IMG/VR virus record: IMGVR_UViG_3300046747_000672
Coordinates: 32,001 to 96,000 of that record
DNA length: 64,000 nucleotides
Strand: one strand, 5' to 3'
Source of the DNA: a virus
The position numbers and the translations under genes are program-made. Position 1 is the stretch's first letter. Each line of letters begins with the position of its first letter. The notes under the pieces are model-generated. The model saw only the letters and a program-made list of their open reading frames with translations. It ran no database searches and was not told the DNA's origin. This document shows, piece by piece, positions 1 through 64,000 of this stretch.

Positions 1-744
1 GAAACTGCTGAGTCCGGAGTGTGCCCACGATGCGGCGCATCGAGCGCAATACGGCTCCATTTCCCCTGTCGCAAGCCAGAAGCACGAAGCGGCGCCGTTG
101 CACACGACGCATGGGGGGAACGTTCTGTTGTTCATCTGCCTGCCTCCTTCGCCCTGCCCTTCGCCCGCGCCACCCTCTCATACCCCCGACACGCATCCTT
201 CGCGAACCTCGTCGCCAGCGTCTCCAAGCCAGCAGCGGCGAGGAGCTCGGAAAGGCGGAGCGCTGCGTCGGCGGTGGGAGTGGGAGAGACGGGTCGGTCG
301 GTGGCTGTCATCGGACCCACCACGCTGCCCTGTTCGGCGTCTCTGCCGACGCAGCGCTACGGAACGTTCGTTCGCCGCGCGCCTTCCATTTGTTGTCCGC
401 GGCGGTGAATGCGCCTCTCGCTTCGGCGCGCAGAATCTGCATTGCCTGCTTGCGCATCTTCGGCAGAAGACCTTCTAGCGTCATCGGCACGGAAGAACGG
501 AGAGTCGACGCTGAAGGATTATTGAGGTGCGCCGTCGCGAGCTCGAGTGCGAGCTCCTCGACCGCCGTAGCGTTCAACGCGGACGGTTTCATCGCGCACC
601 CCCAACCAGCCGCGCAAGAATCCGTTCCGCCGCAGCGGCATCAGCGTCGCGACGCGCTTTCAGATCCGCGAGGAGCGAAGACACCGTCAACGACGAAGCG
701 GGGACTCGGACGGTGGGTCGCTCGGTTGATTGCGTCGTGTTCAT
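1..744 (-). CDS. Cluster of four small hypothetical ORFs (589-744, 308-592, 132-311, 135 running off the left edge)
   Basis: ATGA stop/start overlaps at each junction; the last ORF is Cys-rich (CVVC..CARC). Confidence 0.65.
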
Positions 745-751
745 GAGAATC

Positions 752-780
752 ATCATGCGCCGAGACGCTAGCAAAAACAA
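752..780 (-). promoter_or_regulatory. Putative sigma70-type promoter giving a leaderless transcript for the ORF at 744
   Basis: TTGTTT-17 bp-CATGAT on the minus strand, ATG 7 nt downstream; AT-rich patch. Confidence 0.45.
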
Positions 781-834
781 GCATTAATTGTCTGGCTCAT
801 GCCGAATCCATTCCGAGTCAGTCATTCCGCCGTC

Positions 835-1026
835 TTACGGGGCCATTCCGTCGGCGATCCGAAGGAGCGTTTGCCTCGCCCATTCGACCAGCGTGCGAGA
901 TCTTGCTCGTTCCGAAGCGGCTTCCAGCTTCGCTCGCTCATCCTTCGACAGGCGGATGTAGAGCGGCGGGGCGTCTGTTGGAATCTTGAGAGGCGGGCGC
1001 CCGAGGCGCTTCGTTTTTTTGACCAT
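835..1026 (-). CDS. Ribbon-helix-helix DNA-binding protein
   Basis: GRPP..LYIRLSKDERAKLEAASERA..TLVEWARQTLL is a typical RHH/CopG-like pattern. Confidence 0.75.
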   Translation of the reverse strand: MVKKTKRLGRPPLKIPTDAPPLYIRLSKDERAKLEAASERARSRTLVEWARQTLLRIADGMAP

Positions 1027-1066
1027 GACACACGAACGTAACCCGGAGCGCTAGTTACTGCAAGCG

Positions 1067-2962
1067 TCAGCTCGTCCGCCACCTCTTCGCCCTCTCATGC
1101 GCATCGACGTCCCCGGGCGCATCGCAGTGGATGCCGCACTTGCCGCACAGCGTGCACCCGCCAGCCGCCTGGCAAGGGTGACCACACGGGAGCGGCGGCG
1201 GGACGATCGCCTCCGCGTAGGCGCGCGCTGAGACGGTCTCGCTGGCGGCGACGCCGAGGACGACCCAGTAGGTCCGCTGCCCGTCATGCTCGCTCGTGCG
1301 GACGCTGACGCGCCCGTGAACGCCGAAGCGCCTGGAGACCTCGACGATGGCTTCGACGAGCCGAACGATGACGACGGGCCACGGGCGAGCGGCGGGGTGG
1401 GTCGACATGCGGGGAGGATATCGCAGGTCGGAGCGGCGCGCGGTCGGGCCTGCGTCGCTACCATGGCGGCCTGAATGTCCTGCCAGCGAGCCAGACGATC
1501 ACGGCAACGGCGGAGCCCCCGACGAGCACGCCAAGGATGAAGAGCGTCAATGGGCGCCGTCCTCTCCGACGTCCCACCCAGGTCGCTCATCATCAACGAG
1601 GGTCCTGTCGGAGGTGCACCACCCGTCGCAGACGAACCACGGCACGTCGAGCGCGAGAATGGCGTGTCCTTGCCGGTCTCGGCGGTACAGGTGGTCGTCC
1701 GGGAAGCCGGCCATGCCGCCACGGTGCGGGTCGAGCTCGTAGGCGGTGGCGCAGAGGAAGTGGAGGGCGAGGGTCACTTCGACTTCCTCGCACTCCCGAT
1801 CGACACCGTCCGCCTGTCGGTGACGTTGATCCCTGCCCGCTTCCAGTCCGGCCACGTGCGAACGACAGCCGCGACGCGATCTACGTCGCGCCAGAATGCG
1901 CGGCTTTCGGGAGTCGACAGGTTGCGGAGAATACGCCTCACGCGCAATCCTTCTTCGGCCGCATCGCCGCCAACCACCTCGCATGCGCCGCAACGTCCAC
2001 GCACTGCCAGCCCATGCATTCCGGCTCGTCGCAGTCGCACGGGGCGACGTCCTGCCCGTTCTCTCGCAGCCACTCGACCGTGACGTCAGAACGTTCGGCG
2101 TAGCCACGGAACCACGTTTCGCCTGCCTCATGCAGCGCTTGTCGCCACGCGTCGCTGCGTTCGTTGGGCGCGTTCAAGAACAAGACGACGTGGTCCATGG
2201 TTTCGTCGGTCCATCGTTCGCGCCACGCTGGCGCGTGATTCGTTGATGCGATGGCGGAGTCGTGCCCGTTATTCATAATCGCTACCCAAACCTCACGACT
2301 GCCGTCAGTGCTCCGAAGAAGTATGGCCACGCCTCCCAGCACATCCGGGTCGATGTCGCCGATCGTGAGCGAGTTTTGCTCTGCCAAAAGGATGGTGGCG
2401 CGTGCACGTTCGATTACTTGCGCCGCTGGAATCTCCGCGCCATCACCGTCCCAGTCGTACTCCAGGCGCGCAAGGCGATCGAAGCTGAGGAGATGGGATT
2501 GGTGGTCTGCATTCCTAGGGTTTGAATCGGACACTACCTTGCACTCCTTCTCGGGCAAACATGCCGCTCCCACCTCGCCAGCGCCCGACTCGCACGGACG
2601 GCGCCCGCGTAGAGCCGTCCTTGCCCGCATCGTAGGCAACCGACGGCGCACGGTCCGCGCGAGCCGATTCCGATCTGTCCGTCGGCTTGGTGGAGCATTT
2701 CGGCGAAGCGGGTTGCGATGTAGAGCCTACCAAACTCGCACCGAAGCGGGACGCGGTTGAGCGGCACGTCGTCGAAGAGCGCATCGAGAGCGTCGATCGC
2801 GTCTGATGTGATCGGCACCGTGTACGTCGTTTCGAACGAGGTCGCGGCCGGAAGCGGCGGCAAGTCTGCTGGTGCCTCGCGCTTGAACTCGTAGCTGAGG
2901 TCGCTGGCGGGCATTTCGATGCCGCCGATCGATATCGTCGAGAAGGTTGCGTGCGCGCTCAT
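1067..2962 (-). CDS. Hypothetical ORFs (1067-1408, ~1547-1850, 1938-2534, 2534-2962)
   Basis: Coupled minus-strand ORFs with natural amino-acid composition and CxxC motifs; some starts uncertain. Confidence 0.55.
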
Positions 2963-3390
2963 TCCCGAAACTCCTCCACGCGACGCCCCATCCCTTTTGC
3001 CTGATCGCAGCAATCCTTCGTGCCTGGGCCGCCGGACGGGAAGGCGACGACGAGTCCCGGACGAACCGTCCTGAGCATGACCCGGTTGCGCACGGGCCCC
3101 GCGGACCGGCACATCGGTCCGAGACGACACTTCGACGCGTGATAGCAGACGTGGACCGTCCACTCGGCGGCGAACGTCTTGCCATCCACTCCGCGCGCCT
3201 CCCGCCAGTTGCACGCGAACAGGTCGGCGCCCGTCTCGCATCCGCCCTCGGCGAGGTAGCCGATCGGCGTCTTCGCGTGGATGGCGTCCAGTGTCGTCCA
3301 TACGAATGCCTCGTTGGTGAGATCTCGGCCTCCGGTCACGACGAGAACGAGATCGTCGGCGCGGCGCGGGAGTTTCCCCGTGATGGTCAC
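2959..3390 (-). CDS. YspA/SLOG-family (DUF2493-like) protein
   Basis: VVTGGRD..EGG.GAD..AGPVRNRVM..VVAFP.GGPGT SLOG motifs. Confidence 0.85.
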   Translation of the reverse strand: MTITGKLPRRADDLVLVVTGGRDLTNEAFVWTTLDAIHAKTPIGYLAEGGCETGADLFACNWREARGVDGKTFAAEWTVHVCYHASKCRLGPMCRSAGPVRNRVMLRTVRPGLVVAFPSGGPGTKDCCDQAKGMGRRVEEFRE

Positions 3391-4807
3391 TTGGACCTCT
3401 CGCCGCTCGCTTGGGCCTCGTCGCGCTCCGCTCGCACGGCGTCGAGCTCGCCAAGCAGCGCCGTGATGTCAGCCTTTGCGCGCGGCGGGCAACAGTTCGA
3501 CGGGTCGTCGTGTCGTCCTCGGATCGCCGCCCCTTTCTTCGCCGTCAACCTGTCGCCCATTACTCTTCCTCCGTCGCCGGCATGAACTCGCACTCGTCGA
3601 TCGCTTTCCGGATCTTGCGCAGCGCCGTCGCTCGATCCTGAGAAACGCGCACGCCGAAATCGTTCATTGTGATGAGCCACCCAACTGCGTCGCGGCACCA
3701 GTCTGGCAGTTCATCGAGGCGTGACCGAAGCTGCTCGATGATAGGCACGTAGCGCTTCAATTCGACGACGTCACCCATTACGCCTCCTTCACTTCCGACC
3801 ACCTCGTCCAGTGCCACTCCTCGGTAGCGTGGCTCCAGATAGCTTTGCCCGCCTCTCCGTTCTCGAAGATGACGTCAATCGACCACCTGTCCGACTCCGC
3901 CTTTCTGAAGCCCGCCAGACTGCCATCCGGACCGTAGTATGGCCTGTCGCCTGATTCGACGGTCAGCGTGACCTTAGAAACGCGAAGCCTGCCGTCTGGT
4001 CCTGTTTTTGGGAGGTGGATGTGAGGCTTTTTCACGTGGATCTCTCTTGCTTGTGGTCGGTCACGCGATAACCCCAAAGCGGAGCCTGACGAAGCGCTCG
4101 ATGTGGTCGGCTACTTCCGCCGGGCCCGCACATCCTCTTGGCGAGTCGTCCGAACCGACGAAGGAGTCGTCTTTCGGCGGAGCCACACCTGGCGCAAACA
4201 AATATTCTGCGTCGTCTGTCGATATCCCAAAGATGCCAGAGGCGGCATGAAACGAAGCGAAGGAGCTATCGTCGGGCGTGCCATCCGATACGTAGACGTA
4301 CCCGTCGGTTCCTCGCTTGAGACGAAGCCCCGCCGCAGCAAGCTCCGGTATCGTCGTCGCCCATCCGAGCGCGCAGGCCGTCGTGCCGCACGATAGGTCG
4401 GGCGCGTCCTGCCAGTTTTGGCCGACCCATCTGCCATAGTCGAAGCGCTCCACTGGCAGTGCTCGCAGCTTCGCCACGACCAACATCAGGCGGCGCACGC
4501 TTGTTTCTCTGTCCATCGTTTCAGCCATCCTCGTCCACGTCGTCGGTCATCCTGGGTCCTCCTCCGTATCGCTCGGGATGATCTCGCCCAGCGTCACGCG
4601 CTTCGGGTCCTGGTCGGCGAAACCGTCGAGCAACGACAGCGATCGTCCTTGTATCAGGTTGAACGCGAGGTGCTCGGCCACGTCCTCCGGCGTCATAAAC
4701 GGGTAGAACTGTGAGCGCCACTCGTCGGTCAGGACCGACTTCAGCAGCGCCGGCGCGATATCGATCTCGACGGTGAAGGTTGCGTAGAATTTTCGGTGCT
4801 TTGCCAT
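3387..4807 (-). CDS. Five small hypothetical ORFs (3387-3560, 3560-3778, 3778-4035, 4061-4528, 4547-4807)
   Basis: GGAG/GAGG RBSs and coupled stops/starts. Confidence 0.6.
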
Positions 4808-4813
4808 GGTCTC

Positions 4814-5251
4814 CTACTTCCCAATGCAGTCGTGGTCGCAGTCCGCGTCGTACGGGCCCATCGGGTGCCCGTTGGGGCAAACCGCCGTGCCAAAGGCCTT
4901 GCGACAGAAGCGATGCATTTCATCGACCGTCGTCGATAGCTCTCGCAGATCATCGCCGTGGACGTTCAGTTCCGCCATCCGCCGCACCATCCTCATCGCA
5001 AGCGGCTGCGCCTGAAGGTACTCCAGTGTCCCCTGGTCAAGCTTGCCGGATAGGGTCGCGAGTTCGTGGACCGGAACGTGGAGCAACGCGGCGAGCTTCT
5101 CCCAGCGTTCGCTCTTGATGCTGCGCCGTCCGTATTCGACGTCGTGCAGAAATGCACCGGACACGCCGAGCGCCGTTGCCAGCGCGCCCTGCGACATGCC
5201 CTGGCGCTTCCGAGCGGCACGGACCATGGCGCCGAATTGCTCGCGGCTCAT
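4814..5251 (-). CDS. XRE-family HTH protein
   Basis: FGAMVRAARKRQGMSQGALATALGVSGAFLHDVEYGRR. Confidence 0.9.
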   Translation of the reverse strand: MSREQFGAMVRAARKRQGMSQGALATALGVSGAFLHDVEYGRRSIKSERWEKLAALLHVPVHELATLSGKLDQGTLEYLQAQPLAMRMVRRMAELNVHGDDLRELSTTVDEMHRFCRKAFGTAVCPNGHPMGPYDADCDHDCIGK

Positions 5252-7974
5252 CGCTCTCCCATCTCCCTTCGCCGCCACCCCTGCACGACCTGCACGGCCC
5301 CATCGACAACAACGACCGGCCACAGGATGGCGGTCATCAGAATCGCCGCCCACGCGCCGTAGTCGCGCAGCGGGTAGCGCTCCACGCGGAAGGTAAGGAC
5401 GGCGTAGTAGGCGAAGGCCGCGAGGGCGGGGAGGAGGTAGAGGAGGATCATGTCGCCACAGCCATGCCGAACGGCGCCAGCCATTCGCGGCGACGCTTCC
5501 CCGTGAACCCGCACTCGTGGCAGCCGGCTCCTAGGTAGCAACCGGCCTTGTCGTCGTAATCGTAATACTTGGCGTTTTCCATGCACTCTCCCAGTTCGCA
5601 ACAGCCGGAGCACGAGTCGGTCCACCGGACGACGAAGTGGTCGGCGCCGTCCAAGGGGACCACCTTGTGGAGCGAACCGTCAGCGTCGCGTCGAAACCGT
5701 CCGATCATCGTCGCCTCGCGGAGCACATCGGACACCCTGAGGCTTTGAATCTTCGCGCCGGTTCGTAGGGTGCCGGTTGCACAGCCGTCATTACGCGTCC
5801 CCCGTGCCGAAACGCCAGCGCCTGCTGGTGCGTCAGAAACGCGCCGCATTTCCCGCACGCGAGACGGACTGGCTGGTAGAGGTCTCTCACTCGCCCTTCT
5901 CCATGGCGTCCGAGAGAGCGATCAGGTCGTTCTCGTCGAACTTGGCTTCGGCCAGCGGCGGCGCATCGGGTAGTCCGGCCACGAATGCGCCGAGTCGGTC
6001 TGGCACCGCGTCGAGCACTTCGACCGTGACGCGAACGCGGCTGCCGTCCAGCCCGCGAAACCATCCAGTGTCAGTCGGGCCATCCTGATCGCCGGCGATC
6101 TCCCCGTCGTCCAAATACTGCGACTGGCAGTGGTCGCACCATAGATGGACGGTGCCTTCGATTACGCGCTTCTCGCTCACGTCTTCTCCTCCGCCAGGAT
6201 TACCCCGAGTTCTTGCTCCGCCTCGTCGAGCTTGCCGCGCAGTCGATCGACCTTCCCCTTTGCTTTCGCCGCCGCGTCCATGCGCCGCAGCGCCTTCACT
6301 GCCATGTCCGCCGCGACCGATTCACTCGGAAGCTTCTTCGCGCACGCTGGGCACAAGACGCCGGTCATGTTCGCCGTCCAGCACTTCGTGCATTCGATCG
6401 AGCCATAGTAGGTCCAGCCAGATGACCAAAAGGCGGCGACGCCGCACGTGGAGCATCGCCATTTGAGCCGACCTGATGCGTCGCGCCCGACGGTGAAGTC
6501 GGTGTAGTTCTTGTGGGTGCAGTTCACGACGCCTCCGCTTCCTCTCCGACGGGCTCAAGCCCCCAGAGCCACGCGCCCCACTTCGGCCCGATCGCGCGCA
6601 GCGTCTCGGCGCTCATCTCGCACGTGAAGCAACCGCGCCCGTCGTCGGATGTGACGATGATGCCTCGCTTCTCGTAGGTCTCCCGTCGCACGAAGCGACC
6701 GAAGAGGTCGAGGCCGATGATCCAGCCGCGGTAGATCATCGCAACGCTCCGCTACCGTCGCTCAAGTGCGACAGCAGGTACGCGTCCAAAAACAGAACTG
6801 CATCGCCGGCCCAGCCGAGCGCATCTCCGTCGGTCCGCGCTTGCCGGATGGCATCGTCGGACTTCCATCCGGCGCTCATGAGCGCCGCCGCTTTCATCGC
6901 ATGGGCGATGAACTCAACAGCGAGAGCGCGACCCGAGGAGTTGGCGGGAGCGTAGTCGGAGGGGGAGAATTTGAAATCGGCTGTGGCCATCTACGCATCC
7001 TCGTCGTCGTTGCCATCGCTCAAATCGTCGTCGCGGTCGTCGCGGTCGTCGCATCGGCACATCAGGTCGCACATCCCGCCAGCGCAGACGCCGTCGCACG
7101 GGACGGTCGCGCACTCCTGGCAGCAGCGGCAGTCCTTCGCCATCTCTTCGTAGAACTCCGGAGGTGGGAGAAACGGGCCGTCGGTCATGCCGCCTCCGAC
7201 GGGTCGTCGGGCATGCACTTGCGACACCAGTCGGGCGCCCATGCGACGTGGAGCCAGCCGATCGAGAACTGGCAGTGCGGGCCGTCGTAGTAGTCGTGAT
7301 CCATCCCGAATCGGAAGCTGCCGGACACGTAGACGATGCCGTACCGAACCATGCGGCGGCCAAACTCGCCGTCGTCTTGGCGGTACTGCTCTACGAAGCC
7401 GAGCGACCACGGCTTGACCTCGAAAACCCAGCGCCACGCGCGGAGTGGAGCCCCCTCCCAGGCTGGCTCCGTCTCTGCCGTGGGGCGACCTGTCCAGAGG
7501 ATCATGGCGCCTCCAAACCGAGCAGCCCAAGGAACCGGAGCATGCTTTCCTGGGTGATGACGGCTTGCCCGTCGCTGAGACGCGCCACGTCGAGATCGAC
7601 TCCTGCGAGACGCAGCACGCCGATGTGCGTCGCGTAGGGGATGCCGTCGGGCGGGCCATCGGGTGGCGCCGCCTCGGTCCACTCGACGGTGTCGAAGAGG
7701 GCTTCGGCGGGAGTGCGGGTCATGCTCTTCACCAGTCCGCCGAGCAGAAGTATCCAGGCCCCAAATCGGCGCACCATTCGCCGCACGTTTTCGATCGTGT
7801 CAGCCCGCCATCATCGTGAAACTCGAAAACTCGGTCCGGCGGAAGTTCGTCGATCTCGGCATCATCGAAGTTTGGCTCGCTGCCGAGCACGTCGGCAGCA
7901 AGGGCGAGGCGCCAGGCTTCATCAGCCGTTGGCGCGATTACGTATTCAGAGTCGTCGATTCGCCAGAATTTCAT
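5248..7974 (-). CDS. Array of about 11 small hypothetical ORFs, several Cys-rich Zn-ribbon and one membrane protein (5248-5451, 5448-5708, 5705-5890, 5887-6180, 6177-6527, 6524-6739, 6736-6990, 6991-7188, 7185-7505, 7502-7723, 7729-7974)
   Basis: Near-continuous ATGA/GTGA coupling with RBSs. Confidence 0.65.
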
Positions 7975-8072
7975 TGCCGGTCTCCTTTTCGCCCACCACT
8001 CCGGATCGCAAACGTGGCAAGCGCCACAGCCGCCAGCGATGACTGGGCAATCACGCTCAATTCCGTTGATGG

Positions 8073-8669
8073 TCATACGGACCCTCCCGCTCGCGAATAC
8101 GCAAGCGCCAACCGCGTCCGCAGTTCGGCAACGTTGCTCCCGTCGTACCGGAGCACCCGCGAGTCCTCCTCGTAGCCGCCCGGCGCGTACTCCGTGTTCC
8201 ACGGCTGCGCGACACAGACGACAATGCCGCGCGGTCGCACCTTAAGCCAGCTCTCGAAGTATGGCGGGTAGTCGTCGACAAGCACGCGACCGTAGACGAA
8301 CGACTTGTCGCTCGTGACCGTGACGATGGCGTCAGGAAGATGCTGCCGGCACCACTCGACCTTCTCGCTCCACGCCGAAGGCGTAGCCGATGGTCCCTTC
8401 GTAAGGACGTGCAGCGAGAAGCCGACGTCCCGAAGTTCGGACACGACCTCGAGCCCGGCTCCGAGCGGCAGCAGGTTGCGCCAGAAGCCGGGCTGGCGCT
8501 GGATGAGCTTGCGTCGCGCCTCGATGTGGGGCGGTTCTTCCGAGTCGGCGTAGCGCCGCCCGCACGGCTCTTCGGATGGGGCCTGGAGCGCGCACATGGC
8601 GTTGCCCATCGCGCCGTCGTAGTCGGCGATGGTGCCGTCAAGGTCGACGAGGGCCCAGAGGTCCGTCAC
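8073..8669 (-). CDS. 5'(3')-deoxyribonucleotidase (NT5C-type HAD); reading frame stays open upstream to 9041
   Basis: LVDLDGTIADY, GFWRNLLPL, AWSEKVEWCRQHL, DKSFVYGRVLVDD, QPWN motifs; GAGGA RBS before the GTG at 8669. Confidence 0.85.
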   Translation of the reverse strand: MTDLWALVDLDGTIADYDGAMGNAMCALQAPSEEPCGRRYADSEEPPHIEARRKLIQRQPGFWRNLLPLGAGLEVVSELRDVGFSLHVLTKGPSATPSAWSEKVEWCRQHLPDAIVTVTSDKSFVYGRVLVDDYPPYFESWLKVRPRGIVVCVAQPWNTEYAPGGYEEDSRVLRYDGSNVAELRTRLALAYSRAGGSV

Positions 8670-9037
8670 GTGGTCCTCGCAGTCTCGGAACTGGCGCCGC
8701 GACCGGAGCACGCGACCGGGAGCGCCTCGTCGCCAAATCGGCCACCGCACCGAGGTGCAGACGTTGTCGAGAGCAAAGTCGTGGCCGACGCTCGCTCTGG
8801 CTTTCGCGAGCGCAGCGTGCCCCTCGTCGGTCATCTCGTAGCAGATGCGCCAGCGCTCGGGCTGAATCGTGAAACCGTCGCCGTCAACCATGGCGCCGAG
8901 TTCGGGCAATTCGCAGAGCCAGCCTTTCGCGACCAGTCGTCGGATGACGCGCAACGGAGTGGATCGCGACGATGCAATTGACCAGCCGAACTTGGCGTTG
9001 TGCTCGGCTCGTTTAAGGACGGCGAATTCGGATCGGG

Positions 9038-9501
9038 TCACAGGTATTCCTTCCTCTCTGTTCGCGCCGTGAAGCACCGCCTGCCGCACCGCGCGCCAGC
9101 GACCTCGACGCGGCATCCGCCAAGACGGGTCTCGTCGCTGCTTCGCATGACGCGTTCGCGATCCGCCGGGTCGCCGAGATCCTCGGACTCGCGCTCGACG
9201 TGACCGGCAGAGCAGACCCACGTCGTGGTCATGACGACGGCGTAAGGCGGGTCGTAATCGCCCATATCGGTGCCTTCGTCCCAATCGGTGGCGGTCAAGG
9301 CTTCCCCTTTGCGCCGGATGCCGGGAGGCATCACTTCACGCCTCCGTCAACGTCGCGCGACACGCATTCGCAGCCGCCAGACGGCGAATAGCGGAGCATG
9401 CGGGCTCCGCCGCTCACGCAGGCACGTCCGCAGACGGCGATCTCGTCGTTCATGCACGCGAGGAGAAGGAAGGGGAGGAGGACGATGACGAGGCGAATCA
9501 T
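9038..9501 (-). CDS. Two small ORFs: 9038-9334 hypothetical and 9331-9501 putative lipoprotein
   Basis: The second has a hydrophobic N-terminus ending LLAC (lipobox-like). Confidence 0.55.
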
Positions 9502-9986
9502 GCAGTCCTCCTACCCGCGCGCACCGGTCGCGCGAGCACGCCCATCGCCGTCGGGATGTGGTGGTCCTGGAGACCGGTCTGCGAGTCGGTCCGCACCAGT
9601 CGGTCGGCGAGGTGCGCCATGTCGCTCGAGTCGTCCAAGATCACGAACGACCGAACGTCGGCGCCGTCGCGGCTCAGCCAAGCTTGGATCTCCCGCCCGC
9701 GCGGCACGCTGCCCCAGAGGACCGGCGTCGCCCCGATCACGTCACCCGTGAACCCGCGCGAGTCGAGGAGGCGCTGGAGGTCCTTGATGGTGCGCCCGAT
9801 GCGCCACGTCGAAGAGACGACGACCTGCGCGCCCGCGAGGGCGAGGAGACGGTTCAGCCGGGCGACGAGGCCGCGATCGATGCGTTCGTCGCCGGAGACG
9901 GGGGAGCCGTGGAGGGCGTAGTGGTGGGTGAAGGTCTCGACGGAATTCAGCACGCCGTCGAAGTCGAGAAATACGAGCGGTGTCAT
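9498..9986 (-). CDS. HAD-domain phosphatase (Swiss-Army-Knife RNA-repair HAD_SAK-like)
   Basis: VFLDFDGVLNS, VVVSSTWR, RGREIQAWL, FVILDD..DM, RTD..TGL. Confidence 0.85.
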   Translation of the reverse strand: MTPLVFLDFDGVLNSVETFTHHYALHGSPVSGDERIDRGLVARLNRLLALAGAQVVVSSTWRIGRTIKDLQRLLDSRGFTGDVIGATPVLWGSVPRGREIQAWLSRDGADVRSFVILDDSSDMAHLADRLVRTDSQTGLQDHHIPTAMGVLARPVRAGRRTA

Positions 9987-11308
9987 GCGGGCTCCTTCGT
10001 TGGGACGTCGAAGTCGCCCCACATCGCTCGGTCGATGTTCGACGGCGCCGATAGCCGGTCCGCTTCGTTGCGGATCTGGTTCAGCTTGCGCTCGAGTGCC
10101 CGAACGGCGGCGTCCCGGCTGCGATGGTAGCCGGCGGTGACGCAAAGGTCGGCGGCAAGCATCGCCGTTGCGGACCACCACACGCCGGACGTGACGGCGA
10201 TGCAATCGACTTCGATCTGGCGAGGGGGGCGATTCATGCGGGGCCTTTCGGGCCGACCGGCTCCGCGTCCGAGCTCCCGGCAGCGATTGCTGCGTTGCAT
10301 GCGGGACAGTCGCTCTCGGCAGGGAGACCGTCGATGCACATGAGCGCACCATACCCGTCGAGAGCTCCTTCCACGATCGATGCAGGGAGGAGGTCGCCGA
10401 CCAAGTCACGCCGCCGGAATTCGATTTGGAGCCGGAGCATCTCGCCATGAAGGAGCTCGGCGGCGGCGCAGACGAGATGGACGCTCTCGCCTTCAGCGCC
10501 GTCGTTTCCTTTCCAGTTCTCTCGAAGGAACTCGATCGCGGACGTCAAGGCGCGCATCTGCACCGGGTTTTCTTTCGTGTGTTTCATGCGGGCTCCTTGT
10601 TCAGCCGGACCTCGAACTTGAACCTCGCCCACACCGTCGGGAAGGCAGCCTTGGCGAGCGCGATGCCGCGGTCGAAGTCGATGGCCTCGTCGAAGACGAA
10701 GACGCTGTTCGACCCGGGTCGACCGTCGACCGAGTAGTCCCAGAAGGCGATGGCGGTCCAGTTCGTCCCGCGCTCGTCGCGCGCAAGGTGGATGGCGGCA
10801 AGACCTTCCGGTGCACGCCGATCGCGCGTGCCCGGGGGGACGAGTCCGCCGTCGGTCTTCTCGCCCCACGGGAGCTGGTAGAGCGTGCGGCTACGGAGCC
10901 AGGTCGGACGGTAGTCAGGAGCGGTTCCGGGCCCCCACAGGTAGTGCCCCTTGTCGCCGACGCAGCCGAAGTAGAGGACGCGCATCAGGTGGGCTCCTTC
11001 GGCAGCAGTCCGTAAGCACGCTCGCCCTTTTCGCCGCCGCTCCGCCTGAGATCGACATGGGTCCAGGCGCGATGAAAACCTGCCTCGCGCAGCGCAAGCT
11101 GCCCGGCATCGTCAAGGACGAAGTCCTCGGGCACGCCGTAGATCTCGATCGAGCGGTCGTAGTAGTCGGTCGTGAAGTCGTCCCAGCGGTCGCCGAGGAT
11201 CGACTGGAGAATGTCGAGTAGTTCATCCTCGGCGCGCGAGGCGGCGCGCTCGGCGGCCCAGAGGCGATCGGCGAGGGGGAGCGAGGTGGCGTCGACGGGG
11301 ATGGTCAT
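9983..11308 (-). CDS. Four hypothetical ORFs (9983-10237, 10234-10587, 10584-10985, 10985-11308)
   Basis: Coupled ORFs; AAGGAGCC RBSs at several junctions. Confidence 0.6.
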
Positions 11309-11757
11309 GCCGCCTCCCATCGGAACTTGCGCTGCGTCGGATGGAGATCGACGCGCGGGCGATCGGGGCGGTTCCAAGAACCGCCCCCGGCCTCGCCGAT
11401 TAGTTTCCACCCAGAAGCGCGCAAACTGGCGCCTCCTTCCTCCGGAAGTGTGTAGGTGACCAGCCGCCGATACCCCATCGAGCGCGCCGCTCGCCAACAT
11501 GCGGAGTAGAGGAACGAGCAGGCGTTCCTCTCGCCCGTCGAGCAGAGCCTCGTGACCTCAGCGGTCCAGCCGTCTTGGAGATTCCTGGCGACGGGCCGAC
11601 CCACGATTGCGACTGCGACCACGGCGGAGCCGATGGCGGCGCCAAGGGCGAAGAGTCCGCCCCGTGGCGGACGATGGTGCCGGTGATGCTCGGCAACGAA
11701 GACCGACGCTTCGCGAAGCGAGATGGGGCAGAGAGCGAGCCGCTCGGCGAGCGTCAT
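11305..11757 (-). CDS. XF1762-family / Mom-like GNAT-fold protein (putative DNA-modifying acetyltransferase)
   Basis: HHRHH..P.G, VAIVGRPVAR, EVTRLC, NACSFLY.ACWRAAR.MGY.RLVTYTL.EE.GASLRASGW. Confidence 0.8.
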   Translation of the reverse strand: MTLAERLALCPISLREASVFVAEHHRHHRPPRGGLFALGAAIGSAVVAVAIVGRPVARNLQDGWTAEVTRLCSTGERNACSFLYSACWRAARSMGYRRLVTYTLPEEGGASLRASGWKLIGEAGGGSWNRPDRPRVDLHPTQRKFRWEAA

Positions 11758-12272
11758 GGCGTCTCCTTCGTCGCCCACATCTTGAACAGGGTGACGACGT
11801 TGTTGAAGGCGTTCGCCCGCCCGTTCTGGAGACCAGCGGCGTCGCGGTAGCCAGCCGAGATCACCCGGCCAAGCTCGTCGCGGTCGACCGCGCCCCAGAA
11901 CAAGTCGGACGCTTCCTTGGTCAGTCCGAGACCGGCGCCGGCCGAGCAGACCGCGGCCCGCATCTGATCGACGATGGCGCCGCTCGGCGCCGAGAACAAC
12001 CATTCCAACTGTGCCTCCCGCGGCGCGCCGTCCGGCTGCTCCAGGTGGCAGTGGTCGCAGAGGAGGAAGAAGTTGTCCGGCTCGTTCGAGCCCCCGTGGC
12101 TTGCGGCGACGACGTGGGCGCGGGACGGCTTGCTACTGCCGACGCAGCGGCAGGCCCAGCAGGTCAGCGCCGCCTCCTCTGGCGCGATGCCGAGCCGCGC
12201 GACGAGGGCAGTATTCGACTCGACGATTGCCGCGTGCGGCGGGCGGGGCATAGGCCCTCGGCGAGAGGTCAT
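11754..12272 (-). CDS. HNH endonuclease-like protein
   Basis: CWAC..RAHVVAASHGGSNEPDNFFLLCDHCH. Confidence 0.8.
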   Translation of the reverse strand: MTSRRGPMPRPPHAAIVESNTALVARLGIAPEEAALTCWACRCVGSSKPSRAHVVAASHGGSNEPDNFFLLCDHCHLEQPDGAPREAQLEWLFSAPSGAIVDQMRAAVCSAGAGLGLTKEASDLFWGAVDRDELGRVISAGYRDAAGLQNGRANAFNNVVTLFKMWATKETP

Positions 12273-12410
12273 CGCCAGACCCTCCGCTCTCGGCAGGTTG
12301 AGCCGCGCCAATTTCCGCGGCACAGCGTCACCCAGACAGGGTATTTTACGGGAAGCATCGCCGCTGCACCGCTACGGTTGGTCCTCGTAGATTCCCGCAC
12401 GCTCGACCTT

Positions 12411-12440
12411 GGCGCCTTCTTCGAGTCCAGGCGCTGGAGC
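12411..12440 (+). other. attP core, matching the 3' end of a tRNA-Asn
   Basis: TTCGAGT (T-loop)-CCAGG (T-stem)-CGCTGGA (acceptor)-G-C at 12420-12440; GCGCCT/AGGCGC inverted flanks; about 50 bp downstream of int. Confidence 0.75.
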
Positions 12441-12492
12441 TGCAAAACAGCTAGATTCGCGACGCAGTCAACCAGAGAGTCAATTTCGTGTT

Positions 12493-13653
12493 TCATGCCG
12501 GCGCCGGCTCCTTCTTGGTGGCGACGCTCGCCAAAGTGAGGACCGGAAGGCACTGGACGGCCTCGCAAAGCGGCCCCCAGTCCCAGTTCGTATACTGGTC
12601 GACGATGTCGCCCTTGGCGTTGTGGGTGATCCGCTCGACGACTTCCTTCCTGGCGCCACCTCGGCGGGCAAGAGAGATGAACGTGTGGCGGGTGGCGTGG
12701 ACCGTGTGGGGCGCGATCTCGACGGCCCTGCACGCCGTCAAGAACCGCTTGTAGGCCATCGACTTCGTGAGACACGCTGCAGCGTCCGGCACGTCGCGGC
12801 GAGGAACGATGAAGTCGTTGGGGCGAGGCTTCCGCAAGTAGAACAACTCCCAGCCTTCTCGATACCACTTGTCGAGGATGTTTTCGAGCGCAGGATGCAC
12901 CGGAGCGCGTCTCGGGCGCTCTGTTTTTAGCGGCTGCCCGTCATACTGACTGTCGATGGTCAGACATTGCAGCGGGAGCGATGCGCGATCGAGATCTCGC
13001 CAGCGCCGCCCGCAGACCTCGCCCTCACGCATCCCGGTAAAAAAGGCGAGCGCTACCCAGACGCGCGCATCCCAATCGACGCGGCTGTCCGACGTGAGAA
13101 TGGCGACTTCGCTTGAGGCGTAAGGCTCTCTCGGCGCCGAGGTCCCACGCCGGAGGGTCCCTGCCGGTAGTTCGCACGGGTCGATGGCGGTCAACTCGTG
13201 AATCCTTGCGTCGCGAAACATCGTGCGAAGAACGCCGACGATGAGCGCGATCGACTTCTCGCTCAATCGCATCCGCTTGCCGTAGCGACCGCTGTACGTC
13301 TCGCGGAGGTCGTCGACGAGTTGGACCGTGTGACGGACTCGGACATCCTCCACCTTGAGCCGCGCATACCATGGTGCTCTCGCGAGCACGTGGTTCTTGA
13401 ACAGGCTCTCCTCGTTCGCCGCCGAACGACCCTTCCGCTTCGGAAACCAAGCTTGCGCATAGGATCCAACGGTCGCGGCGCCGGTCTTCCTGGCGGAGTA
13501 TGTGCCGACGGCGATCTCCTTTTTCATAGCCGCGTCGCGGCGCTCTGCTGCCCGTCGGTCTGTCCCGACACGCTCCCAGAGTTGTTGTTTGCCCCACTTA
13601 TTCGCGATCCAATAGACGGTCGAGCTCTTCAGCTTGCGTGGGACGACGGCCAT
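12493..13653 (-). CDS. int: Tyrosine recombinase (phage integrase)
   Basis: TGMREGE (R), LKTERPR (K), HATRH (HxxR), ITH..DQY (H,Y) catalytic residues. Confidence 0.95.
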   Translation of the reverse strand: MAVVPRKLKSSTVYWIANKWGKQQLWERVGTDRRAAERRDAAMKKEIAVGTYSARKTGAATVGSYAQAWFPKRKGRSAANEESLFKNHVLARAPWYARLKVEDVRVRHTVQLVDDLRETYSGRYGKRMRLSEKSIALIVGVLRTMFRDARIHELTAIDPCELPAGTLRRGTSAPREPYASSEVAILTSDSRVDWDARVWVALAFFTGMREGEVCGRRWRDLDRASLPLQCLTIDSQYDGQPLKTERPRRAPVHPALENILDKWYREGWELFYLRKPRPNDFIVPRRDVPDAAACLTKSMAYKRFLTACRAVEIAPHTVHATRHTFISLARRGGARKEVVERITHNAKGDIVDQYTNWDWGPLCEAVQCLPVLTLASVATKKEPAPA

Positions 13654-13931
13654 TACTTCACCCGCCGCAGACTCTCGCGCAATTCGGACTTGAAGAAGCG
13701 GTACTCTCGCGTCCCGATCTTGTGGTAGGGGATCTTGCCTTCCTTGGCGCGCCTAGCGAGCGTCTTCGGGTGAATACCGACGAAGCCAGCCGCCTGCTTC
13801 AGGTCCATGATCTCGTTGGCGGGCTGCTGGTCGCGCTCCGCCTGCGCTTCGAGTTCTTCGCGGAGGACCTCGCGAATCTTTTCGATCAAGTCCGGGGTCA
13901 TTTCGTCGATCACGCGTCGGCTCGCCATCAT
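13653..13931 (-). CDS. xis: Excisionase-like HTH (HTH_17/MerR-like) protein
   Basis: IMDLKQAAGFVGIHPKTLARRAKEGKIPYHKIGTREYRF; directly upstream of int. Confidence 0.85.
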   Translation of the reverse strand: MMASRRVIDEMTPDLIEKIREVLREELEAQAERDQQPANEIMDLKQAAGFVGIHPKTLARRAKEGKIPYHKIGTREYRFFKSELRESLRRVK

Positions 13932-14356
13932 GTCTCTCCCTTTACATAATCGACAAGCTTCGCCGACTTGCGCCGTCGCGCCGGCTTTAACGTGTTACGA
14001 ATGAACGCCCGAATTTCGGGACCGTAAATGAACCATTCCCCACGTATTCGCAGATGTCGAAAACGGTCGTGCAATTCGAGCTCAAGTTCTTCTCCGCCGC
14101 CTCGAATGAGGAGGACACATTCGATTGGTTGATGGTTCCCGATCTGAAGAAACGACACGCGTTTCGGGAAGTCCGTGGTGCGCCCTATCTTGACCGCCCT
14201 CATCTTCCCTGCGCGAACGAAGTAGACAACGGATTGTTTTGGCTCAGGAGGAGTGTCGTATCTACCTTCCGCTTGCCATTGCGCCGCAATAGCGGCCACC
14301 TCGGCGACACCGACAGACGACTCTTGCGTGAACTTATATCCTTCACCGTCACCCAT
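13928..14356 (-). CDS. GIY-YIG (T5orf172/MUG113-like) nuclease
   Basis: VVYFV..VKIGRTTD..KRV..LQIGN..ELELHDRF..LRIRGEWF; GGAGG RBS. Confidence 0.85.
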   Translation of the reverse strand: MGDGEGYKFTQESSVGVAEVAAIAAQWQAEGRYDTPPEPKQSVVYFVRAGKMRAVKIGRTTDFPKRVSFLQIGNHQPIECVLLIRGGGEELELELHDRFRHLRIRGEWFIYGPEIRAFIRNTLKPARRRKSAKLVDYVKGET

Positions 14357-15320
14357 CACCAGCCTCCACTTCCTTCCCAGCGCGCTCCGAAGTTGCTCAC
14401 AGCCCTCGTCGCCTCCGCTCGACTTCCTTCGTGACGCGCTCCTCGACCGCCTGCGCCGCCGCCCGCTTGAGCCACTCCGTGAGGTGACTGTTCTTGGTCC
14501 ACGCGACCGAAACCGCCTCATCGATGGCGCTCGACAGGCGTCTCCGGATCTCAGCCTGGATCATCGGCACGGCCTCGCGCTTGACGAACGCGACGACGTC
14601 GAACTCGTCGATCGCCTGTTCGACGGCGCCCTTGATGCCTGCAACAAGCTCCGTGGTCTGCGACACGACGGCCGCGACCATCTGCTGCTTCATGTAGTCG
14701 AGCTCGATGCGAATTCTCGGAAAGTCCGGTCTATCCATCGCCCTCTCCTCTGATCTCTCTCCACCCGCGCCACATCATGTAGACGCCCATAACGAACATG
14801 CCGACCGCGAGCCCGACCCCGAAGCCGTCCGAGAATTCGTGCGACATCACGCCCGCCCCAAATTCGCCGCCACCACCACACCCCCGCGCGAAGCCACACC
14901 CCACCACGCGTTGCGCTGGTAGTCGGTCCACCCTCGTGGGCGCAGCGCTCGCAGGCAGACGGGCACCGTGTAGTTCGGCGCCGGCTCCTTCCCCGTCACC
15001 GCGATCCACGTCCACCGTCCAGCCCACCCGCGCGACCAGACGTCGCCCTTGCGGCGCAGCGAGCGAATGCGCGAGACGCGCTTCTTCATGGTGCGGCGTT
15101 TCACTTCGTCCCCTCGGCAGCGACAGCGTCGCGCAGCGCCGCGGCGAGCTGGCAAGTACCATCGTGCTTCGCTTCGCTCACGACGTAATGCCGCACGTCG
15201 CATTCAGCGCACTCGACGTATTGAGCGCCGTCGTCTGCGTGCCGCCCGTGAACCCACTCCCTCGCCATCAGCAACGCGGCGAGGCGCCCCACGAGCTCGA
15301 TGAGGGCGTCCTCGTCGTAG

Positions 15321-16139
15321 TCAGCTAGCACGTTCCGCCTCCTTCGCCCGCCGAACCGGCTCCGGCTTGTTCGGTCCGTACTTGTCAGACAGCGGCATAT
15401 AGATCGCGCGCGCGTCAACGTGCTCGAAATGGTACGAGCCGTCGTCCAGCAGCACCATCGCCGTAAGCCGTCCGCCAGCATAGCAGCCGGTGTCGATGCC
15501 AACGCACGTGGAAGCGTGACCGCTGCCGAATTCGCCTACCTCGTTGCTGTCGACATGCGGTCCGATGAAGCGATGAATGTGGTGCCCATAGACGATGTTC
15601 TCCGGTCCTCGCCACCGCTGCGACCAGAACCACTTGTCCGTGGGGTCTGGCGCGTCCCCATCCTTCGCTGAATACGCCGTGCCATCGTCGTTGATGAACC
15701 GCGTGCGGAGAAGCGCTTGCGAGTCCTTCTGCTCCTCGAAGGTCTTACTCGGCTCGAGTCCTGCGTGGATCGCATACCACCCTTGGCCGATGTCGATCGA
15801 CATGGGCAGGCCGTGCATCCACTCGATGTCGTCGTCCGTCAACGCGAGGTTCTGCGCCGCCTGCACGGCCGTGAAGCGGATTGGATTCTTCTTGCCTCCT
15901 GCTACCTCGCGAAGGTGGTGCCCGCGCCAGCGCACGTGCTTGTCATCGTGGTTCGAGGCCGTGCTTTCAAAGCCAGCCTTGCGGACCATCCGGACGACGC
16001 CGACCGGATCGGGTCCTCTGTCCATGAAGTCGCCGAGCATCACGACGCGATCGGTTGAACCGACGGCGAGGACGGTGAGCAGCTCTTCGAGCTCGACGCG
16101 GCACCCGTGCACGTCGCCGATCACGAGGACGCGGCTCAT
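15321..16139 (-). CDS. Calcineurin-like metallophosphoesterase (ApaH/PrpE-like)
   Basis: GDVHGC, GDFMDRGPD, SNHD, HAG, YGHH, GIDTGCYAGGRLTA. Confidence 0.92.
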   Translation of the reverse strand: MSRVLVIGDVHGCRVELEELLTVLAVGSTDRVVMLGDFMDRGPDPVGVVRMVRKAGFESTASNHDDKHVRWRGHHLREVAGGKKNPIRFTAVQAAQNLALTDDDIEWMHGLPMSIDIGQGWYAIHAGLEPSKTFEEQKDSQALLRTRFINDDGTAYSAKDGDAPDPTDKWFWSQRWRGPENIVYGHHIHRFIGPHVDSNEVGEFGSGHASTCVGIDTGCYAGGRLTAMVLLDDGSYHFEHVDARAIYMPLSDKYGPNKPEPVRRAKEAERAS

Positions 16140-17212
16140 GAAAACGACTCCTCGACGAGCTCTCGGCACAAGGCGTCGAGTGCCGGGCGATCGGTCGAGT
16201 GACGCAGCGTCGACGTCTTGTAAAGCTCGCCAAGTTCCGCGTCCTGACGCGCGGCCCACTCGGTCAACTCTTCGTACGACCACGCACCGTTGCGAATCGC
16301 GAGGAGTTCGTCCCGATCGGGACGCTTCACGATCACGCGCCAGCTCTCCAAAATCTCGCGACACATTCGCATGAGCCGCACCAGGTGCATGGCGTGCTTG
16401 GTGTCAAAGCCCCACTTCGACTCAAGTGCGGCACGCGCTTCGTTCCTGGTTGCCTTCCAGTTCTGATACTGCTCCCACTCGACTTTGCGCGCCTTGTACT
16501 GGCGCTCCAGATCAAGCAATCGGAGGAAGTTCTCCTCGTAACCAATCGAGCGCGCGGCGGCGGCGTACTGCGCATCGGCCGTAACCCCGATTTCGCCGAG
16601 CATCTCCGCCATGAGGTTCTGAAGACGGATCCGGTCCGCTGGCTCGACTCCTGACATGTCGTCCAGGTGCCACTCGCCGAGTCTCTTCTCGATCGCCGCG
16701 TGCGCCGCCTGAAGCTGGTCCGCAGGGATGACTGTTCGCTCGGGCAGACCCAGATCGGTCCGTGTCGGCGGCGATTGAGGTGGCGTCTTCAGCCACCTGT
16801 AATGGGTCGCGATCCGCTTGAGTTGCGCGTGCGCGTATCCCGAAAATGTGAAGCGCGCCTTTTTCGAAAGAAACAGCTCTCGCGCCTCGAGTAGCCGAAG
16901 CCCAGCTGGCGTCACCATTCTCCGGTCCGCCTCGTCGCCCCACAAAACTTCGATAATGTTTGGATTGCACTCCGAGGCGAGCGCGAAGAACTTCCGGATG
17001 TCGTAGACGACCATGTCCGGGTCCTTCGACTCCGCTTGTTCGAAGCGCTTGTCGAACCCATGGAAGTACTCACGCGGCGGGATGGCAATCCCTTTGATGT
17101 CGATGTCGCTCGTTGGCGTGTTGAGTCCGTACGCCGTTGAGCCGTGCGTGACGCAGAGAATCGTCCGCTCGCGAAGCCACGTGAGATTACCTCGGTAAGG
17201 TAGCGGTTCCAT
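16136..17212 (-). CDS. Pol-beta-superfamily nucleotidyltransferase (YcgL/RlaP-like)
   Basis: HGSTAYGLNTPTSDIDIKG, KFF.LA..CNPNIIEVLW, FSGYA.AQ, KHAMHLVRL. Confidence 0.88.
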   Translation of the reverse strand: MEPLPYRGNLTWLRERTILCVTHGSTAYGLNTPTSDIDIKGIAIPPREYFHGFDKRFEQAESKDPDMVVYDIRKFFALASECNPNIIEVLWGDEADRRMVTPAGLRLLEARELFLSKKARFTFSGYAHAQLKRIATHYRWLKTPPQSPPTRTDLGLPERTVIPADQLQAAHAAIEKRLGEWHLDDMSGVEPADRIRLQNLMAEMLGEIGVTADAQYAAAARSIGYEENFLRLLDLERQYKARKVEWEQYQNWKATRNEARAALESKWGFDTKHAMHLVRLMRMCREILESWRVIVKRPDRDELLAIRNGAWSYEELTEWAARQDAELGELYKTSTLRHSTDRPALDALCRELVEESFS

Positions 17213-17214
17213 CG

Positions 17215-18965
17215 TCACCTCTCCCACCCCTTCGCCCCGATCAGCCTCCGCACGTCGGCGGCCATCGACTCGCGCCCGGCTTCGTAGGCGGCGTTGAGAA
17301 GCGACGCGACGCGATCTGCGTCAATCCTGGCGACGTTGTCGCCGTCGTTCACGGACAGCGTTGCCGCTTCATTGAGCGGCTGCATGAAGTACAACGGCGG
17401 CGAGATCCTGGCCATCCCTGGCCCATGGAACTCGTGCGCGACGCCGAGCGCCGTCGTGGTCTCGGTGACGGAGTAGGGGAGCTTGGGGGCGGTCATCGAT
17501 TGAGAGCCTTTCGGAGCATCTCAACGCTTCCGCCGTTCGAGTTCGGATGGAACCGGAGCGCGACGCCTGCTGCGTACTCCAGTTCGGCGACGCGCGACTT
17601 AAGCGCGCGCGCCAGCTCACGAAGCTCCTCGTACTGCCCGACGTCGATCGTAGCCCGCCCCATCGACGACACTTCGCTCAGCAACCACAACTCTCGGTCG
17701 TTCATCGTCACTCCTCCGTCGTGCAAAGCCAGCCGCGCCCGCATCGCTTCACCCACTCGATGGCGGTGAGCTCGACGTCAGAACTGTCGTCGTCATCCAT
17801 GGTCGGTAGTCCCGTCTCGTTGTTGCACCAGATGGTCAGCTTCTCTTCGTCGTGGATGGCGAGCCAGTATTCCTCATCCTCACCCGCACCCGCCCCGGCG
17901 TTCGGGAAGCCCAGGGACTCCGCCCACGCGTTCCACGCGTCCTCCTTGCTTTCGGCGATGACCCACTCGCAGCGGTCGGGCGAGACATAGAGCTTCAGTG
18001 CGCCCACCTCACCCACGCGCCACCTCCAGTCCCAGGTCGATCTTCACAGCGCACGCCGCCGAGCACGCGAAGTGCGTCGCCTGGCGCCCTTGCGGCAACA
18101 GGTCGCGCCGCATCAGCCACCCGGGCGGCAGGCAGTCGACGGGCTCGCCGAGGTCGCTCGCGCTCACGCTGCCTTTCGCGACGGCGCAGCAGGACGCGCA
18201 CGTGAACGTCGTGGGGCGGAGCCAGTGGCGGAGGTCAGGCATCGGCGGCATCGTTCTCTCGTTCCTCTTCCGCGACCTCTTCGGCCCACTTCTCAACGTC
18301 AACTAGTGCCCGTTCGACGGCAGTCCCGAGAGTCGCGCCTTCCCATTCGTAACAGCGCGACGGTACGATGACGTAGCACCACAACTTCAGCTTGACCCAG
18401 TCGTCGCCCTTGGATGTCTCGAAGTGGTTCGGCAAGTGAATCTCCCACGTTCCCTCGTAGGTCTTGCAATGCGGCTCGAAACGAAGCTTGCGCGCAATGG
18501 CGGAGAACGTCGCCTGCCTCAACGCTTGGAAGGCGGCGATCTCGTCGCCGGAGAATAGCGGCTTGATGGGCTGGTTCACGGCGCCGTCCCCGCACAACGG
18601 TGGTCCCACATGGGAACCATCTTCGATGCGAAGTCCCAGATCGCGACCAGCATCTTGCCGAAGTTCTCGCCGTCGCCACGCCCGCACATGTGGAGGCTTT
18701 CTTCCTCTGCCATCCTGAACTCGAGGCAGCCGTCCCATTTCACGTACCCGCTCGCGAACCGTCCCGCCTCCTCGATGCGCTCGACCATGTCGAGCGACTC
18801 TCCGCCGCGTCGCCGGTAGAACCGTTGCGAGCGGTCGAGCGACCAGCCGATGATTTCGTAGACCTCGAAGTCGGCGCCGTGCTCCGAGCAACCTCCGAAT
18901 GGCGTCAGGCGGATCGCGAAGTTGATCGCGTCCATGTTGTGGGTGGTCCACTGGCGGTCGATCAT
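17215..18965 (-). CDS. Six small hypothetical ORFs (17215-17496, 17493-17704, 17708-18016, 18009-18252, 18235-18579, 18576-18965)
   Basis: Coupled minus-strand ORFs with RBSs. Confidence 0.55.
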
Positions 18966-19618
18966 GGCCTGATCCTCCGAAACTCGACGACCCACACCCG
19001 CGGGTTCGTCGTCCAGTTTGCGCGATCGCGGTTGATCGAATCCCACAGACACGCGAATGCGCCGCGGTGCGTGCCGCTAAGTTCTCTTGAGAGTTTGCCT
19101 GCGCCATCGAAAACGATGGCCGCATCGGTCCATCTCGCCCCTTCCGCCTGCGCATCCTTCTCGGTGATGTCCTGCAACCGCTCAACTCGAACTCCCGCTA
19201 CCTCCAGTGTGATTCGCGACGCCCACTTGGGCATGTAGAGCGGCGTCACCCAGCCGGCGCTGGCCGCTTTCGGTATCTTCCAATTGTTCGTGACATCGTA
19301 TTCAGAAAAGAAGGAGCACGAGTTGTCTGCGGCGTATTCCACATTGACGTCGGCGCAATCGCATGCATCGGAACCGTGACCATGGGCGATGCTCGGGCGC
19401 CAGGTTTCCTTCACCCAGAGTTTGTCGCCTGACAGGCCGTACCGGTTCCGAATGCGTCGAGTGCCAGTCGACTCATTGGAGTTCGACGCCAGAACGTCGT
19501 CGAACTCCACATCGCGAGCGAGCGGGACAATGCGACGTGTCTGTGTTTTTGCGCCGGACAGGATCGCCAGGACCATGGGCGCAGAGAACAGGATGGGGCG
19601 ATCGGCGGTAGCGCTCAC
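18962..19618 (-). CDS. ASCH/PUA-like phage protein
   Basis: RPILFSAPMVLAILSGAKTQTRR, GDKLWVKETW, MPKWASRITLEV..VRVERLQDI. Confidence 0.8.
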   Translation of the reverse strand: MSATADRPILFSAPMVLAILSGAKTQTRRIVPLARDVEFDDVLASNSNESTGTRRIRNRYGLSGDKLWVKETWRPSIAHGHGSDACDCADVNVEYAADNSCSFFSEYDVTNNWKIPKAASAGWVTPLYMPKWASRITLEVAGVRVERLQDITEKDAQAEGARWTDAAIVFDGAGKLSRELSGTHRGAFACLWDSINRDRANWTTNPRVWVVEFRRIRP

Positions 19619-19705
19619 GGGCCAGCCTCTTCCTGGCAATCGAGGCAGTAGGCGTCCCAATCGGTGCTCACGATTCTCTCCTTCTCCGCTGTACTCGGGA
19701 GGCCA

Positions 19706-21328
19706 TCAGTCCCACCGATCGATCCTGTATTCCAGCCGGACGCCGTTGCCGTCGGTGACTCGCACGTGAACGACATCGTTCGAGCCCTTCTGAAGCATCA
19801 GCCCGCACGCCGACGCGTCATCCTCGCCAGCGATCCGGGCGCCTCGCGAGTACGCTTCGATCGTGGCACGAATGCCGTGAAATTCAGCTCGCATGATCTC
19901 CGGGAACAGTCCAGCTCCAGCCGTCTTCGCACGCGAGTCCTTGGCCCCGTCGATGACGATGACGGCGCCCTCTCCTTGGTGCGTGAACGTGCCTCCAAAC
20001 CACGATGGCGGGCGAAGCGTGATGGCCGTAACTGGCGACCACACGTTGGCGACGAGGCCCCACGAGGCTGCTATCGATCCGCCATTGTAGAGGTACCAGG
20101 AGAACGGGTTTCGTTTCTCCGACGAGTCCCATTGCAGAATGGGCGGCGCCTCCGAATTTGCCGCGGTCACGATCGCGGTGAAATTGCCGGCGTGCGGGAC
20201 GAGGACAGCGATCGTCTTCGCGCCAGCGAGAACCGTCCGCCGAAACTTCTCCCACGTGATCGCTTGCGACGGCACCGCCATCAGCGGCAGCGTCGTGCCT
20301 TCCTTCGGTTTGAGGTGCGAAAAGACGCCGCCTGCCTTGGGCGTCTCAGGAACTGCCGGCCTCCACAGCGCGTCGACCTCTCCGAGCCGCGCGAATCTGC
20401 GCTCAAGCGATCCGGCTGCTTTCAGTTTCTCGATGACCTTTTCTGCCTGCGCGATGTTGCCAGCCGAAGGCGCAGCTTGCGGACGCTGGTACTGGAGCGG
20501 ATGCATCTTGTCCTTGAACCGGCGCGCCACCTCCTCGAACGGCATTCCGGCGGCGATGTCTTCGAGCAGCGTTCCGATCATCGAACTCCGTGGATGGCAG
20601 AATCCAGCAGGCGCTGATGCGATGGCGCGCCACACGATGTTTGCGCGGCGTCCCTTGTGCGTAGCGATCGCGGTGTGCAGGTCAGCCAACCACTTTGCCG
20701 GACCAAGCACCTTCTCACTTCGGTACAGCGCGTCGCTGTTCAGCAGCGAAAGCGCCTGCGCAAGGACAGGCGGCGCAAACTCTTCGAGAGCGCGCTGAAC
20801 ATTTTTGAAGTCCTCCAGCTTCTCCGCCATAGCCTGACCGGCGGTCTGAACGAGGTTCCGGAAGACGTGGTCGGGCGTCGGGCTGACGCTTAGGTGAACC
20901 CAGTCGCCTTTGCGCGATGGCGTGAAATGCTGCCCCAACGTCGGTTCAGACGATAGGAACACGCCAGTTACGATGGCCCGGCGCAGTCTGGCGGTTATCG
21001 CTTCAACCGCCGAAGCGTGGTCGTTGTCAGCGTCGGACATATGCCACGCCGCTGGCGCAGTCGTGCCATTCTCGCCGATCGTCACGAGCCCGCCAACCCG
21101 CTCGACGAAGCGACGACATGCGTTGCAGTTGTGGTACTGGCGCGACGTCGCTGGGAAGCTCCCCAGATATACGTCCCACAAGTCCGGCGTGTCCGTCGTG
21201 AAGACATGTGCCTTTGAAGTGTTGGCAGCGAAGCGCGCGTCGACGCGCTTCAAGAAGTCTGCGTAGCTTGCGTCGGCAGCGTTGCCGGTTTGCGGCGGAG
21301 CGTCGTTGGTTACTGTGATCACTTGCAT
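19706..21328 (-). CDS. Large (540 aa) hypothetical phage protein
   Basis: Long ORF with its own GGAG RBS and promoter-like upstream sequence; HNCNACRRF motif, YQRP, ILQWD. Confidence 0.85.
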   Translation of the reverse strand: MQVITVTNDAPPQTGNAADASYADFLKRVDARFAANTSKAHVFTTDTPDLWDVYLGSFPATSRQYHNCNACRRFVERVGGLVTIGENGTTAPAAWHMSDADNDHASAVEAITARLRRAIVTGVFLSSEPTLGQHFTPSRKGDWVHLSVSPTPDHVFRNLVQTAGQAMAEKLEDFKNVQRALEEFAPPVLAQALSLLNSDALYRSEKVLGPAKWLADLHTAIATHKGRRANIVWRAIASAPAGFCHPRSSMIGTLLEDIAAGMPFEEVARRFKDKMHPLQYQRPQAAPSAGNIAQAEKVIEKLKAAGSLERRFARLGEVDALWRPAVPETPKAGGVFSHLKPKEGTTLPLMAVPSQAITWEKFRRTVLAGAKTIAVLVPHAGNFTAIVTAANSEAPPILQWDSSEKRNPFSWYLYNGGSIAASWGLVANVWSPVTAITLRPPSWFGGTFTHQGEGAVIVIDGAKDSRAKTAGAGLFPEIMRAEFHGIRATIEAYSRGARIAGEDDASACGLMLQKGSNDVVHVRVTDGNGVRLEYRIDRWD

Positions 21329-21403
21329 GAGAGTCTCCATGGCAATCGAAGTAGCAAAAAGCACGGCTGGCGCCATCGCCAGGGGCGGCGTGTCGGGACC
21401 AGG

Positions 21404-22256
21404 CTAAGCATCGAGGACCTCTTTCGTCGCCATCGGCCACCCATCCAGTTCTCGCGCCTTCGCCCTGTACAGCGGCCCGCTGCCCTTGCGCGTGCAGTCA
21501 ATCTCCTCGCTGTCGCGCAGCCGCCACAGCGCCCGCTCGAGCTCGCCGCGGTTGAACCGGATCTGAAGCTTCGTCCACACGTCGTCGAGTGACCACGCGC
21601 GCGTCGGCGACGACTCCAGCAGCGCGACCACGGCGGCCCGACACGCCTTGGCGCGCTGCACCGGACCGCGGGTCGACGGGAAGCCTTGGCTGCTCATGAT
21701 TCCTCCGCGATGACGCAGAGCACGTCGTGCGGGTCGCATTGAAAGAGTCGTGCTGCTTCCCGCCGAGCATCGATAAACATTCTGGTCTTGACGGTCACAA
21801 CCTCGTCCGGCGAGCCCTTACGGCGGCAGCGCCAAAGGACGGGCGTCGCGTTCGGGTGGCCGATGCGCGGGTCTTCGATGGCGCCGTGTTTCATTGCTGA
21901 GCTCGCTGCGGGACGGCGACGACCGCCCACGGCTTGGGCGTCTTGCAACCGGAGATTGGATACGTGCGCTCTGGCTCGCAGCCGTGCCCCTTCTCGACGG
22001 CAAATGCGCCAGGGGCACCGCACAGAAGCTGCTCCTTCTGATCGCCAAAGTTGACGTCGCATGTGACGTAGCCGTCGCCATCTGAGTCCGTTGTGGCGCA
22101 GGCGAGGCCCATGGGCCTGTAACCCATCTTGTCGAGCCATTCTCTCGCCGACTGCTCCGGCGCCGCTCGATTGCGGTTCGCTTTGTCGTCGCAGGCGGCT
22201 GCGCAAACGAACGCGAACGCCATCATCCAGAAAAGCCACTTCTGCACGCTCATCAT
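21404..22256 (-). CDS. Winged-helix-like ORF (21404-21697), small ORF (21694-21894), putative lipoprotein (21891-22256)
   Basis: The lipoprotein has a hydrophobic signal ending AAAC. Confidence 0.6.
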
Positions 22257-22461
22257 TTCGTCAGCTCCTTTTCAAAAGCCCTTGAACACAGCACGCACCG
22301 ATTCACGGGCTTATCCACGAGCCTCCCGGTCACGCTGAGACCGCACAGCGGCGGCGACTGGAAGCGCAGCGGCTTCTGCTCGGACCACCGCGCGGGCTCG
22401 ATGGCGGCAAGGAGATGCGCGACCGGCAGAAGCGGCGTGGGGACGGGGACGAACCAGCGGG

Positions 22462-22956
22462 TCATGGTGCGCTCACGGCTGCCGCCGCCTCGTCGATCAC
22501 GTCCTGATACGGAAGCCACATCCGCACGATCTGAGCTTTCGTTACGTCGCTGTCGCAGCCATTCGATTTGTGCTGCTGCGTCGGCTTCAGCATCCGGCAC
22601 TCATACGGGCGATCGTCGTGCGCCATGGAGCATCCGGTCGTGGTCCACTGGACGCACTGACCGCCCCAGCTTGGATCGCGGAGTCGCCGCCCCGTGACGG
22701 TCGCAGGCCGAACGTATTCGGTCTGGCAAAGAACAGGGTCGGCGAGCTCTTCGCCAAGCGCCGTTCGCACGTCACCTTCCCACCAGTCGATGGCGTACTT
22801 GCCGCTCGCGAAGGCCTTTGCCAGCGCCGCCACAATCTGGCTTCGGTCGCTCCCCCAGTCTTCCGGTCGCGTGAGTCCAGGCATCGACTTGCAACACGCG
22901 CCGCCGCAAGCGCTGCACAGATCGGCGTCGACGTACATGGGGAGCTTCGCGCTCAT
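22462..22956 (-). CDS. YkgJ-like CxxCxxCC Zn/Fe-chelating protein
   Basis: CSACGGACC..CVQW..GC..HDDRPYECR. Confidence 0.8.
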   Translation of the reverse strand: MSAKLPMYVDADLCSACGGACCKSMPGLTRPEDWGSDRSQIVAALAKAFASGKYAIDWWEGDVRTALGEELADPVLCQTEYVRPATVTGRRLRDPSWGGQCVQWTTTGCSMAHDDRPYECRMLKPTQQHKSNGCDSDVTKAQIVRMWLPYQDVIDEAAAAVSAP

Positions 22957-23369
22957 TCGGCGCTCGCCCGGATTGAGAAGCCGCCGTAGTAGCCGTTGTG
23001 CTCGTTGTGAGACGACACGACGAACTCGCCCTTGCTCGTCTTCACGGCGAGGAACTGCACCTCGTGCGCATCGCACCCGTCCGCCGCGTCCGGAGCTTCG
23101 CGCAGTTCTATCCCGACGAGCGTCGCCCCGACGTAGTCGGCCAGCGTGTCATCGGTCCGCATGTAGCGGTTCTCGCAGCACGACTGGCCGTCGTCCCACA
23201 GCTTCAGCGTTGACCCATCGTCGAACGCGAAGCGGAGGACGTCATCCTTGTCGTCCAATACGACGCCGACGATCGTCTTTCCGATAGCTGCACTCACGGC
23301 GTCAAAGGTTTCCTTGCCGCTGTCGAGCATGTTGAGCATCACGTTCATCCCTAGATTCACGAACTTCAT
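22953..23369 (-). CDS. Conserved phage protein (DUF7448-like)
   Basis: QSCCENRY..HNGYYGG motif. Confidence 0.7.
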   Translation of the reverse strand: MKFVNLGMNVMLNMLDSGKETFDAVSAAIGKTIVGVVLDDKDDVLRFAFDDGSTLKLWDDGQSCCENRYMRTDDTLADYVGATLVGIELREAPDAADGCDAHEVQFLAVKTSKGEFVVSSHNEHNGYYGGFSIRASAE

Positions 23370-23968
23370 GCCCGTTTCTCCGTTCTCGTCGGCAGCCGCT
23401 GCCGCGCTGCGTCTCGCCTGGCCATCACTGCACCCTCCGCGGCACCACGCACACATCCTTCGCCCCCGAATCCGGAGCCGCCCACGGCGCGCCGGCCGCT
23501 GGATCCTGGTCCAGCACGATGGCCTCTACGCCCACGTCATGCCCGCGGTACGGCGCCACGAGCTCCTCCAGCGCCTCCCACGAGTGCACGACGGCGAACG
23601 AGACCCGCGCGCGCTCGCGGTCGTTGAAGCGCACGAGGAGTTCGGCTGGGCCCGACGGGAGCTCCGGCGCGACGTTGGCGGCGCACGAGATGACGAGGGC
23701 GAGGAGGATGAGGAGGCGGTTCATGGGTTGGTTCCGTCTGGGTTCACGAAGCGGAGAAGGCCGAGTCGTCCGGCGATTCGAATCAGGTTGGTCGAACGTC
23801 GTTCGAAGAAGCCACGGCAGCAGACGTCTTTGTCGTCCGCCTTGTGGCAGATGAAGTGGACGCCGCGCCGTGCGCAATCGCGCAGCACATCCTTCGCGCG
23901 CGCCGCGCTGACGATGCGCCTCTTGGAGAAGAGGCACTGGTCGCATTGCTTGTGCATGACGAGGAAGC

Positions 23969-24691
23969 TCATGCGGCGGCCTCAAGAATTTGGCGAATCA
24001 CTTCGCCGACGACTTGCGCCGCCTGCGGAACGACGGCATCTCCGAGAGAGGCAACTCGGTCCACCCGATGGGGAATCCCATGAACTGCTCGCACCAAGTC
24101 GGGCTCAATGCCCCACGAAAAAGCTCCGACAGCCGAGGACCTCGACCTCGGGTCCGGCGTAGTTCCTCCGCTCGGCTGAAGTAACCTCGCGTTGCATCGC
24201 TTTTGATGAGCGTGGGCAACAACGAAGACGCGGTTCCGGAGATGAGCCGCGCCGACGTCTCTGGCGGCAATCCCCATGGCGCGCGTTCGATATCCCAGTT
24301 GATGCAAATGGGTCCGCACCGCACACAGCCATCGATTGCGCCCGACTGCGACGTTTTCGATGACGACCCACGGCGGGCGCTTTTGCTCGACGAGCCTTGC
24401 GAAGTACCTCCACAGTCCCGACCGCTCCCCTCGGACAATGCCGACGTTCTTGCCCGCCGCCGATACGTCCTGGCACGGGAATCCGCCGCAGATGAGATCC
24501 ACGTCATGAAGTTGGGCAGCACGCACTGTCTCGACATCGCTCCACCTCGGCACGTCGGGCCAGTGCTTCGCGAGCACGCTTCGCCGGAATTCATCCCTCT
24601 CGACCTGCCAAAGCACAGGACCGAGCCCTGCCCACTCGAGGCCGAGCTCTAGCCCGCCGATCCCGCTGAACAGCGAACCAATCGTCAGCAT
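23969..24691 (-). CDS. dcm: DNA cytosine-C5 methyltransferase (alpha chain)
   Basis: Motif I FSGIGG, IV GGFPCQD, VI IENV, VIII HLRNRVF, X LGDAVVPQ; short, and lacks motif IX. Confidence 0.92.
   Translation of the reverse strand: MLTIGSLFSGIGGLELGLEWAGLGPVLWQVERDEFRRSVLAKHWPDVPRWSDVETVRAAQLHDVDLICGGFPCQDVSAAGKNVGIVRGERSGLWRYFARLVEQKRPPWVVIENVAVGRNRWLCAVRTHLHQLGYRTRAMGIAARDVGAAHLRNRVFVVAHAHQKRCNARLLQPSGGTTPDPRSRSSAVGAFSWGIEPDLVRAVHGIPHRVDRVASLGDAVVPQAAQVVGEVIRQILEAAA
23998..24537 (-). CDS. Putative methyltransferase beta chain nested out of frame in dcm
   Basis: 179-codon same-strand ORF with GAGG RBS; carries motif IX-like LSPTWCEQFMGFPIGWT. Confidence 0.7.
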   Translation of the reverse strand: MSRQCVLPNFMTWISSAADSRARTYRRRARTSALSEGSGRDCGGTSQGSSSKSARRGSSSKTSQSGAIDGCVRCGPICINWDIERAPWGLPPETSARLISGTASSLLPTLIKSDATRGYFSRAEELRRTRGRGPRLSELFRGALSPTWCEQFMGFPIGWTELPLSEMPSFRRRRKSSAK

Positions 24692-24843
24692 CACTGCACA
24701 TCCCTCATCGCCCGCCACGCAGCGCGGAACGACCAGAACACGAACCTATCGACAGGTGGCACCCGCCGCACGCACGCCAGGATGGCGCACGGCGGCAGGT
24801 CGAGTTCGAGCGCGAGAAGGACGAGGTCGGCGGCGGGCATGAC

Positions 24844-25734
24844 CTACTCGATGTCCTGGCGATCGTCGCTGCCCGACAGCGGCTCTTGCTTCTTTGGCCG
24901 TTGCACTTTCTGCGTCGCAGGCTCCGCTGCAACCGGAGTCGCGAGCAGCGTCGCCTCGAGCTCCCTCGGGCTGCCAGGTACCAGCGCTGCCGGCGTCGTG
25001 ACGTCAGACAGCACTGTGCCCGTGGTGTCGACGATCTCTTCCGACGTCGACATGCCGAGCGACAACTCCGGAGCGAAGACGCGCGTCCAGAAGCCGCCGG
25101 AGCGGTACATGAGCATCAGTTCGGGCATCGTCTTCCACTTCGACCCGTTTCTCGAGTACCACCCCTCCGCTTTCGCCATCGCGATCGTGACGAGCGGCCC
25201 GACGCACTCCTCGCCCGACTCGCGATCCTTCGCCACGGCACGGCACCCCCATTCGTCGGTGCCCTCCTTGCCCTGCCATCGGAAGCGAATCGGCGAGAAC
25301 CGTCCGCTGCTGTTGACGGTCCCGATCAAAAACTGCGATCGCCACCCGGGGCGCCCGTGGATGATGTCCAGGTTGGTCATCACCATCAGAACCGACGCGC
25401 CGACGCGGCTCGCCATCTCGATGGCGATGAGGCAGTTCGGGATGTTGTTCTGGTACTGCGTCGGGACCATCGTGCTCGCCGACAGCGCATTCGCCATGCG
25501 GTAGGCACCCTTGAAGTTGGCTTCGCTGGCGAACGCGTTCAACGCGCGCTGCGCCTCGTCGCCCGTCGGCGGGGCCATCATCGCGACATGCGCGGCGGCG
25601 CCCGCCTGAGCGGAAGCCGAAGCCGGAACGGGCGCTTGGACGCCTACGTCAGCCATCCCGTTCGATGAGACGGAAGGCTTCGGAGCCTCCGCCGGAAGTC
25701 CTTGCGATTGAGTCACGTCGATCATTCCTTTCAT
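24844..25734 (-). CDS. RecT-like single-strand annealing protein
   Basis: MVP..YQ.N..NCLIAIEMA.R.G.S..MVM.NL.II.GRP.W; AKAEGW..KW.TMPELML.YR; adjacent to a RecE-like exonuclease. Confidence 0.8.
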   Translation of the reverse strand: MKGMIDVTQSQGLPAEAPKPSVSSNGMADVGVQAPVPASASAQAGAAAHVAMMAPPTGDEAQRALNAFASEANFKGAYRMANALSASTMVPTQYQNNIPNCLIAIEMASRVGASVLMVMTNLDIIHGRPGWRSQFLIGTVNSSGRFSPIRFRWQGKEGTDEWGCRAVAKDRESGEECVGPLVTIAMAKAEGWYSRNGSKWKTMPELMLMYRSGGFWTRVFAPELSLGMSTSEEIVDTTGTVLSDVTTPAALVPGSPRELEATLLATPVAAEPATQKVQRPKKQEPLSGSDDRQDIE

Positions 25735-26561
25735 GCCCACGGGGGCAGTACGACTGTCTGTATCTCGACCGGATACGCCGGCCACGAATCCTTCGCGAGG
25801 CAATCGGCGAGCGTCGTCATGTGGCGCTGCACATGGGTGTACCCGCGCCCGATCCCCTCCGCCTCGAGCGTGTGAATTGCCACCGCGTACGGCGGCGTCT
25901 TCTCGACCGCGCCGAACATGAAGTACTTGACCGCAGCGCCGAGCGCGCCGTACCCGGCTCGGTAGAGAGCGTCCTGCCAGTGGTACCTGTAGCGGACGAT
26001 CTCCTTCGCAAAGGAGTCCTTGCTGGCATCCTCGGTCGACTTGACGTCCAGGACCATGCCGAGCCGCTCGACGTAGTAGTCCGAGCGACTCTTGCACGTC
26101 AGCCCGGTTGCGGCGTCTTTCCACACGAGCGTGAGTTCGGACTTGCCGTCAACAACCATTCTGCCGGCGAGCGGGTGGCGGCGAAACGCGTCGACCATGC
26201 CAGCGATCGCGTCGCTGTCTTCCGCCGAGAGAAGCTCGCTGCCGGCGTGGGCACCGCGCCATTCGGCGCGCGCCTTCTTGTTGTCGGTCTTGCGGCAATC
26301 GCCGAACTCGGGTTCCACGGTGAACGCGCCTTCGAACAGGTGGGGCTCGAGCAGCGCGCAGTGGAACGCTCGCCCGAACGAGAGCGCCGGCCCTGTCTTC
26401 TCCGGCGAGACGCCGTCGATGTACGCCTTGTAGTGCGCCGGCGTTTGGCTGACGCGCTCCAGCGCGGACTTGCTCACCACGCCGAGCTTCCGCTTCAGGT
26501 AGACGTGCGCCGGAATGTTCGGGTGAACGCCGGGAGGCAATTCGTGAACGGGCAGGTTCAC
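25731..26561 (-). CDS. RecE/ExoVIII-like PD-(D/E)XK exonuclease (DUF3799)
   Basis: FGRAFHCALLEP, CKSRSD..LDVKST, YRYHWQDALY, FGAVEKTPPY. Confidence 0.9.
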   Translation of the reverse strand: MNLPVHELPPGVHPNIPAHVYLKRKLGVVSKSALERVSQTPAHYKAYIDGVSPEKTGPALSFGRAFHCALLEPHLFEGAFTVEPEFGDCRKTDNKKARAEWRGAHAGSELLSAEDSDAIAGMVDAFRRHPLAGRMVVDGKSELTLVWKDAATGLTCKSRSDYYVERLGMVLDVKSTEDASKDSFAKEIVRYRYHWQDALYRAGYGALGAAVKYFMFGAVEKTPPYAVAIHTLEAEGIGRGYTHVQRHMTTLADCLAKDSWPAYPVEIQTVVLPPWA

Positions 26562-26962
26562 CGCTTCCCCGCCTTCAGCCGCACGACCTTCCCATCGCCG
26601 CCCTCGAGCGCCTCACGAAGCGCCACCGACTCCTTGCTCGCCGGGTGCATCTGCGTCTTCAGCGCCATCTCGCATGCCGCGCGAAGCCGCCTGCGCTCGT
26701 CGTCGAGCGTTGCCGCCAGTTCCCGCTGCTCCTCGTGGACCGCCGCCAAGACCTCGCCTAGCGCGCCGTGGAGCCACGCCGCCTGGTCGTGCGTCAGGAC
26801 GAAGATACGGCGCTCTGTCACCTTGCCGGTTGGAGCGCGACTCGTCAGTTCCTCTTCGCCAATCTCGTAGAGTTCGTTGACGCCGCGGCGGACGACCGTG
26901 CGGAAGAGAGGGTCTTTCGGGTCGGTGCTGAGGCGTACGCGTTCGATGTCTTTGGGTTTCAC
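26558..26962 (-). CDS. Hypothetical protein
   Basis: Coupled ORF. Confidence 0.65.
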   Translation of the reverse strand: MKPKDIERVRLSTDPKDPLFRTVVRRGVNELYEIGEEELTSRAPTGKVTERRIFVLTHDQAAWLHGALGEVLAAVHEEQRELAATLDDERRRLRAACEMALKTQMHPASKESVALREALEGGDGKVVRLKAGKR

Positions 26963-27341
26963 GGAATGATTCCCTTCAGGCAGTACAGCCGAATCTTCTC
27001 GACGCTGTCGCCGCGCTGCTTGGCGAGCTCGATCGCGAAGTCGCGCCGATCCTCGCGACGGTCGCGTCTCGGATTGCCTTTGCCACGGGCGCGTCTGGTT
27101 CTCGAATGGAGCATCTCACGCCACCTTCCCGAGCCGCTGCCCCACCACGCGCATCCACTCGTCGGCGGGCATGTCGCTCGTCGACGACGGCGGCAGTCCG
27201 GTGATCTGGAGCAGCCACGCGACGAAGTCGTCGAACGACGGGCGAGGCGGAATGAGGCTGTTGCGGATGTGCACGGGTTGTCGGGTTCGGTTCATGTTGG
27301 TCTCTTGATTGGAGAATGGGTGGTCGTCTCATCGACTCCAT

Positions 27342-27405
27342 GCAGGACCGTCGGCACGCGTCTCGTCGTTTCGGTCCACTTGGTGGTCGAAGCCAACGGT
27401 CCTGC
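27342..27405 (-). ncRNA. Candidate small structured RNA (14-bp stalk with two internal hairpins)
   Basis: GCAGGACCGTTGGC...GCCGACGGTCCTGC stem in an intergenic gap directly after a promoter-like sequence. Confidence 0.5.
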
Positions 27406-27417
27406 TTGCAATCGATG

Positions 27418-27446
27418 ATTGTAACGCATTGCTCATTGTCCGTCGA
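27418..27446 (-). promoter_or_regulatory. Putative leftward promoter
   Basis: TCGACG-17 bp-TACAAT; operator half-site CGATTGCA near the +1 position. Confidence 0.5.
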
Positions 27447-28924
27447 GTATTGCCAACGCCTCCGCTTCCTTCAGCGCGACCATGACGTCGCCCCAGGTTC
27501 GCTCGGGCGCGTCGTGCCAGAGGACAATCGGCTGCACTCCGACGGCGCGCTCCAAGTAGTCGTATGCGGCATAGAACAGGCCGTAGGCCGGTGTCGCGGA
27601 GCTTGCTTCGTCGGCTGCCGACGCTTGATTGGTGACGTGAACAAGCGCCGCCGTCGCAGTCCACCGCGTGACGCGGTCTTCCGTCGAGTACCGTGCCCAC
27701 TTCTCCGGCGCGTCGATGAGGGCGCGCGCCGCCGCCAGCGCTTCACTCGGCTTCATCGTCGTACTCCCGAAGTTGCCGCCGAAGGTCGTCGGCGAAGCGC
27801 TCCTCGTCGCGGACGTGCGAGTAGATGGCGTAGTTCCAGACGGAAAATATGAACGCCGCGAACGTTACGCCGATGCTGCAGGCCAATGCGACCGTGTCGG
27901 TGGCGCTCATCGCCTCGCTCCTCGCGCCACGTCCCAGCACACATTTTCGTGAAACCAATTGCCCATGTCGTCCGTGCGCCCGCCCGTTTTGACGTAACCA
28001 GAGCAATGGGCGCAAAGCGGATAGTCCCGCGTCGGCACGTCGCTCGCGCGCCGCGGAATCAGATGCCCCGGCGGAATCGACTGCGCGATCCTGCGCGCCG
28101 AGTTGAAGGCGGCGGCGGCCGGCGGCAGCGACGCGCGGCGACCGTTCACGATGCGGCTCAACCGCTCCGCCGACGAGCCGAGATGGCGCGCCGTCGCAAG
28201 GAGGTCCGCGCTGACGCGTTCGCGCGGCCCGTTGGCAGGCGGCGACGACTTGATGCGCGTCGTGGACACCGGCGGCATGTCGTCGGCGGGAGGCTTCGGG
28301 AGGCGATGGATCATGAATCGATATCCGTTGTGAGAGGGAAGAGAACCGCGTTGAGTTGCACTCTGTAGGCTCCGCCACGCTGCGTCGTGATGCGGTAGAC
28401 CGGCACCGCGAGGTGCTCCGTCGGCAGTTCGAACAGGAAGGTCGTTTCGATGGCGCCGTCGCCTAGGTCGACGCTCGCCTCTCGCAGGCCTCGGTCTCGG
28501 TACTCGGCGGTCTTCGCCATCGTGTCGACGAGCGAGACGTCGCGCCACACGGCATCGGCGACTTTGGTCACGGGGACACCGCGCCATCGACGAACTCGAC
28601 TTCGACGCCGTCCACGGCGAATCGCTCGGTCAGCCGCTTCTCTCGCGTGGCATCGTCGATCCCATCGTCGTCGTTAATGTTGGAGATGTCGTACTGTCGC
28701 GACCCTCCATTCCAGAAGACCCATGCCGGCCACCGCGGGTCCCCCTTCGTGAGCGAGCATTCGATGCTGACAGGATACTGCTGGCTCTTGAGCCGCTCCG
28801 GCGCCACGCCGCACGCCTCGCCGAGGAAGCCAAGGACGCAACACTTTCCTTCGCTGTTGCGCAAGACGCCGACGCCATCGCCGACTCCGCGCGCCCACTT
28901 CGACCTGTCGATTACGAGTTTCAC
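27433..28924 (-). CDS. Hypothetical ORFs (27433-27756 DUF6197-like, 27743-27910, 27907-28314, 28311-28571, 28568-28924)
   Basis: Coupled ORFs. Confidence 0.55.
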
Positions 28925-29382
28925 GTTGCCACCCTCTTGCTGCTTGCCAGCAGCCGCTCGAAAACCGCCAGCCGTTTCTTCGCTCGAACGTCCGAGCGCT
29001 TGCATCCGATGTACGCGACCAACGCTCGCCGAATCGTGCCCGTCCGTCGTCGCAGCGTGACGAGCGCGCGCGCAGCAAGCGACTGCGCCAGCGTGTTCGA
29101 CGCGCACACCTCGGCGGGCGCGTAGCCGTTCAGCCAATGACGATGGAGCTGCGGCGCCGCGAATGCTTCGCCGTTGTCGCACTCGTAGCTGCGGCAATGG
29201 CAGCGCTCGATGCGCTCCTCGAACCGCGATTCCTCGAAGTGGACGGCGACGAGCCCGAGCATGAGTTCGGTGTCATCGGCGGCGGCGACAGCGATGTCCG
29301 CCGCGTACCTGTCACGTTGCTCCGCGCCCAGGGTCGGGGCGAGCGTCGAGATCAACATCGCTACGACGGTCGCTTCGATCAT
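28921..29382 (-). CDS. Putative lytic transglycosylase (lysozyme-like) protein
   Basis: N-terminal hydrophobic segment, LVAVHFEESRF (catalytic E), PQL motif, ALVAY. Confidence 0.55.
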   Translation of the reverse strand: MIEATVVAMLISTLAPTLGAEQRDRYAADIAVAAADDTELMLGLVAVHFEESRFEERIERCHCRSYECDNGEAFAAPQLHRHWLNGYAPAEVCASNTLAQSLAARALVTLRRRTGTIRRALVAYIGCKRSDVRAKKRLAVFERLLASSKRVAT

Positions 29383-29952
29383 CGTCCCTCCATCGTCTCC
29401 GACTCGAACACCGCGCGCATCGCCCGAAGCCTCTCGGGCATGTCGAGCAGCGCCCGCGCGGCCCAGTCGGAGCCGTTCACGTTGGCCGCCAAGTACTCGC
29501 CGACGAGGCGGATGGCTTCGTCGAAAGCGGAGAGGGCGAGCTTGCGCTGTGCGGCGGGGGCGGTCATCCCACCCTCGGCATGCGCGCAAATGCGTCCGCG
29601 GCCTCGACCCAGATCCAAGATTGCACGTGCGAGTCTTCCGGGTCGCGCCCAAGCGATTGGATCGTGTGCATCCACCTGCCGCTGAACGCGACGTGGTGAA
29701 CCTGCTCGTCGACGTGCGAAACAACAACGTGGACGGGCAGGTGGCACTTGCGATCGACCGACGGTAGCTCGACCCAAAAGCTCGTTTGGTCGCAGTCCTG
29801 CGGCAGAAGCGGCGGAAGCTTTCGCGTGCTGAGACGCCGAGCGCGCGGCGCTTCCGGCGGCGGGGTGAACTGCTTCGGCGGGACGCGCGGAGTGACAGGC
29901 GACACGTCGTCATCGGACGGCGGGACGGCGGGCGGGAATGCTTTGGCGGGGT

Positions 29953-30228
29953 TCATTCGGCTTTCTCGATGATCTCGAACAGGTGGAACACGAGGCTTCC
30001 TCCTCTGAATTGGGCCGTGCCTACGAACTTCACATGCGGCTCTTCGATCAGATGCCCCGTGCCAGCGAGACGGAATGAACGAGGCGCAGGGGGTGCTTCT
30101 GGGTCGACGAGCGCCCACAGCACAGGCTCGTTGTGCTGGTTGTCGAAGTGGAGGAGCTCGGCCCCGCTGGGCAGCAGGAGCTGGAACTGATCGGCCATGG
30201 GGCAGGCGAATTTGTAGACGGTTCTCAT
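29953..30228 (-). CDS. Conserved phage protein (DUF7352-like)
   Basis: TVYKF..LPSGAELL..VLWALVDP..GTGH..VGT.Q..LVFHLFE. Confidence 0.75.
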   Translation of the reverse strand: MRTVYKFACPMADQFQLLLPSGAELLHFDNQHNEPVLWALVDPEAPPAPRSFRLAGTGHLIEEPHVKFVGTAQFRGGSLVFHLFEIIEKAE

Positions 30229-32013
30229 CGCCCGCCTCCAACCTTCTTCGCTTCCATCTTCTCGAGCTCCTCCCGAATCGGCATCCGCGCCGCGACCATG
30301 TCCCGGAGCAGTGCCACGTCGTCCGTCGGCGTCGTCTTCGCGAGGGGCGCCGTCTCGCTCTTCGTCTCGCCCGTGATCGCCGCCAGTTCCGCCTCGAGTT
30401 TGCGCTGCTTCTCTCGCGCCCGCTGCCCGAAGTCCTCCCGCAAGTGCGAGATGGCGAGCCGCAGGAGGTTCGCTGCGTCGTCGGTGTTGCCACCCGCGAG
30501 CTTGGCGGCGGCGTCCTTCGCGAGGGCGCACGCCTGGGCGTAGTGTGGTAGGATGGCGGAGCGGCGGAGGTTGCGGGTCATCGCGCGCCTCGCTGCGCCG
30601 ATCGAAGCAGCTTCACGGCTGCGCGCAAAGCACGCGCATCCTCTCGATGCTCCGTCGACGTCTCTCCGCCCGGTGGGTCATCCGCCCAGACGTCCGATTG
30701 CTTGGCTTCCTGGTGGAAGAAGTCGATGACCATCTTGCGACCGCGCGCAGGGATGTTGCTCCACGCTTCAGCGGCGCCGCCGGGTGAGACTTTGGTTTTC
30801 ACGCCGACCTCCTCGGCTCGAACTGCCCCATCGCGACCGCCTCGTCGACCGCCGCCTGTTGCTCCAGCGTCAACCCGTTGAACGACTCGTCCTCTTGCTC
30901 CAAGTCGAACACGATGACGCGCTTCCCCGGGTACATGGCCGCCAATCGGCGCACAGCGTCGAGGCAACCGTCAAAATCATCGTGCCGCGTCGACGTGTGA
31001 ACGCAGAGTCGATCGAAGCAGTTGACGATGTAACGGCTCACGCGGACCTCCCGAAGGGCGCAGCGTCTTCGTTCGCTGCCTGCTCGGCCGGCACCGTCAT
31101 CACGATGGAGCAGTGCCAGCGACCGCCGTGGGGGCAACTGACGTTGATGGCGCCGCGCAACGCCGGGTCGTAGGATACCACCACGTCGCCGCACGGGAGA
31201 CCGCCGGAGTCGGAGCCGCCGCACTTGCGGCACGTGCAGACGTACTCGTAGCGCGTCGTCGTCTTCTGGGGCGCCGAGCGGACGGCGAAGCTCTGCCGGT
31301 CGAACCAGGATGGCGCGTTCTCGTTGGCCGCGGCAGGCGCCTTCGTCGGCGGGCGCAGCGCGACAGCGCCGACGAGCATCTCCCACGTCTGCGGACTTGG
31401 CTCCGACACCTTGCTGCCGGCGGCGAAAACGCGTTGCTCAGCGGGCGTGTACGCCGCGAGCTTCATCGCCTGAGCCATCGACTCGACCGCGTTGGCAGCG
31501 GGCGGGACCTGGGCGAGCATCGCTCGCACTTTCACGATGCGGTTTCTCGTTTCGAACTGGTTCACGTTGCCTCCTTGCCGAAGATCACGGCGTCGGGGTT
31601 GCCGCAGAGCGCGATGAGATCGCGTCGCGCCCGGATGAAGAAGTCGAGGTTGTCGGAGTCGGCGAACGTGATTCGCGCCGGTTCCTCGTTGTCGAGCGCC
31701 GCGTGCGCCACCGTCGCGTCGCCGTAGTTCACGAGCAGGAGATTGACGCCACAGCACGCCATCACGCCGATGACGGCGTGGTCAGTGGAGCGACCGGCGA
31801 GGGGACGGGAGAGCGGCGCTAAGGCTTGGAGCGCACCGACGCTGGCGTTTCTTCGGCGCGACGATGCTGGAGCTCCAGCCGAGCCTCCCAGAGGGCCCAA
31901 GCCGTTTCCTTCATCGCCTTCACGCGTGCCGCTACGTAGCCCTCGTCGCCCGGGTTGTGTCGCACGCCCGCTGTCTGTTCGGCCACGATGAGGATTAGCC
32001 TGTTCGGCCGCAT
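30225..32013 (-). CDS. First genes of the leftward early operon (30225-30581, 30578-30802, 30799-31041, 31038-31565, 31562-31762, 31819-32013)
   Basis: Coupled ORFs downstream of PL. Confidence 0.55.
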
Positions 32014-32039
32014 CAGATATTCTCCATCGCATGAAAGAG

Positions 32040-32077
32040 AGAGTAATGGCAGTTGCCACCGATGGCAACTGCAATCG
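32040..32077 (-). promoter_or_regulatory. PL promoter with two tandem operators
   Basis: TTGCCA-17-TACTCT on the minus strand, overlapped by ATGGCAGTTGCCAC and CGATGGCAACTGCAATCG palindromes. Confidence 0.8.
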
Positions 32078-32089
32078 GTAAGATGGATG

Positions 32090-32593
32090 CTACTTTTTTT
32101 TCTGCCATCCTGCGGCGCGACAGGCAAATACGCGAAATCCCATCATTCGGGCGTCGACCCACCAGCGTGGGACATGGGTCTGTGTCTCTCGTGCGTGAGC
32201 GAGCGTGAACCCTTTGGCCAAATGTTCAGGCAGCGCGAGTTCGGCCGCCAGGAGAGTCTGCTCCGTGTCCGAGGAGTGTCGGCCTTCCTCTGCGAGGATG
32301 GCGCCTGCCAGGCATTGATAGACGTGCAATCCGACGTCCTGCGCATCGCCCGACCAGGCATAGTAGAGGCACCCGCCATCGAGTGACGGCGGCGGTGGCC
32401 GCGATCGCGTAACAGGTCTGAGTCGGTAGTTCAGTGCCAGCGCAAGATAGAGCGGATTCGTGAAAAGTGGCTTCTTGGCACGCGCGTACGCTTCCCTGGC
32501 GAGTCTTTCTCGGCGGTCGCGCGTCGCCCCCGTGCCGTCGTGGACATGTCGACCAAGCAAGAGTGCGGTAGTAGCGTCCCTTCCCATCCCCAT
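32090..32593 (-). CDS. Degenerate ImmA/IrrE-like protein
   Basis: NPLYLALAL..CLYY..E.TLLAAELALP layout of ImmA/IrrE; downstream of the repressor; lacks HExxH. Confidence 0.55.
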   Translation of the reverse strand: MGMGRDATTALLLGRHVHDGTGATRDRRERLAREAYARAKKPLFTNPLYLALALNYRLRPVTRSRPPPPSLDGGCLYYAWSGDAQDVGLHVYQCLAGAILAEEGRHSSDTEQTLLAAELALPEHLAKGFTLAHARETQTHVPRWWVDARMMGFRVFACRAAGWQKKK

Positions 32594-32871
32594 GATCGCT
32601 ACGAAACCATCCACCGTTGTGCCTAGGCAACAGTTTCTAGCCTATGGCATGATCTTTTCGCGAAGCGCGGGGGCGCCCCATTCCGCAAGCGTTTGATTCT
32701 GAGGGCGAAAGCGGCGCTTCGCTTCAGTAGAAGCGGGCAGGCTCAAGCTGCACATGCCTGGCAGAGTTAATTTTCGCTTTCGACCCACAAGCGCTCGCAC
32801 TGTTGAGCGGTGCGGGGTTGACGCCGCATCAGGGTTCTGATGCGGATCGCGGCCCCCATTTGCGGCGCCGC

Positions 32872-33477
32872 CTACTTCCTTCGCGATGCGCGGATGGCAT
32901 GGGCCGAGTGGTTCTTTGGACTGCTCGGCCGAGGAGCATCAGACTGTGGATGTAGGGGGCGCACGACGCCCTCCGCGCGCTCCTGCTCAAGGCGAAGTTC
33001 GCCCTCTACCCTCTGGACCTCCGCCTCGGTGGCGAACCGCCAGTGGAACGTGACGACCGCAAGCACGTCAGCGACGTCGTAGACGGGCTTGTTGCGGTGC
33101 GCAGGCATGCCCCCCGCGAGACGAAACGCCATGTCGGGCAGGTCCCGTCGATCCGGGTGCCGCATCGCGAAAGGCTCCGCCTCTCGGTAGGAGGGCGACT
33201 CCTTGTACGGGCGCGGCGCTGGGTCGATCCACTTGGGCTCCTTGCCCTCCACGAGCCATTCCAGGCGCACTTTGAGATGATCGGCGATCTTCTGGAGCAC
33301 GACGACGGTGGGCCCCGCCTTGGTCGACGGCTTCACGCCGGTCGCAGCGCGGCGGCGCGCCCTAGCCTCTAGGTTGCTGATGTAGCCGCCGCTGATGCCA
33401 GTTCGCCTGTAAAGTTCGTTGCTGGAAATCCCCGTCTCCTCCAGCACCTCTTTGATCCGGTCCGCAACGGTCGGCAT
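32872..33477 (-). CDS. CI-like repressor (XRE HTH)
   Basis: VADRIKEVLEETGISSNELYRRTGISGGYISNLE..LQKIADHLKVRLEWLVEGK; divergent from cro. Confidence 0.88.
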   Translation of the reverse strand: MPTVADRIKEVLEETGISSNELYRRTGISGGYISNLEARARRRAATGVKPSTKAGPTVVVLQKIADHLKVRLEWLVEGKEPKWIDPAPRPYKESPSYREAEPFAMRHPDRRDLPDMAFRLAGGMPAHRNKPVYDVADVLAVVTFHWRFATEAEVQRVEGELRLEQERAEGVVRPLHPQSDAPRPSSPKNHSAHAIRASRRK

Positions 33478-33550
33478 TTGTTGGGTTTCAACGCTATCTC
33501 AAGCCCGGGTCGAGATGCCACCTGACACCGCTGTCCACGTGCCCCCAGTC

Positions 33551-33588
33551 CGATTGCACTTGCAACCGATGGCAGTTGCCACTAGATT
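33551..33588 (+). promoter_or_regulatory. PR promoter with two tandem operators
   Basis: TTGCAA-17-TAGATT, overlapped by CGATTGCACTTGCAACCG and ATGGCAGTTGCCAC. Confidence 0.8.
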
Positions 33589-33602
33589 GGGTTTCGGACC
33601 GC

Positions 33603-33884
33603 ATGCGGACACTTCTCAGGACGAAATTCGGTGACAAATTCTCCGAAGGGGCGCGCCTTCTTTGGCTCGCGTGCATCAAAAACGGCTGGGATCAGAAGCG
33701 CCTTCGGGCACTTCTCGAATGCCCAGCTGGGTGCGTGAGCCGCTACCTCTGGGGCGATCGACGGCCCGACAGGGAGACGTCGAACAGACTTCTCAGAATC
33801 GCTGGCGTCCCGCCGACGACCTGGGACGAGCCGCCGCGCCGAGCGTTTACGCCGCCCAGCATCCTCAAGTCGAGGGCCGCGTAG
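33603..33884 (+). CDS. Cro-like HTH regulator
   Basis: WDQKRLRALLECPAGCVSRYLWGDRRP; first gene after PR. Confidence 0.75.
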   Translation: MRTLLRTKFGDKFSEGARLLWLACIKNGWDQKRLRALLECPAGCVSRYLWGDRRPDRETSNRLLRIAGVPPTTWDEPPRRAFTPPSILKSRAA

Positions 33885-34460
33885 ATGGCCGCAACCGTCT
33901 ACATTTACACCCTCGGCGAACCTGGCGTGGGCGAGGTCCGTTACGTCGGGCAGAGCGTCGATCCCAAGGCGCGACTCGCGAGCCATCTCTCCGACTCTGC
34001 AGCTGGCCCCGTTCGAACTTGGATTGCGTTTCTCCGGGAGACGGGCCGGACACCGGTCCTGTCGATCGTCGATGAGACGTCGAAGGATGGCGCCGACGCA
34101 CTCGAATACAAGTGGATCGAGTACTTCCGACGGCCGCGCCTTCTCAACGCCGATCGCCCCGAGCCGGTTGCGCCGAAGCCGCGAAAGAAAGCTCCGCCGT
34201 CCGGTCTTGCGGACCGTGTAAGGGCTCTCCGCGTCAGCCGACAGCTCACTCAAGAGCAGCTCGCCATTCGCTCCGGCGGTCTTCTGACTCGCAACGACGT
34301 GAACAAGGTCGAGTGCGGACTGAACAAGGGGCGCTCGCATCGCATTCGAGAAGGTCTCGCGAACGCCTTCGAGCTCGACTCGTCGATCATGAACGCATTT
34401 TTGAACGGCACGGTCAGCGCGGAATTGCTGATCGAGCCCCCGATCCGAGAGGCATCGTGA
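33885..34460 (+). CDS. GIY-YIG nuclease fused to a C-terminal XRE HTH
   Basis: VYIYTL..VRYVGQS..RLASH..EYKWI..LLN; LADRVRALRVSRQLTQEQLA. Confidence 0.8.
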   Translation: MAATVYIYTLGEPGVGEVRYVGQSVDPKARLASHLSDSAAGPVRTWIAFLRETGRTPVLSIVDETSKDGADALEYKWIEYFRRPRLLNADRPEPVAPKPRKKAPPSGLADRVRALRVSRQLTQEQLAIRSGGLLTRNDVNKVECGLNKGRSHRIREGLANAFELDSSIMNAFLNGTVSAELLIEPPIREAS

Positions 34461-34678
34461 ATGCCCGCCTACCGCCGCCTCCCCGTCCCACCCTTCTCGC
34501 CGCCCGCGTGGCGCTCGTGGTCCGAGCCGACCGACGGCTCCTGGATCTCGTACACGACGATCGAAGGCCGCGTCGTCCACTTCGCGAATCGCGACAAGTA
34601 CGGCGCCGTCCTGCCGTACTCGCCCCACCACCCGCACCCGACCGCGGGGCAGTGGCGCACGGGGGAACGATGCCCGAT

Positions 34679-34981
34679 CTAGCCCTTCTCTTCGGGGTCC
34701 GCCTTCGCGATCTCGTCGTGATCGAACGTCACCCTGCCAGGCGGCGGGGGAGGCGGCTGGAGGTCTCCTGGCGCAGCGGGCAGCGGGGGCACGACGGGCA
34801 GCATCTCCTTTGCCTCCCAGGTCACGGCCGCCTCGCAGCGCGTCCCATCGTCGCCGATCGGAACGCCGCACGGCGGGAGTCGCTCGCCGTAGACCGCGCT
34901 GGCCTTCGTTTCGTGCCCCAAGTCGCAGACGCCCACGAGTTCCGTTGCCCGATGTATCGGGGCGCCCGTTCGCTGCGGCAT
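34679..34981 (-). CDS. Antisense-oriented hypothetical protein (100 aa)
   Basis: Strong AAGGAGG RBS; natural composition (CDLGH..C..C, Pro-rich linker). Confidence 0.6.
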   Translation of the reverse strand: MPQRTGAPIHRATELVGVCDLGHETKASAVYGERLPPCGVPIGDDGTRCEAAVTWEAKEMLPVVPPLPAAPGDLQPPPPPPGRVTFDHDEIAKADPEEKG

Positions 34982-35009
34982 CTCCCCCTCCTTTCGTCGG
35001 AGGCGCGCC

Positions 35010-35390
35010 ATGGTTGACCGCCTCCAGAGCCACGCTACGCCGACGGGCGAGCGCCACAATCCTGAGAATCCGTCGCCTGGACAGGCGTGTGGGGCGGAGT
35101 TGCCCCGGGTCGACGTGGATGCCATTCGGGCGCGGCTCGCGAAAGCGAGCTCCAAGCCGTGGCAGCTTGCCGGGACGTATCCTGACGTCACCGTTCTCGA
35201 CGGCACCGCGGACTCGCGGTTCGTCGCTGAATGCAGCGACACGGACGACGCCAGCTTCATCGCTCACGCGAGCGCCGATGTGCCCGCCCTTTGCGACGAG
35301 GTCGAGCGCCTGCGCGCCGAGCTCGCCAAGACCGAGCAGGAACTCGTGGTCGCCACGAAGTTCGTCCTGCTGGCGCTGGGAGGCAAATAG
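35010..35390 (+). CDS. Ead/Ea22-like protein
   Basis: IRARLAKAS..PW..DASFIAHA..VPALCDEVERLRAE. Confidence 0.65.
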   Translation: MVDRLQSHATPTGERHNPENPSPGQACGAELPRVDVDAIRARLAKASSKPWQLAGTYPDVTVLDGTADSRFVAECSDTDDASFIAHASADVPALCDEVERLRAELAKTEQELVVATKFVLLALGGK

Positions 35391-35965
35391 ACAATGCCCC
35401 GGCGTCCGCTTCTCTCGTGCTTCCGTCTGTGGGACCGCCCTACGGAGACTCATGATGCGGCAAAGGTGCCCACGGCCGGCGCGCCGCTCAAGACTGAGCG
35501 CCTGAGCAACCCTGAACTTTCGGGGGCCGAATGCACTGAACATTGCCCGCCAACGGTAAGGAGCGGTCCGCTGCCGTTCGAGGAGCCGAACCCGAGCGCG
35601 ACGGGGACCATCTTCTATCTGCCACGCGAGTCGGGCGCCGACGAGTTCGTGGCGTTTGTGCCTGGCAACGAGCCCGTGTGGGAGCTCCGAGACCACGACG
35701 AGGCGCAGCGGCGCCTTCGCGAGGCGATGTCCGCGCGGCCAGGCATCGCGAAAACGGTCGGCGCGCCACGCCCGAAGACGGCGGCGGGAGGTGGAGAGTG
35801 ATGGCGTTTCCGCTCGTCCCGCTCCCGTTTTCACGTGCACACGCCCCCGGCGACGACGATAGCCGCCACGTCGCATCTCGTCTCCCGGGCGACCGGTCGA
35901 GCGACGAACGACGGATGCGCGGGCGGGCGATGAGAGTTGAGCGCGCTGCGGCGCAGGAGGTCTGA

Positions 35966-37054
35966 ATGGGTGAATCGTTAAGAGATCGATTGAAGGTTGG
36001 GGCGCGAGTCCGAAGCATGCGCGTGGGATCGCTCGGGCGCGGTTTGTTTCCGGATGGGGCAATAGCGGACGTCACCGGCGTCGGCGACGTCAGGGTTTTG
36101 GGCTCCACGTTCGATTTCGCGGCTCGGATTCAGGACGGCGTCGCCCCCGCCTTGGGTCACGCGAGCGAGCAAGGTTTCTTATGGGCAGAACTCGAAGCCG
36201 GCGACGTCGTGATCGTGGAGGACGAGCCGAAGGGGTGGTGCGTTCGATGGGACATGCCACGCGATGAGGTCCGATGGCTTGATCGCCCCAAACTGTGCAG
36301 TTGGCCGGTCGATCCGTCGAAGGCTCTCGTCTACGACTCGCGCGAGGAGGCCGAGACGTACATTCGCGACAGTGGCGTGCGCGACTGCCTCGTCGTCCAC
36401 GCCCCGCCCGAAGCCATCGCGGCGGCGAAGAAGCGGGATACGATTCCGGCGCCGCCGTCCGTCGGCACCAAAGCGCGCGGCGAGGTCTGCGGTCAATCGC
36501 TGGCATCCTTCTACCTCATGCGAGGAAATCAGCTCGTCGCGGCCGATGGCACCGTGTTTGTTGTGACTTGCAGCGGCGGCGTTTTCGCTGGAAACCCATT
36601 TCCGATCGAGTGCGCTAAAGCCGGCGTGGCTGGCAATCGAGCGCCCGGCGCCGTGCTTCGGTGGCGGCCGTTTCCGCCGCCGCACGCTCCAGAATTTGTG
36701 GTGGTGACCGCTGCCGGCCTCACCGGCGGCAGCAACGGCGACGAGTTCGCGCACACGGTCAAGGTCGACGCGCGGGTCGGCGTCCGCGGCGTCCGCGAAC
36801 TCTCCGGCGATGTGGTCGGACCGAATCCGGCGCGCTCGACAGACAATGCGCTACCGGTCCTCGCCTGCCGGCTCTTCATCGAGGACAACGCCGCCGACAT
36901 CGAGCTCCGCTCCGAAGCGTCCTACCGACTACCGCCCGACCAGCAGCCGGCGCGCGATCGCGCGGCTCTGACGATGTGGCAGTTGGCGTCGCCTGCGACC
37001 CGCCAGCGCTATGCAGAGCGCGCCGCGCGCCTCTTCTCCGTGGGAGGCAAGTAA
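35966..37054 (+). CDS. Hypothetical protein (362 aa)
   Basis: AGGAGG RBS; long ORF. Confidence 0.7.
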   Translation: MGESLRDRLKVGARVRSMRVGSLGRGLFPDGAIADVTGVGDVRVLGSTFDFAARIQDGVAPALGHASEQGFLWAELEAGDVVIVEDEPKGWCVRWDMPRDEVRWLDRPKLCSWPVDPSKALVYDSREEAETYIRDSGVRDCLVVHAPPEAIAAAKKRDTIPAPPSVGTKARGEVCGQSLASFYLMRGNQLVAADGTVFVVTCSGGVFAGNPFPIECAKAGVAGNRAPGAVLRWRPFPPPHAPEFVVVTAAGLTGGSNGDEFAHTVKVDARVGVRGVRELSGDVVGPNPARSTDNALPVLACRLFIEDNAADIELRSEASYRLPPDQQPARDRAALTMWQLASPATRQRYAERAARLFSVGGK

Positions 37055-38467
37055 TGCGCGAGCGCATCTACAAGATGGGCGACACCGTTCGCGCGAAGTT
37101 CCAAATCAACGTCATCCCCAAGGGCAGCTTCGGGACCGTCATCGTTTGTGGCTGCGACCCGGACAAGGAGTGCGTCCAGTTCAAGGAGACGACGATGCAC
37201 TTCTCGCCCGTCACGATCGGGTGGGTGGAGCGGGCGGCCGATGCCGATGCACCCAAGGTCAGGCTTCTTCCGTCGAGCACAATTACGTCGCGGGGATGGG
37301 TGCTCGTGCCCCGCGCGCACGTCGCCTCATCGCCGGACGACCTCGCGCTCTCCTTGCAACTCGCCCGCGCCCTTGCCGAAACCGAGGAACTCCGCGCCGC
37401 CAAGGCCTCGCTTGAAGCGGAGCGCAACGACCTCCTCGCGCGCAACGCGAAGCTCGCCGACGTCGCGGCAACCCGGGACGAGATCGACGCCCACCGCGCT
37501 CGCCTGATGGACGAGAACATCAAGTTTCGCCGCGAGCTGGAGCGCGCCGCGCCGAACTTCATCGCGACCTACGACCGGAACCGGGGCAAGAAGTGATGCG
37601 CGCCGGCACCCTCGTCGCCATCGTCTGCATCATTGCCTTCGCCAGGCACGTCTGGGAATACTCCCACAGCAGCCCGCCCGCTGTTGAGGCGGCCGCGCAG
37701 TTCAGCGGGTGGCTGATGGGTTTTGGCGAGGCGGCGATTGCCTTCGGCGCTGGGTTCGCCTTGACGTGGTTCAGGCGGGCGCTTGGAGTCGAGCATGAAT
37801 GACCTTTTCGCCGGGCTTGCCGTGCTGTTCGAGGCGGGCCTCATCGTCGCCTTCGTGGCGAGTGTCGTCGGGGCACGAGGCGGACGATGACCGTCACCAT
37901 CCTCTCGCCGATCGCCGGCCCGAAGCTCCGCTGCTTGCGCTGTAACGTCCTCCGCGCCTTCGAGCGGAAGGGCGCGCTCGATGTCGTCTGGCGCTGGAGC
38001 CCGTTCAAAATGTCGCAGCGTGCCGCGTTCCGGAAGGAGCATGTGCGCTGCCGTTCGGAAGGAGTCGCGTCGTAATGTGTTCTTGCGATTCAGGCGACGG
38101 GCCGGACTTTACGGCTTACGTCAACCGCCGAGCGCGGAAGCCGCACCGGTGCTGCGAGTGCCAGCGGACGATCCGTGTTGGCGACATCTACCAGCGCATC
38201 TCTGTCGGCTACGAGAGGACCGTATCGTCGTATTCGTCGTGCGTCGCGTGCGCCCGTCTTTCGCACGCGTTCTGGCTTGTTGGCGATGGCGATTGCGCGC
38301 CACTCTTTGGCGAACTTCTCGAATGCACGCGCGAACTGATTCGCGAGGACATGTTCGGCGAAGACAAGACGGCGACCGAGCGAAGGATTGTGGAGGCGTT
38401 CATGGCGCCAAGCAGAACGGAGCGCCTCGCCGCCAAGTCGATTACGGAGGATCGGCCGACGCCATGA
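37054..38467 (+). CDS. Hypothetical ORFs (37054-37596, 37593-37802 membrane, 37887-38075, 38075-38467 Cys-rich)
   Basis: Coupled ORFs. Confidence 0.6.
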
Positions 38468-38769
38468 CCGACGAGCTCAAAACCTGCCGCGCCTGCGGCA
38501 TCGAGAAGCCCGTCGGGCCAGGTGGCGCGTTCTCGCCCACGCGCGGCGACTGGCGTCCGGAGTGCCGCGAGTGCGATGCCGAACGTCGCCGCAAGCTCCG
38601 CCGCCCGACGATGAACGATGTTCCGCCGGTCGAGGAAGGCGTACCGGCGAGCTACGAGCAGATCGCCGCGGTGATGGATACGACCGTGTCTGCCGTGCAG
38701 AACCTCGAACGGCGGGCGCTGCGGAAGCTGGCGCACAACCATACTGCTCGGAAGGAGTGGGCGTCGTGA
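38464..38769 (+). CDS. Zn-ribbon plus sigma70 region-4 HTH protein
   Basis: KTCRACG..CREC; SYEQIAAVMDTTVSAVQNLERRALRKL. Confidence 0.8.
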   Translation: MTDELKTCRACGIEKPVGPGGAFSPTRGDWRPECRECDAERRRKLRRPTMNDVPPVEEGVPASYEQIAAVMDTTVSAVQNLERRALRKLAHNHTARKEWAS

Positions 38770-39038
38770 ACTGCCAGCCGATCGACAACATGTCTTCCGC
38801 GTGCGCGAAGACCGCGGAGGCAATTGCGGCGAGCCGAGGATTTACGCTCGCCGAACTGCTGCCACGAGACAGGACTCGTCCGCTTGCTTGGACGCGCCAG
38901 CACATCTGGGCCGAACTCCACGCAAGCGGCATCGGTTACCGGCGGATCGCCAAGCTGTTCGGCGTTCACAAGACGACCGTCCAGTACGGCGTTGACGCAC
39001 ACTTGAATCGGCAGCCTCGCGCAAGGAGAGCCATATGA
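38766..39038 (+). CDS. DnaA domain IV-like HTH protein
   Basis: FTLAELL..RTRPLAWTRQ..GYRRIAKLFGVHKTTVQYGV. Confidence 0.75.
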   Translation: MNCQPIDNMSSACAKTAEAIAASRGFTLAELLPRDRTRPLAWTRQHIWAELHASGIGYRRIAKLFGVHKTTVQYGVDAHLNRQPRARRAI

Positions 39039-39449
39039 CCCACGACTCCGACCTCCTCGCCGAGCTCGACCATCTGATCGAGCTCATCCAATCGGCGCCG
39101 ATCGTCGCCGCCTTCGACAGCGAAGGCAACGGTCCGATTCTCTCGATCGCCGACAACCACTTGTTCGGGGACGATGGCCCCATTCGCAAGCAGGCCGCTC
39201 GGGTGCGCGAGCTCGCCATGCAAGCAGAACTCGACCGCGAACTCGCCGAGCGCATGAAGGGTGAAGGAAAATGAAGCTTGTAACGGACGCTCCAAGCCCG
39301 CATCGGTGCGGCAAGCACCACGAGATGCTGTCGGACGTATTGGAGTCCGACGGCGCGATCAGCCGCGTCTGCGGGGTCTGCTGCTCGCTCCGCGAGATCG
39401 ACGTCGTGCGCGGCCTGCATGTCCGCGTGGCGGCGGAGAGGAGGGTTGG

Positions 39450-40136
39450 GTGAACCATTTCAATTGCCGCCCATGGACCTCGCAGGAACTCGACGCCCTG
39501 CGCTCTCGCTACCTGACTGTTGCCGCCGACACGCTCTCTGCCGAGCTCCGCCGGTCGCGTTCCGCCATCTTTCACAAGGCGACACGCCTCGGACTCGTAA
39601 AGAACCGTCGATGGACGGCGGCGGACGACAATGCGCTCCGATACCTGTGGGGAGAGCTACCGCTTCGACAGATCGCCGACAAGCTAGGCCGGTCGCCGCT
39701 CACCATCTACTGGCGCGCCCAGAAGATCGGACTTTCGCTCGGCGTCGCAGACGGGTCCGAATACCTGAGTCACGCCGCCGCTCGAGCCGGCTACACGAGC
39801 GTGCAGCTTCGGAGGATTCTGAAGTGGGCCGGCGTTCGCGTTCGTCGAGCTATGTCGCGCAACACCAGAAACGGGCGACGCGTGCCGCATATCGTGGTGC
39901 CATTTGACGTCGACGAGGCCATTGCGGCATGGCACCGAACGGAGACCGTTGAGGAAGCGGCGCGGCGGCACGGCATCTGCGGCGACACGCTCCGAAGGTG
40001 GTTGATCGAGGCGGCCGATGCTGGCGCGAAGGTCCCGAAGAAACCGACGCGGTTTCGCGCGCACTGGCGAGTCGAAACGGTAACGCTCGATGAGGTTGTT
40101 CGGGCGCGACTAGGCGAGAGCAGGAGGGCCGCTTGA
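39450..40136 (+). CDS. Multi-HTH (Myb-like repeat) DNA-binding protein
   Basis: Two WT..E/D..L repeats (WTSQELDALR, WTAADDNALR) plus a C-terminal HTH. Confidence 0.7.
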   Translation: MNHFNCRPWTSQELDALRSRYLTVAADTLSAELRRSRSAIFHKATRLGLVKNRRWTAADDNALRYLWGELPLRQIADKLGRSPLTIYWRAQKIGLSLGVADGSEYLSHAAARAGYTSVQLRRILKWAGVRVRRAMSRNTRNGRRVPHIVVPFDVDEAIAAWHRTETVEEAARRHGICGDTLRRWLIEAADAGAKVPKKPTRFRAHWRVETVTLDEVVRARLGESRRAA

Positions 40137-40687
40137 CGCAATCCGTTCTCCGCATCGGCAACGAGCCCGTCCAGAAACCCGGCCGGTCGAAGCAGGACTA
40201 CGAGACCCCGCCCGACCTCATCGCCGCCATCGAGGCGCGATGGGGCAAACTCACCGTCGACCTCGCGGCGCGCGCCGACAACGCGAAGTGTCCGCGCTTC
40301 ATCACGCCGGAGCAAGACTCGCTGGTTCAGGATTGGGCGGCGTGGATCGGCGACGGCATCGGGTGGCTGAACCCGGAGTTCGCCGACATCTCGGAGTGGG
40401 CAGCGAAGTGCGCCGGATGCATTGGCATCAGGGCCATCATGCTCACGCCAGCGTCGATCGGCAGCGAGTGGTTCGCTGACCATTGCGAACTGACCGCGAA
40501 AGTCGTCGGGCTCCGACCGCGGATCTGCTTTGGCGGATGCCATCAGCTCTACCCGGCGAAGCACCCGAAAGCCGGACAACGTAACTGTGACGAGTCGTGC
40601 TTTGGCTGCGCGACCTATCCCAAAGATTGCATGCTGACGCTGTGGGGATTCGGGCCGCCGACGTTCGAGTCGTGGAGGTGGAAGTGA
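40133..40687 (+). CDS. Phage N6-adenine DNA methyltransferase (phage Dam-like)
   Basis: QDYETPP..VDLAA..NAKC..FIT.EQDSL.QDW..WLNPEF. Confidence 0.8.
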   Translation: MTQSVLRIGNEPVQKPGRSKQDYETPPDLIAAIEARWGKLTVDLAARADNAKCPRFITPEQDSLVQDWAAWIGDGIGWLNPEFADISEWAAKCAGCIGIRAIMLTPASIGSEWFADHCELTAKVVGLRPRICFGGCHQLYPAKHPKAGQRNCDESCFGCATYPKDCMLTLWGFGPPTFESWRWK

Positions 40688-43629
40688 CCACCGACCGCGC
40701 CGCCTACGTCCGCCACTGGGACGCCATGGTCCCCCGCTACGCGCAGTGCGTCACCTGCAGCCGCACGCGCGAAACCGCCGGCGGGCTAGCGCGGCTTTCG
40801 GTCGACGGCTGGACGTTCGAGCTCCGCGTGCAAGGCCTCGCGTTTCGCTGCGCGGAGTGCTCGGCGGCGGCGGCGCACCGAGATGCCTCAGAAAAACGAA
40901 GGATGGCCGCACGATGACAACGAAGCGTTTCGACCTCACCCCCATCGAGCCGGTTCTTCCCGGCCCGCCGCTGACCCGCGAGGAGTTCCGCGCCGCGAGC
41001 CAGAGAATCAGCCCGCATCCTCGAGTGCCGGACGAAGTCCCCGTCACCATCGCCGCCGGCTACCTGAACGACCCCACCATCTGGTGCTACTGGGAGACCG
41101 AGTACGCCGACGAGGGCAGCGTCGGGCCGTTCGCCTCGCGCGAGGAGGCGGCTGCTCACGCGGTGTCGATGGGGTATGCGGTGGCGGAAGAAGGAGAGGC
41201 GCAGTGAGTGAGCGTCGAGTCGCCCCCCATCAGCTTATCGCCTTGCTTGCCTCGCTGGCGACGGGGCAGGACGCCGACGTGGGCCCGATCGGGTACAGCG
41301 CAACGCCGCGATCGACGTCGGCGAGAACGACGTCTGAGGTTGCCTGCGGCGCACCTATTTCGCGTCGCAAAGTCCCCCGCGAACTGACGGCTGGCGAGCG
41401 ACGCGCCATCGAAAGGCGCGAACGCAAGGCGGCCCGGCGACTGGAACTCGAAAGGAGACAGGGCCGATGATCTCCGCCGGCTACCACATTCTCTCCCTCA
41501 AATGGTCGCGCGACGGCGTCATCACGTGGTGGCAGGCGAACAACTCCGGCTACACGACGTGGCTGGAGAACGCGGGTGTCTATACCGCCGAACAGGTAGC
41601 GGCAAAGCCGGACTACTACAACGACGGAGAAAGCGCGCTCGCGGTGCCCGTGTCAGCGATCGCGGAAATGCGCCAGCGGACCATTGTGGAGATGACCTTT
41701 GAGAACTTGCGCATCGCCAGGGATGCGGCTCCGTCGGCGGCGGCGAGGAGGACAGCGTGAGCGAACCAAAGAAGCGCGAGAAGTGGTCCTCCACTATGAG
41801 TGGCGAACAGGCGACGCTTTCAGCGCAGATCCGCTTTCGCGCGCCGAAGGCGCTCTATGTGGTCGTCAAAGTGGGGGACGCGTTCAACGCTGGCGATATC
41901 ACGTACGCGTTCCCGCACGACGATTCCCCGTACGACTACGACCTCGAGGCTAACGAGTGCATCCTCGTCTACCGGCTGGATGAGACGGTGGTACCGCTGA
42001 CGCGGTTGCTGGATGGCGATGCTGGGGACGCTCCGAAGGAGCCGACGTGACCGCCGAGTCGTTGCGCGTAGATGCGCCCGCTGGCGGGCCTTCGCTGCAT
42101 TGCCAGCGAGACCCCATGTCCTGCCGGCCGTCGTTCTGTGCCTGTCACTGCGCTGACTGCACTGCCGCATATTGGTCCGGCTCACCCCTTCCCGCGAGGA
42201 CCGTGTGAGCGCCTCAAAGCAGAACGGCAAGCGCAAGCGCCCGCGGAAGCTCACCGAAGAACGCGCCGCCTCGATCAATCGCAAGCGTGACCTCGTCGAG
42301 GGCCCCGGCTCGCTCGAACGCGACCAGATCAGAGTTCGCGCTGGTCGCGGGCAGACCGTGAGGGAACCATGACCGCCCCGAAGCAAGCCGCGGCGGGTGG
42401 CGCGCCAGTCTACACCGAGTCCCGCGCCGACGGGTGGCCGCTCTGCCCGCGGTGTGGTGAAGACGAGCTGTGGAGCGCTGGCGATGAGACCGACCAATCC
42501 TTCAAGCCGACGATCGAAAGCATCGCAGGTTGCTACATGTGCGGATGGGAGCCAATAAAGCGTGAGTGGTCAGTGCCAGAGGTCCCACTCGCAGTGTTGC
42601 GTGAAGCGGCGATGCGCGAAGGCAGAACTCTTGTGCCGGTCATCAGGGTCTCGCCGAAGCAAGCAGCGACGGCCGTGTCACCGCCGACCGAGCGCGAGAT
42701 CGCCGCCGCATATGCGCAAGATCGCTCGGAGCAGTACACCGACAAGTCGAGCGCGAAGTGCGCGCTGGAGGACCTCGCGGCAGCGTTGCGAGGCGGCGAA
42801 CACATGGCGGCGTTCGAGCACGGCGAGCTGGACGACCTAATCGCATGGGCGAGGAAGCGGAGGAGGAAGTGATGGGCGAGGCGATCGTTGGCCGGCCGCT
42901 CCGCGCGGCGTTTTGCTCGGTCATCCGATACGACGGCGCTTGCCGCCAGCTGTGTATTCGCTCGAATTGCAAGGAGCCAGCGCAAGATGCTGTCCATTGG
43001 ACTTGCGAGCGGCACACGAAGGAGTTGGAGGAAGCCGCCCGATGCAGATGGGACGATGGGTGGCGCGGCCGCTGCGGCAAGCCTGCAATCGAGAAAAGCT
43101 GGTTCTGCGCCGAGCATGCGGGAAAGACCTGCGCCGGGTGCGGATCTCCCGCCGTTCGGTCTTGCGACCATACCGGCACCCAGTTCGTTTGCGGCGCCCC
43201 GATCTGCTCGAACTGCGCGCATGGCCCGGCGCCCCACAGCAGCTTGCTCGGAATGGGCGGCGGCCATCAGCCAACCGCCGCCGAGCCGAAGGGAGGCGCG
43301 CGGTGACAGACGAAGAATTGAAGGCCATCCACGCACGCGTCCTGCATCCAGGCGGAACGCGCGACAGACCAAGCACCGACCGCGCCGCGCTTTGGGTATA
43401 CGCGTGCGAACTCCGCGCTGAACTGGCCTCCGCGAGAACGACTATCGCATTCCGCAGCGGCGAGTTCGCCGAACTGCGCGCCGAGAACGCGAAGCTCCGA
43501 AAGCAAATCGAGTTTCTCGAACTAGTCGTGCGGCAAGGCCCATTGCCGACCACGGTGCTGTGCGCCGCCGTTGGCTCGGACGACTGGACGGAGTGCGCGA
43601 CCCCGCACGCGGCGAAGGAAACCAAGTGA
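40684..43629 (+). CDS. Array of about 10 small hypothetical ORFs
   Basis: Coupled plus-strand ORFs (e.g. 41467-41760, 41757-42050, 42369-42872, 42872-43306, 43303-43629). Confidence 0.55.
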
Positions 43630-44426
43630 GATACTACCTCGACACCGAATTCATCGAGCGCGGCCACGAACATCCGATCGAGCTCATCTCGATCGGCGTC
43701 GTCGCCGAAGACGGTCGCCACTTCTACGCCGTGTGCGAAGACGGATGGGACGAGTCGCACGCGTCCGACTGGGTCCGCGCGAACGTCCTGCCGCACATCG
43801 TTGGCGTGCCGCGGCAATCACGCGCTGCGATTCGTGCAGGCATCGAAGCGTTCCTGTCGGACGACCCGAAGCCAGAATTTTGGGGCTATTACGCCGACTA
43901 CGACTGGGTTCTGTTCTGCCAGCTCTTCGGCAGGATGATCGACTTGCCCGAGAAGCTCCCCAGGTTCTGCCGCGACGTGAAGCAGTTCGCGGTTGCAGTC
44001 GGCAACCCGCGCCTCCCGCGCCAAACGGGCGCCGCGCACAACGCGCTCGGCGATGCGCGACACACCTGCGAGATGCACGAGTTTTTGCTCCAGACCGAGG
44101 CGCAGCGCGCCCTTGTGTCCATCATCGACAGCGGCCGCCACGACGGCACCGATGCCGCGCATCCCGCTTGGTGGCGCGGGCATGACGACGGTGCCCGTGG
44201 CGTCGTGAAGGCGCTTACGGCGATGCTGGACCGCGGGGAGCGCGGGGGCACGTTCAGCTCGCCGGAGCTGGACGCGCTGGCAACGAGAATCGAAGAACTC
44301 GCCGACGCGTGCTTCGAGGCGAGGCGACTTGTGCTCGAGCTTCGTCCGCACGTCGGAATGGCGAAGCGAGCCGACGAGGCGATCGCACGTTGGCACGAGG
44401 AGAAGGGAGGCCCCGATGCCGCGTAA
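43626..44426 (+). CDS. DEDD 3'-5' exoribonuclease (Rv2179c-like) with a C-terminal extension
   Basis: YYLDTEF, LISIGVV, WV.ANVLP, YYADYDWV, HNALGDA. Confidence 0.88.
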   Translation: MRYYLDTEFIERGHEHPIELISIGVVAEDGRHFYAVCEDGWDESHASDWVRANVLPHIVGVPRQSRAAIRAGIEAFLSDDPKPEFWGYYADYDWVLFCQLFGRMIDLPEKLPRFCRDVKQFAVAVGNPRLPRQTGAAHNALGDARHTCEMHEFLLQTEAQRALVSIIDSGRHDGTDAAHPAWWRGHDDGARGVVKALTAMLDRGERGGTFSSPELDALATRIEELADACFEARRLVLELRPHVGMAKRADEAIARWHEEKGGPDAA

Positions 44427-44828
44427 CCCGCACCTGCTCAAGAGCCTCGCGTTCCTGCGCGGGCAATCGTCCGGAATCCAGATGGCGATCGAGTTCCTCG
44501 AATCGTCGCAATCGATGCTGAGGTCCAGGCGGACCGAGATCATCGCCCTGAAGAGCATGCTTGCGCCGCAGGAAGGCGGGACGAACGAAACGCTGGGCTA
44601 CCTCCTTCGCAAGGCGGAGGAGTGGGAGAAAGAGAACGGTGGCGGCGATGATTGACTTGAGCGGCGACTGGTTCCCTTGTTGGGACTGCAACGGCACCGG
44701 ACAGTCCGCGCACGAGATGCGGTGCATCCTCTGCGAAGGCTCGGGTGAAGTGTTCCTGTTTTCGGGCGAGCCGGACGCGGATGGCGCGCAAGGCGAGCCG
44801 TCTGAAGGTGATGCGACAGGAGGCGCCG

Positions 44829-45625
44829 ATGCCCACTGAGTGCCCGTTCCACGTGGGGCAGGAGGTGACGATGGACGGATTCCGGGTCCTCCCGACGCCC
44901 AACCGAATCGAGACCGTTGTGCGCGTGTCTGAGTCGCCGCAGTTCGTCGAACTGTCGGGCGGGCATCGGTGGTGCTGGTCGGGCAAGTTCTTCTTCTACC
45001 CTGGCGAGCCGCAGAATGAAGACGGGCCGTTCATCCGTCCGACGCAGCCCGGCGACCGCGACGCCATCGAGAAGCACGCGCTCGTTGAGCGCCTCTCGCG
45101 CATGGGGGAGGCGGAGTGGGCGGCGTTGGGGGTGGAGGCGTTGCGGGTCGCTGTGGCGGCCGTGGAAGGAAGGGCGCGGTGAAGGAGCTGCCGTTTCATG
45201 TTGGGCAGGAGATCACCGAATGCGCGAGGGGTCCTGCGTCGTCCGGCGCCCATCCGCTTGAGCACGCGGTGCACTGCGGCAACTCTGGTTGCGATGGCCA
45301 CTGCGAGCTCTGCAACGGGCATCGGATGCGCGAGGCGTTCGACCGCATGTCTTGGATTCCGGCGCGCGTGCACACCGTCTCGGAGGTGACCGACGATGGG
45401 ATTCTGACGACGTCTGGCCGACGCTTCGGTCGCAGCGAATGCGCGATGTTCTGCCGCGCGTTGCAGCCTGGCGACCGCGAGGCTGCGCTCGAGTACCAGG
45501 AAAGGGAGCGCTTGCTTGTCGTGGTCCGCCAGATGCGCTGGGTCGACTGGGAGTCGTTGTCGACCGATGACCTGCGCAGGCTCGTCGGAGCTATCGAAAG
45601 AAATCAATCGAAAGGCGGCGCGTAG
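44829..45625 (+). CDS. Tandem paralogous hypothetical proteins (44829-45182, 45179-45625)
   Basis: Both begin PFHVGQE(V/I)T and contain QPGDR(D/E)A. Confidence 0.65.
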
Positions 45626-45695
45626 CTGTTGACAATGTTGTGGGCGATGGGGCAGAGGTAAAGATGGGGCGACGTCGATAGGAGTTGCGAGGTGC

Positions 45696-46235
45696 ATGGC
45701 GAAACGAGTGCAAGCGATGGATCGTCCGAAACCAGAGCAACCGTTTATCGACGATCTGCACGAGTGGATTTATCGACGAATGGTCGAGATGGAGCGGATG
45801 GACCAGGCAGATAAGTCGGCCGTAGCCGACCCAGAGAAAACGGATTCTCCGCTCGAAGCAATGATGTTCGACGCCCTGACCAGGTCAGGGTTCAGTCAAT
45901 CGGACGAATCTGGTCGAGACGGGATCGCGAAACTCTTCCAACAGATTCCGGTCGACACGCCGTACGGCAGATATCGCGTGGACTTGGCGGCAAAGCGCCG
46001 ATCGGGACCGTACGTCCTCAGGCTCGCAATCGAATGTGACGGATTTGCGTTTCACCACGCGACGAAGGAGCAGGTTGAGTACGACGCCAAGAGAGACAGG
46101 GCGCTCTTGCGCGCCGGCTGGCGCGTCGCCCGTTACCCAGGCTCAGAGATTCACCGCGACCCAGGGGCGTGCGCGCTGGACGCCGCAGGCATTATCATCG
46201 ACTGGCTTGATTCGGTTGCGAGGGTCAAAAAGTGA
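45696..46235 (+). CDS. DUF559/Vsr-like PD-(D/E)XK endonuclease
   Basis: SPLE, QQIP..YRVDL, AIECDG..FH..D..RDRAL..AGWRV.RY.GSEI. Confidence 0.85.
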   Translation: MAKRVQAMDRPKPEQPFIDDLHEWIYRRMVEMERMDQADKSAVADPEKTDSPLEAMMFDALTRSGFSQSDESGRDGIAKLFQQIPVDTPYGRYRVDLAAKRRSGPYVLRLAIECDGFAFHHATKEQVEYDAKRDRALLRAGWRVARYPGSEIHRDPGACALDAAGIIIDWLDSVARVKK

Positions 46236-47578
46236 TCGGCGCAGAGCGCATCGACCGCGTCCCAGAGTTGAAGCGGGCGCTCTCGGATGCGCGTCAGGTT
46301 TGCCGCGCCCTCGGTCTTGACAAGGGCGCGGAGCCGCAGCGCGGCGGCTACGTGATTTGCTGCCCGGTACACGGCGACCGGAACCCATCGTGCTCGGTCA
46401 GTCGCGGCGATGATGGGCTTGTGCGCGTCCATTGCTTCACGTGCGGATTCGCCGGCGACGTGCTGCACCTCATCGCCGCCGTAAGGGGCCTCGATCTGAG
46501 GCGGGGCTTTCCGGAGGTCATTGAGGAGGCCGTTCGTCTAGCGGGCCTGCCGGAACTTCTGGAAGAGCCGAGGGCGAAAACGGTGGACGCGAAGCGCACG
46601 TACCCGATGCCAAGCGAAATTGCGTCGGTGTGGCAGCGCGCGGTTCCAGTGACGGAGCACGCCGGCGCGACCGCCTGGCTCGCCTCGCGTGGACTGGACG
46701 CCGAGCGTCTTGCTGCAGCCGACGTGGCCCGCGCGATTCCGGACGGACTGAGCTTGCCGTGGTGGGCGAGTTGGAGAGGGAAGTCGTGGACCGAGCTTCG
46801 CCATCAACTACTGATACCCGTGTTCGATCACATGGGCGAAATGCGGAGCCTGCGCGCGGGCGAGCTTCGAGCAGTCGAAGGTAAACCCAAGCGGCTTCCT
46901 CCTGGCGGCCACCTGTCCAAGGGACTCGTGCTTGCAAACAAGTGCGCCCAAGCGCTGTTTGGGCACGGTGCCCACTACGACCTTCTCATCGTTGAAGGCG
47001 AGCCGGACTTCTTGACGTGGGCGACTGAGTCCGATCTGGCAGTCGTCGGCGTCGGGTCCGGGTGGTGGTCGCGCGCGCACGCGAAAAGAGTCCCCGCTGG
47101 CACGAAAGCGGTTCTTCGGACGCATCAAGACGAGGCCGGCGATCGGTATGCAAACGAAATCGGCTTTACGCTGGCGCGTCGCGCCACGCTGCGTCGCCCC
47201 GCGAAGGACGATCTTGGCGACGAGAACGACCGAGTGCGCGCGGACTCGCGCGCCAAGTTGTTCGCCGAAAACACGTTGCCGTACCACGCAGATTCAGTCG
47301 ACCCGAAGTCGTTCTTTCTTGGTCGCTCGTTCGCCGAGCATTACTGGCTCGATGACGAACTAAAGCCTGGCGTCTTTGCCGCCAGGTGCCCCAATGAATC
47401 GTTTCACGAGTGGGGCGAGCGGTTCGATGGCGCGACGACGGTCCGCGCGCCAGAGCAGCGCCTGTGCGCGGGAGACGGGACATTCCATTGCGCCCATCCG
47501 TTTTGCCGGGCGGCTGCGATGAGCAGCACAGAAATTGATAGCGCGATGCGGCGGCTCGCCGCCACGGAGGAACACTGA
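46232..47578 (+). CDS. DNA primase (CHC2 Zn finger plus Toprim)
   Basis: CPVHGDRNPS..HCFTCG..GDV; LIVEGEPDF; HQDEAG. Confidence 0.85.
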   Translation: MIGAERIDRVPELKRALSDARQVCRALGLDKGAEPQRGGYVICCPVHGDRNPSCSVSRGDDGLVRVHCFTCGFAGDVLHLIAAVRGLDLRRGFPEVIEEAVRLAGLPELLEEPRAKTVDAKRTYPMPSEIASVWQRAVPVTEHAGATAWLASRGLDAERLAAADVARAIPDGLSLPWWASWRGKSWTELRHQLLIPVFDHMGEMRSLRAGELRAVEGKPKRLPPGGHLSKGLVLANKCAQALFGHGAHYDLLIVEGEPDFLTWATESDLAVVGVGSGWWSRAHAKRVPAGTKAVLRTHQDEAGDRYANEIGFTLARRATLRRPAKDDLGDENDRVRADSRAKLFAENTLPYHADSVDPKSFFLGRSFAEHYWLDDELKPGVFAARCPNESFHEWGERFDGATTVRAPEQRLCAGDGTFHCAHPFCRAAAMSSTEIDSAMRRLAATEEH

Positions 47579-48435
47579 TGGCAGATTGGGCAGCACTCGA
47601 CTTTCGGAAGCTCTACATGCCGTTCTCGGTCGAGTTCGAGCAGCTCCCGTACCTTGCTCGTGCCATCGGAGGCGACCTCATCCGTCGGTGCGATCGGCTC
47701 GGTCACATTGTCAAATGTGACGCACGTGACGGATGTGACGTCACGCTTGTCACGCGCATCAAGTTCCACTTGCGCGCACACGACGGCGAAGAACTCGCCA
47801 TCGAGCAGGCGGTCAAGGCGCTACTGAAAGATGGCTACCTCATCATCAAGGATGGGTACCTAACCATTCGCAATTACCCAGAAGCTCAGCGATCTCGCAG
47901 TGCCGACAGGATGGCAAAAAAGAGAGCCAGAAACACGCCTAGTCACAGTGACGCCAGTGACGTCACATCCGTAACAAGTGACGACGACGTCACTGTGACG
48001 TATAGAGGAGAGGAGAAAGAAGAGAAAGATCCCCCCATAGCCCCCCAGGGGGGCGGCGGGGAGATTTCAGCGAATCCGGAGCTCGCTCGCCGCGGGTATG
48101 CGGCTGGCGTTCGGGCGGTGACCAAGACCCAGTGGCACTTTCCGGACAAGCCGGAGGAACGGCGCGCGCTCAGCGACGTCGTCGCGCTGTACGCTCCGGG
48201 GCTTCGAGGTGACATGCTCGAAGCGAAGATGACCGCCATCGCATCGAACTACGCCGAAGCCACCCGCGAGCGTGCGCAATTCGAGGGTGGCTTCAAGCCG
48301 AGCAAGTGCCTGGAGTGGTTCAACGCTGGCGCGCCAGGGGCCAAGACGTCGCTCCGCCGGACGCCTGCATCGATGGCGAGCGCGCGAACGAACAAGGTCC
48401 AAGAAGAGCTTTTGAAGAACGCCGGGTCGCGATGA
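47578..48435 (+). CDS. Phage replication initiator protein
   Basis: Located before DnaB; IRNYPEAQ..RMAKKR; internal repeat tract followed by EEKEEK..PP.APQGG, typical of lambda-O-like initiators. Confidence 0.7.
   Translation: MADWAALDFRKLYMPFSVEFEQLPYLARAIGGDLIRRCDRLGHIVKCDARDGCDVTLVTRIKFHLRAHDGEELAIEQAVKALLKDGYLIIKDGYLTIRNYPEAQRSRSADRMAKKRARNTPSHSDASDVTSVTSDDDVTVTYRGEEKEEKDPPIAPQGGGGEISANPELARRGYAAGVRAVTKTQWHFPDKPEERRALSDVVALYAPGLRGDMLEAKMTAIASNYAEATRERAQFEGGFKPSKCLEWFNAGAPGAKTSLRRTPASMASARTNKVQEELLKNAGSR
47702..48030. repeat. Putative replication origin (GTGAC/GTCAC iterons)
   Basis: About 13 GTGAC/GTCAC pentamers in two clusters; 16-bp inverted repeat 47729-47744/47957-47972; purine tract follows. 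Confidence 0.65.
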
Positions 48436-49784
48436 CGCACGAGTTCGAGAACGGCGCAGATGAACCGCGCGGACCATCGCCGCGCGTCCCACCGCACAGC
48501 GCCGAGACGGAGAGCGCGGTGATTAGCGCTTGGTCGATGCACGACCGGTTTGGCAAGGCCTGGGCGCCAGAGCCGCAGCTATTCTACGTCAAAGCCCATC
48601 GACTGATTGTCGAGGCAATGGGGCGCATGGGCGCCGAGCAACGCGACGAGGCGTCGCTGCTGGCGCAAATGGATGCAGACGGAACGATGGATGCGGCTGG
48701 CGGTCGCGGAGCGATTCACCGAATCATCATGGGAGCTCCGGCGTATGGGGATCCGTGGCCGCACGTGGGCCGTCTCCGCGAGTACAAGGCTCTTCGCGAT
48801 GTCATCGGAACGCTCGAGGTTGCCGTAGCGGAAGCGTACGAGCACAAGAATTTGGGCGCCACGGTGTCGAGAATTCAGGATGCGGCGCGCGCCGGTGTGC
48901 AAGAGATGGGGTCGAAAGTGCTATCTCCGCGCGACATGCTGCGGGCGGTCGCTGCGGAGATGATGCTCCGGCGGGACCCGGAGATGTGCACAACGGGGCT
49001 TCCGACAATGGACGCTCACATGGGAGGCTTTCAGCACGAGCAGGTCACCATTTTCGGCGCGTCGACAAACTGGGGAAAGAGTTCGTATGCCGTACTCGTC
49101 TCCGACCTGGCCTTCAATGACAAAAAGCGGATCAAGCGCCCGCTGCTTGTGTCCTTTGAAGACCCAGAGACGCTTTACGGGCGCCGCTTGACCGCGAGGC
49201 GCGCGGAGGTCAGTCCGAATTTGCTCCGCAACAACAAATACGAGCCTGGCATGCCGGAGTGGCGGCGCGTGCTCGGCGTGGCGGAGCACGCAGAAGACAA
49301 TCCGTTCTTCATCAACGCAATCGGAAAGACGGTCGAACGTGCGGCAATGGAGATCAAGTGCATGTGCGCTGCGGAGCAGTACGATCTCGTCATCATCGAC
49401 TACCTTCAGGCCATACAGTCCGCTAAGCGTCACCAGGACAAGAGGAACGAGATCACTTACATCGCGCGAACGCTGACCGATGTGATCAAAACCAGCAAGT
49501 GCGCCGGTCTGATGTTCTCCCAGTTCAGGCGGCCATTGAAAGAGGGCGAGAAGCCGACGATGCACATGCTGAAAGAATCTGGCGACCTGGAGAACGCTGC
49601 CGAGGTTGTCATGATCGGCTTCTTGGACAAGAACGGCACGCGCGTCATTCGCACCGAAAAGGTCAAAGACGGGATCAAGCACAAGGAGTATCTCGTCGGG
49701 TGGAATGATGTCACATGCGGGTTCACGGGCGAGATTGATGTCGTCAACGATCCGGAGCCTTTGATCGAGAGCGACTACCGATGA
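48432..49784 (+). CDS. dnaB: DnaB-like replicative helicase
   Basis: PPHS.E.E N-terminus, Walker A GASTNWGKS, IIDYLQ, SQF.R, LKESGDLENAAE. Confidence 0.9.
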   Translation: MTHEFENGADEPRGPSPRVPPHSAETESAVISAWSMHDRFGKAWAPEPQLFYVKAHRLIVEAMGRMGAEQRDEASLLAQMDADGTMDAAGGRGAIHRIIMGAPAYGDPWPHVGRLREYKALRDVIGTLEVAVAEAYEHKNLGATVSRIQDAARAGVQEMGSKVLSPRDMLRAVAAEMMLRRDPEMCTTGLPTMDAHMGGFQHEQVTIFGASTNWGKSSYAVLVSDLAFNDKKRIKRPLLVSFEDPETLYGRRLTARRAEVSPNLLRNNKYEPGMPEWRRVLGVAEHAEDNPFFINAIGKTVERAAMEIKCMCAAEQYDLVIIDYLQAIQSAKRHQDKRNEITYIARTLTDVIKTSKCAGLMFSQFRRPLKEGEKPTMHMLKESGDLENAAEVVMIGFLDKNGTRVIRTEKVKDGIKHKEYLVGWNDVTCGFTGEIDVVNDPEPLIESDYR

Positions 49785-50635
49785 TGATCCTCGCCGCTCT
49801 CGCCTTCATCGCCGCCGCCGGTCTCTGCGCGGCGCTCTACCTGTTTCTCGATGGTCTTCTCAGCATGAGGCGCCATCGCCGGCAGCGGACCGCCATCGAA
49901 GGCGCTGAAGCGGCCCAGCGTCGCACGACGACGCTTGTGGCGTACGGGCGCTTCATTGTGACGACGAGCGTCAATCCGCGTATGCGCGCGCTGGTCGAGT
50001 CGGCGCCGGAAAAGGGCGAACGGGTCGCGAAGACCGCCGCAATCCGAAAGGCGTTGGCAGAATGAAGGTCTGGATCACGAAGTACGCGCTAACGAAGGGC
50101 ATCATCGTGGCGGAGGCGGAGAAGTGCAATGCCGGCTGGCTAGCCAAGTCGGCCATGGTGGAGTGGCGCGGCGGCATGAACGGCATCGAGTTCTTCCACG
50201 GACGAGACTGGCACATGACGCTGGAAGGCGCGCTCGTTCGCGTAAAGCAGATGATCGACGTGAAGCGCAAGTCGCTCGCGAAGCAGGCGGCGAAGCTGGA
50301 GGAGTTCGCCAGGAGCGACTTGGCGACGAAGGTGTCGACGGTCGAGGAGGCGATGCGATGAAGTCCAAGAAAGAGTGGGCCCCAGAGATTGTGGCGGCGC
50401 TTACCGCAAATCATGGCTATCCCGGGTACTGGGACGTCGATAGAGAGATCGTCGACAGCGTGGCAGATGCCCTCGAAAACGTGATCGCCGCCGTTCAATC
50501 CGACGCCATCCGATCGATCCAGCGTGCGCAACTCGAGGCGCTGGCGACCGTAGCGGAGCGCCACTGGGTCAAGTGCGACGACGCGCCGATGCCTGACATC
50601 CCGGCGATCATTCACCGAATCAAGGAGTCGCTCTG

Positions 50636-51265
50636 ATGTCGATGAAGTCACCCGAGCAATGGGAGCTCCTCGCAGGCACGCAGGACTTCGAGATGCTGCA
50701 TCCGACGGAGCGGCGAAACGTGTACCTGCAAGAATTCATCGCAATGGTCCAGCAAGACGCCATCGACGCGCACTCCCGCAGCGCGAAGGTCGCCGAGTTC
50801 CACGGCCTCGTGGGGCAGCCGGTGCTTGCGACGCCGCGGGCGCCGGCGAACAAGAGGGTGAGGCTGCGCCTGAAACTGCACTTGGAGGAAGCCGTCAAGG
50901 AGTGCTTCGAAGCTTGCCTCGACCTGCATGAGACCACGGCGGCGCCGTCTCATCGCGACGTGTTTCTGCGCGCCATCGGAGATCTGATGTGGATCGCCGC
51001 CGTCGCTCCCGTGCGCGTAGACCTGTCCGGTGCCGCCAAGGAGTTCGCGGACGCGGCCTACGTCGTCGAAGGGTCTTTCCTCGAATTCGGCATCGACGGC
51101 AACGAGGTGTTTGACGAGGTGCACCGTTCAAATCTCACGAAGGAAGGCAGCGACATGCGTGCCGATGGGAAGATCACGAAGGGGCCGAACTACCAACCGC
51201 CGGACATCGCTGGCGTGCTGAAACGACAGGGGTGGAATGGCAGCAACGAAGGAGAGACCAAATGA
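50636..51265 (+). CDS. MazG-like NTP pyrophosphohydrolase (PRA-PH/DR2231-like)
   Basis: V.EFH, LEE..E, KEFAD..YV, FDEVHRSNLTK..RADGKITKGPNY.PPDI. Confidence 0.85.
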   Translation: MSMKSPEQWELLAGTQDFEMLHPTERRNVYLQEFIAMVQQDAIDAHSRSAKVAEFHGLVGQPVLATPRAPANKRVRLRLKLHLEEAVKECFEACLDLHETTAAPSHRDVFLRAIGDLMWIAAVAPVRVDLSGAAKEFADAAYVVEGSFLEFGIDGNEVFDEVHRSNLTKEGSDMRADGKITKGPNYQPPDIAGVLKRQGWNGSNEGETK

Positions 51266-51717
51266 CCAAACCGAGAGGATTCGCCGCAATGTCACCCGAG
51301 CGCCAACGGGAGATCGCCGCCATCGGCGGCAAGAAGGCGCACGCGATCGGAAAGGCGCACAAGTTCACGCCGGACGCCGCGCGCGAAGCCGGACGCAAGG
51401 GCGGCAAGTTGATGGCGGCGCGCCCTGGCCACATGGCAAGTATCGGCCGAAAAGGCGGGATGGTGGTCGGTAAGGATCGAGAGCACATGGCAACAATCGG
51501 CAAGGCGGGAGGGCTCGCCATCGCGACCCAAGCACGAATGAGCGAGATTGGCAGGCTCGGCGGACTCGCGGTGTCGCGCGACAGGAAGCACATGAGCACG
51601 CTCGGGCGTTCCGGCGGCAAGGCAGCGTCACGGCACGCGCAGGAGCGACAGCGCGAGATGGAGGCGGCGATGGCGGCGGACGCGTCGCGGGAGCCGACGG
51701 AGAGGCAGGCGTCGTGA
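51262..51717 (+). CDS. KGG-repeat general stress protein (YciG/GsiB-like)
   Basis: RGFAAMSPERQREIAAIGGK followed by repeated (G)RKGG units. Confidence 0.85.
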   Translation: MTKPRGFAAMSPERQREIAAIGGKKAHAIGKAHKFTPDAAREAGRKGGKLMAARPGHMASIGRKGGMVVGKDREHMATIGKAGGLAIATQARMSEIGRLGGLAVSRDRKHMSTLGRSGGKAASRHAQERQREMEAAMAADASREPTERQAS

Positions 51718-53864
51718 CGCGAGAGGAGAGGTTGGCGGCGGGGTGGACGCTGTGCTGGGGTCTGTACGACTACGCGGATGGTACGTGGCTAACCACTGTG
51801 AACCATGAACCGCCATGGGTGAAGCAGCCGAAGCAACGTCGCGCGTTCGAGAGCGCGTCGGTCGCGTCGAAAGCATGTGTGACCAGCAACGCGGCGTCGC
51901 AGACGATTCCGCGCGTCTTCTGGCGCCAGAAGAAACCGCTGCAATTCAAGATGGGCGACGAGGTGACGGCGCGCGGCACCATCGCGTCCGTCGCCAGCGA
52001 CGGCAGGGGTAAGGTCCGCGTCGATTTTAGTTCGGCGGATGGGGAGACGGGGCGGGCGTGGCTTATCCCAGGAGAACTGACGCTAGTCAGGAAGGCGCGC
52101 AAGTGACACTCGGCTCCCAGCTCGCCTTCGTGCTCTACGGCTTCGCCGCGTTCGCCGCCGCCGTCGTGGTCCGGCAGGCACTCGAGCGGCGCGCGCAGCG
52201 AAAGGAGCGTGAAGAACTGAATCGCAAGCGACCCTACACGCACCTAATCGATTGGCGGGAGGCGCCGAAGGTGCCGAAAGCAGGGGAACGATGAACTGCG
52301 AGCACGACTACGTCTACGAGATGGACCCGAACGAAGCCGGATGGATGTGCTCGCTGTGCAAGCACAGACCTGGAAAACCGCCGGGCTTCTCGCCGGTGCT
52401 CGACCGGCAGGAGGTCGAACTCAAGGTCGACGCGGTGCTGTGGGCGCTCGACGAGGCGGGCGTCATCCACCTGTCGAACTCGGTGATGGGGGAGGCGGTT
52501 GCCGGCGAGGTCGTGGCGGTGTGCCGGAAGCGGGACGCGTTCGATCAGTACTCGATCGCCGAGTTCGCGATGACGCTGCTGGCTGGGCAGCATCGTGCGC
52601 ACTGGCAGGCGGTAGCGCGGGGCGCGTTGGCTGGCGACGGAGGGAGAGAAGACCATGAGCAAAGTTGACTGGAGCGCGATGACGGCGGCGGAGGTGTTCG
52701 AGGCGCTGAAGGCGGCGCCGAAGCTTGTCGCCGGCCCTTGGGAGTTCGACGAGGACGAGCGCTTGGAGCGGCTCGACACCGAAGGTGACTCGATCGCGTG
52801 GCAACACGACTCGGGCCACGTAACGATCGGTGTCGAGCCTGACGACGTAGAGCACTACGGCGAGTTCGCTACCCGAGATGAAGCAGACGCGCGTCTTCGC
52901 GAGCTCGGGTGGTTGCTGGTCGACGATGCGACGGAGGTAGCGTGAGCGCCGAGAAGCCCACCGTCTCCCCCGGCATCCTGCAAGTTGGAGGCATCTCGCT
53001 ACGCGACCTGTTCGCCGTGGCGGCCATCGCGAGCGGCTCAAGCTCGCGCGACGCCTACTTGGCCGCGGACCAGGCGATGGCGCTGCGAGAGGCGACGGCT
53101 CCCGCTGACAGCTCCCGTGGCGAGACCTGCAACGATGTGTTCGCTGGCCTCGTCTGCGAGGAGCCGAGGGGTCACGTCGGACAGCATCGGGAGGGCCTCA
53201 ACGTCTGGAGCGAGGAGCGCAAGGCGGCGTTCGCGGCAAAGTTCGGGGCGGAGTTCACTGTGCCCGCCGACGATGCCCCGGGAGCGCCGGTCGTTACGCC
53301 GGCCGACCTGGTGCCCGTCCGGAGTGCCATGGAGGCGGCTGAGGGCTTCCTGGGCGAGCTCGGCGGCGGACCCATCAACTCAGAGTCGGCGGAGGAGGCG
53401 CGCGCACTGGAGAGCTTTCGGCGCGCGAAGCGCATGGTCGGCGCCGATCGGGCGACGCTGAACGACGGGGACGAGTTGGGGCGGGGAGCAGTAACGGGCG
53501 GGGACAGGAGCAACAACGAGTGACCACAACCACGACAATTCTCGCCACCCTTCTCGCCCGCGTTGGGCGCTACCTCGTCGCGCTGGCGGACCGGTGCGCT
53601 CCAGCGCCGCGCCTCGCGCCGCCGTGGGCTGAGGCCGACGACGTCGTCACAATTCGGACGTGCGGGACCTTCCCGGCCGAACCGCCTCGTCCCGACATCG
53701 ATCGCGACGCCGACGACCTGCGCCCGACGACGCGGCCGTGCAGTCCGCCGCCAGCGATGGAACCTGCACCGGGTTCGACGCGGAGGCTGATCAAGGTCGA
53801 CGACGAGTTCATCTCGGTCACACCGCCGAATCATTGCTTCTGGCAGAAGGGCGGCGCGGCGTGA
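51714..53864 (+). CDS. Hypothetical ORFs (51714-52106, 52103-52294, 52291-52668, 52655-52945, 52942-53523, 53520-53864)
   Basis: Coupled ORFs. Confidence 0.55.
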
Positions 53865-54286
53865 CCGGCGCACGGCAAAAGCTGCTCGTGATGGTCGAGT
53901 CGCCGCTCGCTGGCAACGTGACGCGAAACGTCGCCTACGCCCGCGCATGCCTGCTCGATTCGCTCCGGCGCGGCGAATGCCCGTTCGCGATGCATCTCCT
54001 CTACCCGCAAGTGCTCGACGACGCGAAGCCGGAGGAACGCGAGCTCGGCATCAGTTCTGGTCTCGCGTGGTCGTCGTGCGCCGACCTCGTCGCCGTCTAC
54101 ACGGACCTCGGCGTCAGCAAGGGGATGCAGAGGGCGATCGATGCCGCGGGAGCGCGGGACCTCGCTGTCGAAATGCGGTCCGGCATCTGGGACCTCGCCA
54201 AAGTTTGCACGGTCTGCTTTGGCGTCAAGACCATCATGTCCGGCGGGGTCGGACGCTGCCACTTCTGTCCGCGGGAGGTCGCATGA
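53861..54286 (+). CDS. Nucleoside 2-deoxyribosyltransferase-like protein (DUF7768/DUF4406-like)
   Basis: VESPLAG.V.RNVAYAR..PFAMHLLYPQVLDD..ER.LG..VYTDLGVS.GM. Confidence 0.75.
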   Translation: MTGARQKLLVMVESPLAGNVTRNVAYARACLLDSLRRGECPFAMHLLYPQVLDDAKPEERELGISSGLAWSSCADLVAVYTDLGVSKGMQRAIDAAGARDLAVEMRSGIWDLAKVCTVCFGVKTIMSGGVGRCHFCPREVA

Positions 54287-54549
54287 CCCTCGCCGCCGCC
54301 ATGCCCAACGAGACCCTCCAACTCGCCACGCAGCTCGCGATCGACGCCGCGGCGCACCGGGCGGGTCTGTCGGACCGCGAAAGCTGCGTCGTCAACATGC
54401 TCGTGTCCGGCTACTCGACGAAGGAGATCGCGGCGGCGCTGTACATCACGGCGAAGACGGTGAAGGCGCACTGCAATTCGATCTACCGGAAGACGAAGTG
54501 CACGGGGCGGCTGGAGCTCGTGGGGCGAATTCTGGAGCGGAGAGGTTGA
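54283..54549 (+). CDS. LuxR-type HTH protein
   Basis: LSDRE..V..LVSG.STKEIAAALYITAKTVKAH..IYRK. Confidence 0.9.
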   Translation: MTLAAAMPNETLQLATQLAIDAAAHRAGLSDRESCVVNMLVSGYSTKEIAAALYITAKTVKAHCNSIYRKTKCTGRLELVGRILERRG

Positions 54550-55181
54550 GATGACGAAGGACCACCTCCGGGCGATGATCGAGCGAACCTGTAAGTCGCG
54601 TGTCCGCGACGTCCGGATCAGCGTCGCGAAGCGGACCGCCAGCATCGATTTTGAAGACGACGTCTCGATCACGCTGACCATGATGACCGGGCTCGCAGCT
54701 TTGCTGCAAACTGACAAGATCAGCTTCGTATTTGAACGAGGCTTCGGAGGCTCGGACGCCACTCCGCCCGACGGCGCCACGGGATGCATCTGCGCGGAAG
54801 ACATCGGCGTCGCTGTGATGGCAGTGCTGGAGGACTCCGAATGGCGATGAGTCTGCCCGTCGTCCTCGCCCACGAAGTCATCTCGCGGGCCTGCCTGTTC
54901 CGCTGCCAGCCGCTCGCCAACGATGCCGGCGGCGCGCCGGTTCTCTCTGCCGGATGTTGCGCGAGACGGCAGGCGAAGGCGCGCAAGGCGATCGGCGGCG
55001 ACTCCGTGCGGATGTGCCGAGACTGCGCCGTCGGGAAGGAGGTCGAGCGGCTCTCCGGCGGACCGGCAGAACTCGGCGAGCACAACGGCAAGGAAGAGGC
55101 TGCGCGGTCGCGGGGCGGGCAAAACGGGACAAGGACGAACCGGCGGAGGATGGCGAAGCGGGCCGCGGAAGGCGGTGATGG

Positions 55182-55637
55182 GTGATCGGCCTCGGCATCG
55201 ACCAAGGCGCGCGGCATGCGGGGTGGTGCCGGCTGGACCTCACCAAGCGCCCGAAGCTCATCGACTGCGGCACGTGCGCGCCGGAGCAGATCGCGGAGTT
55301 GTCGTCCGACGGCGTCGACCTCGTGGCGATCGAGAAGCCAGCCGGGCGCGTCATCGAAGGTCGGTCGGGCGAATACCTGATCGAGGCGGCGTGGAACGGT
55401 GGCGACAGTCGGCGGCTGTTCGTGGAGCGAGGCTGCAACGTGGTCACGGTGAGCCATTCGCAGTGGGTGACGGCGCTCATCGGTGCGTTCCAGCGAGGGA
55501 AACAGGACGCGCTGGTGAAGGAGGCGATTCTGAGGCTCGTGGAAGATTGGCAGGCGAAGAGCTCGACGCACGCGCGCGACGCGGCGGGCGTGTTGGTGAT
55601 TGGCGCGAGGATTTGGCAGAGGAGGAGAGTTGCATGA
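55182..55637 (+). CDS. RuvC-like Holliday junction resolvase
   Basis: LGIDQG..GW, VAIEKP, HARDAAG. Confidence 0.8.
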   Translation: MIGLGIDQGARHAGWCRLDLTKRPKLIDCGTCAPEQIAELSSDGVDLVAIEKPAGRVIEGRSGEYLIEAAWNGGDSRRLFVERGCNVVTVSHSQWVTALIGAFQRGKQDALVKEAILRLVEDWQAKSSTHARDAAGVLVIGARIWQRRRVA

Positions 55638-55851
55638 GAGAAGAAATCGAATACGGCGGCCCCATGGGCGACTTCGAAGCTGTGCTCGGCGACGATAGAC
55701 TCCAGAAGGTGCTCGACAGGATGCGCGCGCTCGGCGTTTCGCGTCTCCGCGTAGGGGAGATCGACGTCACGATCGACACGTTCGCGCCGATGGGTGCGGC
55801 GACGAGGATTCGGAAGGACTTCGAACAGTGAGACCGGAGGAAGGCGACGCA

Positions 55852-56577
55852 ATGGACGTGAAGATCGTGCGGGTTCAAAACGTGCTGGGCGTGCAGGTCG
55901 GGCACTTCGACGATGGTGAGCCGAGGATTCGGGACGTGGTCCTGGCGGAGCGGCTTGGGTACCAGCGGCCGAGGAAGGTTCGCGACCTCGTCGAGAGGAT
56001 GCTTCGAGAGAAAAAGCTGAATGATGTCGTAGTTTGCCCCACGGCGGGGCAAACCTCCGGCGGGCGCCCAGGCTCCGAATACCACCTCACCGAAGCCCAA
56101 GCGCTGAAGGTCGCCGCCAAGTCCGAGACGGAGACGGCGGACCAGATCCTCGACCTGCTCATCGAAGTGTTTCTGCGGGCGAAGGCGGGGCACGCGGCGG
56201 CGACGCCGTTGCCCACCGCGGAGCAGATGCTGGCCATGGTGCGCGCGGCGGTCGAGCAGGCTCTACCGAAGTTCCTGACTCCCTCTACCGGAGACGGTGT
56301 CGTCGGCCGCCAAGAAGGGAAGCTGCTCCGCGCGGCCCTGATGCACGTCGCGGTCATCGACGCCGACGGCAACCGGCGGATGGCGGTCGGCAGGCGCACG
56401 CGTCTCGACAACGAACTGCGCTCTCAACTGGAGTTCTTCGGGAGCTGTCGATCGTGGGACAACCTGCCCAGCGCGAAACTCGGAATCGTCAAGGTGCTGT
56501 TGCAGAATGCCGAGAAGAAGGCGCGGGACGAGGCGATCCGGCGAAACGAAGCGCGCCAAGGGCGCTTGTTCCAGTGA
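55852..56577 (+). CDS. Phage antirepressor-like DNA-binding protein
   Basis: EPRIRD..LAERLGY.RPR..R.L..R..GGRP..EYHLTEAQAL..AKSET. Confidence 0.7.
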   Translation: MDVKIVRVQNVLGVQVGHFDDGEPRIRDVVLAERLGYQRPRKVRDLVERMLREKKLNDVVVCPTAGQTSGGRPGSEYHLTEAQALKVAAKSETETADQILDLLIEVFLRAKAGHAAATPLPTAEQMLAMVRAAVEQALPKFLTPSTGDGVVGRQEGKLLRAALMHVAVIDADGNRRMAVGRRTRLDNELRSQLEFFGSCRSWDNLPSAKLGIVKVLLQNAEKKARDEAIRRNEARQGRLFQ

Positions 56578-59329
56578 TCCCATTGACCCGCATTCGCAAG
56601 CGACCGGCGAGGAAGGCGAAGACGATCGCGACGACCGTCCGCCGCGGGTCCGTGATCATGCCGGCGATTCCTGGAACGGACGTGATCCAGAGCGCGTGCA
56701 TCGGCGTGGCGGAGCTCATCGGCGACCAGTGCGAAGGGGTGGTGTTCGTTCAGCAGGATCAAGACGTCTGCTGGCGCGTCACGGTTGAAGTGGATCGGGG
56801 CGGAGGAGATGCGTAGATGGCGACGTGGTTCTTAGCGATCAATGTGTCATTTGGACTGTGGGCCGTAGAGCACACACTCCGCCAGATTCGCAACGAGCTG
56901 AAAAGGTTGAACGATGGAAAACGGTAACGGTAACGGCAACAGCGTGGCAAAGCGGATGTGGTCGGCGGCAACAACGGACGTCGTGGCGGGCCGAGAGGTC
57001 GACCGGCTGGTGTTCTGCGTCGGCTACCTCGCCGGGGAGCTCGACAAGCGGGACGTGGCGATCGAGGAATTGCGCGCGGAGATTCGGCGGATGAAGGAAG
57101 GGTGCGACGATGGGAAGTAGCTCGTGGAAGATGCTGGGCGAGCACTTTGCAAGGCGCGGCTTGATTCGGCAGGATTCTGCGGTATTCGAAGAGGACGCCA
57201 CGGTCGTCCTCGCGGCGGATGTATTGGCGATCATGTGGCTCTGCGACCGGCTCGACGAACTCGCCAAGCGGAACGAAGAGCTGGAGAAGCGAGTGGATTG
57301 GCTGGAGGCGAGCGGCGATGGGTGGAACAAGTAAGCGACGATAGGAGGACGAGATGGGACGGTGCAAGGACTGCAAGCATTGGGAGGCGGACGGCTTTGC
57401 GTCAAGCGGTCCGCCTACTCCAAACCCAAACCACACATGCAACGCACCGAAGATGCTGAATGGCTACGGGCGCCCTCCGGTGCCAGTTGGTGGCGCGAGA
57501 GTCGAGAACGACGAAGGGTGGGCCATCGTCTCGGACGCCGACCTCGTCTGCACACTCTGCGGCGCGGACGCGCATCTCGCCGCCGATGGGGTCTACCGGC
57601 ACACGAAGGACGCGCTGCAGGACGCGTCAACCTACTGCGACCGGTACGGCTATCCGATCGAAGTGCGGAAGAGGGGGGCGGCGTGAAGGAACAGATTTGC
57701 ATCGGCTTCCGCAAGGGCCACTGGACGGTCGAGGCGCCCGCAGAGCCGGACGAGCGACATCGCCGCCCGCTCTTGCGCGAGCGGTGGACATGCCGGTGCC
57801 GTTGCGGTCACAGCCAAGTGCACAGCGCGAGCTCGTTGCTTTACGACATGTCCGACCGGTCGGCGTGTCGCTCTTGCGCGATGAAGGATGCGGCGAGGCG
57901 GAGAGGGAAGGCGAAGGAGACGACATGAAAGACGATCGAGAAGACATGAGAGCGAAGCTGCTGGCGAGACGGGAGCGTGAGGGGCGGCGGGCCACAGAAG
58001 GTTTCGCCGAGCCTCCGATGTATCTACCTAGATCTGAATGGATCGATTCCCTATCGCTGGCATTCGCAGACGCGATATGTCCAGCGACAGGCCACTTCAT
58101 TGTCCCGTCGGTGTTGTGCGACGGCGTGACGGACATTGGCCCCATGTTGGAACAATGGTTTCGCGAGATCGGAGCGAAAGGGTGACCCGCGCGGAAGTGT
58201 CCGAGCTCGCGAAAACGATCTTCGTCGAGACGGCGAAGGTCGCGCCGATGAGCGCATGGGCGTCGCTGGCCGTGGACGCGATGCGGAAGGCGAGAGAATC
58301 AGCGAGAGCGAAGGAGAACGGCGGATGAGGAAGAGAGCGAGCGCGCTTTTGTGTGCGATCGCAAGGATGCCCGTCGGATGGTCTCTTGCGTTTGGTACCG
58401 AGACGGACGAACACGGGGAAGAATTCTTGACCTCGGTCCTGTTCGACGAGAATGGTGACGGAAATGTGGGCGTGTCAGCTCTCGACGCCAAGACGCTCGA
58501 GCGTCTGACGTGCGGCATGCTTCGGCGATGGCTTAAGCAGCGGAAGCCGCCGGAGATGCGATGAAGCGTCGTAAGCCGACCACGGCGGTCCTCGTTGACA
58601 AGCTCCTCGCCGCCGAATGCCTGCGACTCAAGCGAGCGCTTCAGCGAGAGGTCCGAGACCACAAGGCGACGCAAGCGGCGCTGGAGGGTCTCCGATCGAG
58701 ATGCGGGCAGTTGCCGGAGCAGCCGCCGATGGGCTGGTCGCCGGACTGGGACGAGGCGCACTACGCTCGCGAGGTGAAGGCATTCGACGCGCTCGGCGCT
58801 ATGCCGCAGGAGGAGCGTGAGCGCTTTGCGGAGATCGTGCAGGTCCTGTCGCTGAACGACATCGACGACGGGCTGATGCCGGAGCGGATTCGGAACTGGC
58901 CACGGGCGGGAGCGGCGCCGGAAGCGAATGAGACGACGACGGATGCCCCATTGGAGGCGGTAGACAGATAGACGGGTGTGAATCAAGGTGAAGGGCAGCG
59001 AACGGAGCGGGCCGGTCCCGCTCGGATGGTGAGAGATGACGAAGAAGTGGTTCCTGGGGAGGGAACTGACGGAGCGCGAGGCCTCCCTCCACGCCGACGG
59101 GAAATGCATCGTCTGTGGCCGTGGAGCTCATGTGGTTCAGCGCCACGACAAGTCGCAGCGCGTCGACTTCGAGTGCAACGGCTGCTTCTCTGCGCGCACG
59201 AACTACTCGGCGGGCGCGCCGACGGCGAAGAGTTTCGGGGCCGCTGGGGCGTCCGTGGGGCACGAGTACCGGCGGAGGCTTGGTTACAGTTCCGGAAGCG
59301 GGGGCATGGGTGGACGCGACGAAGAGTAA
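56574..59329 (+). CDS. Array of about 11 small hypothetical ORFs
   Basis: Mostly coupled ORFs (e.g. 57110-57334, 57354-57686, 57925-58185, 58325-58564, 58561-58971, 59036-59329). Confidence 0.55.
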
Positions 59330-59365
59330 TCGGAATCGCGAGCTGGTCTCGCGAGGAAGGCAGTC

Positions 59366-60079
59366 ATGGGCAACAGGAAGCGAGCAGAACGGCACGCGAT
59401 CGAGGCCTCGGCCACGCATGTCGAGGACACCTACCGGGCGCCACGCAAGGCGGCGTTGCGACCTGGGGCGATCAACGAACTGGAACTGTTCTTTGCCAGC
59501 GCCGAGTCCACGTTCGGGATGTCGAGCAAGTTTGCCGGTCTCGTCAACATGGCGATGTCGGGCGGCATGGGCTCTGGCAGAAACCACACCGAGGACGCGA
59601 CCATCGCGCGGGTGGCGCCGAGCGACAAGCGGGACCGCCCCGTCGAGAGCATGGTGGCCGTGCACCGTGCGGTCCTTGCGGCGCTGCGGGCCATCGGCGA
59701 GCCCCATCGGACGGTACTCTGGGCCGCGCACGACCACTTCGTGTCGCCACCTGAGGTGAAGCGGGAGCTCAACGTCGTCGCGCGCGTCGCGCTGATGACG
59801 CCGGCAGCGTCGAGCGGGTATGCAGAAAGCGGGCGGACGGGCGAGCCGATCGAGCAGTGGCTTATTCGAGCCTGCTCGCGAGAGGAAGACATCGCCCAGA
59901 TTGCGAAAGAGGCAGAGGCGATGCTGGACGTTGCCTACAGGGCCTACGCGGCAGCGAGAGAGCCTGAGCCGGGCCGCAAGGGCGTCGGGGCCTTTCGGAA
60001 GCGTGACCGTACTCCGAGGGCGCCCGTGCCACGAAGGTCGGTCTCCGCCGCCTTCGACCCTGAAGGGTGGCGCCCGTGA
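59366..60079 (+). CDS. Hypothetical protein, positional candidate for a late-gene regulator (Q-like)
   Basis: One of the last early genes before the late promoter region; helical. Confidence 0.5.
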   Translation: MGNRKRAERHAIEASATHVEDTYRAPRKAALRPGAINELELFFASAESTFGMSSKFAGLVNMAMSGGMGSGRNHTEDATIARVAPSDKRDRPVESMVAVHRAVLAALRAIGEPHRTVLWAAHDHFVSPPEVKRELNVVARVALMTPAASSGYAESGRTGEPIEQWLIRACSREEDIAQIAKEAEAMLDVAYRAYAAAREPEPGRKGVGAFRKRDRTPRAPVPRRSVSAAFDPEGWRP

Positions 60080-60345
60080 ATGGTGCCGAACCGCGCGCGC
60101 TGGGGGTGCCGCACGAAAAGCCGATCGAGGGATGGAAGAGCATCGCGACGGAGCTCGACGTCAGCGTCGAGACCGTGCAGCGCCTCGCCAGACGCAACCG
60201 GGACCCGCTACCGGTGTGGAAATTCATCCGAACGATCGTCGCGTGGCGATCGGCGATCGAGCAATGGAAGGCCCGCAACCTGCTCCCGCTCACGACGGCG
60301 GACCAGCTGGAGGCTCTCGAAGGCGCCCGCGAGAGCGACGATTAG
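60076..60345 (+). CDS. Small HTH DNA-binding protein
   Basis: IEGWKSIATELDVSVETVQRLA..LPV. Confidence 0.75.
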   Translation: MNGAEPRALGVPHEKPIEGWKSIATELDVSVETVQRLARRNRDPLPVWKFIRTIVAWRSAIEQWKARNLLPLTTADQLEALEGARESDD

Positions 60346-60424
60346 CGGTCGAGTGACGTGTCACGTAGCCAGGACACTCAAAAACAAGGGAAGCGCGTGA
60401 CACGACGAGACAGAACGAAGTGTC

Positions 60425-60453
60425 TAGTCAACGGGCGCAGACATGCCCATTCT
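60425..60453 (+). promoter_or_regulatory. Putative late promoter
   Basis: TAGTCA-17-CATTCT in the intergenic region; GTGACGTGTCAC near-palindrome upstream (60353-60364). Confidence 0.4.
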
Positions 60454-60472
60454 TAGTTCACGCTCGCGCCTG

Positions 60473-60610
60473 TGTGCACGTCCCCAGAAGGGCGACGGCG
60501 AACTGAAACCGAGCCAAGCCCGGAGAGCGGCTACGCGCCGCCCGGGCAAACATAACGTGGACAGCGAAGCCGACAAGCCAACGGGGCAGACGCTCCGGCG
60601 TCTCCGCCCC
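60473..60610 (+). ncRNA. Candidate structured RNA, block 1
   Basis: Multibranch domain closed by TGTGCACGT/ACGTGGACA, plus a strong hairpin at 60583-60610. Confidence 0.4.
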
Positions 60611-60643
60611 CCCGCGTCATCTCCGCCGAAGCAAGAGCGCCCC

Positions 60644-61166
60644 GTGCCACCCCTGTCGGAACCACCGATCGCGTGGGTGCGGAAGACGAACCGCGAGCTC
60701 TACGACTGCTGGATCACGCGGATCGACGCCGTCGACGCCCTGCGACTCGTGCCGGACACGACGGCAACGAAGCGGGCGCGAGAGACGGCACGCGAGGCGC
60801 TCCAGGACGCGGCGGACGAACTGACTGCGCGCATCCGGCAGAGCTTGCGGGATGCGTAGGAGCAGCGTGAACGACTCAGCAATCATGCCGACAGGAATCG
60901 ATCCGATCTGGGTCGCGCCAGGTGTCGTGCTCGGCACGCACGAGACGAACTGCACCGTCCCCTTCATCGAAGGCTGGCCCATCGCGGGCTTGCAGCCGAT
61001 CGATCCGCGGCTCTACTCGCCGTACATGCCCGCCCCGTCCGCCGACGTACTCCTCCACGCGAAGACTCGTCTCGCTGAACTCGACAGAGAACTCGACGCG
61101 TTCGAAGCCAAGCGCACGGAAGCGGAGATGCTCCGGCGGATGATCGCGGCGGCGGAGTCGAAGTGA
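60644..61166 (+). CDS. Two small hypothetical ORFs (60644-60859, ~60867-61166)
   Basis: Natural composition; coupled. Confidence 0.55.
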
Positions 61167-61363
61167 CCATGGACCAGCAAGAACACATCGCCCAATTCTT
61201 CGCGTTCGCGCACCTCCCTCCGGTGCTCCAGGACGTATCCCGTCCGTTCAGCGAGCTCGCCGACAAGATCCTTCAGCTCCCCCGAAACCCGGAGCGTACA
61301 GTCGCTCTCCGGAAGTTGCTGGAGTCGAAGGACGCTGCGGTGCGCGCCGCGCTTGCCAAATGA
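61163..61363 (+). CDS. Small helical-hairpin phage protein, possible Acb2/Tad1-like nucleotide sponge
   Basis: FF.FAHLP..LQ.VS.PF.ELA..LP..PERTVALRKLLESKDAAVRA. Confidence 0.55.
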   Translation: MTMDQQEHIAQFFAFAHLPPVLQDVSRPFSELADKILQLPRNPERTVALRKLLESKDAAVRAALAK

Positions 61364-61827
61364 ACCCCATCACCCGCCGCTCCACCTTCCTCGGCACGCT
61401 CGGCCTCGCCTTCGCTGGTCTCGTCCCGGCTGCGTGGGCTGGCGACCGAAAGAAAGCGGACGCGATCGCTGCCTCGGAGCCTGACGGTGATGCGCTCACC
61501 TGGCCTTCTTCGGGTAGCGTCAGATTTCAGGATTGCCACATCGAGGCGATCTACGATGCCGAGGAAGTTGAGCGCGCGATCGCTGCCGGCGGCTCGCTCA
61601 ATGGCGCGTACGTAAGACTCACCAGACCGATTCGCGTGCGCGCCGGGCAACGGCTCGCGATGCGCGGCTGCGACGTGAAATTCGGCGGACCGTGCGCCAT
61701 CATCATGCTCGATCCGAGCGCCTCCGTGTCTTTGAACGACTGCAACATCGAAAGCGGTCGCGGGGGCGAAACCCCGCTGGGTGTCATCGCTGGGATGTTC
61801 GACGGGGAAGCCCGAAGACTTATCTGA
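61360..61827 (+). CDS. Twin-arginine (Tat) signal protein
   Basis: TRRSTFLG followed by a hydrophobic stretch and an AWA cleavage site. Confidence 0.7.
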   Translation: MNPITRRSTFLGTLGLAFAGLVPAAWAGDRKKADAIAASEPDGDALTWPSSGSVRFQDCHIEAIYDAEEVERAIAAGGSLNGAYVRLTRPIRVRAGQRLAMRGCDVKFGGPCAIIMLDPSASVSLNDCNIESGRGGETPLGVIAGMFDGEARRLI

Positions 61828-61830
61828 CGT

Positions 61831-62173
61831 GACCCAGCGGCCTCCCAAGCTCCGCAGAATCGATTCCCCGTCCGCGGACGTCGTGCGTCTCATCCCGAGG
61901 CTAGCAAAGCCCGCTGAGAGCCGCCCAGGCGGCGGAACGCTCATCGCGGTCCCCTTCGGCGCTGGCCCTACCCGGTCAGAGCGCCGCGGACTCGCGAGAG
62001 CGCGCAAACGCAACACCAAGTGATTCGACGCCCCGACGACCGAACGATAGCCCAGCGGACCGCCAAAGCAGCCGACCTCGTCAGGATGGTGGCGCGGCTG
62101 AACGATGGGCCGGTGGGGAGCACGAGCGCGGAGATTCAGACGGTGCGACGGCAGGAAGAGCGAAGGCGGGGTC
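61831..62173 (+). ncRNA. Candidate structured RNA, block 2
   Basis: About 350 nt with no credible ORF and at least 7 stems, including a GCGA tetraloop. Confidence 0.45.
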
Positions 62174-62180
62174 GGAAGCC

Positions 62181-62477
62181 ATGAGGATCACGGCCTCCGG
62201 CAGGCGGACGTCCGGGCGAATCGTCTTCACAGCGGGTTTCGGCATGTCGGCATCGGTCGACTTCACCGAGGCCGACTCAGCGAATGAGATCGCGACAAGG
62301 ATCGTCGATGCGCTGAACGCCCTCCCGATGCCCGTACCGGCGAGTGAGCGTCCGGTGTTCGAGGTCGAGGCCGATGGCTCAACGGTGAGCCAGGTGCGAC
62401 CGCCGGTGACCCCGGCGACGATTCGAGCGTTGGTTTTCGCCGACCTCGGCAAGTACGGGAACGTGGGCGGGACGTAA
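62181..62477 (+). CDS. Hypothetical protein
   Basis: 98-aa ORF with natural composition. Confidence 0.65.
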   Translation: MRITASGRRTSGRIVFTAGFGMSASVDFTEADSANEIATRIVDALNALPMPVPASERPVFEVEADGSTVSQVRPPVTPATIRALVFADLGKYGNVGGT

Positions 62478-62479
62478 GG

Positions 62480-62864
62480 CACGCATGATGAACTTCGGTC
62501 TCCCCGGCTACCGCAAGCGGTTCCTGGGGCCGGTGATGTGGGCGTACTTGGCGATTCGGGTGACGAGGGACGCGGCCTGAGCGCGTCAGGCGACCCGAAG
62601 GCTGCTGCGGCTGCGCAGGCGACGCCGCTCGGTGGGATGGCGGCGGCGGGGCTGGTGAAGAGCGGGAAGCAGTAGTCGCTCTCCTCTGCTGCGGTCGATG
62701 TCTGTAACCGCAGGCGCGATCCCAGATCAGGGTCATCGCGCGAATGTGTCAAGTGAAGTTTGCCGAGAGCGAAGAGTAATTCGGTAGACGCGAGTGTCAG
62801 TGGCGCGAAAGCGCACCGCAACGGGACGACGCCGGTAACGGTCGAAGGCGGTAGCGAATGCGTG
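62480..62864 (+). ncRNA. Candidate structured RNA, block 3
   Basis: About 385 nt closed by CACGCAT/ATGCGTG; about 10 stems, GAAA and GTAA tetraloops, GAA..AGTA loops. Confidence 0.55.
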
Positions 62865-63097
62865 GAAAGGCTTTTGAGATCGGCGGCCAGGTCGGTGGCG
62901 TGACCGAGATCCAAGAAGACGGCAGTCACATCGAGAAGCCGGTGTGCACTCCCATGATCTACGGGGGTCCTCCCCGGTACTGGGTCTACTGGCACATCAA
63001 GAACGGCTACGAGAAGGCCGTCGAAGTTGGACGCGAGGAATTCGAAGCAATCCGGAGGGACTGCCCGGAGTTGCACTGGGCGTCCGTCGGGCCGTAG
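62858..63097 (+). CDS. Hypothetical protein
   Basis: 79-aa ORF with natural composition. Confidence 0.65.
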   Translation: MRGKAFEIGGQVGGVTEIQEDGSHIEKPVCTPMIYGGPPRYWVYWHIKNGYEKAVEVGREEFEAIRRDCPELHWASVGP

Positions 63098-63106
63098 GTC
63101 GTCGAC

Positions 63107-63619
63107 GTGGAAGAGAAACGCGAGTCTTCGGACTCACGCGCGAATGGTCATCCCTTCTTCGAGAAGGCGACCGATCGAGTCGAGTACGTCATCGGACTGA
63201 TGACGGATCGGGTCTGGAACCCGGACACATCGAGGTCTCTTCAGAAGGCGCTGTCCGAGGCATGGGGCGTGACCCAAAGCACGATCCGCAACTACTCGGC
63301 GGAAGCGAGCCATAGCATGCTCGGCACCGTCCGCGAGCGCCGCGCCGAACTCGCGAAGCAAGCAGTCGAGACGTTGCTCGAAGTCGCCAAGTCCGAGGTG
63401 CAGATGCCGGGCGACCGTGCCGCGAAGGTTTCGGCGAGCAAGGTTCTCCTCGAGTTTGCCGGCGTCGACAGGCCGGACGAGGACAAGGTCCAGAAGCACA
63501 TCGTTGCTGGCATGGGCGAGGCGACGCCCGACAAGGCGCGTGAAGTCGTGAGAGCGCTTTTTGGAGACATCGTCCCTCAGTCAAGCCCAGCCGAACTGGA
63601 AGATAGCGGTAAGCGCTGA
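63107..63619 (+). CDS. terS: Terminase small subunit (putative)
   Basis: HTH-like N-terminus (WGVTQSTIRNY), helical, directly upstream of terL. Confidence 0.7.
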   Translation: MEEKRESSDSRANGHPFFEKATDRVEYVIGLMTDRVWNPDTSRSLQKALSEAWGVTQSTIRNYSAEASHSMLGTVRERRAELAKQAVETLLEVAKSEVQMPGDRAAKVSASKVLLEFAGVDRPDEDKVQKHIVAGMGEATPDKAREVVRALFGDIVPQSSPAELEDSGKR

Positions 63620-64000
63620 AGCGCGACGCCGCGTTCTTGCGGCGTACCAGTCTGCCCTGCCAGAGAATGAATGGGCTGCCGTTCGGGCCTGGTTTCACAC
63701 GTTCTACCCATTCCAGCTCGAATGGCTGCTCGATCCGTCGCGATTCGCGGTTTGCAACAAGAGCCGGCAGATCGGCATGTCGCACACGACGGCGGCCCTC
63801 GTCGTCCTCTGGGCAGCGATGCTCGGCGAGACGACCACGCTCATTTCGATCGGACAGCGCGAAGCTGACGAGGTCCAGGCCAAGGCCGAGAAGCACGCAA
63901 AGGCTCTCGTGGCGCTCGGATCGAACTGGGCGCGCGCAAGGCCTCACGGTGAGCAGCTGCGCTTCGCAAGCGGCGGAAGGATCATCGCGGTTCCGAGCTC
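63561..64000 (+). CDS. terL: Terminase large subunit, N-terminal part (truncated by the window end)
   Basis: Frame from TTG 63561: FYPFQLEWL.D.SRFAVCNKSRQIGMS (Q motif and Walker A, Mu gp28-like)..LRFASGGRIIAVPS. Confidence 0.9.
   Translation, partial: METSSLSQAQPNWKIAVSAEARRRVLAAYQSALPENEWAAVRAWFHTFYPFQLEWLLDPSRFAVCNKSRQIGMSHTTAALVVLWAAMLGETTTLISIGQREADEVQAKAEKHAKALVALGSNWARARPHGEQLRFASGGRIIAVPS

What the first reader, a model, noticed from the sequence alone, without database searches (positions are those of the whole stretch)
62480..62864. Block 3: ~385-nt multidomain RNA fold whose closing helix covers the next start codon
Seen: outer stem CACGCAT(62480-86)/ATGCGTG(62858-64), which includes the ATG of the 62858 ORF. 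Long-range helix ACTTGGC+ATTCG(62546-58)/CGAAT+GTCAAGT(62741-54) encloses hairpins GCCTGA/TCAGGC, CGCCGC/GCGGCG, AGAGCG/CGCTCT (loop containing GAA..AGTA), CTGCGGT/ACCGCAG and GCGCGAT/ATCGCGC. These are followed by TTTGCCGA/TCGGTAGA (GAAGAGTA loop), GCGC-GAAA-GCGC and CCG-GTAA-CGG. An alternative pairing TTCGGGT/ACCCGAA competes with the long-range helix. Inference: a tertiary-folded ncRNA, or a translational control element upstream of the terminase genes.
Basis: partly seen in the sequence, partly recalled or inferred. Interest (0 to 1): 0.72.

Follow-up and report, generated by a model that had tools for sequence, protein, structure and literature searches.

The report
Small pseudoknot leader before terminase genes
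The proposed 385-base folded RNA is not supported, but its last ~58 bases are a real, conserved, knotted mRNA leader that sits against the ribosome-binding sites of terminase and scaffold genes in a group of uncultured phages and probably controls how much of those proteins is made.

Summary
Its 5' end holds a 31-codon ORF with gene-like codon usage, and no available relative conserves 62480-62800.

Only 62803-62860 is conserved, at 89% identity over 45 nt in phages whose TerS is about 27% and TerL about 60% identical. I found 28 copies. Each has:
- a variable GC hairpin (P0; here GCGC-GAAA-GCGC);
- an anti-SD arm (P1; here ACCGC/GCGGU);
- a compact H-type pseudoknot (S1 CGG/CCG, S2 CGAC/GUCG, A-rich loop);
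- then the SD and start codon.

In the 24 distinct sequences counted, every pseudoknot pair is a standard pair. One pair per helix covaries (C-G/G-C/U-A/U-G and C-G/A-U/U-G).

The genome has a second copy before its scaffold gene. Other copies precede terS, terL or scaffold genes.

The motif matches no Rfam 15 family, including GP20-a/b. It is a new member of a known but functionally unexplained kind: structured leaders of phage head genes. This scan found analogous leaders on other DNA before (e1-3446491, e1-5161344), but not this sequence family.

Most likely function: cis translational control by SD occlusion, with an unknown effector.

The parts
62485..62580 (+). Probable small protein-coding ORF (31 codons; SD-like AAGG upstream, 7 nt after the stop of the 98-aa ORF). 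Not part of the RNA motif.
   Evidence: GC3 0.83-0.90 in this frame. Codon-usage log-odds 0.313 per codon, like the neighbouring genes (0.28-0.34) and in the top 1% of 387 short ORFs of the genome. No homologue found among the fetched loci.
62581..62675 (+). Weaker coding-like signal in the frame of the 45-codon ORF 62538-62675. Could be a second small ORF or a frameshifted remnant; unresolved.
   Evidence: GC3 0.83-0.87. Sliding log-odds 0.15-0.38 in this frame; the whole ORF scores 0.21 per codon, top 6%.
62676..62802 (+). Non-coding spacer with local hairpins (62689-62741, 62759-62788). No conservation seen.
   Evidence: No frame has positive coding score. Local z -2.95 and -3.8, but the segments were chosen post hoc. 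No blastn match in relatives.
62803..62814 (+). P0: GC hairpin GCGC-GAAA-GCGC immediately 5' of the motif.
   Evidence: Nearly every copy has a hairpin here with an unrelated sequence. Mean z -1.28 against about 0 for control segments, Mann-Whitney p 2e-6.
62815..62819 (+). P1 5' arm (ACCGC), the anti-SD strand.
   Evidence: Pairs with 62848-62852. In relatives the arms change together (CUCCC/GGGAG, CCCCA/UGGGG, AUCCUC/GAGGAU, UUCUCCA/UGGAGAA ...). Permutation tests: 2 of 5000 and 9 of 3000.
62822..62824 (+). S1 5' arm (CGG) of the pseudoknot.
   Evidence: Pairs with 62832-62834. The variable pair is C-G 17, G-C 4, U-A 2, U-G 1, with none unpaired. The L108 variant flips the first pair as well.
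62827..62830 (+). S2 5' arm (CGAC), lying in the S1 loop GACGACG.
   Evidence: Pairs with 62841-62844. The variable pair is C-G 16, A-U 7, U-G 1, with none unpaired.
62832..62834 (+). S1 3' arm (CCG).
62835..62840 (+). L3: A-rich loop GUAACG (6-9 nt in relatives, length not a multiple of 3).
   Evidence: Alignment A5. The length variation rules out a coding explanation.
62841..62844 (+). S2 3' arm (GUCG), followed by the conserved AA.
62848..62852 (+). P1 3' arm (GCGGU), overlapping the SD-like GGCGG 6 nt before the ATG. Also part of an ops-like GGCGGTAGCG string that is probably chance.
   Evidence: The P1 3' arm overlaps the SD-like run in 24 of 28 copies. JUMPstart scores 12.1 bits against a cut-off of 35, E 2.8.
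62858..63097 (+). 79-aa ORFan, the cistron directly controlled by the leader in this phage. terS follows at 63107-63619.
   Evidence: GC3 0.78 and log-odds 0.34 per codon. Only itself found among 5.8 billion proteins. terS and terL by PHROGs.

Best explanation
The 385-nt stretch is not one RNA machine. It consists of a probable 31-codon gene (62485-62580), a possible second short coding remnant, about 130 nt of unconserved hairpin-rich spacer, and a conserved leader RNA at its 3' end (62803-62860).

The leader has four parts:
- P0, a hairpin of any sequence.
- P1, which pairs an upstream pyrimidine strand with the Shine-Dalgarno region of the next gene (ACCGC here; CUCC in most relatives).
- Inside P1, a 23-nt H-type pseudoknot (26-27 nt in relatives): S1 CGN/N'CG, and S2 CGNC in the S1 loop pairing with GN'CG downstream.
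- L3, an A-rich loop.

Shown: the element is conserved far beyond its neighbouring proteins. It covaries as RNA on the sense strand. It is always placed directly 5' of a start codon, and it marks the first cistron of the terminase block and of the scaffold/capsid block.

Inferred: it acts in cis on translation initiation. The folded state hides the SD. The near-invariant unpaired bases (GA in L1, G in L2, the A-rich L3, the 3' AA) form the docking surface for an effector that sets the folded/unfolded balance. The effector may be a protein, for instance free scaffold protein as in P22 autoregulation, or a small ligand. In this way terminase and scaffold synthesis would be tuned together from a polycistronic late mRNA.
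For: - Conservation: 45 nt at 88.9% identity upstream of terS in L084 and L085, whose TerS is 26-27% and TerL 59-61% identical.
- Unbiased regex: the regex leaves the two variable positions free, and all 18 hits pair at both. Among 106 chance matches to the same core, only 16% pair at both.
- Covariation (count of structure pairs): 168 of 168 cells paired, covariation score 0.259 against 0.061 shuffled (0 of 500 shuffles reach it), and slid controls pair in 26-48% of cells.
- Wobble pairs: the U-G pairs (L090, L107) would be C-A mismatches on the other strand.
- P1: RNAfold predicts it in nearly all copies. The arms covary beyond the CUCC/GGAG consensus, and the 3' arm overlaps the SD-like run in 24 of 28.
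- P0: significantly structured compared with control segments.
- L3 length of 6-9 nt excludes coding.
- Copies in this genome: two only, before the 79-aa ORF/terS and before the scaffold-like gene that is followed by the major capsid gene.
- Elsewhere: copies precede terS, terL or homologous scaffold genes.
- Intercistronic position: in L107 the upstream gene ends 22 nt before the core, which argues against a promoter.
- Precedent for scaffold translational autoregulation: bioRxiv 10.1101/2022.12.13.520362.
Against: - No experiment, transcript map or probing data exists.
- Five of the seven pseudoknot pairs never vary. They were fixed by my search patterns, so the covariation rests on two column pairs plus P1, P0 and one variant (L108).
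- The sequences are phylogenetically related.
- In this window the P1 3' arm is GCGGU rather than a canonical GGAG, so SD occlusion is less clear here than in most relatives.
- In L417 the motif lies about 45 nt before the capsid gene's SD, and in 4 of 28 copies P1 does not cover an SD-like run.
- The nested MFE of 62800-62862 is not unusual (z 0.44); pseudoknot energy was not computed.
- The effector is pure inference.
Confidence: 0.5

Rival explanations
1. mRNA stability or processing element. P0 plus the pseudoknot would form a compact 5' barrier against RNase J- or RNase E-type decay, or mark a processing site. The terS and scaffold segments of the late polycistronic mRNA would then outlive the upstream segments. 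The pairing with the SD would be incidental stacking.
For: - The motif is intercistronic and always at the start of highly expressed morphogenesis cistrons.
- A stable hairpin P0 of arbitrary sequence precedes it.
- In L417 the knot is not at the SD.
- Loop-to-3'-flank pseudoknots are the architecture of known exonuclease-resistant viral RNAs (my own knowledge, not tested).
Against: - The systematic complementarity between the 5' flank and the SD (24 of 28) is not needed for a decay barrier.
- The near-invariant loop bases suggest specific recognition.
- There are no data on RNA ends.
Confidence: 0.2
2. DNA-level site: a late promoter or the binding site of a late-gene activator (as for the Mu C-dependent Plys and PI promoters). 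The apparent covariation would come from palindromic half-sites co-evolving with the protein.
For: The two positions, before the terminase block and before the scaffold gene, are where Mu-type phages place late promoters (my own knowledge). TerL is of the Mu gp28 type. Both copies in G000 share the G-C form of S1.
Against: - There are three interleaved sets of complementary segments (P1, S1, S2), including a crossing pair. This is not how dimer operators look.
- U-G, but never A-C, exceptions occur.
- Position is fixed relative to the SD and start, not to any upstream feature.
- No -35/-10-like site is found.
- In L107 the element overlaps the end of the upstream gene.
Confidence: 0.08
3. Transcription-level RNA element: a put-like or attenuator-type RNA that modifies RNA polymerase or read-through into the head genes. 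The ops-like GGCGGTAGCG string could act as a NusG-paralogue recruitment site.
For: Two copies per genome at operon heads resemble putL/putR (my own knowledge). There is a weak JUMPstart/ops match at 62847-62856.
Against: - No terminator follows the element; the start codon comes within 5-15 nt.
- The ops-like string scores 12 bits against a cut-off of 35 and is absent from relatives.
- The complete genome G001 has a single copy.
Confidence: 0.07
4. One reading: the whole of 62480-62864 is one ~385-nt tertiary-folded non-coding RNA closed by CACGCAU/AUGCGUG.
For: The MFE structure does contain the closing helix and the long-range helix. The region is hairpin-rich.
Against: - z -0.34, and 39 of 100 shuffles fold as well.
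- No sub-domain stands out.
- No Rfam hit.
- A gene-like ORF lies at the 5' end.
- Relatives with the conserved 3' motif have upstream gaps ranging from about 0 to about 880 nt, with no similarity to this one.
Confidence: 0.03

Closest known systems
GP20-a (RF02991) and GP20-b (RF03003), and the further candidate structured RNAs upstream of phage scaffold (GP20), capsid and large-terminase genes listed by Fremin and Bhatt 2023 (PMC10690425)
   Same: Short conserved structured leaders found by comparative genomics within about 25 nt of the start of phage head-assembly genes. They are presumed cis-regulatory and their function is unknown.
   Different: No detectable sequence or structure match to either Rfam model. 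This motif also heads terS and terL. It comes from high-GC uncultured phages. Whether it is among the 10,006 unpublished-in-Rfam candidates could not be checked, because the supplement is not held.
preQ1-I riboswitch aptamer (RF00522) and other compact H-type pseudoknot switches (SAM-II, guanidine-III)
   Same: An H-type pseudoknot of about 25-35 nt with a short L1, an A-rich L3 and near-invariant loop bases. It sits against the SD, which is occluded in the folded state.
   Different: No CM match at E<=10. The consensus is GC-rich and different. Here the SD is hidden by a separate outer helix P1, not by S2. The genes controlled are structural and packaging genes, not metabolic ones. No ligand is known.
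Phage T4 gene 32 translational operator, and P22 scaffold (gp8) translational autoregulation
   Same: A 5' leader pseudoknot upstream of the RBS used for autogenous translational control (T4 gene 32). Scaffold synthesis is controlled at translation by free scaffold protein (P22).
   Different: T4's knot is followed by a long unstructured A/U-rich tract that the protein coats; here the SD follows at once and is paired. No RNA operator has been defined for P22. No binding protein has been identified here.
Analogous leaders found earlier in this scan on other DNA (e1-3446491: stem-loop plus AAAAACACGGTTGC before terS and scaffold; e1-5161344: compact pseudoknot before scaffold)
   Same: The same places (terS and scaffold starts) and the same kind of fold. 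One TerL relative, L141, carries the AAACACGGTTGC element at the scaffold site inside a CUCCGG/CCGGAG outer helix.
   Different: A different consensus sequence. No look-alike of this motif exists in earlier windows. Whether the families are homologous is open.

Membership tests
GP20-a RNA (Rfam RF02991) | Match to the covariance model at or above the gathering score of 47.2 bits | tested here: not met
   No match in the whole 113.8-kb record at E<=10. Nothing in cmscan of window 62780-62880 or of the scaffold-proximal copy L381:960-1130 at E<=10.
GP20-b RNA (Rfam RF03003) | Match to the covariance model at or above the gathering score of 36.2 bits | tested here: not met
   No match in the record at E<=10.
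GP20-a/b RNAs | Located directly upstream of a GP20 / Phage_scaffold (PF06810) gene | tested here: inconclusive
   Copy b and 11 other copies precede homologous scaffold-like proteins: phrog_2303 at E 2e-7 to 2e-4 for three of them, and mutual BLASTP E down to 1e-38. Pfam PF06810 is only a sub-threshold hit (E 0.059, L164). The window's own copy precedes an ORFan and terS.
preQ1-I riboswitch (RF00522) | H-type pseudoknot with an A-rich 3' loop, adjacent to the SD | tested here: met
   S1 and S2 cross, are 100% paired and covary. L3 is A-rich, 6-9 nt. The SD follows within 2-4 nt.
preQ1-I riboswitch (RF00522) | Match to the family model, including its conserved ligand-contacting bases | tested here: not met
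   No Rfam family reached E<=10 on three small windows around copies of the motif, apart from two chance-level hits to other families.
JUMPstart / ops element (RF01707) | Model match at or above 35 bits, and conservation of GGCGGTAGNNTG | tested here: not met
   12.1 bits, E 2.8 in a 101-nt search. The string is absent from the other 27 copies.
   z -0.34 and -0.86. Sub-domains z -0.25 to -0.78. Relatives share only 62803-62846.
T4 gene 32-type autogenous operator | Binding of the encoded protein to its own leader | not testable with these tools
   Needs EMSA or toeprinting with purified scaffold or terminase proteins.

The most novel reading that the evidence does not exclude
The knot is a true sensor: an aptamer or protein operator. 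Its occupancy, for example by unassembled scaffold protein or by a small metabolite, opens or closes the anti-SD helix. One signal would then co-regulate translation of the DNA-packaging enzyme and of the capsid scaffold across a clade of uncultured high-GC phages. This would be a new class of phage late-gene translational switch, possibly one branch of a wider superfamily of pseudoknot leaders before head genes.
Probability: 0.22. Interest if true: 0.72.

Novelty: new member of a known kind. Interest (0 to 1): 0.42.

Why it matters
How tailed phages set the very different amounts of terminase, scaffold and capsid protein made from one late transcript is largely unknown outside a few model phages. 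Comparative genomics has produced a growing list of orphan structured leaders in front of scaffold, capsid and terminase genes, and none has a demonstrated mechanism.

This motif is unusually tractable:
- It is tiny, with a 23-27-nt knot.
- It has a clear anti-SD helix.
- It occurs in front of both the packaging and the scaffold cistrons of the same genome.
- It is kept while the downstream terS gene is swapped for unrelated families.

That makes it a good test case for whether these leaders are translational operators, and for finding their effector. For the scan itself, the result shows that hairpin counting by eye in 65% GC DNA is not evidence of structure. The real signal was a short conserved block inside a long chance 'fold'.

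Tried and rejected
- Whole-region and sub-domain folding with shuffles: no signal.
- Rfam over 4 kb, over eight relatives' loci and over three small windows: nothing but chance-level hits.
- Homologues of the 79-aa ORF: none.
- Close relatives through TerL in IMG/VR and GTDB genomes: none with a single-protein query.
- GenBank phages: TerL at most 31% identical, and no DNA match.
- Host assignment failed. The RNA-model search of five large genomes scored only 150 of thousands of candidates. No TerL was found in 401 sampled Actinomycetota.
- A third, weak CM hit at window 2959-3052 lies inside a minus-strand gene and was rejected.
- cos/pac site rejected: the twin copy is at the scaffold gene, and the complete genome G001 carries only the scaffold copy.
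- Coding explanation for the conserved block rejected: loop length varies by non-multiples of 3.
- Supplement of PMC10690425 is not held, so overlap with its 10,006 candidates is unknown.

Full report
**Setting**

The window is bases 32001-96000 of a 113.8-kb IMG/VR virus record with 65% G+C. The finding lies between a 98-aa ORF (62181-62477) and a 79-aa ORF (62858-63097). These are followed by terS (63107-63619) and terL (from 63561), identified by PHROGs. The terL is of the Mu gp28 / Terminase_6 type.

In 65% G+C sequence this is expected:
- The 385-nt + strand folds to -171.4 kcal/mol, against -169.3 +/- 6.0 for dinucleotide shuffles (z -0.34; 39 of 100 shuffles do as well).
- The - strand gives z -0.86.
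- The long-range domain 62546-62754 gives z -0.78, and 62575-62844 gives z -0.25.
- 120-nt windows across 62000-63300 look the same in the gap as in the flanking genes.
- Rfam finds nothing.

So the helices exist, but as an ensemble they are no more than chance.

**What the 5' two-thirds contain**

Third-position G+C is 0.83-0.90 in the frame of the 31-codon ORF 62485-62580. A codon-usage log-odds score trained on 20 long genes of the same genome gives this ORF 0.313 per codon. The neighbouring genes score 0.28-0.34, and only 1% of the genome's 387 ORFs of 28-50 codons score as high.

The ORF starts 7 nt after the stop of the 98-aa ORF, behind an AAGG.

A weaker coding-like signal continues in another frame to 62675. 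This could be a 45-codon ORF or a frameshifted remnant, and it is unresolved. From 62676 to 62857 no frame looks coding.

**The conserved part**

The 79-aa ORF has no relative among 5.8 billion proteins, and no close relative of the phage could be fetched. Using an alignment of TerL homologues I fetched 52 metagenome loci and some IMG/VR loci.

Against these loci the gap gave one thing: window 62803-62846 matches L084 and L085 at 88.9% over 45 nt, and L088 more weakly. Each match lies just upstream of terS. TerS in those loci is only 26-32% identical and TerL 56-61%.

A regex that leaves the variable positions free, nhmmer, a covariance model and three pattern scans of IMG/VR brought the family to 28 distinct copies.

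**Structure**

Each copy reads, from 5' to 3':
- a GC hairpin of arbitrary sequence (P0);
- a pyrimidine strand, usually CUCC;
- 1-5 nt;
- CGN-GA-CGNC-G-N'CG-G-(A-rich, 3-7 nt)-(C)G-GN'CG-AA;
- 1-3 nt;
- a purine strand, usually GGAG;
- and, 5-12 nt later, a start codon.

Two crossing helices follow from this. S1 is CGN/N'CG. S2 is CGNC, which lies in the S1 loop and pairs with GN'CG downstream. Together they form an H-type pseudoknot with L1 = 2 nt, L2 = 1 nt and L3 = 6-9 nt.

On 24 distinct sequences, all 168 pair cells are standard pairs:
- The variable S1 pair is C-G 17, G-C 4, U-A 2, U-G 1.
- The variable S2 pair is C-G 16, A-U 7, U-G 1.
- No shuffle out of 500 reaches the observed covariation, and slid registers pair in only 26-48% of cells.

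As a background, 106 chance matches to the same core pattern in GC-rich viral DNA pair at the S1 position in 32%, at the S2 position in 42%, and at both in 16%. A variant in L108/L132 has S1 = GGG/CCC, which flips a pair that is otherwise invariant.

The flanking strands form P1. RNAfold predicts it in nearly every copy, and its arms change together: ACCGC/GCGGU here, and CCCCA/UGGGG, AUCCUC/GAGGAU, UUCUCCA/UGGAGAA, GCUCCCA/UGGGAGC elsewhere. Swapping 5' and 3' flanks between copies reaches the observed mean helix length in 2 of 5000 and 9 of 3000 permutations. The 3' arm overlaps the SD-like run in 24 of 28 copies.

P0 is more structured than control segments 100-200 nt away (mean z -1.28 against about 0; p 2e-6).

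In the window the parts are:

| Part | Coordinates |
|---|---|
| P0 | 62803-62814 |
| P1 | 62815-19 / 62848-52 |
| S1 | 62822-24 / 62832-34 |
| S2 | 62827-30 / 62841-44 |
| ATG | 62858 |

**Distribution**

The record has exactly two copies. One is in the window. The other is at genome 101041-101104, in the 84-nt gap before a 251-aa Ala/Pro-rich gene that is followed by the major capsid gene (phrog_1357).

That 251-aa protein is homologous to the proteins behind 11 other copies (BLASTP E down to 1e-38). Three of those hit the head-scaffolding family phrog_2303. Other copies precede terS genes, several without detectable similarity to each other, or terL itself (L115, L139).

A complete 64.9-kb genome has only the scaffold copy. 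In L417, an otherwise unrelated phage, the knot sits between the scaffold and capsid genes and is followed by a separate anti-SD hairpin. Upstream gaps range from about 0 nt (L107, where the preceding gene ends 22 nt before the core) to several hundred nt. The long gap in this window is therefore not part of the element.

**Mechanism**

What is shown: this is a sense-strand RNA structure, intercistronic, fixed against the ribosome-binding site of the first cistron of the packaging block and of the scaffold/capsid block. It is conserved while the genes behind it diverge or are replaced.

What is inferred: it controls translation initiation by hiding the SD in P1, which is stacked on the knot. 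The near-invariant unpaired bases then serve as the recognition surface for an effector.

A protein effector is plausible. P22 scaffold protein autoregulates its own translation (bioRxiv 10.1101/2022.12.13.520362), and T4 gene 32 uses a leader pseudoknot. A small ligand is also possible.

I put translational control at about 0.5. The rivals are:
- An RNA stability or processing barrier (0.2).
- A DNA-level late promoter or activator site (0.08). This is disfavoured by the crossing complementary segments, the U-G exceptions and the intercistronic position.
- A put-like or ops-linked transcription element (0.07). The ops-like GGCGGTAGCG at 62847-56 scores 12 bits against a cut-off of 35 and is not conserved.
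- The original 385-nt RNA (0.03).

**Comparison with what is known**

The kind is known. Rfam's GP20-a and GP20-b lie upstream of scaffold or large-terminase genes, as do at least 20 further candidates in PMC10690425: six upstream of GP20 and 14 upstream of a putative large terminase. All are of unknown function.

This motif is not a detectable member of either Rfam family, nor of any other Rfam 15 family. In architecture it is closest to compact H-type switches such as preQ1-I, but it fails their model.

This scan has reported analogous leaders on other DNA (e1-3446491, e1-5161344, e1-5348251, e1-3482143). One TerL relative here (L141) carries the AAACACGGTTGC element of e1-3446491 at its scaffold site. 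No earlier window holds this sequence family.

I file it as a new member of a known kind.

**Limits**

- There are no close relatives, no host and no transcript data.
- Five of the seven knot pairs are invariant and were fixed by my search patterns.
- Overlap with the 10,006 published candidates could not be checked.

Noticed in passing
window 62485-62675: A 31-codon ORF (62485-62580) with codon usage in the top 1% of the genome's short ORFs. It is followed by a weaker coding-like signal in another frame up to 62675. This could be one frameshifted small gene, two small genes or a decayed gene. No homologue was found in the fetched loci.
   Followed up: partly
L381:1041-1104 (genome 101041-101104, beyond the window's end): Second copy of the pseudoknot leader. 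It fills the gap before a 251-aa scaffold-like gene that precedes the major capsid gene. It shares the G-C form of S1 with the window's copy but has the C-G form of S2.
   Followed up: yes
window 62847-62856: GGCGGTAGCG, 10 of 12 bases of the enterobacterial ops / JUMPstart element, overlapping the P1 3' arm. It gives a weak Rfam hit (12.1 bits, E 2.8) and is not conserved in relatives, so it is probably chance. The three copies G000a, G000b and L417 do share GGUAG(A)CG after the knot.
   Followed up: partly
L003:6240-6339, L089:7155-7254, L097:11501-11600: TerL relatives that lack this motif carry another conserved leader before their homologous scaffold genes: ..CUCG-CCUCGC-CGAG-CGUCAUC-GCGCG-UAACGG-AAAGAAGGAA... 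The hairpin loop (CGC, or CAC in L097) changes together with a downstream GCG (or GUG). This is possibly a second pseudoknot family at the same site. Only three sequences were seen.
   Followed up: no
L141:5865-5985: The scaffold leader of this relative contains AAACACGGTTGC inside a CUCCGG/CCGGAG outer helix, with a CCUCG-GACG-CGAGG hairpin. This is the element reported earlier in the scan as e1-3446491. It suggests that several leader families at terS and scaffold starts may be one superfamily.
   Followed up: partly
L417:2751-2882: In an otherwise unrelated phage the same knot lies between the scaffold and major capsid genes. It is followed by a separate hairpin in which GGCCUCC can pair with the capsid gene's AGGAGG.
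   Followed up: partly
window 62689-62741 and 62759-62788: Two local hairpin patches with z about -3 to -3.8 against shuffles. The segments were chosen after seeing them, and no conservation data are available. They could be a terminator-like end of the upstream unit, or nothing.
   Followed up: partly
window 63561-63671: The longest terL ORF (TTG 63561, 486 aa) overlaps terS by 59 nt. The protein on record for this gene is 414 aa, so the true start is probably further downstream.
   Followed up: no
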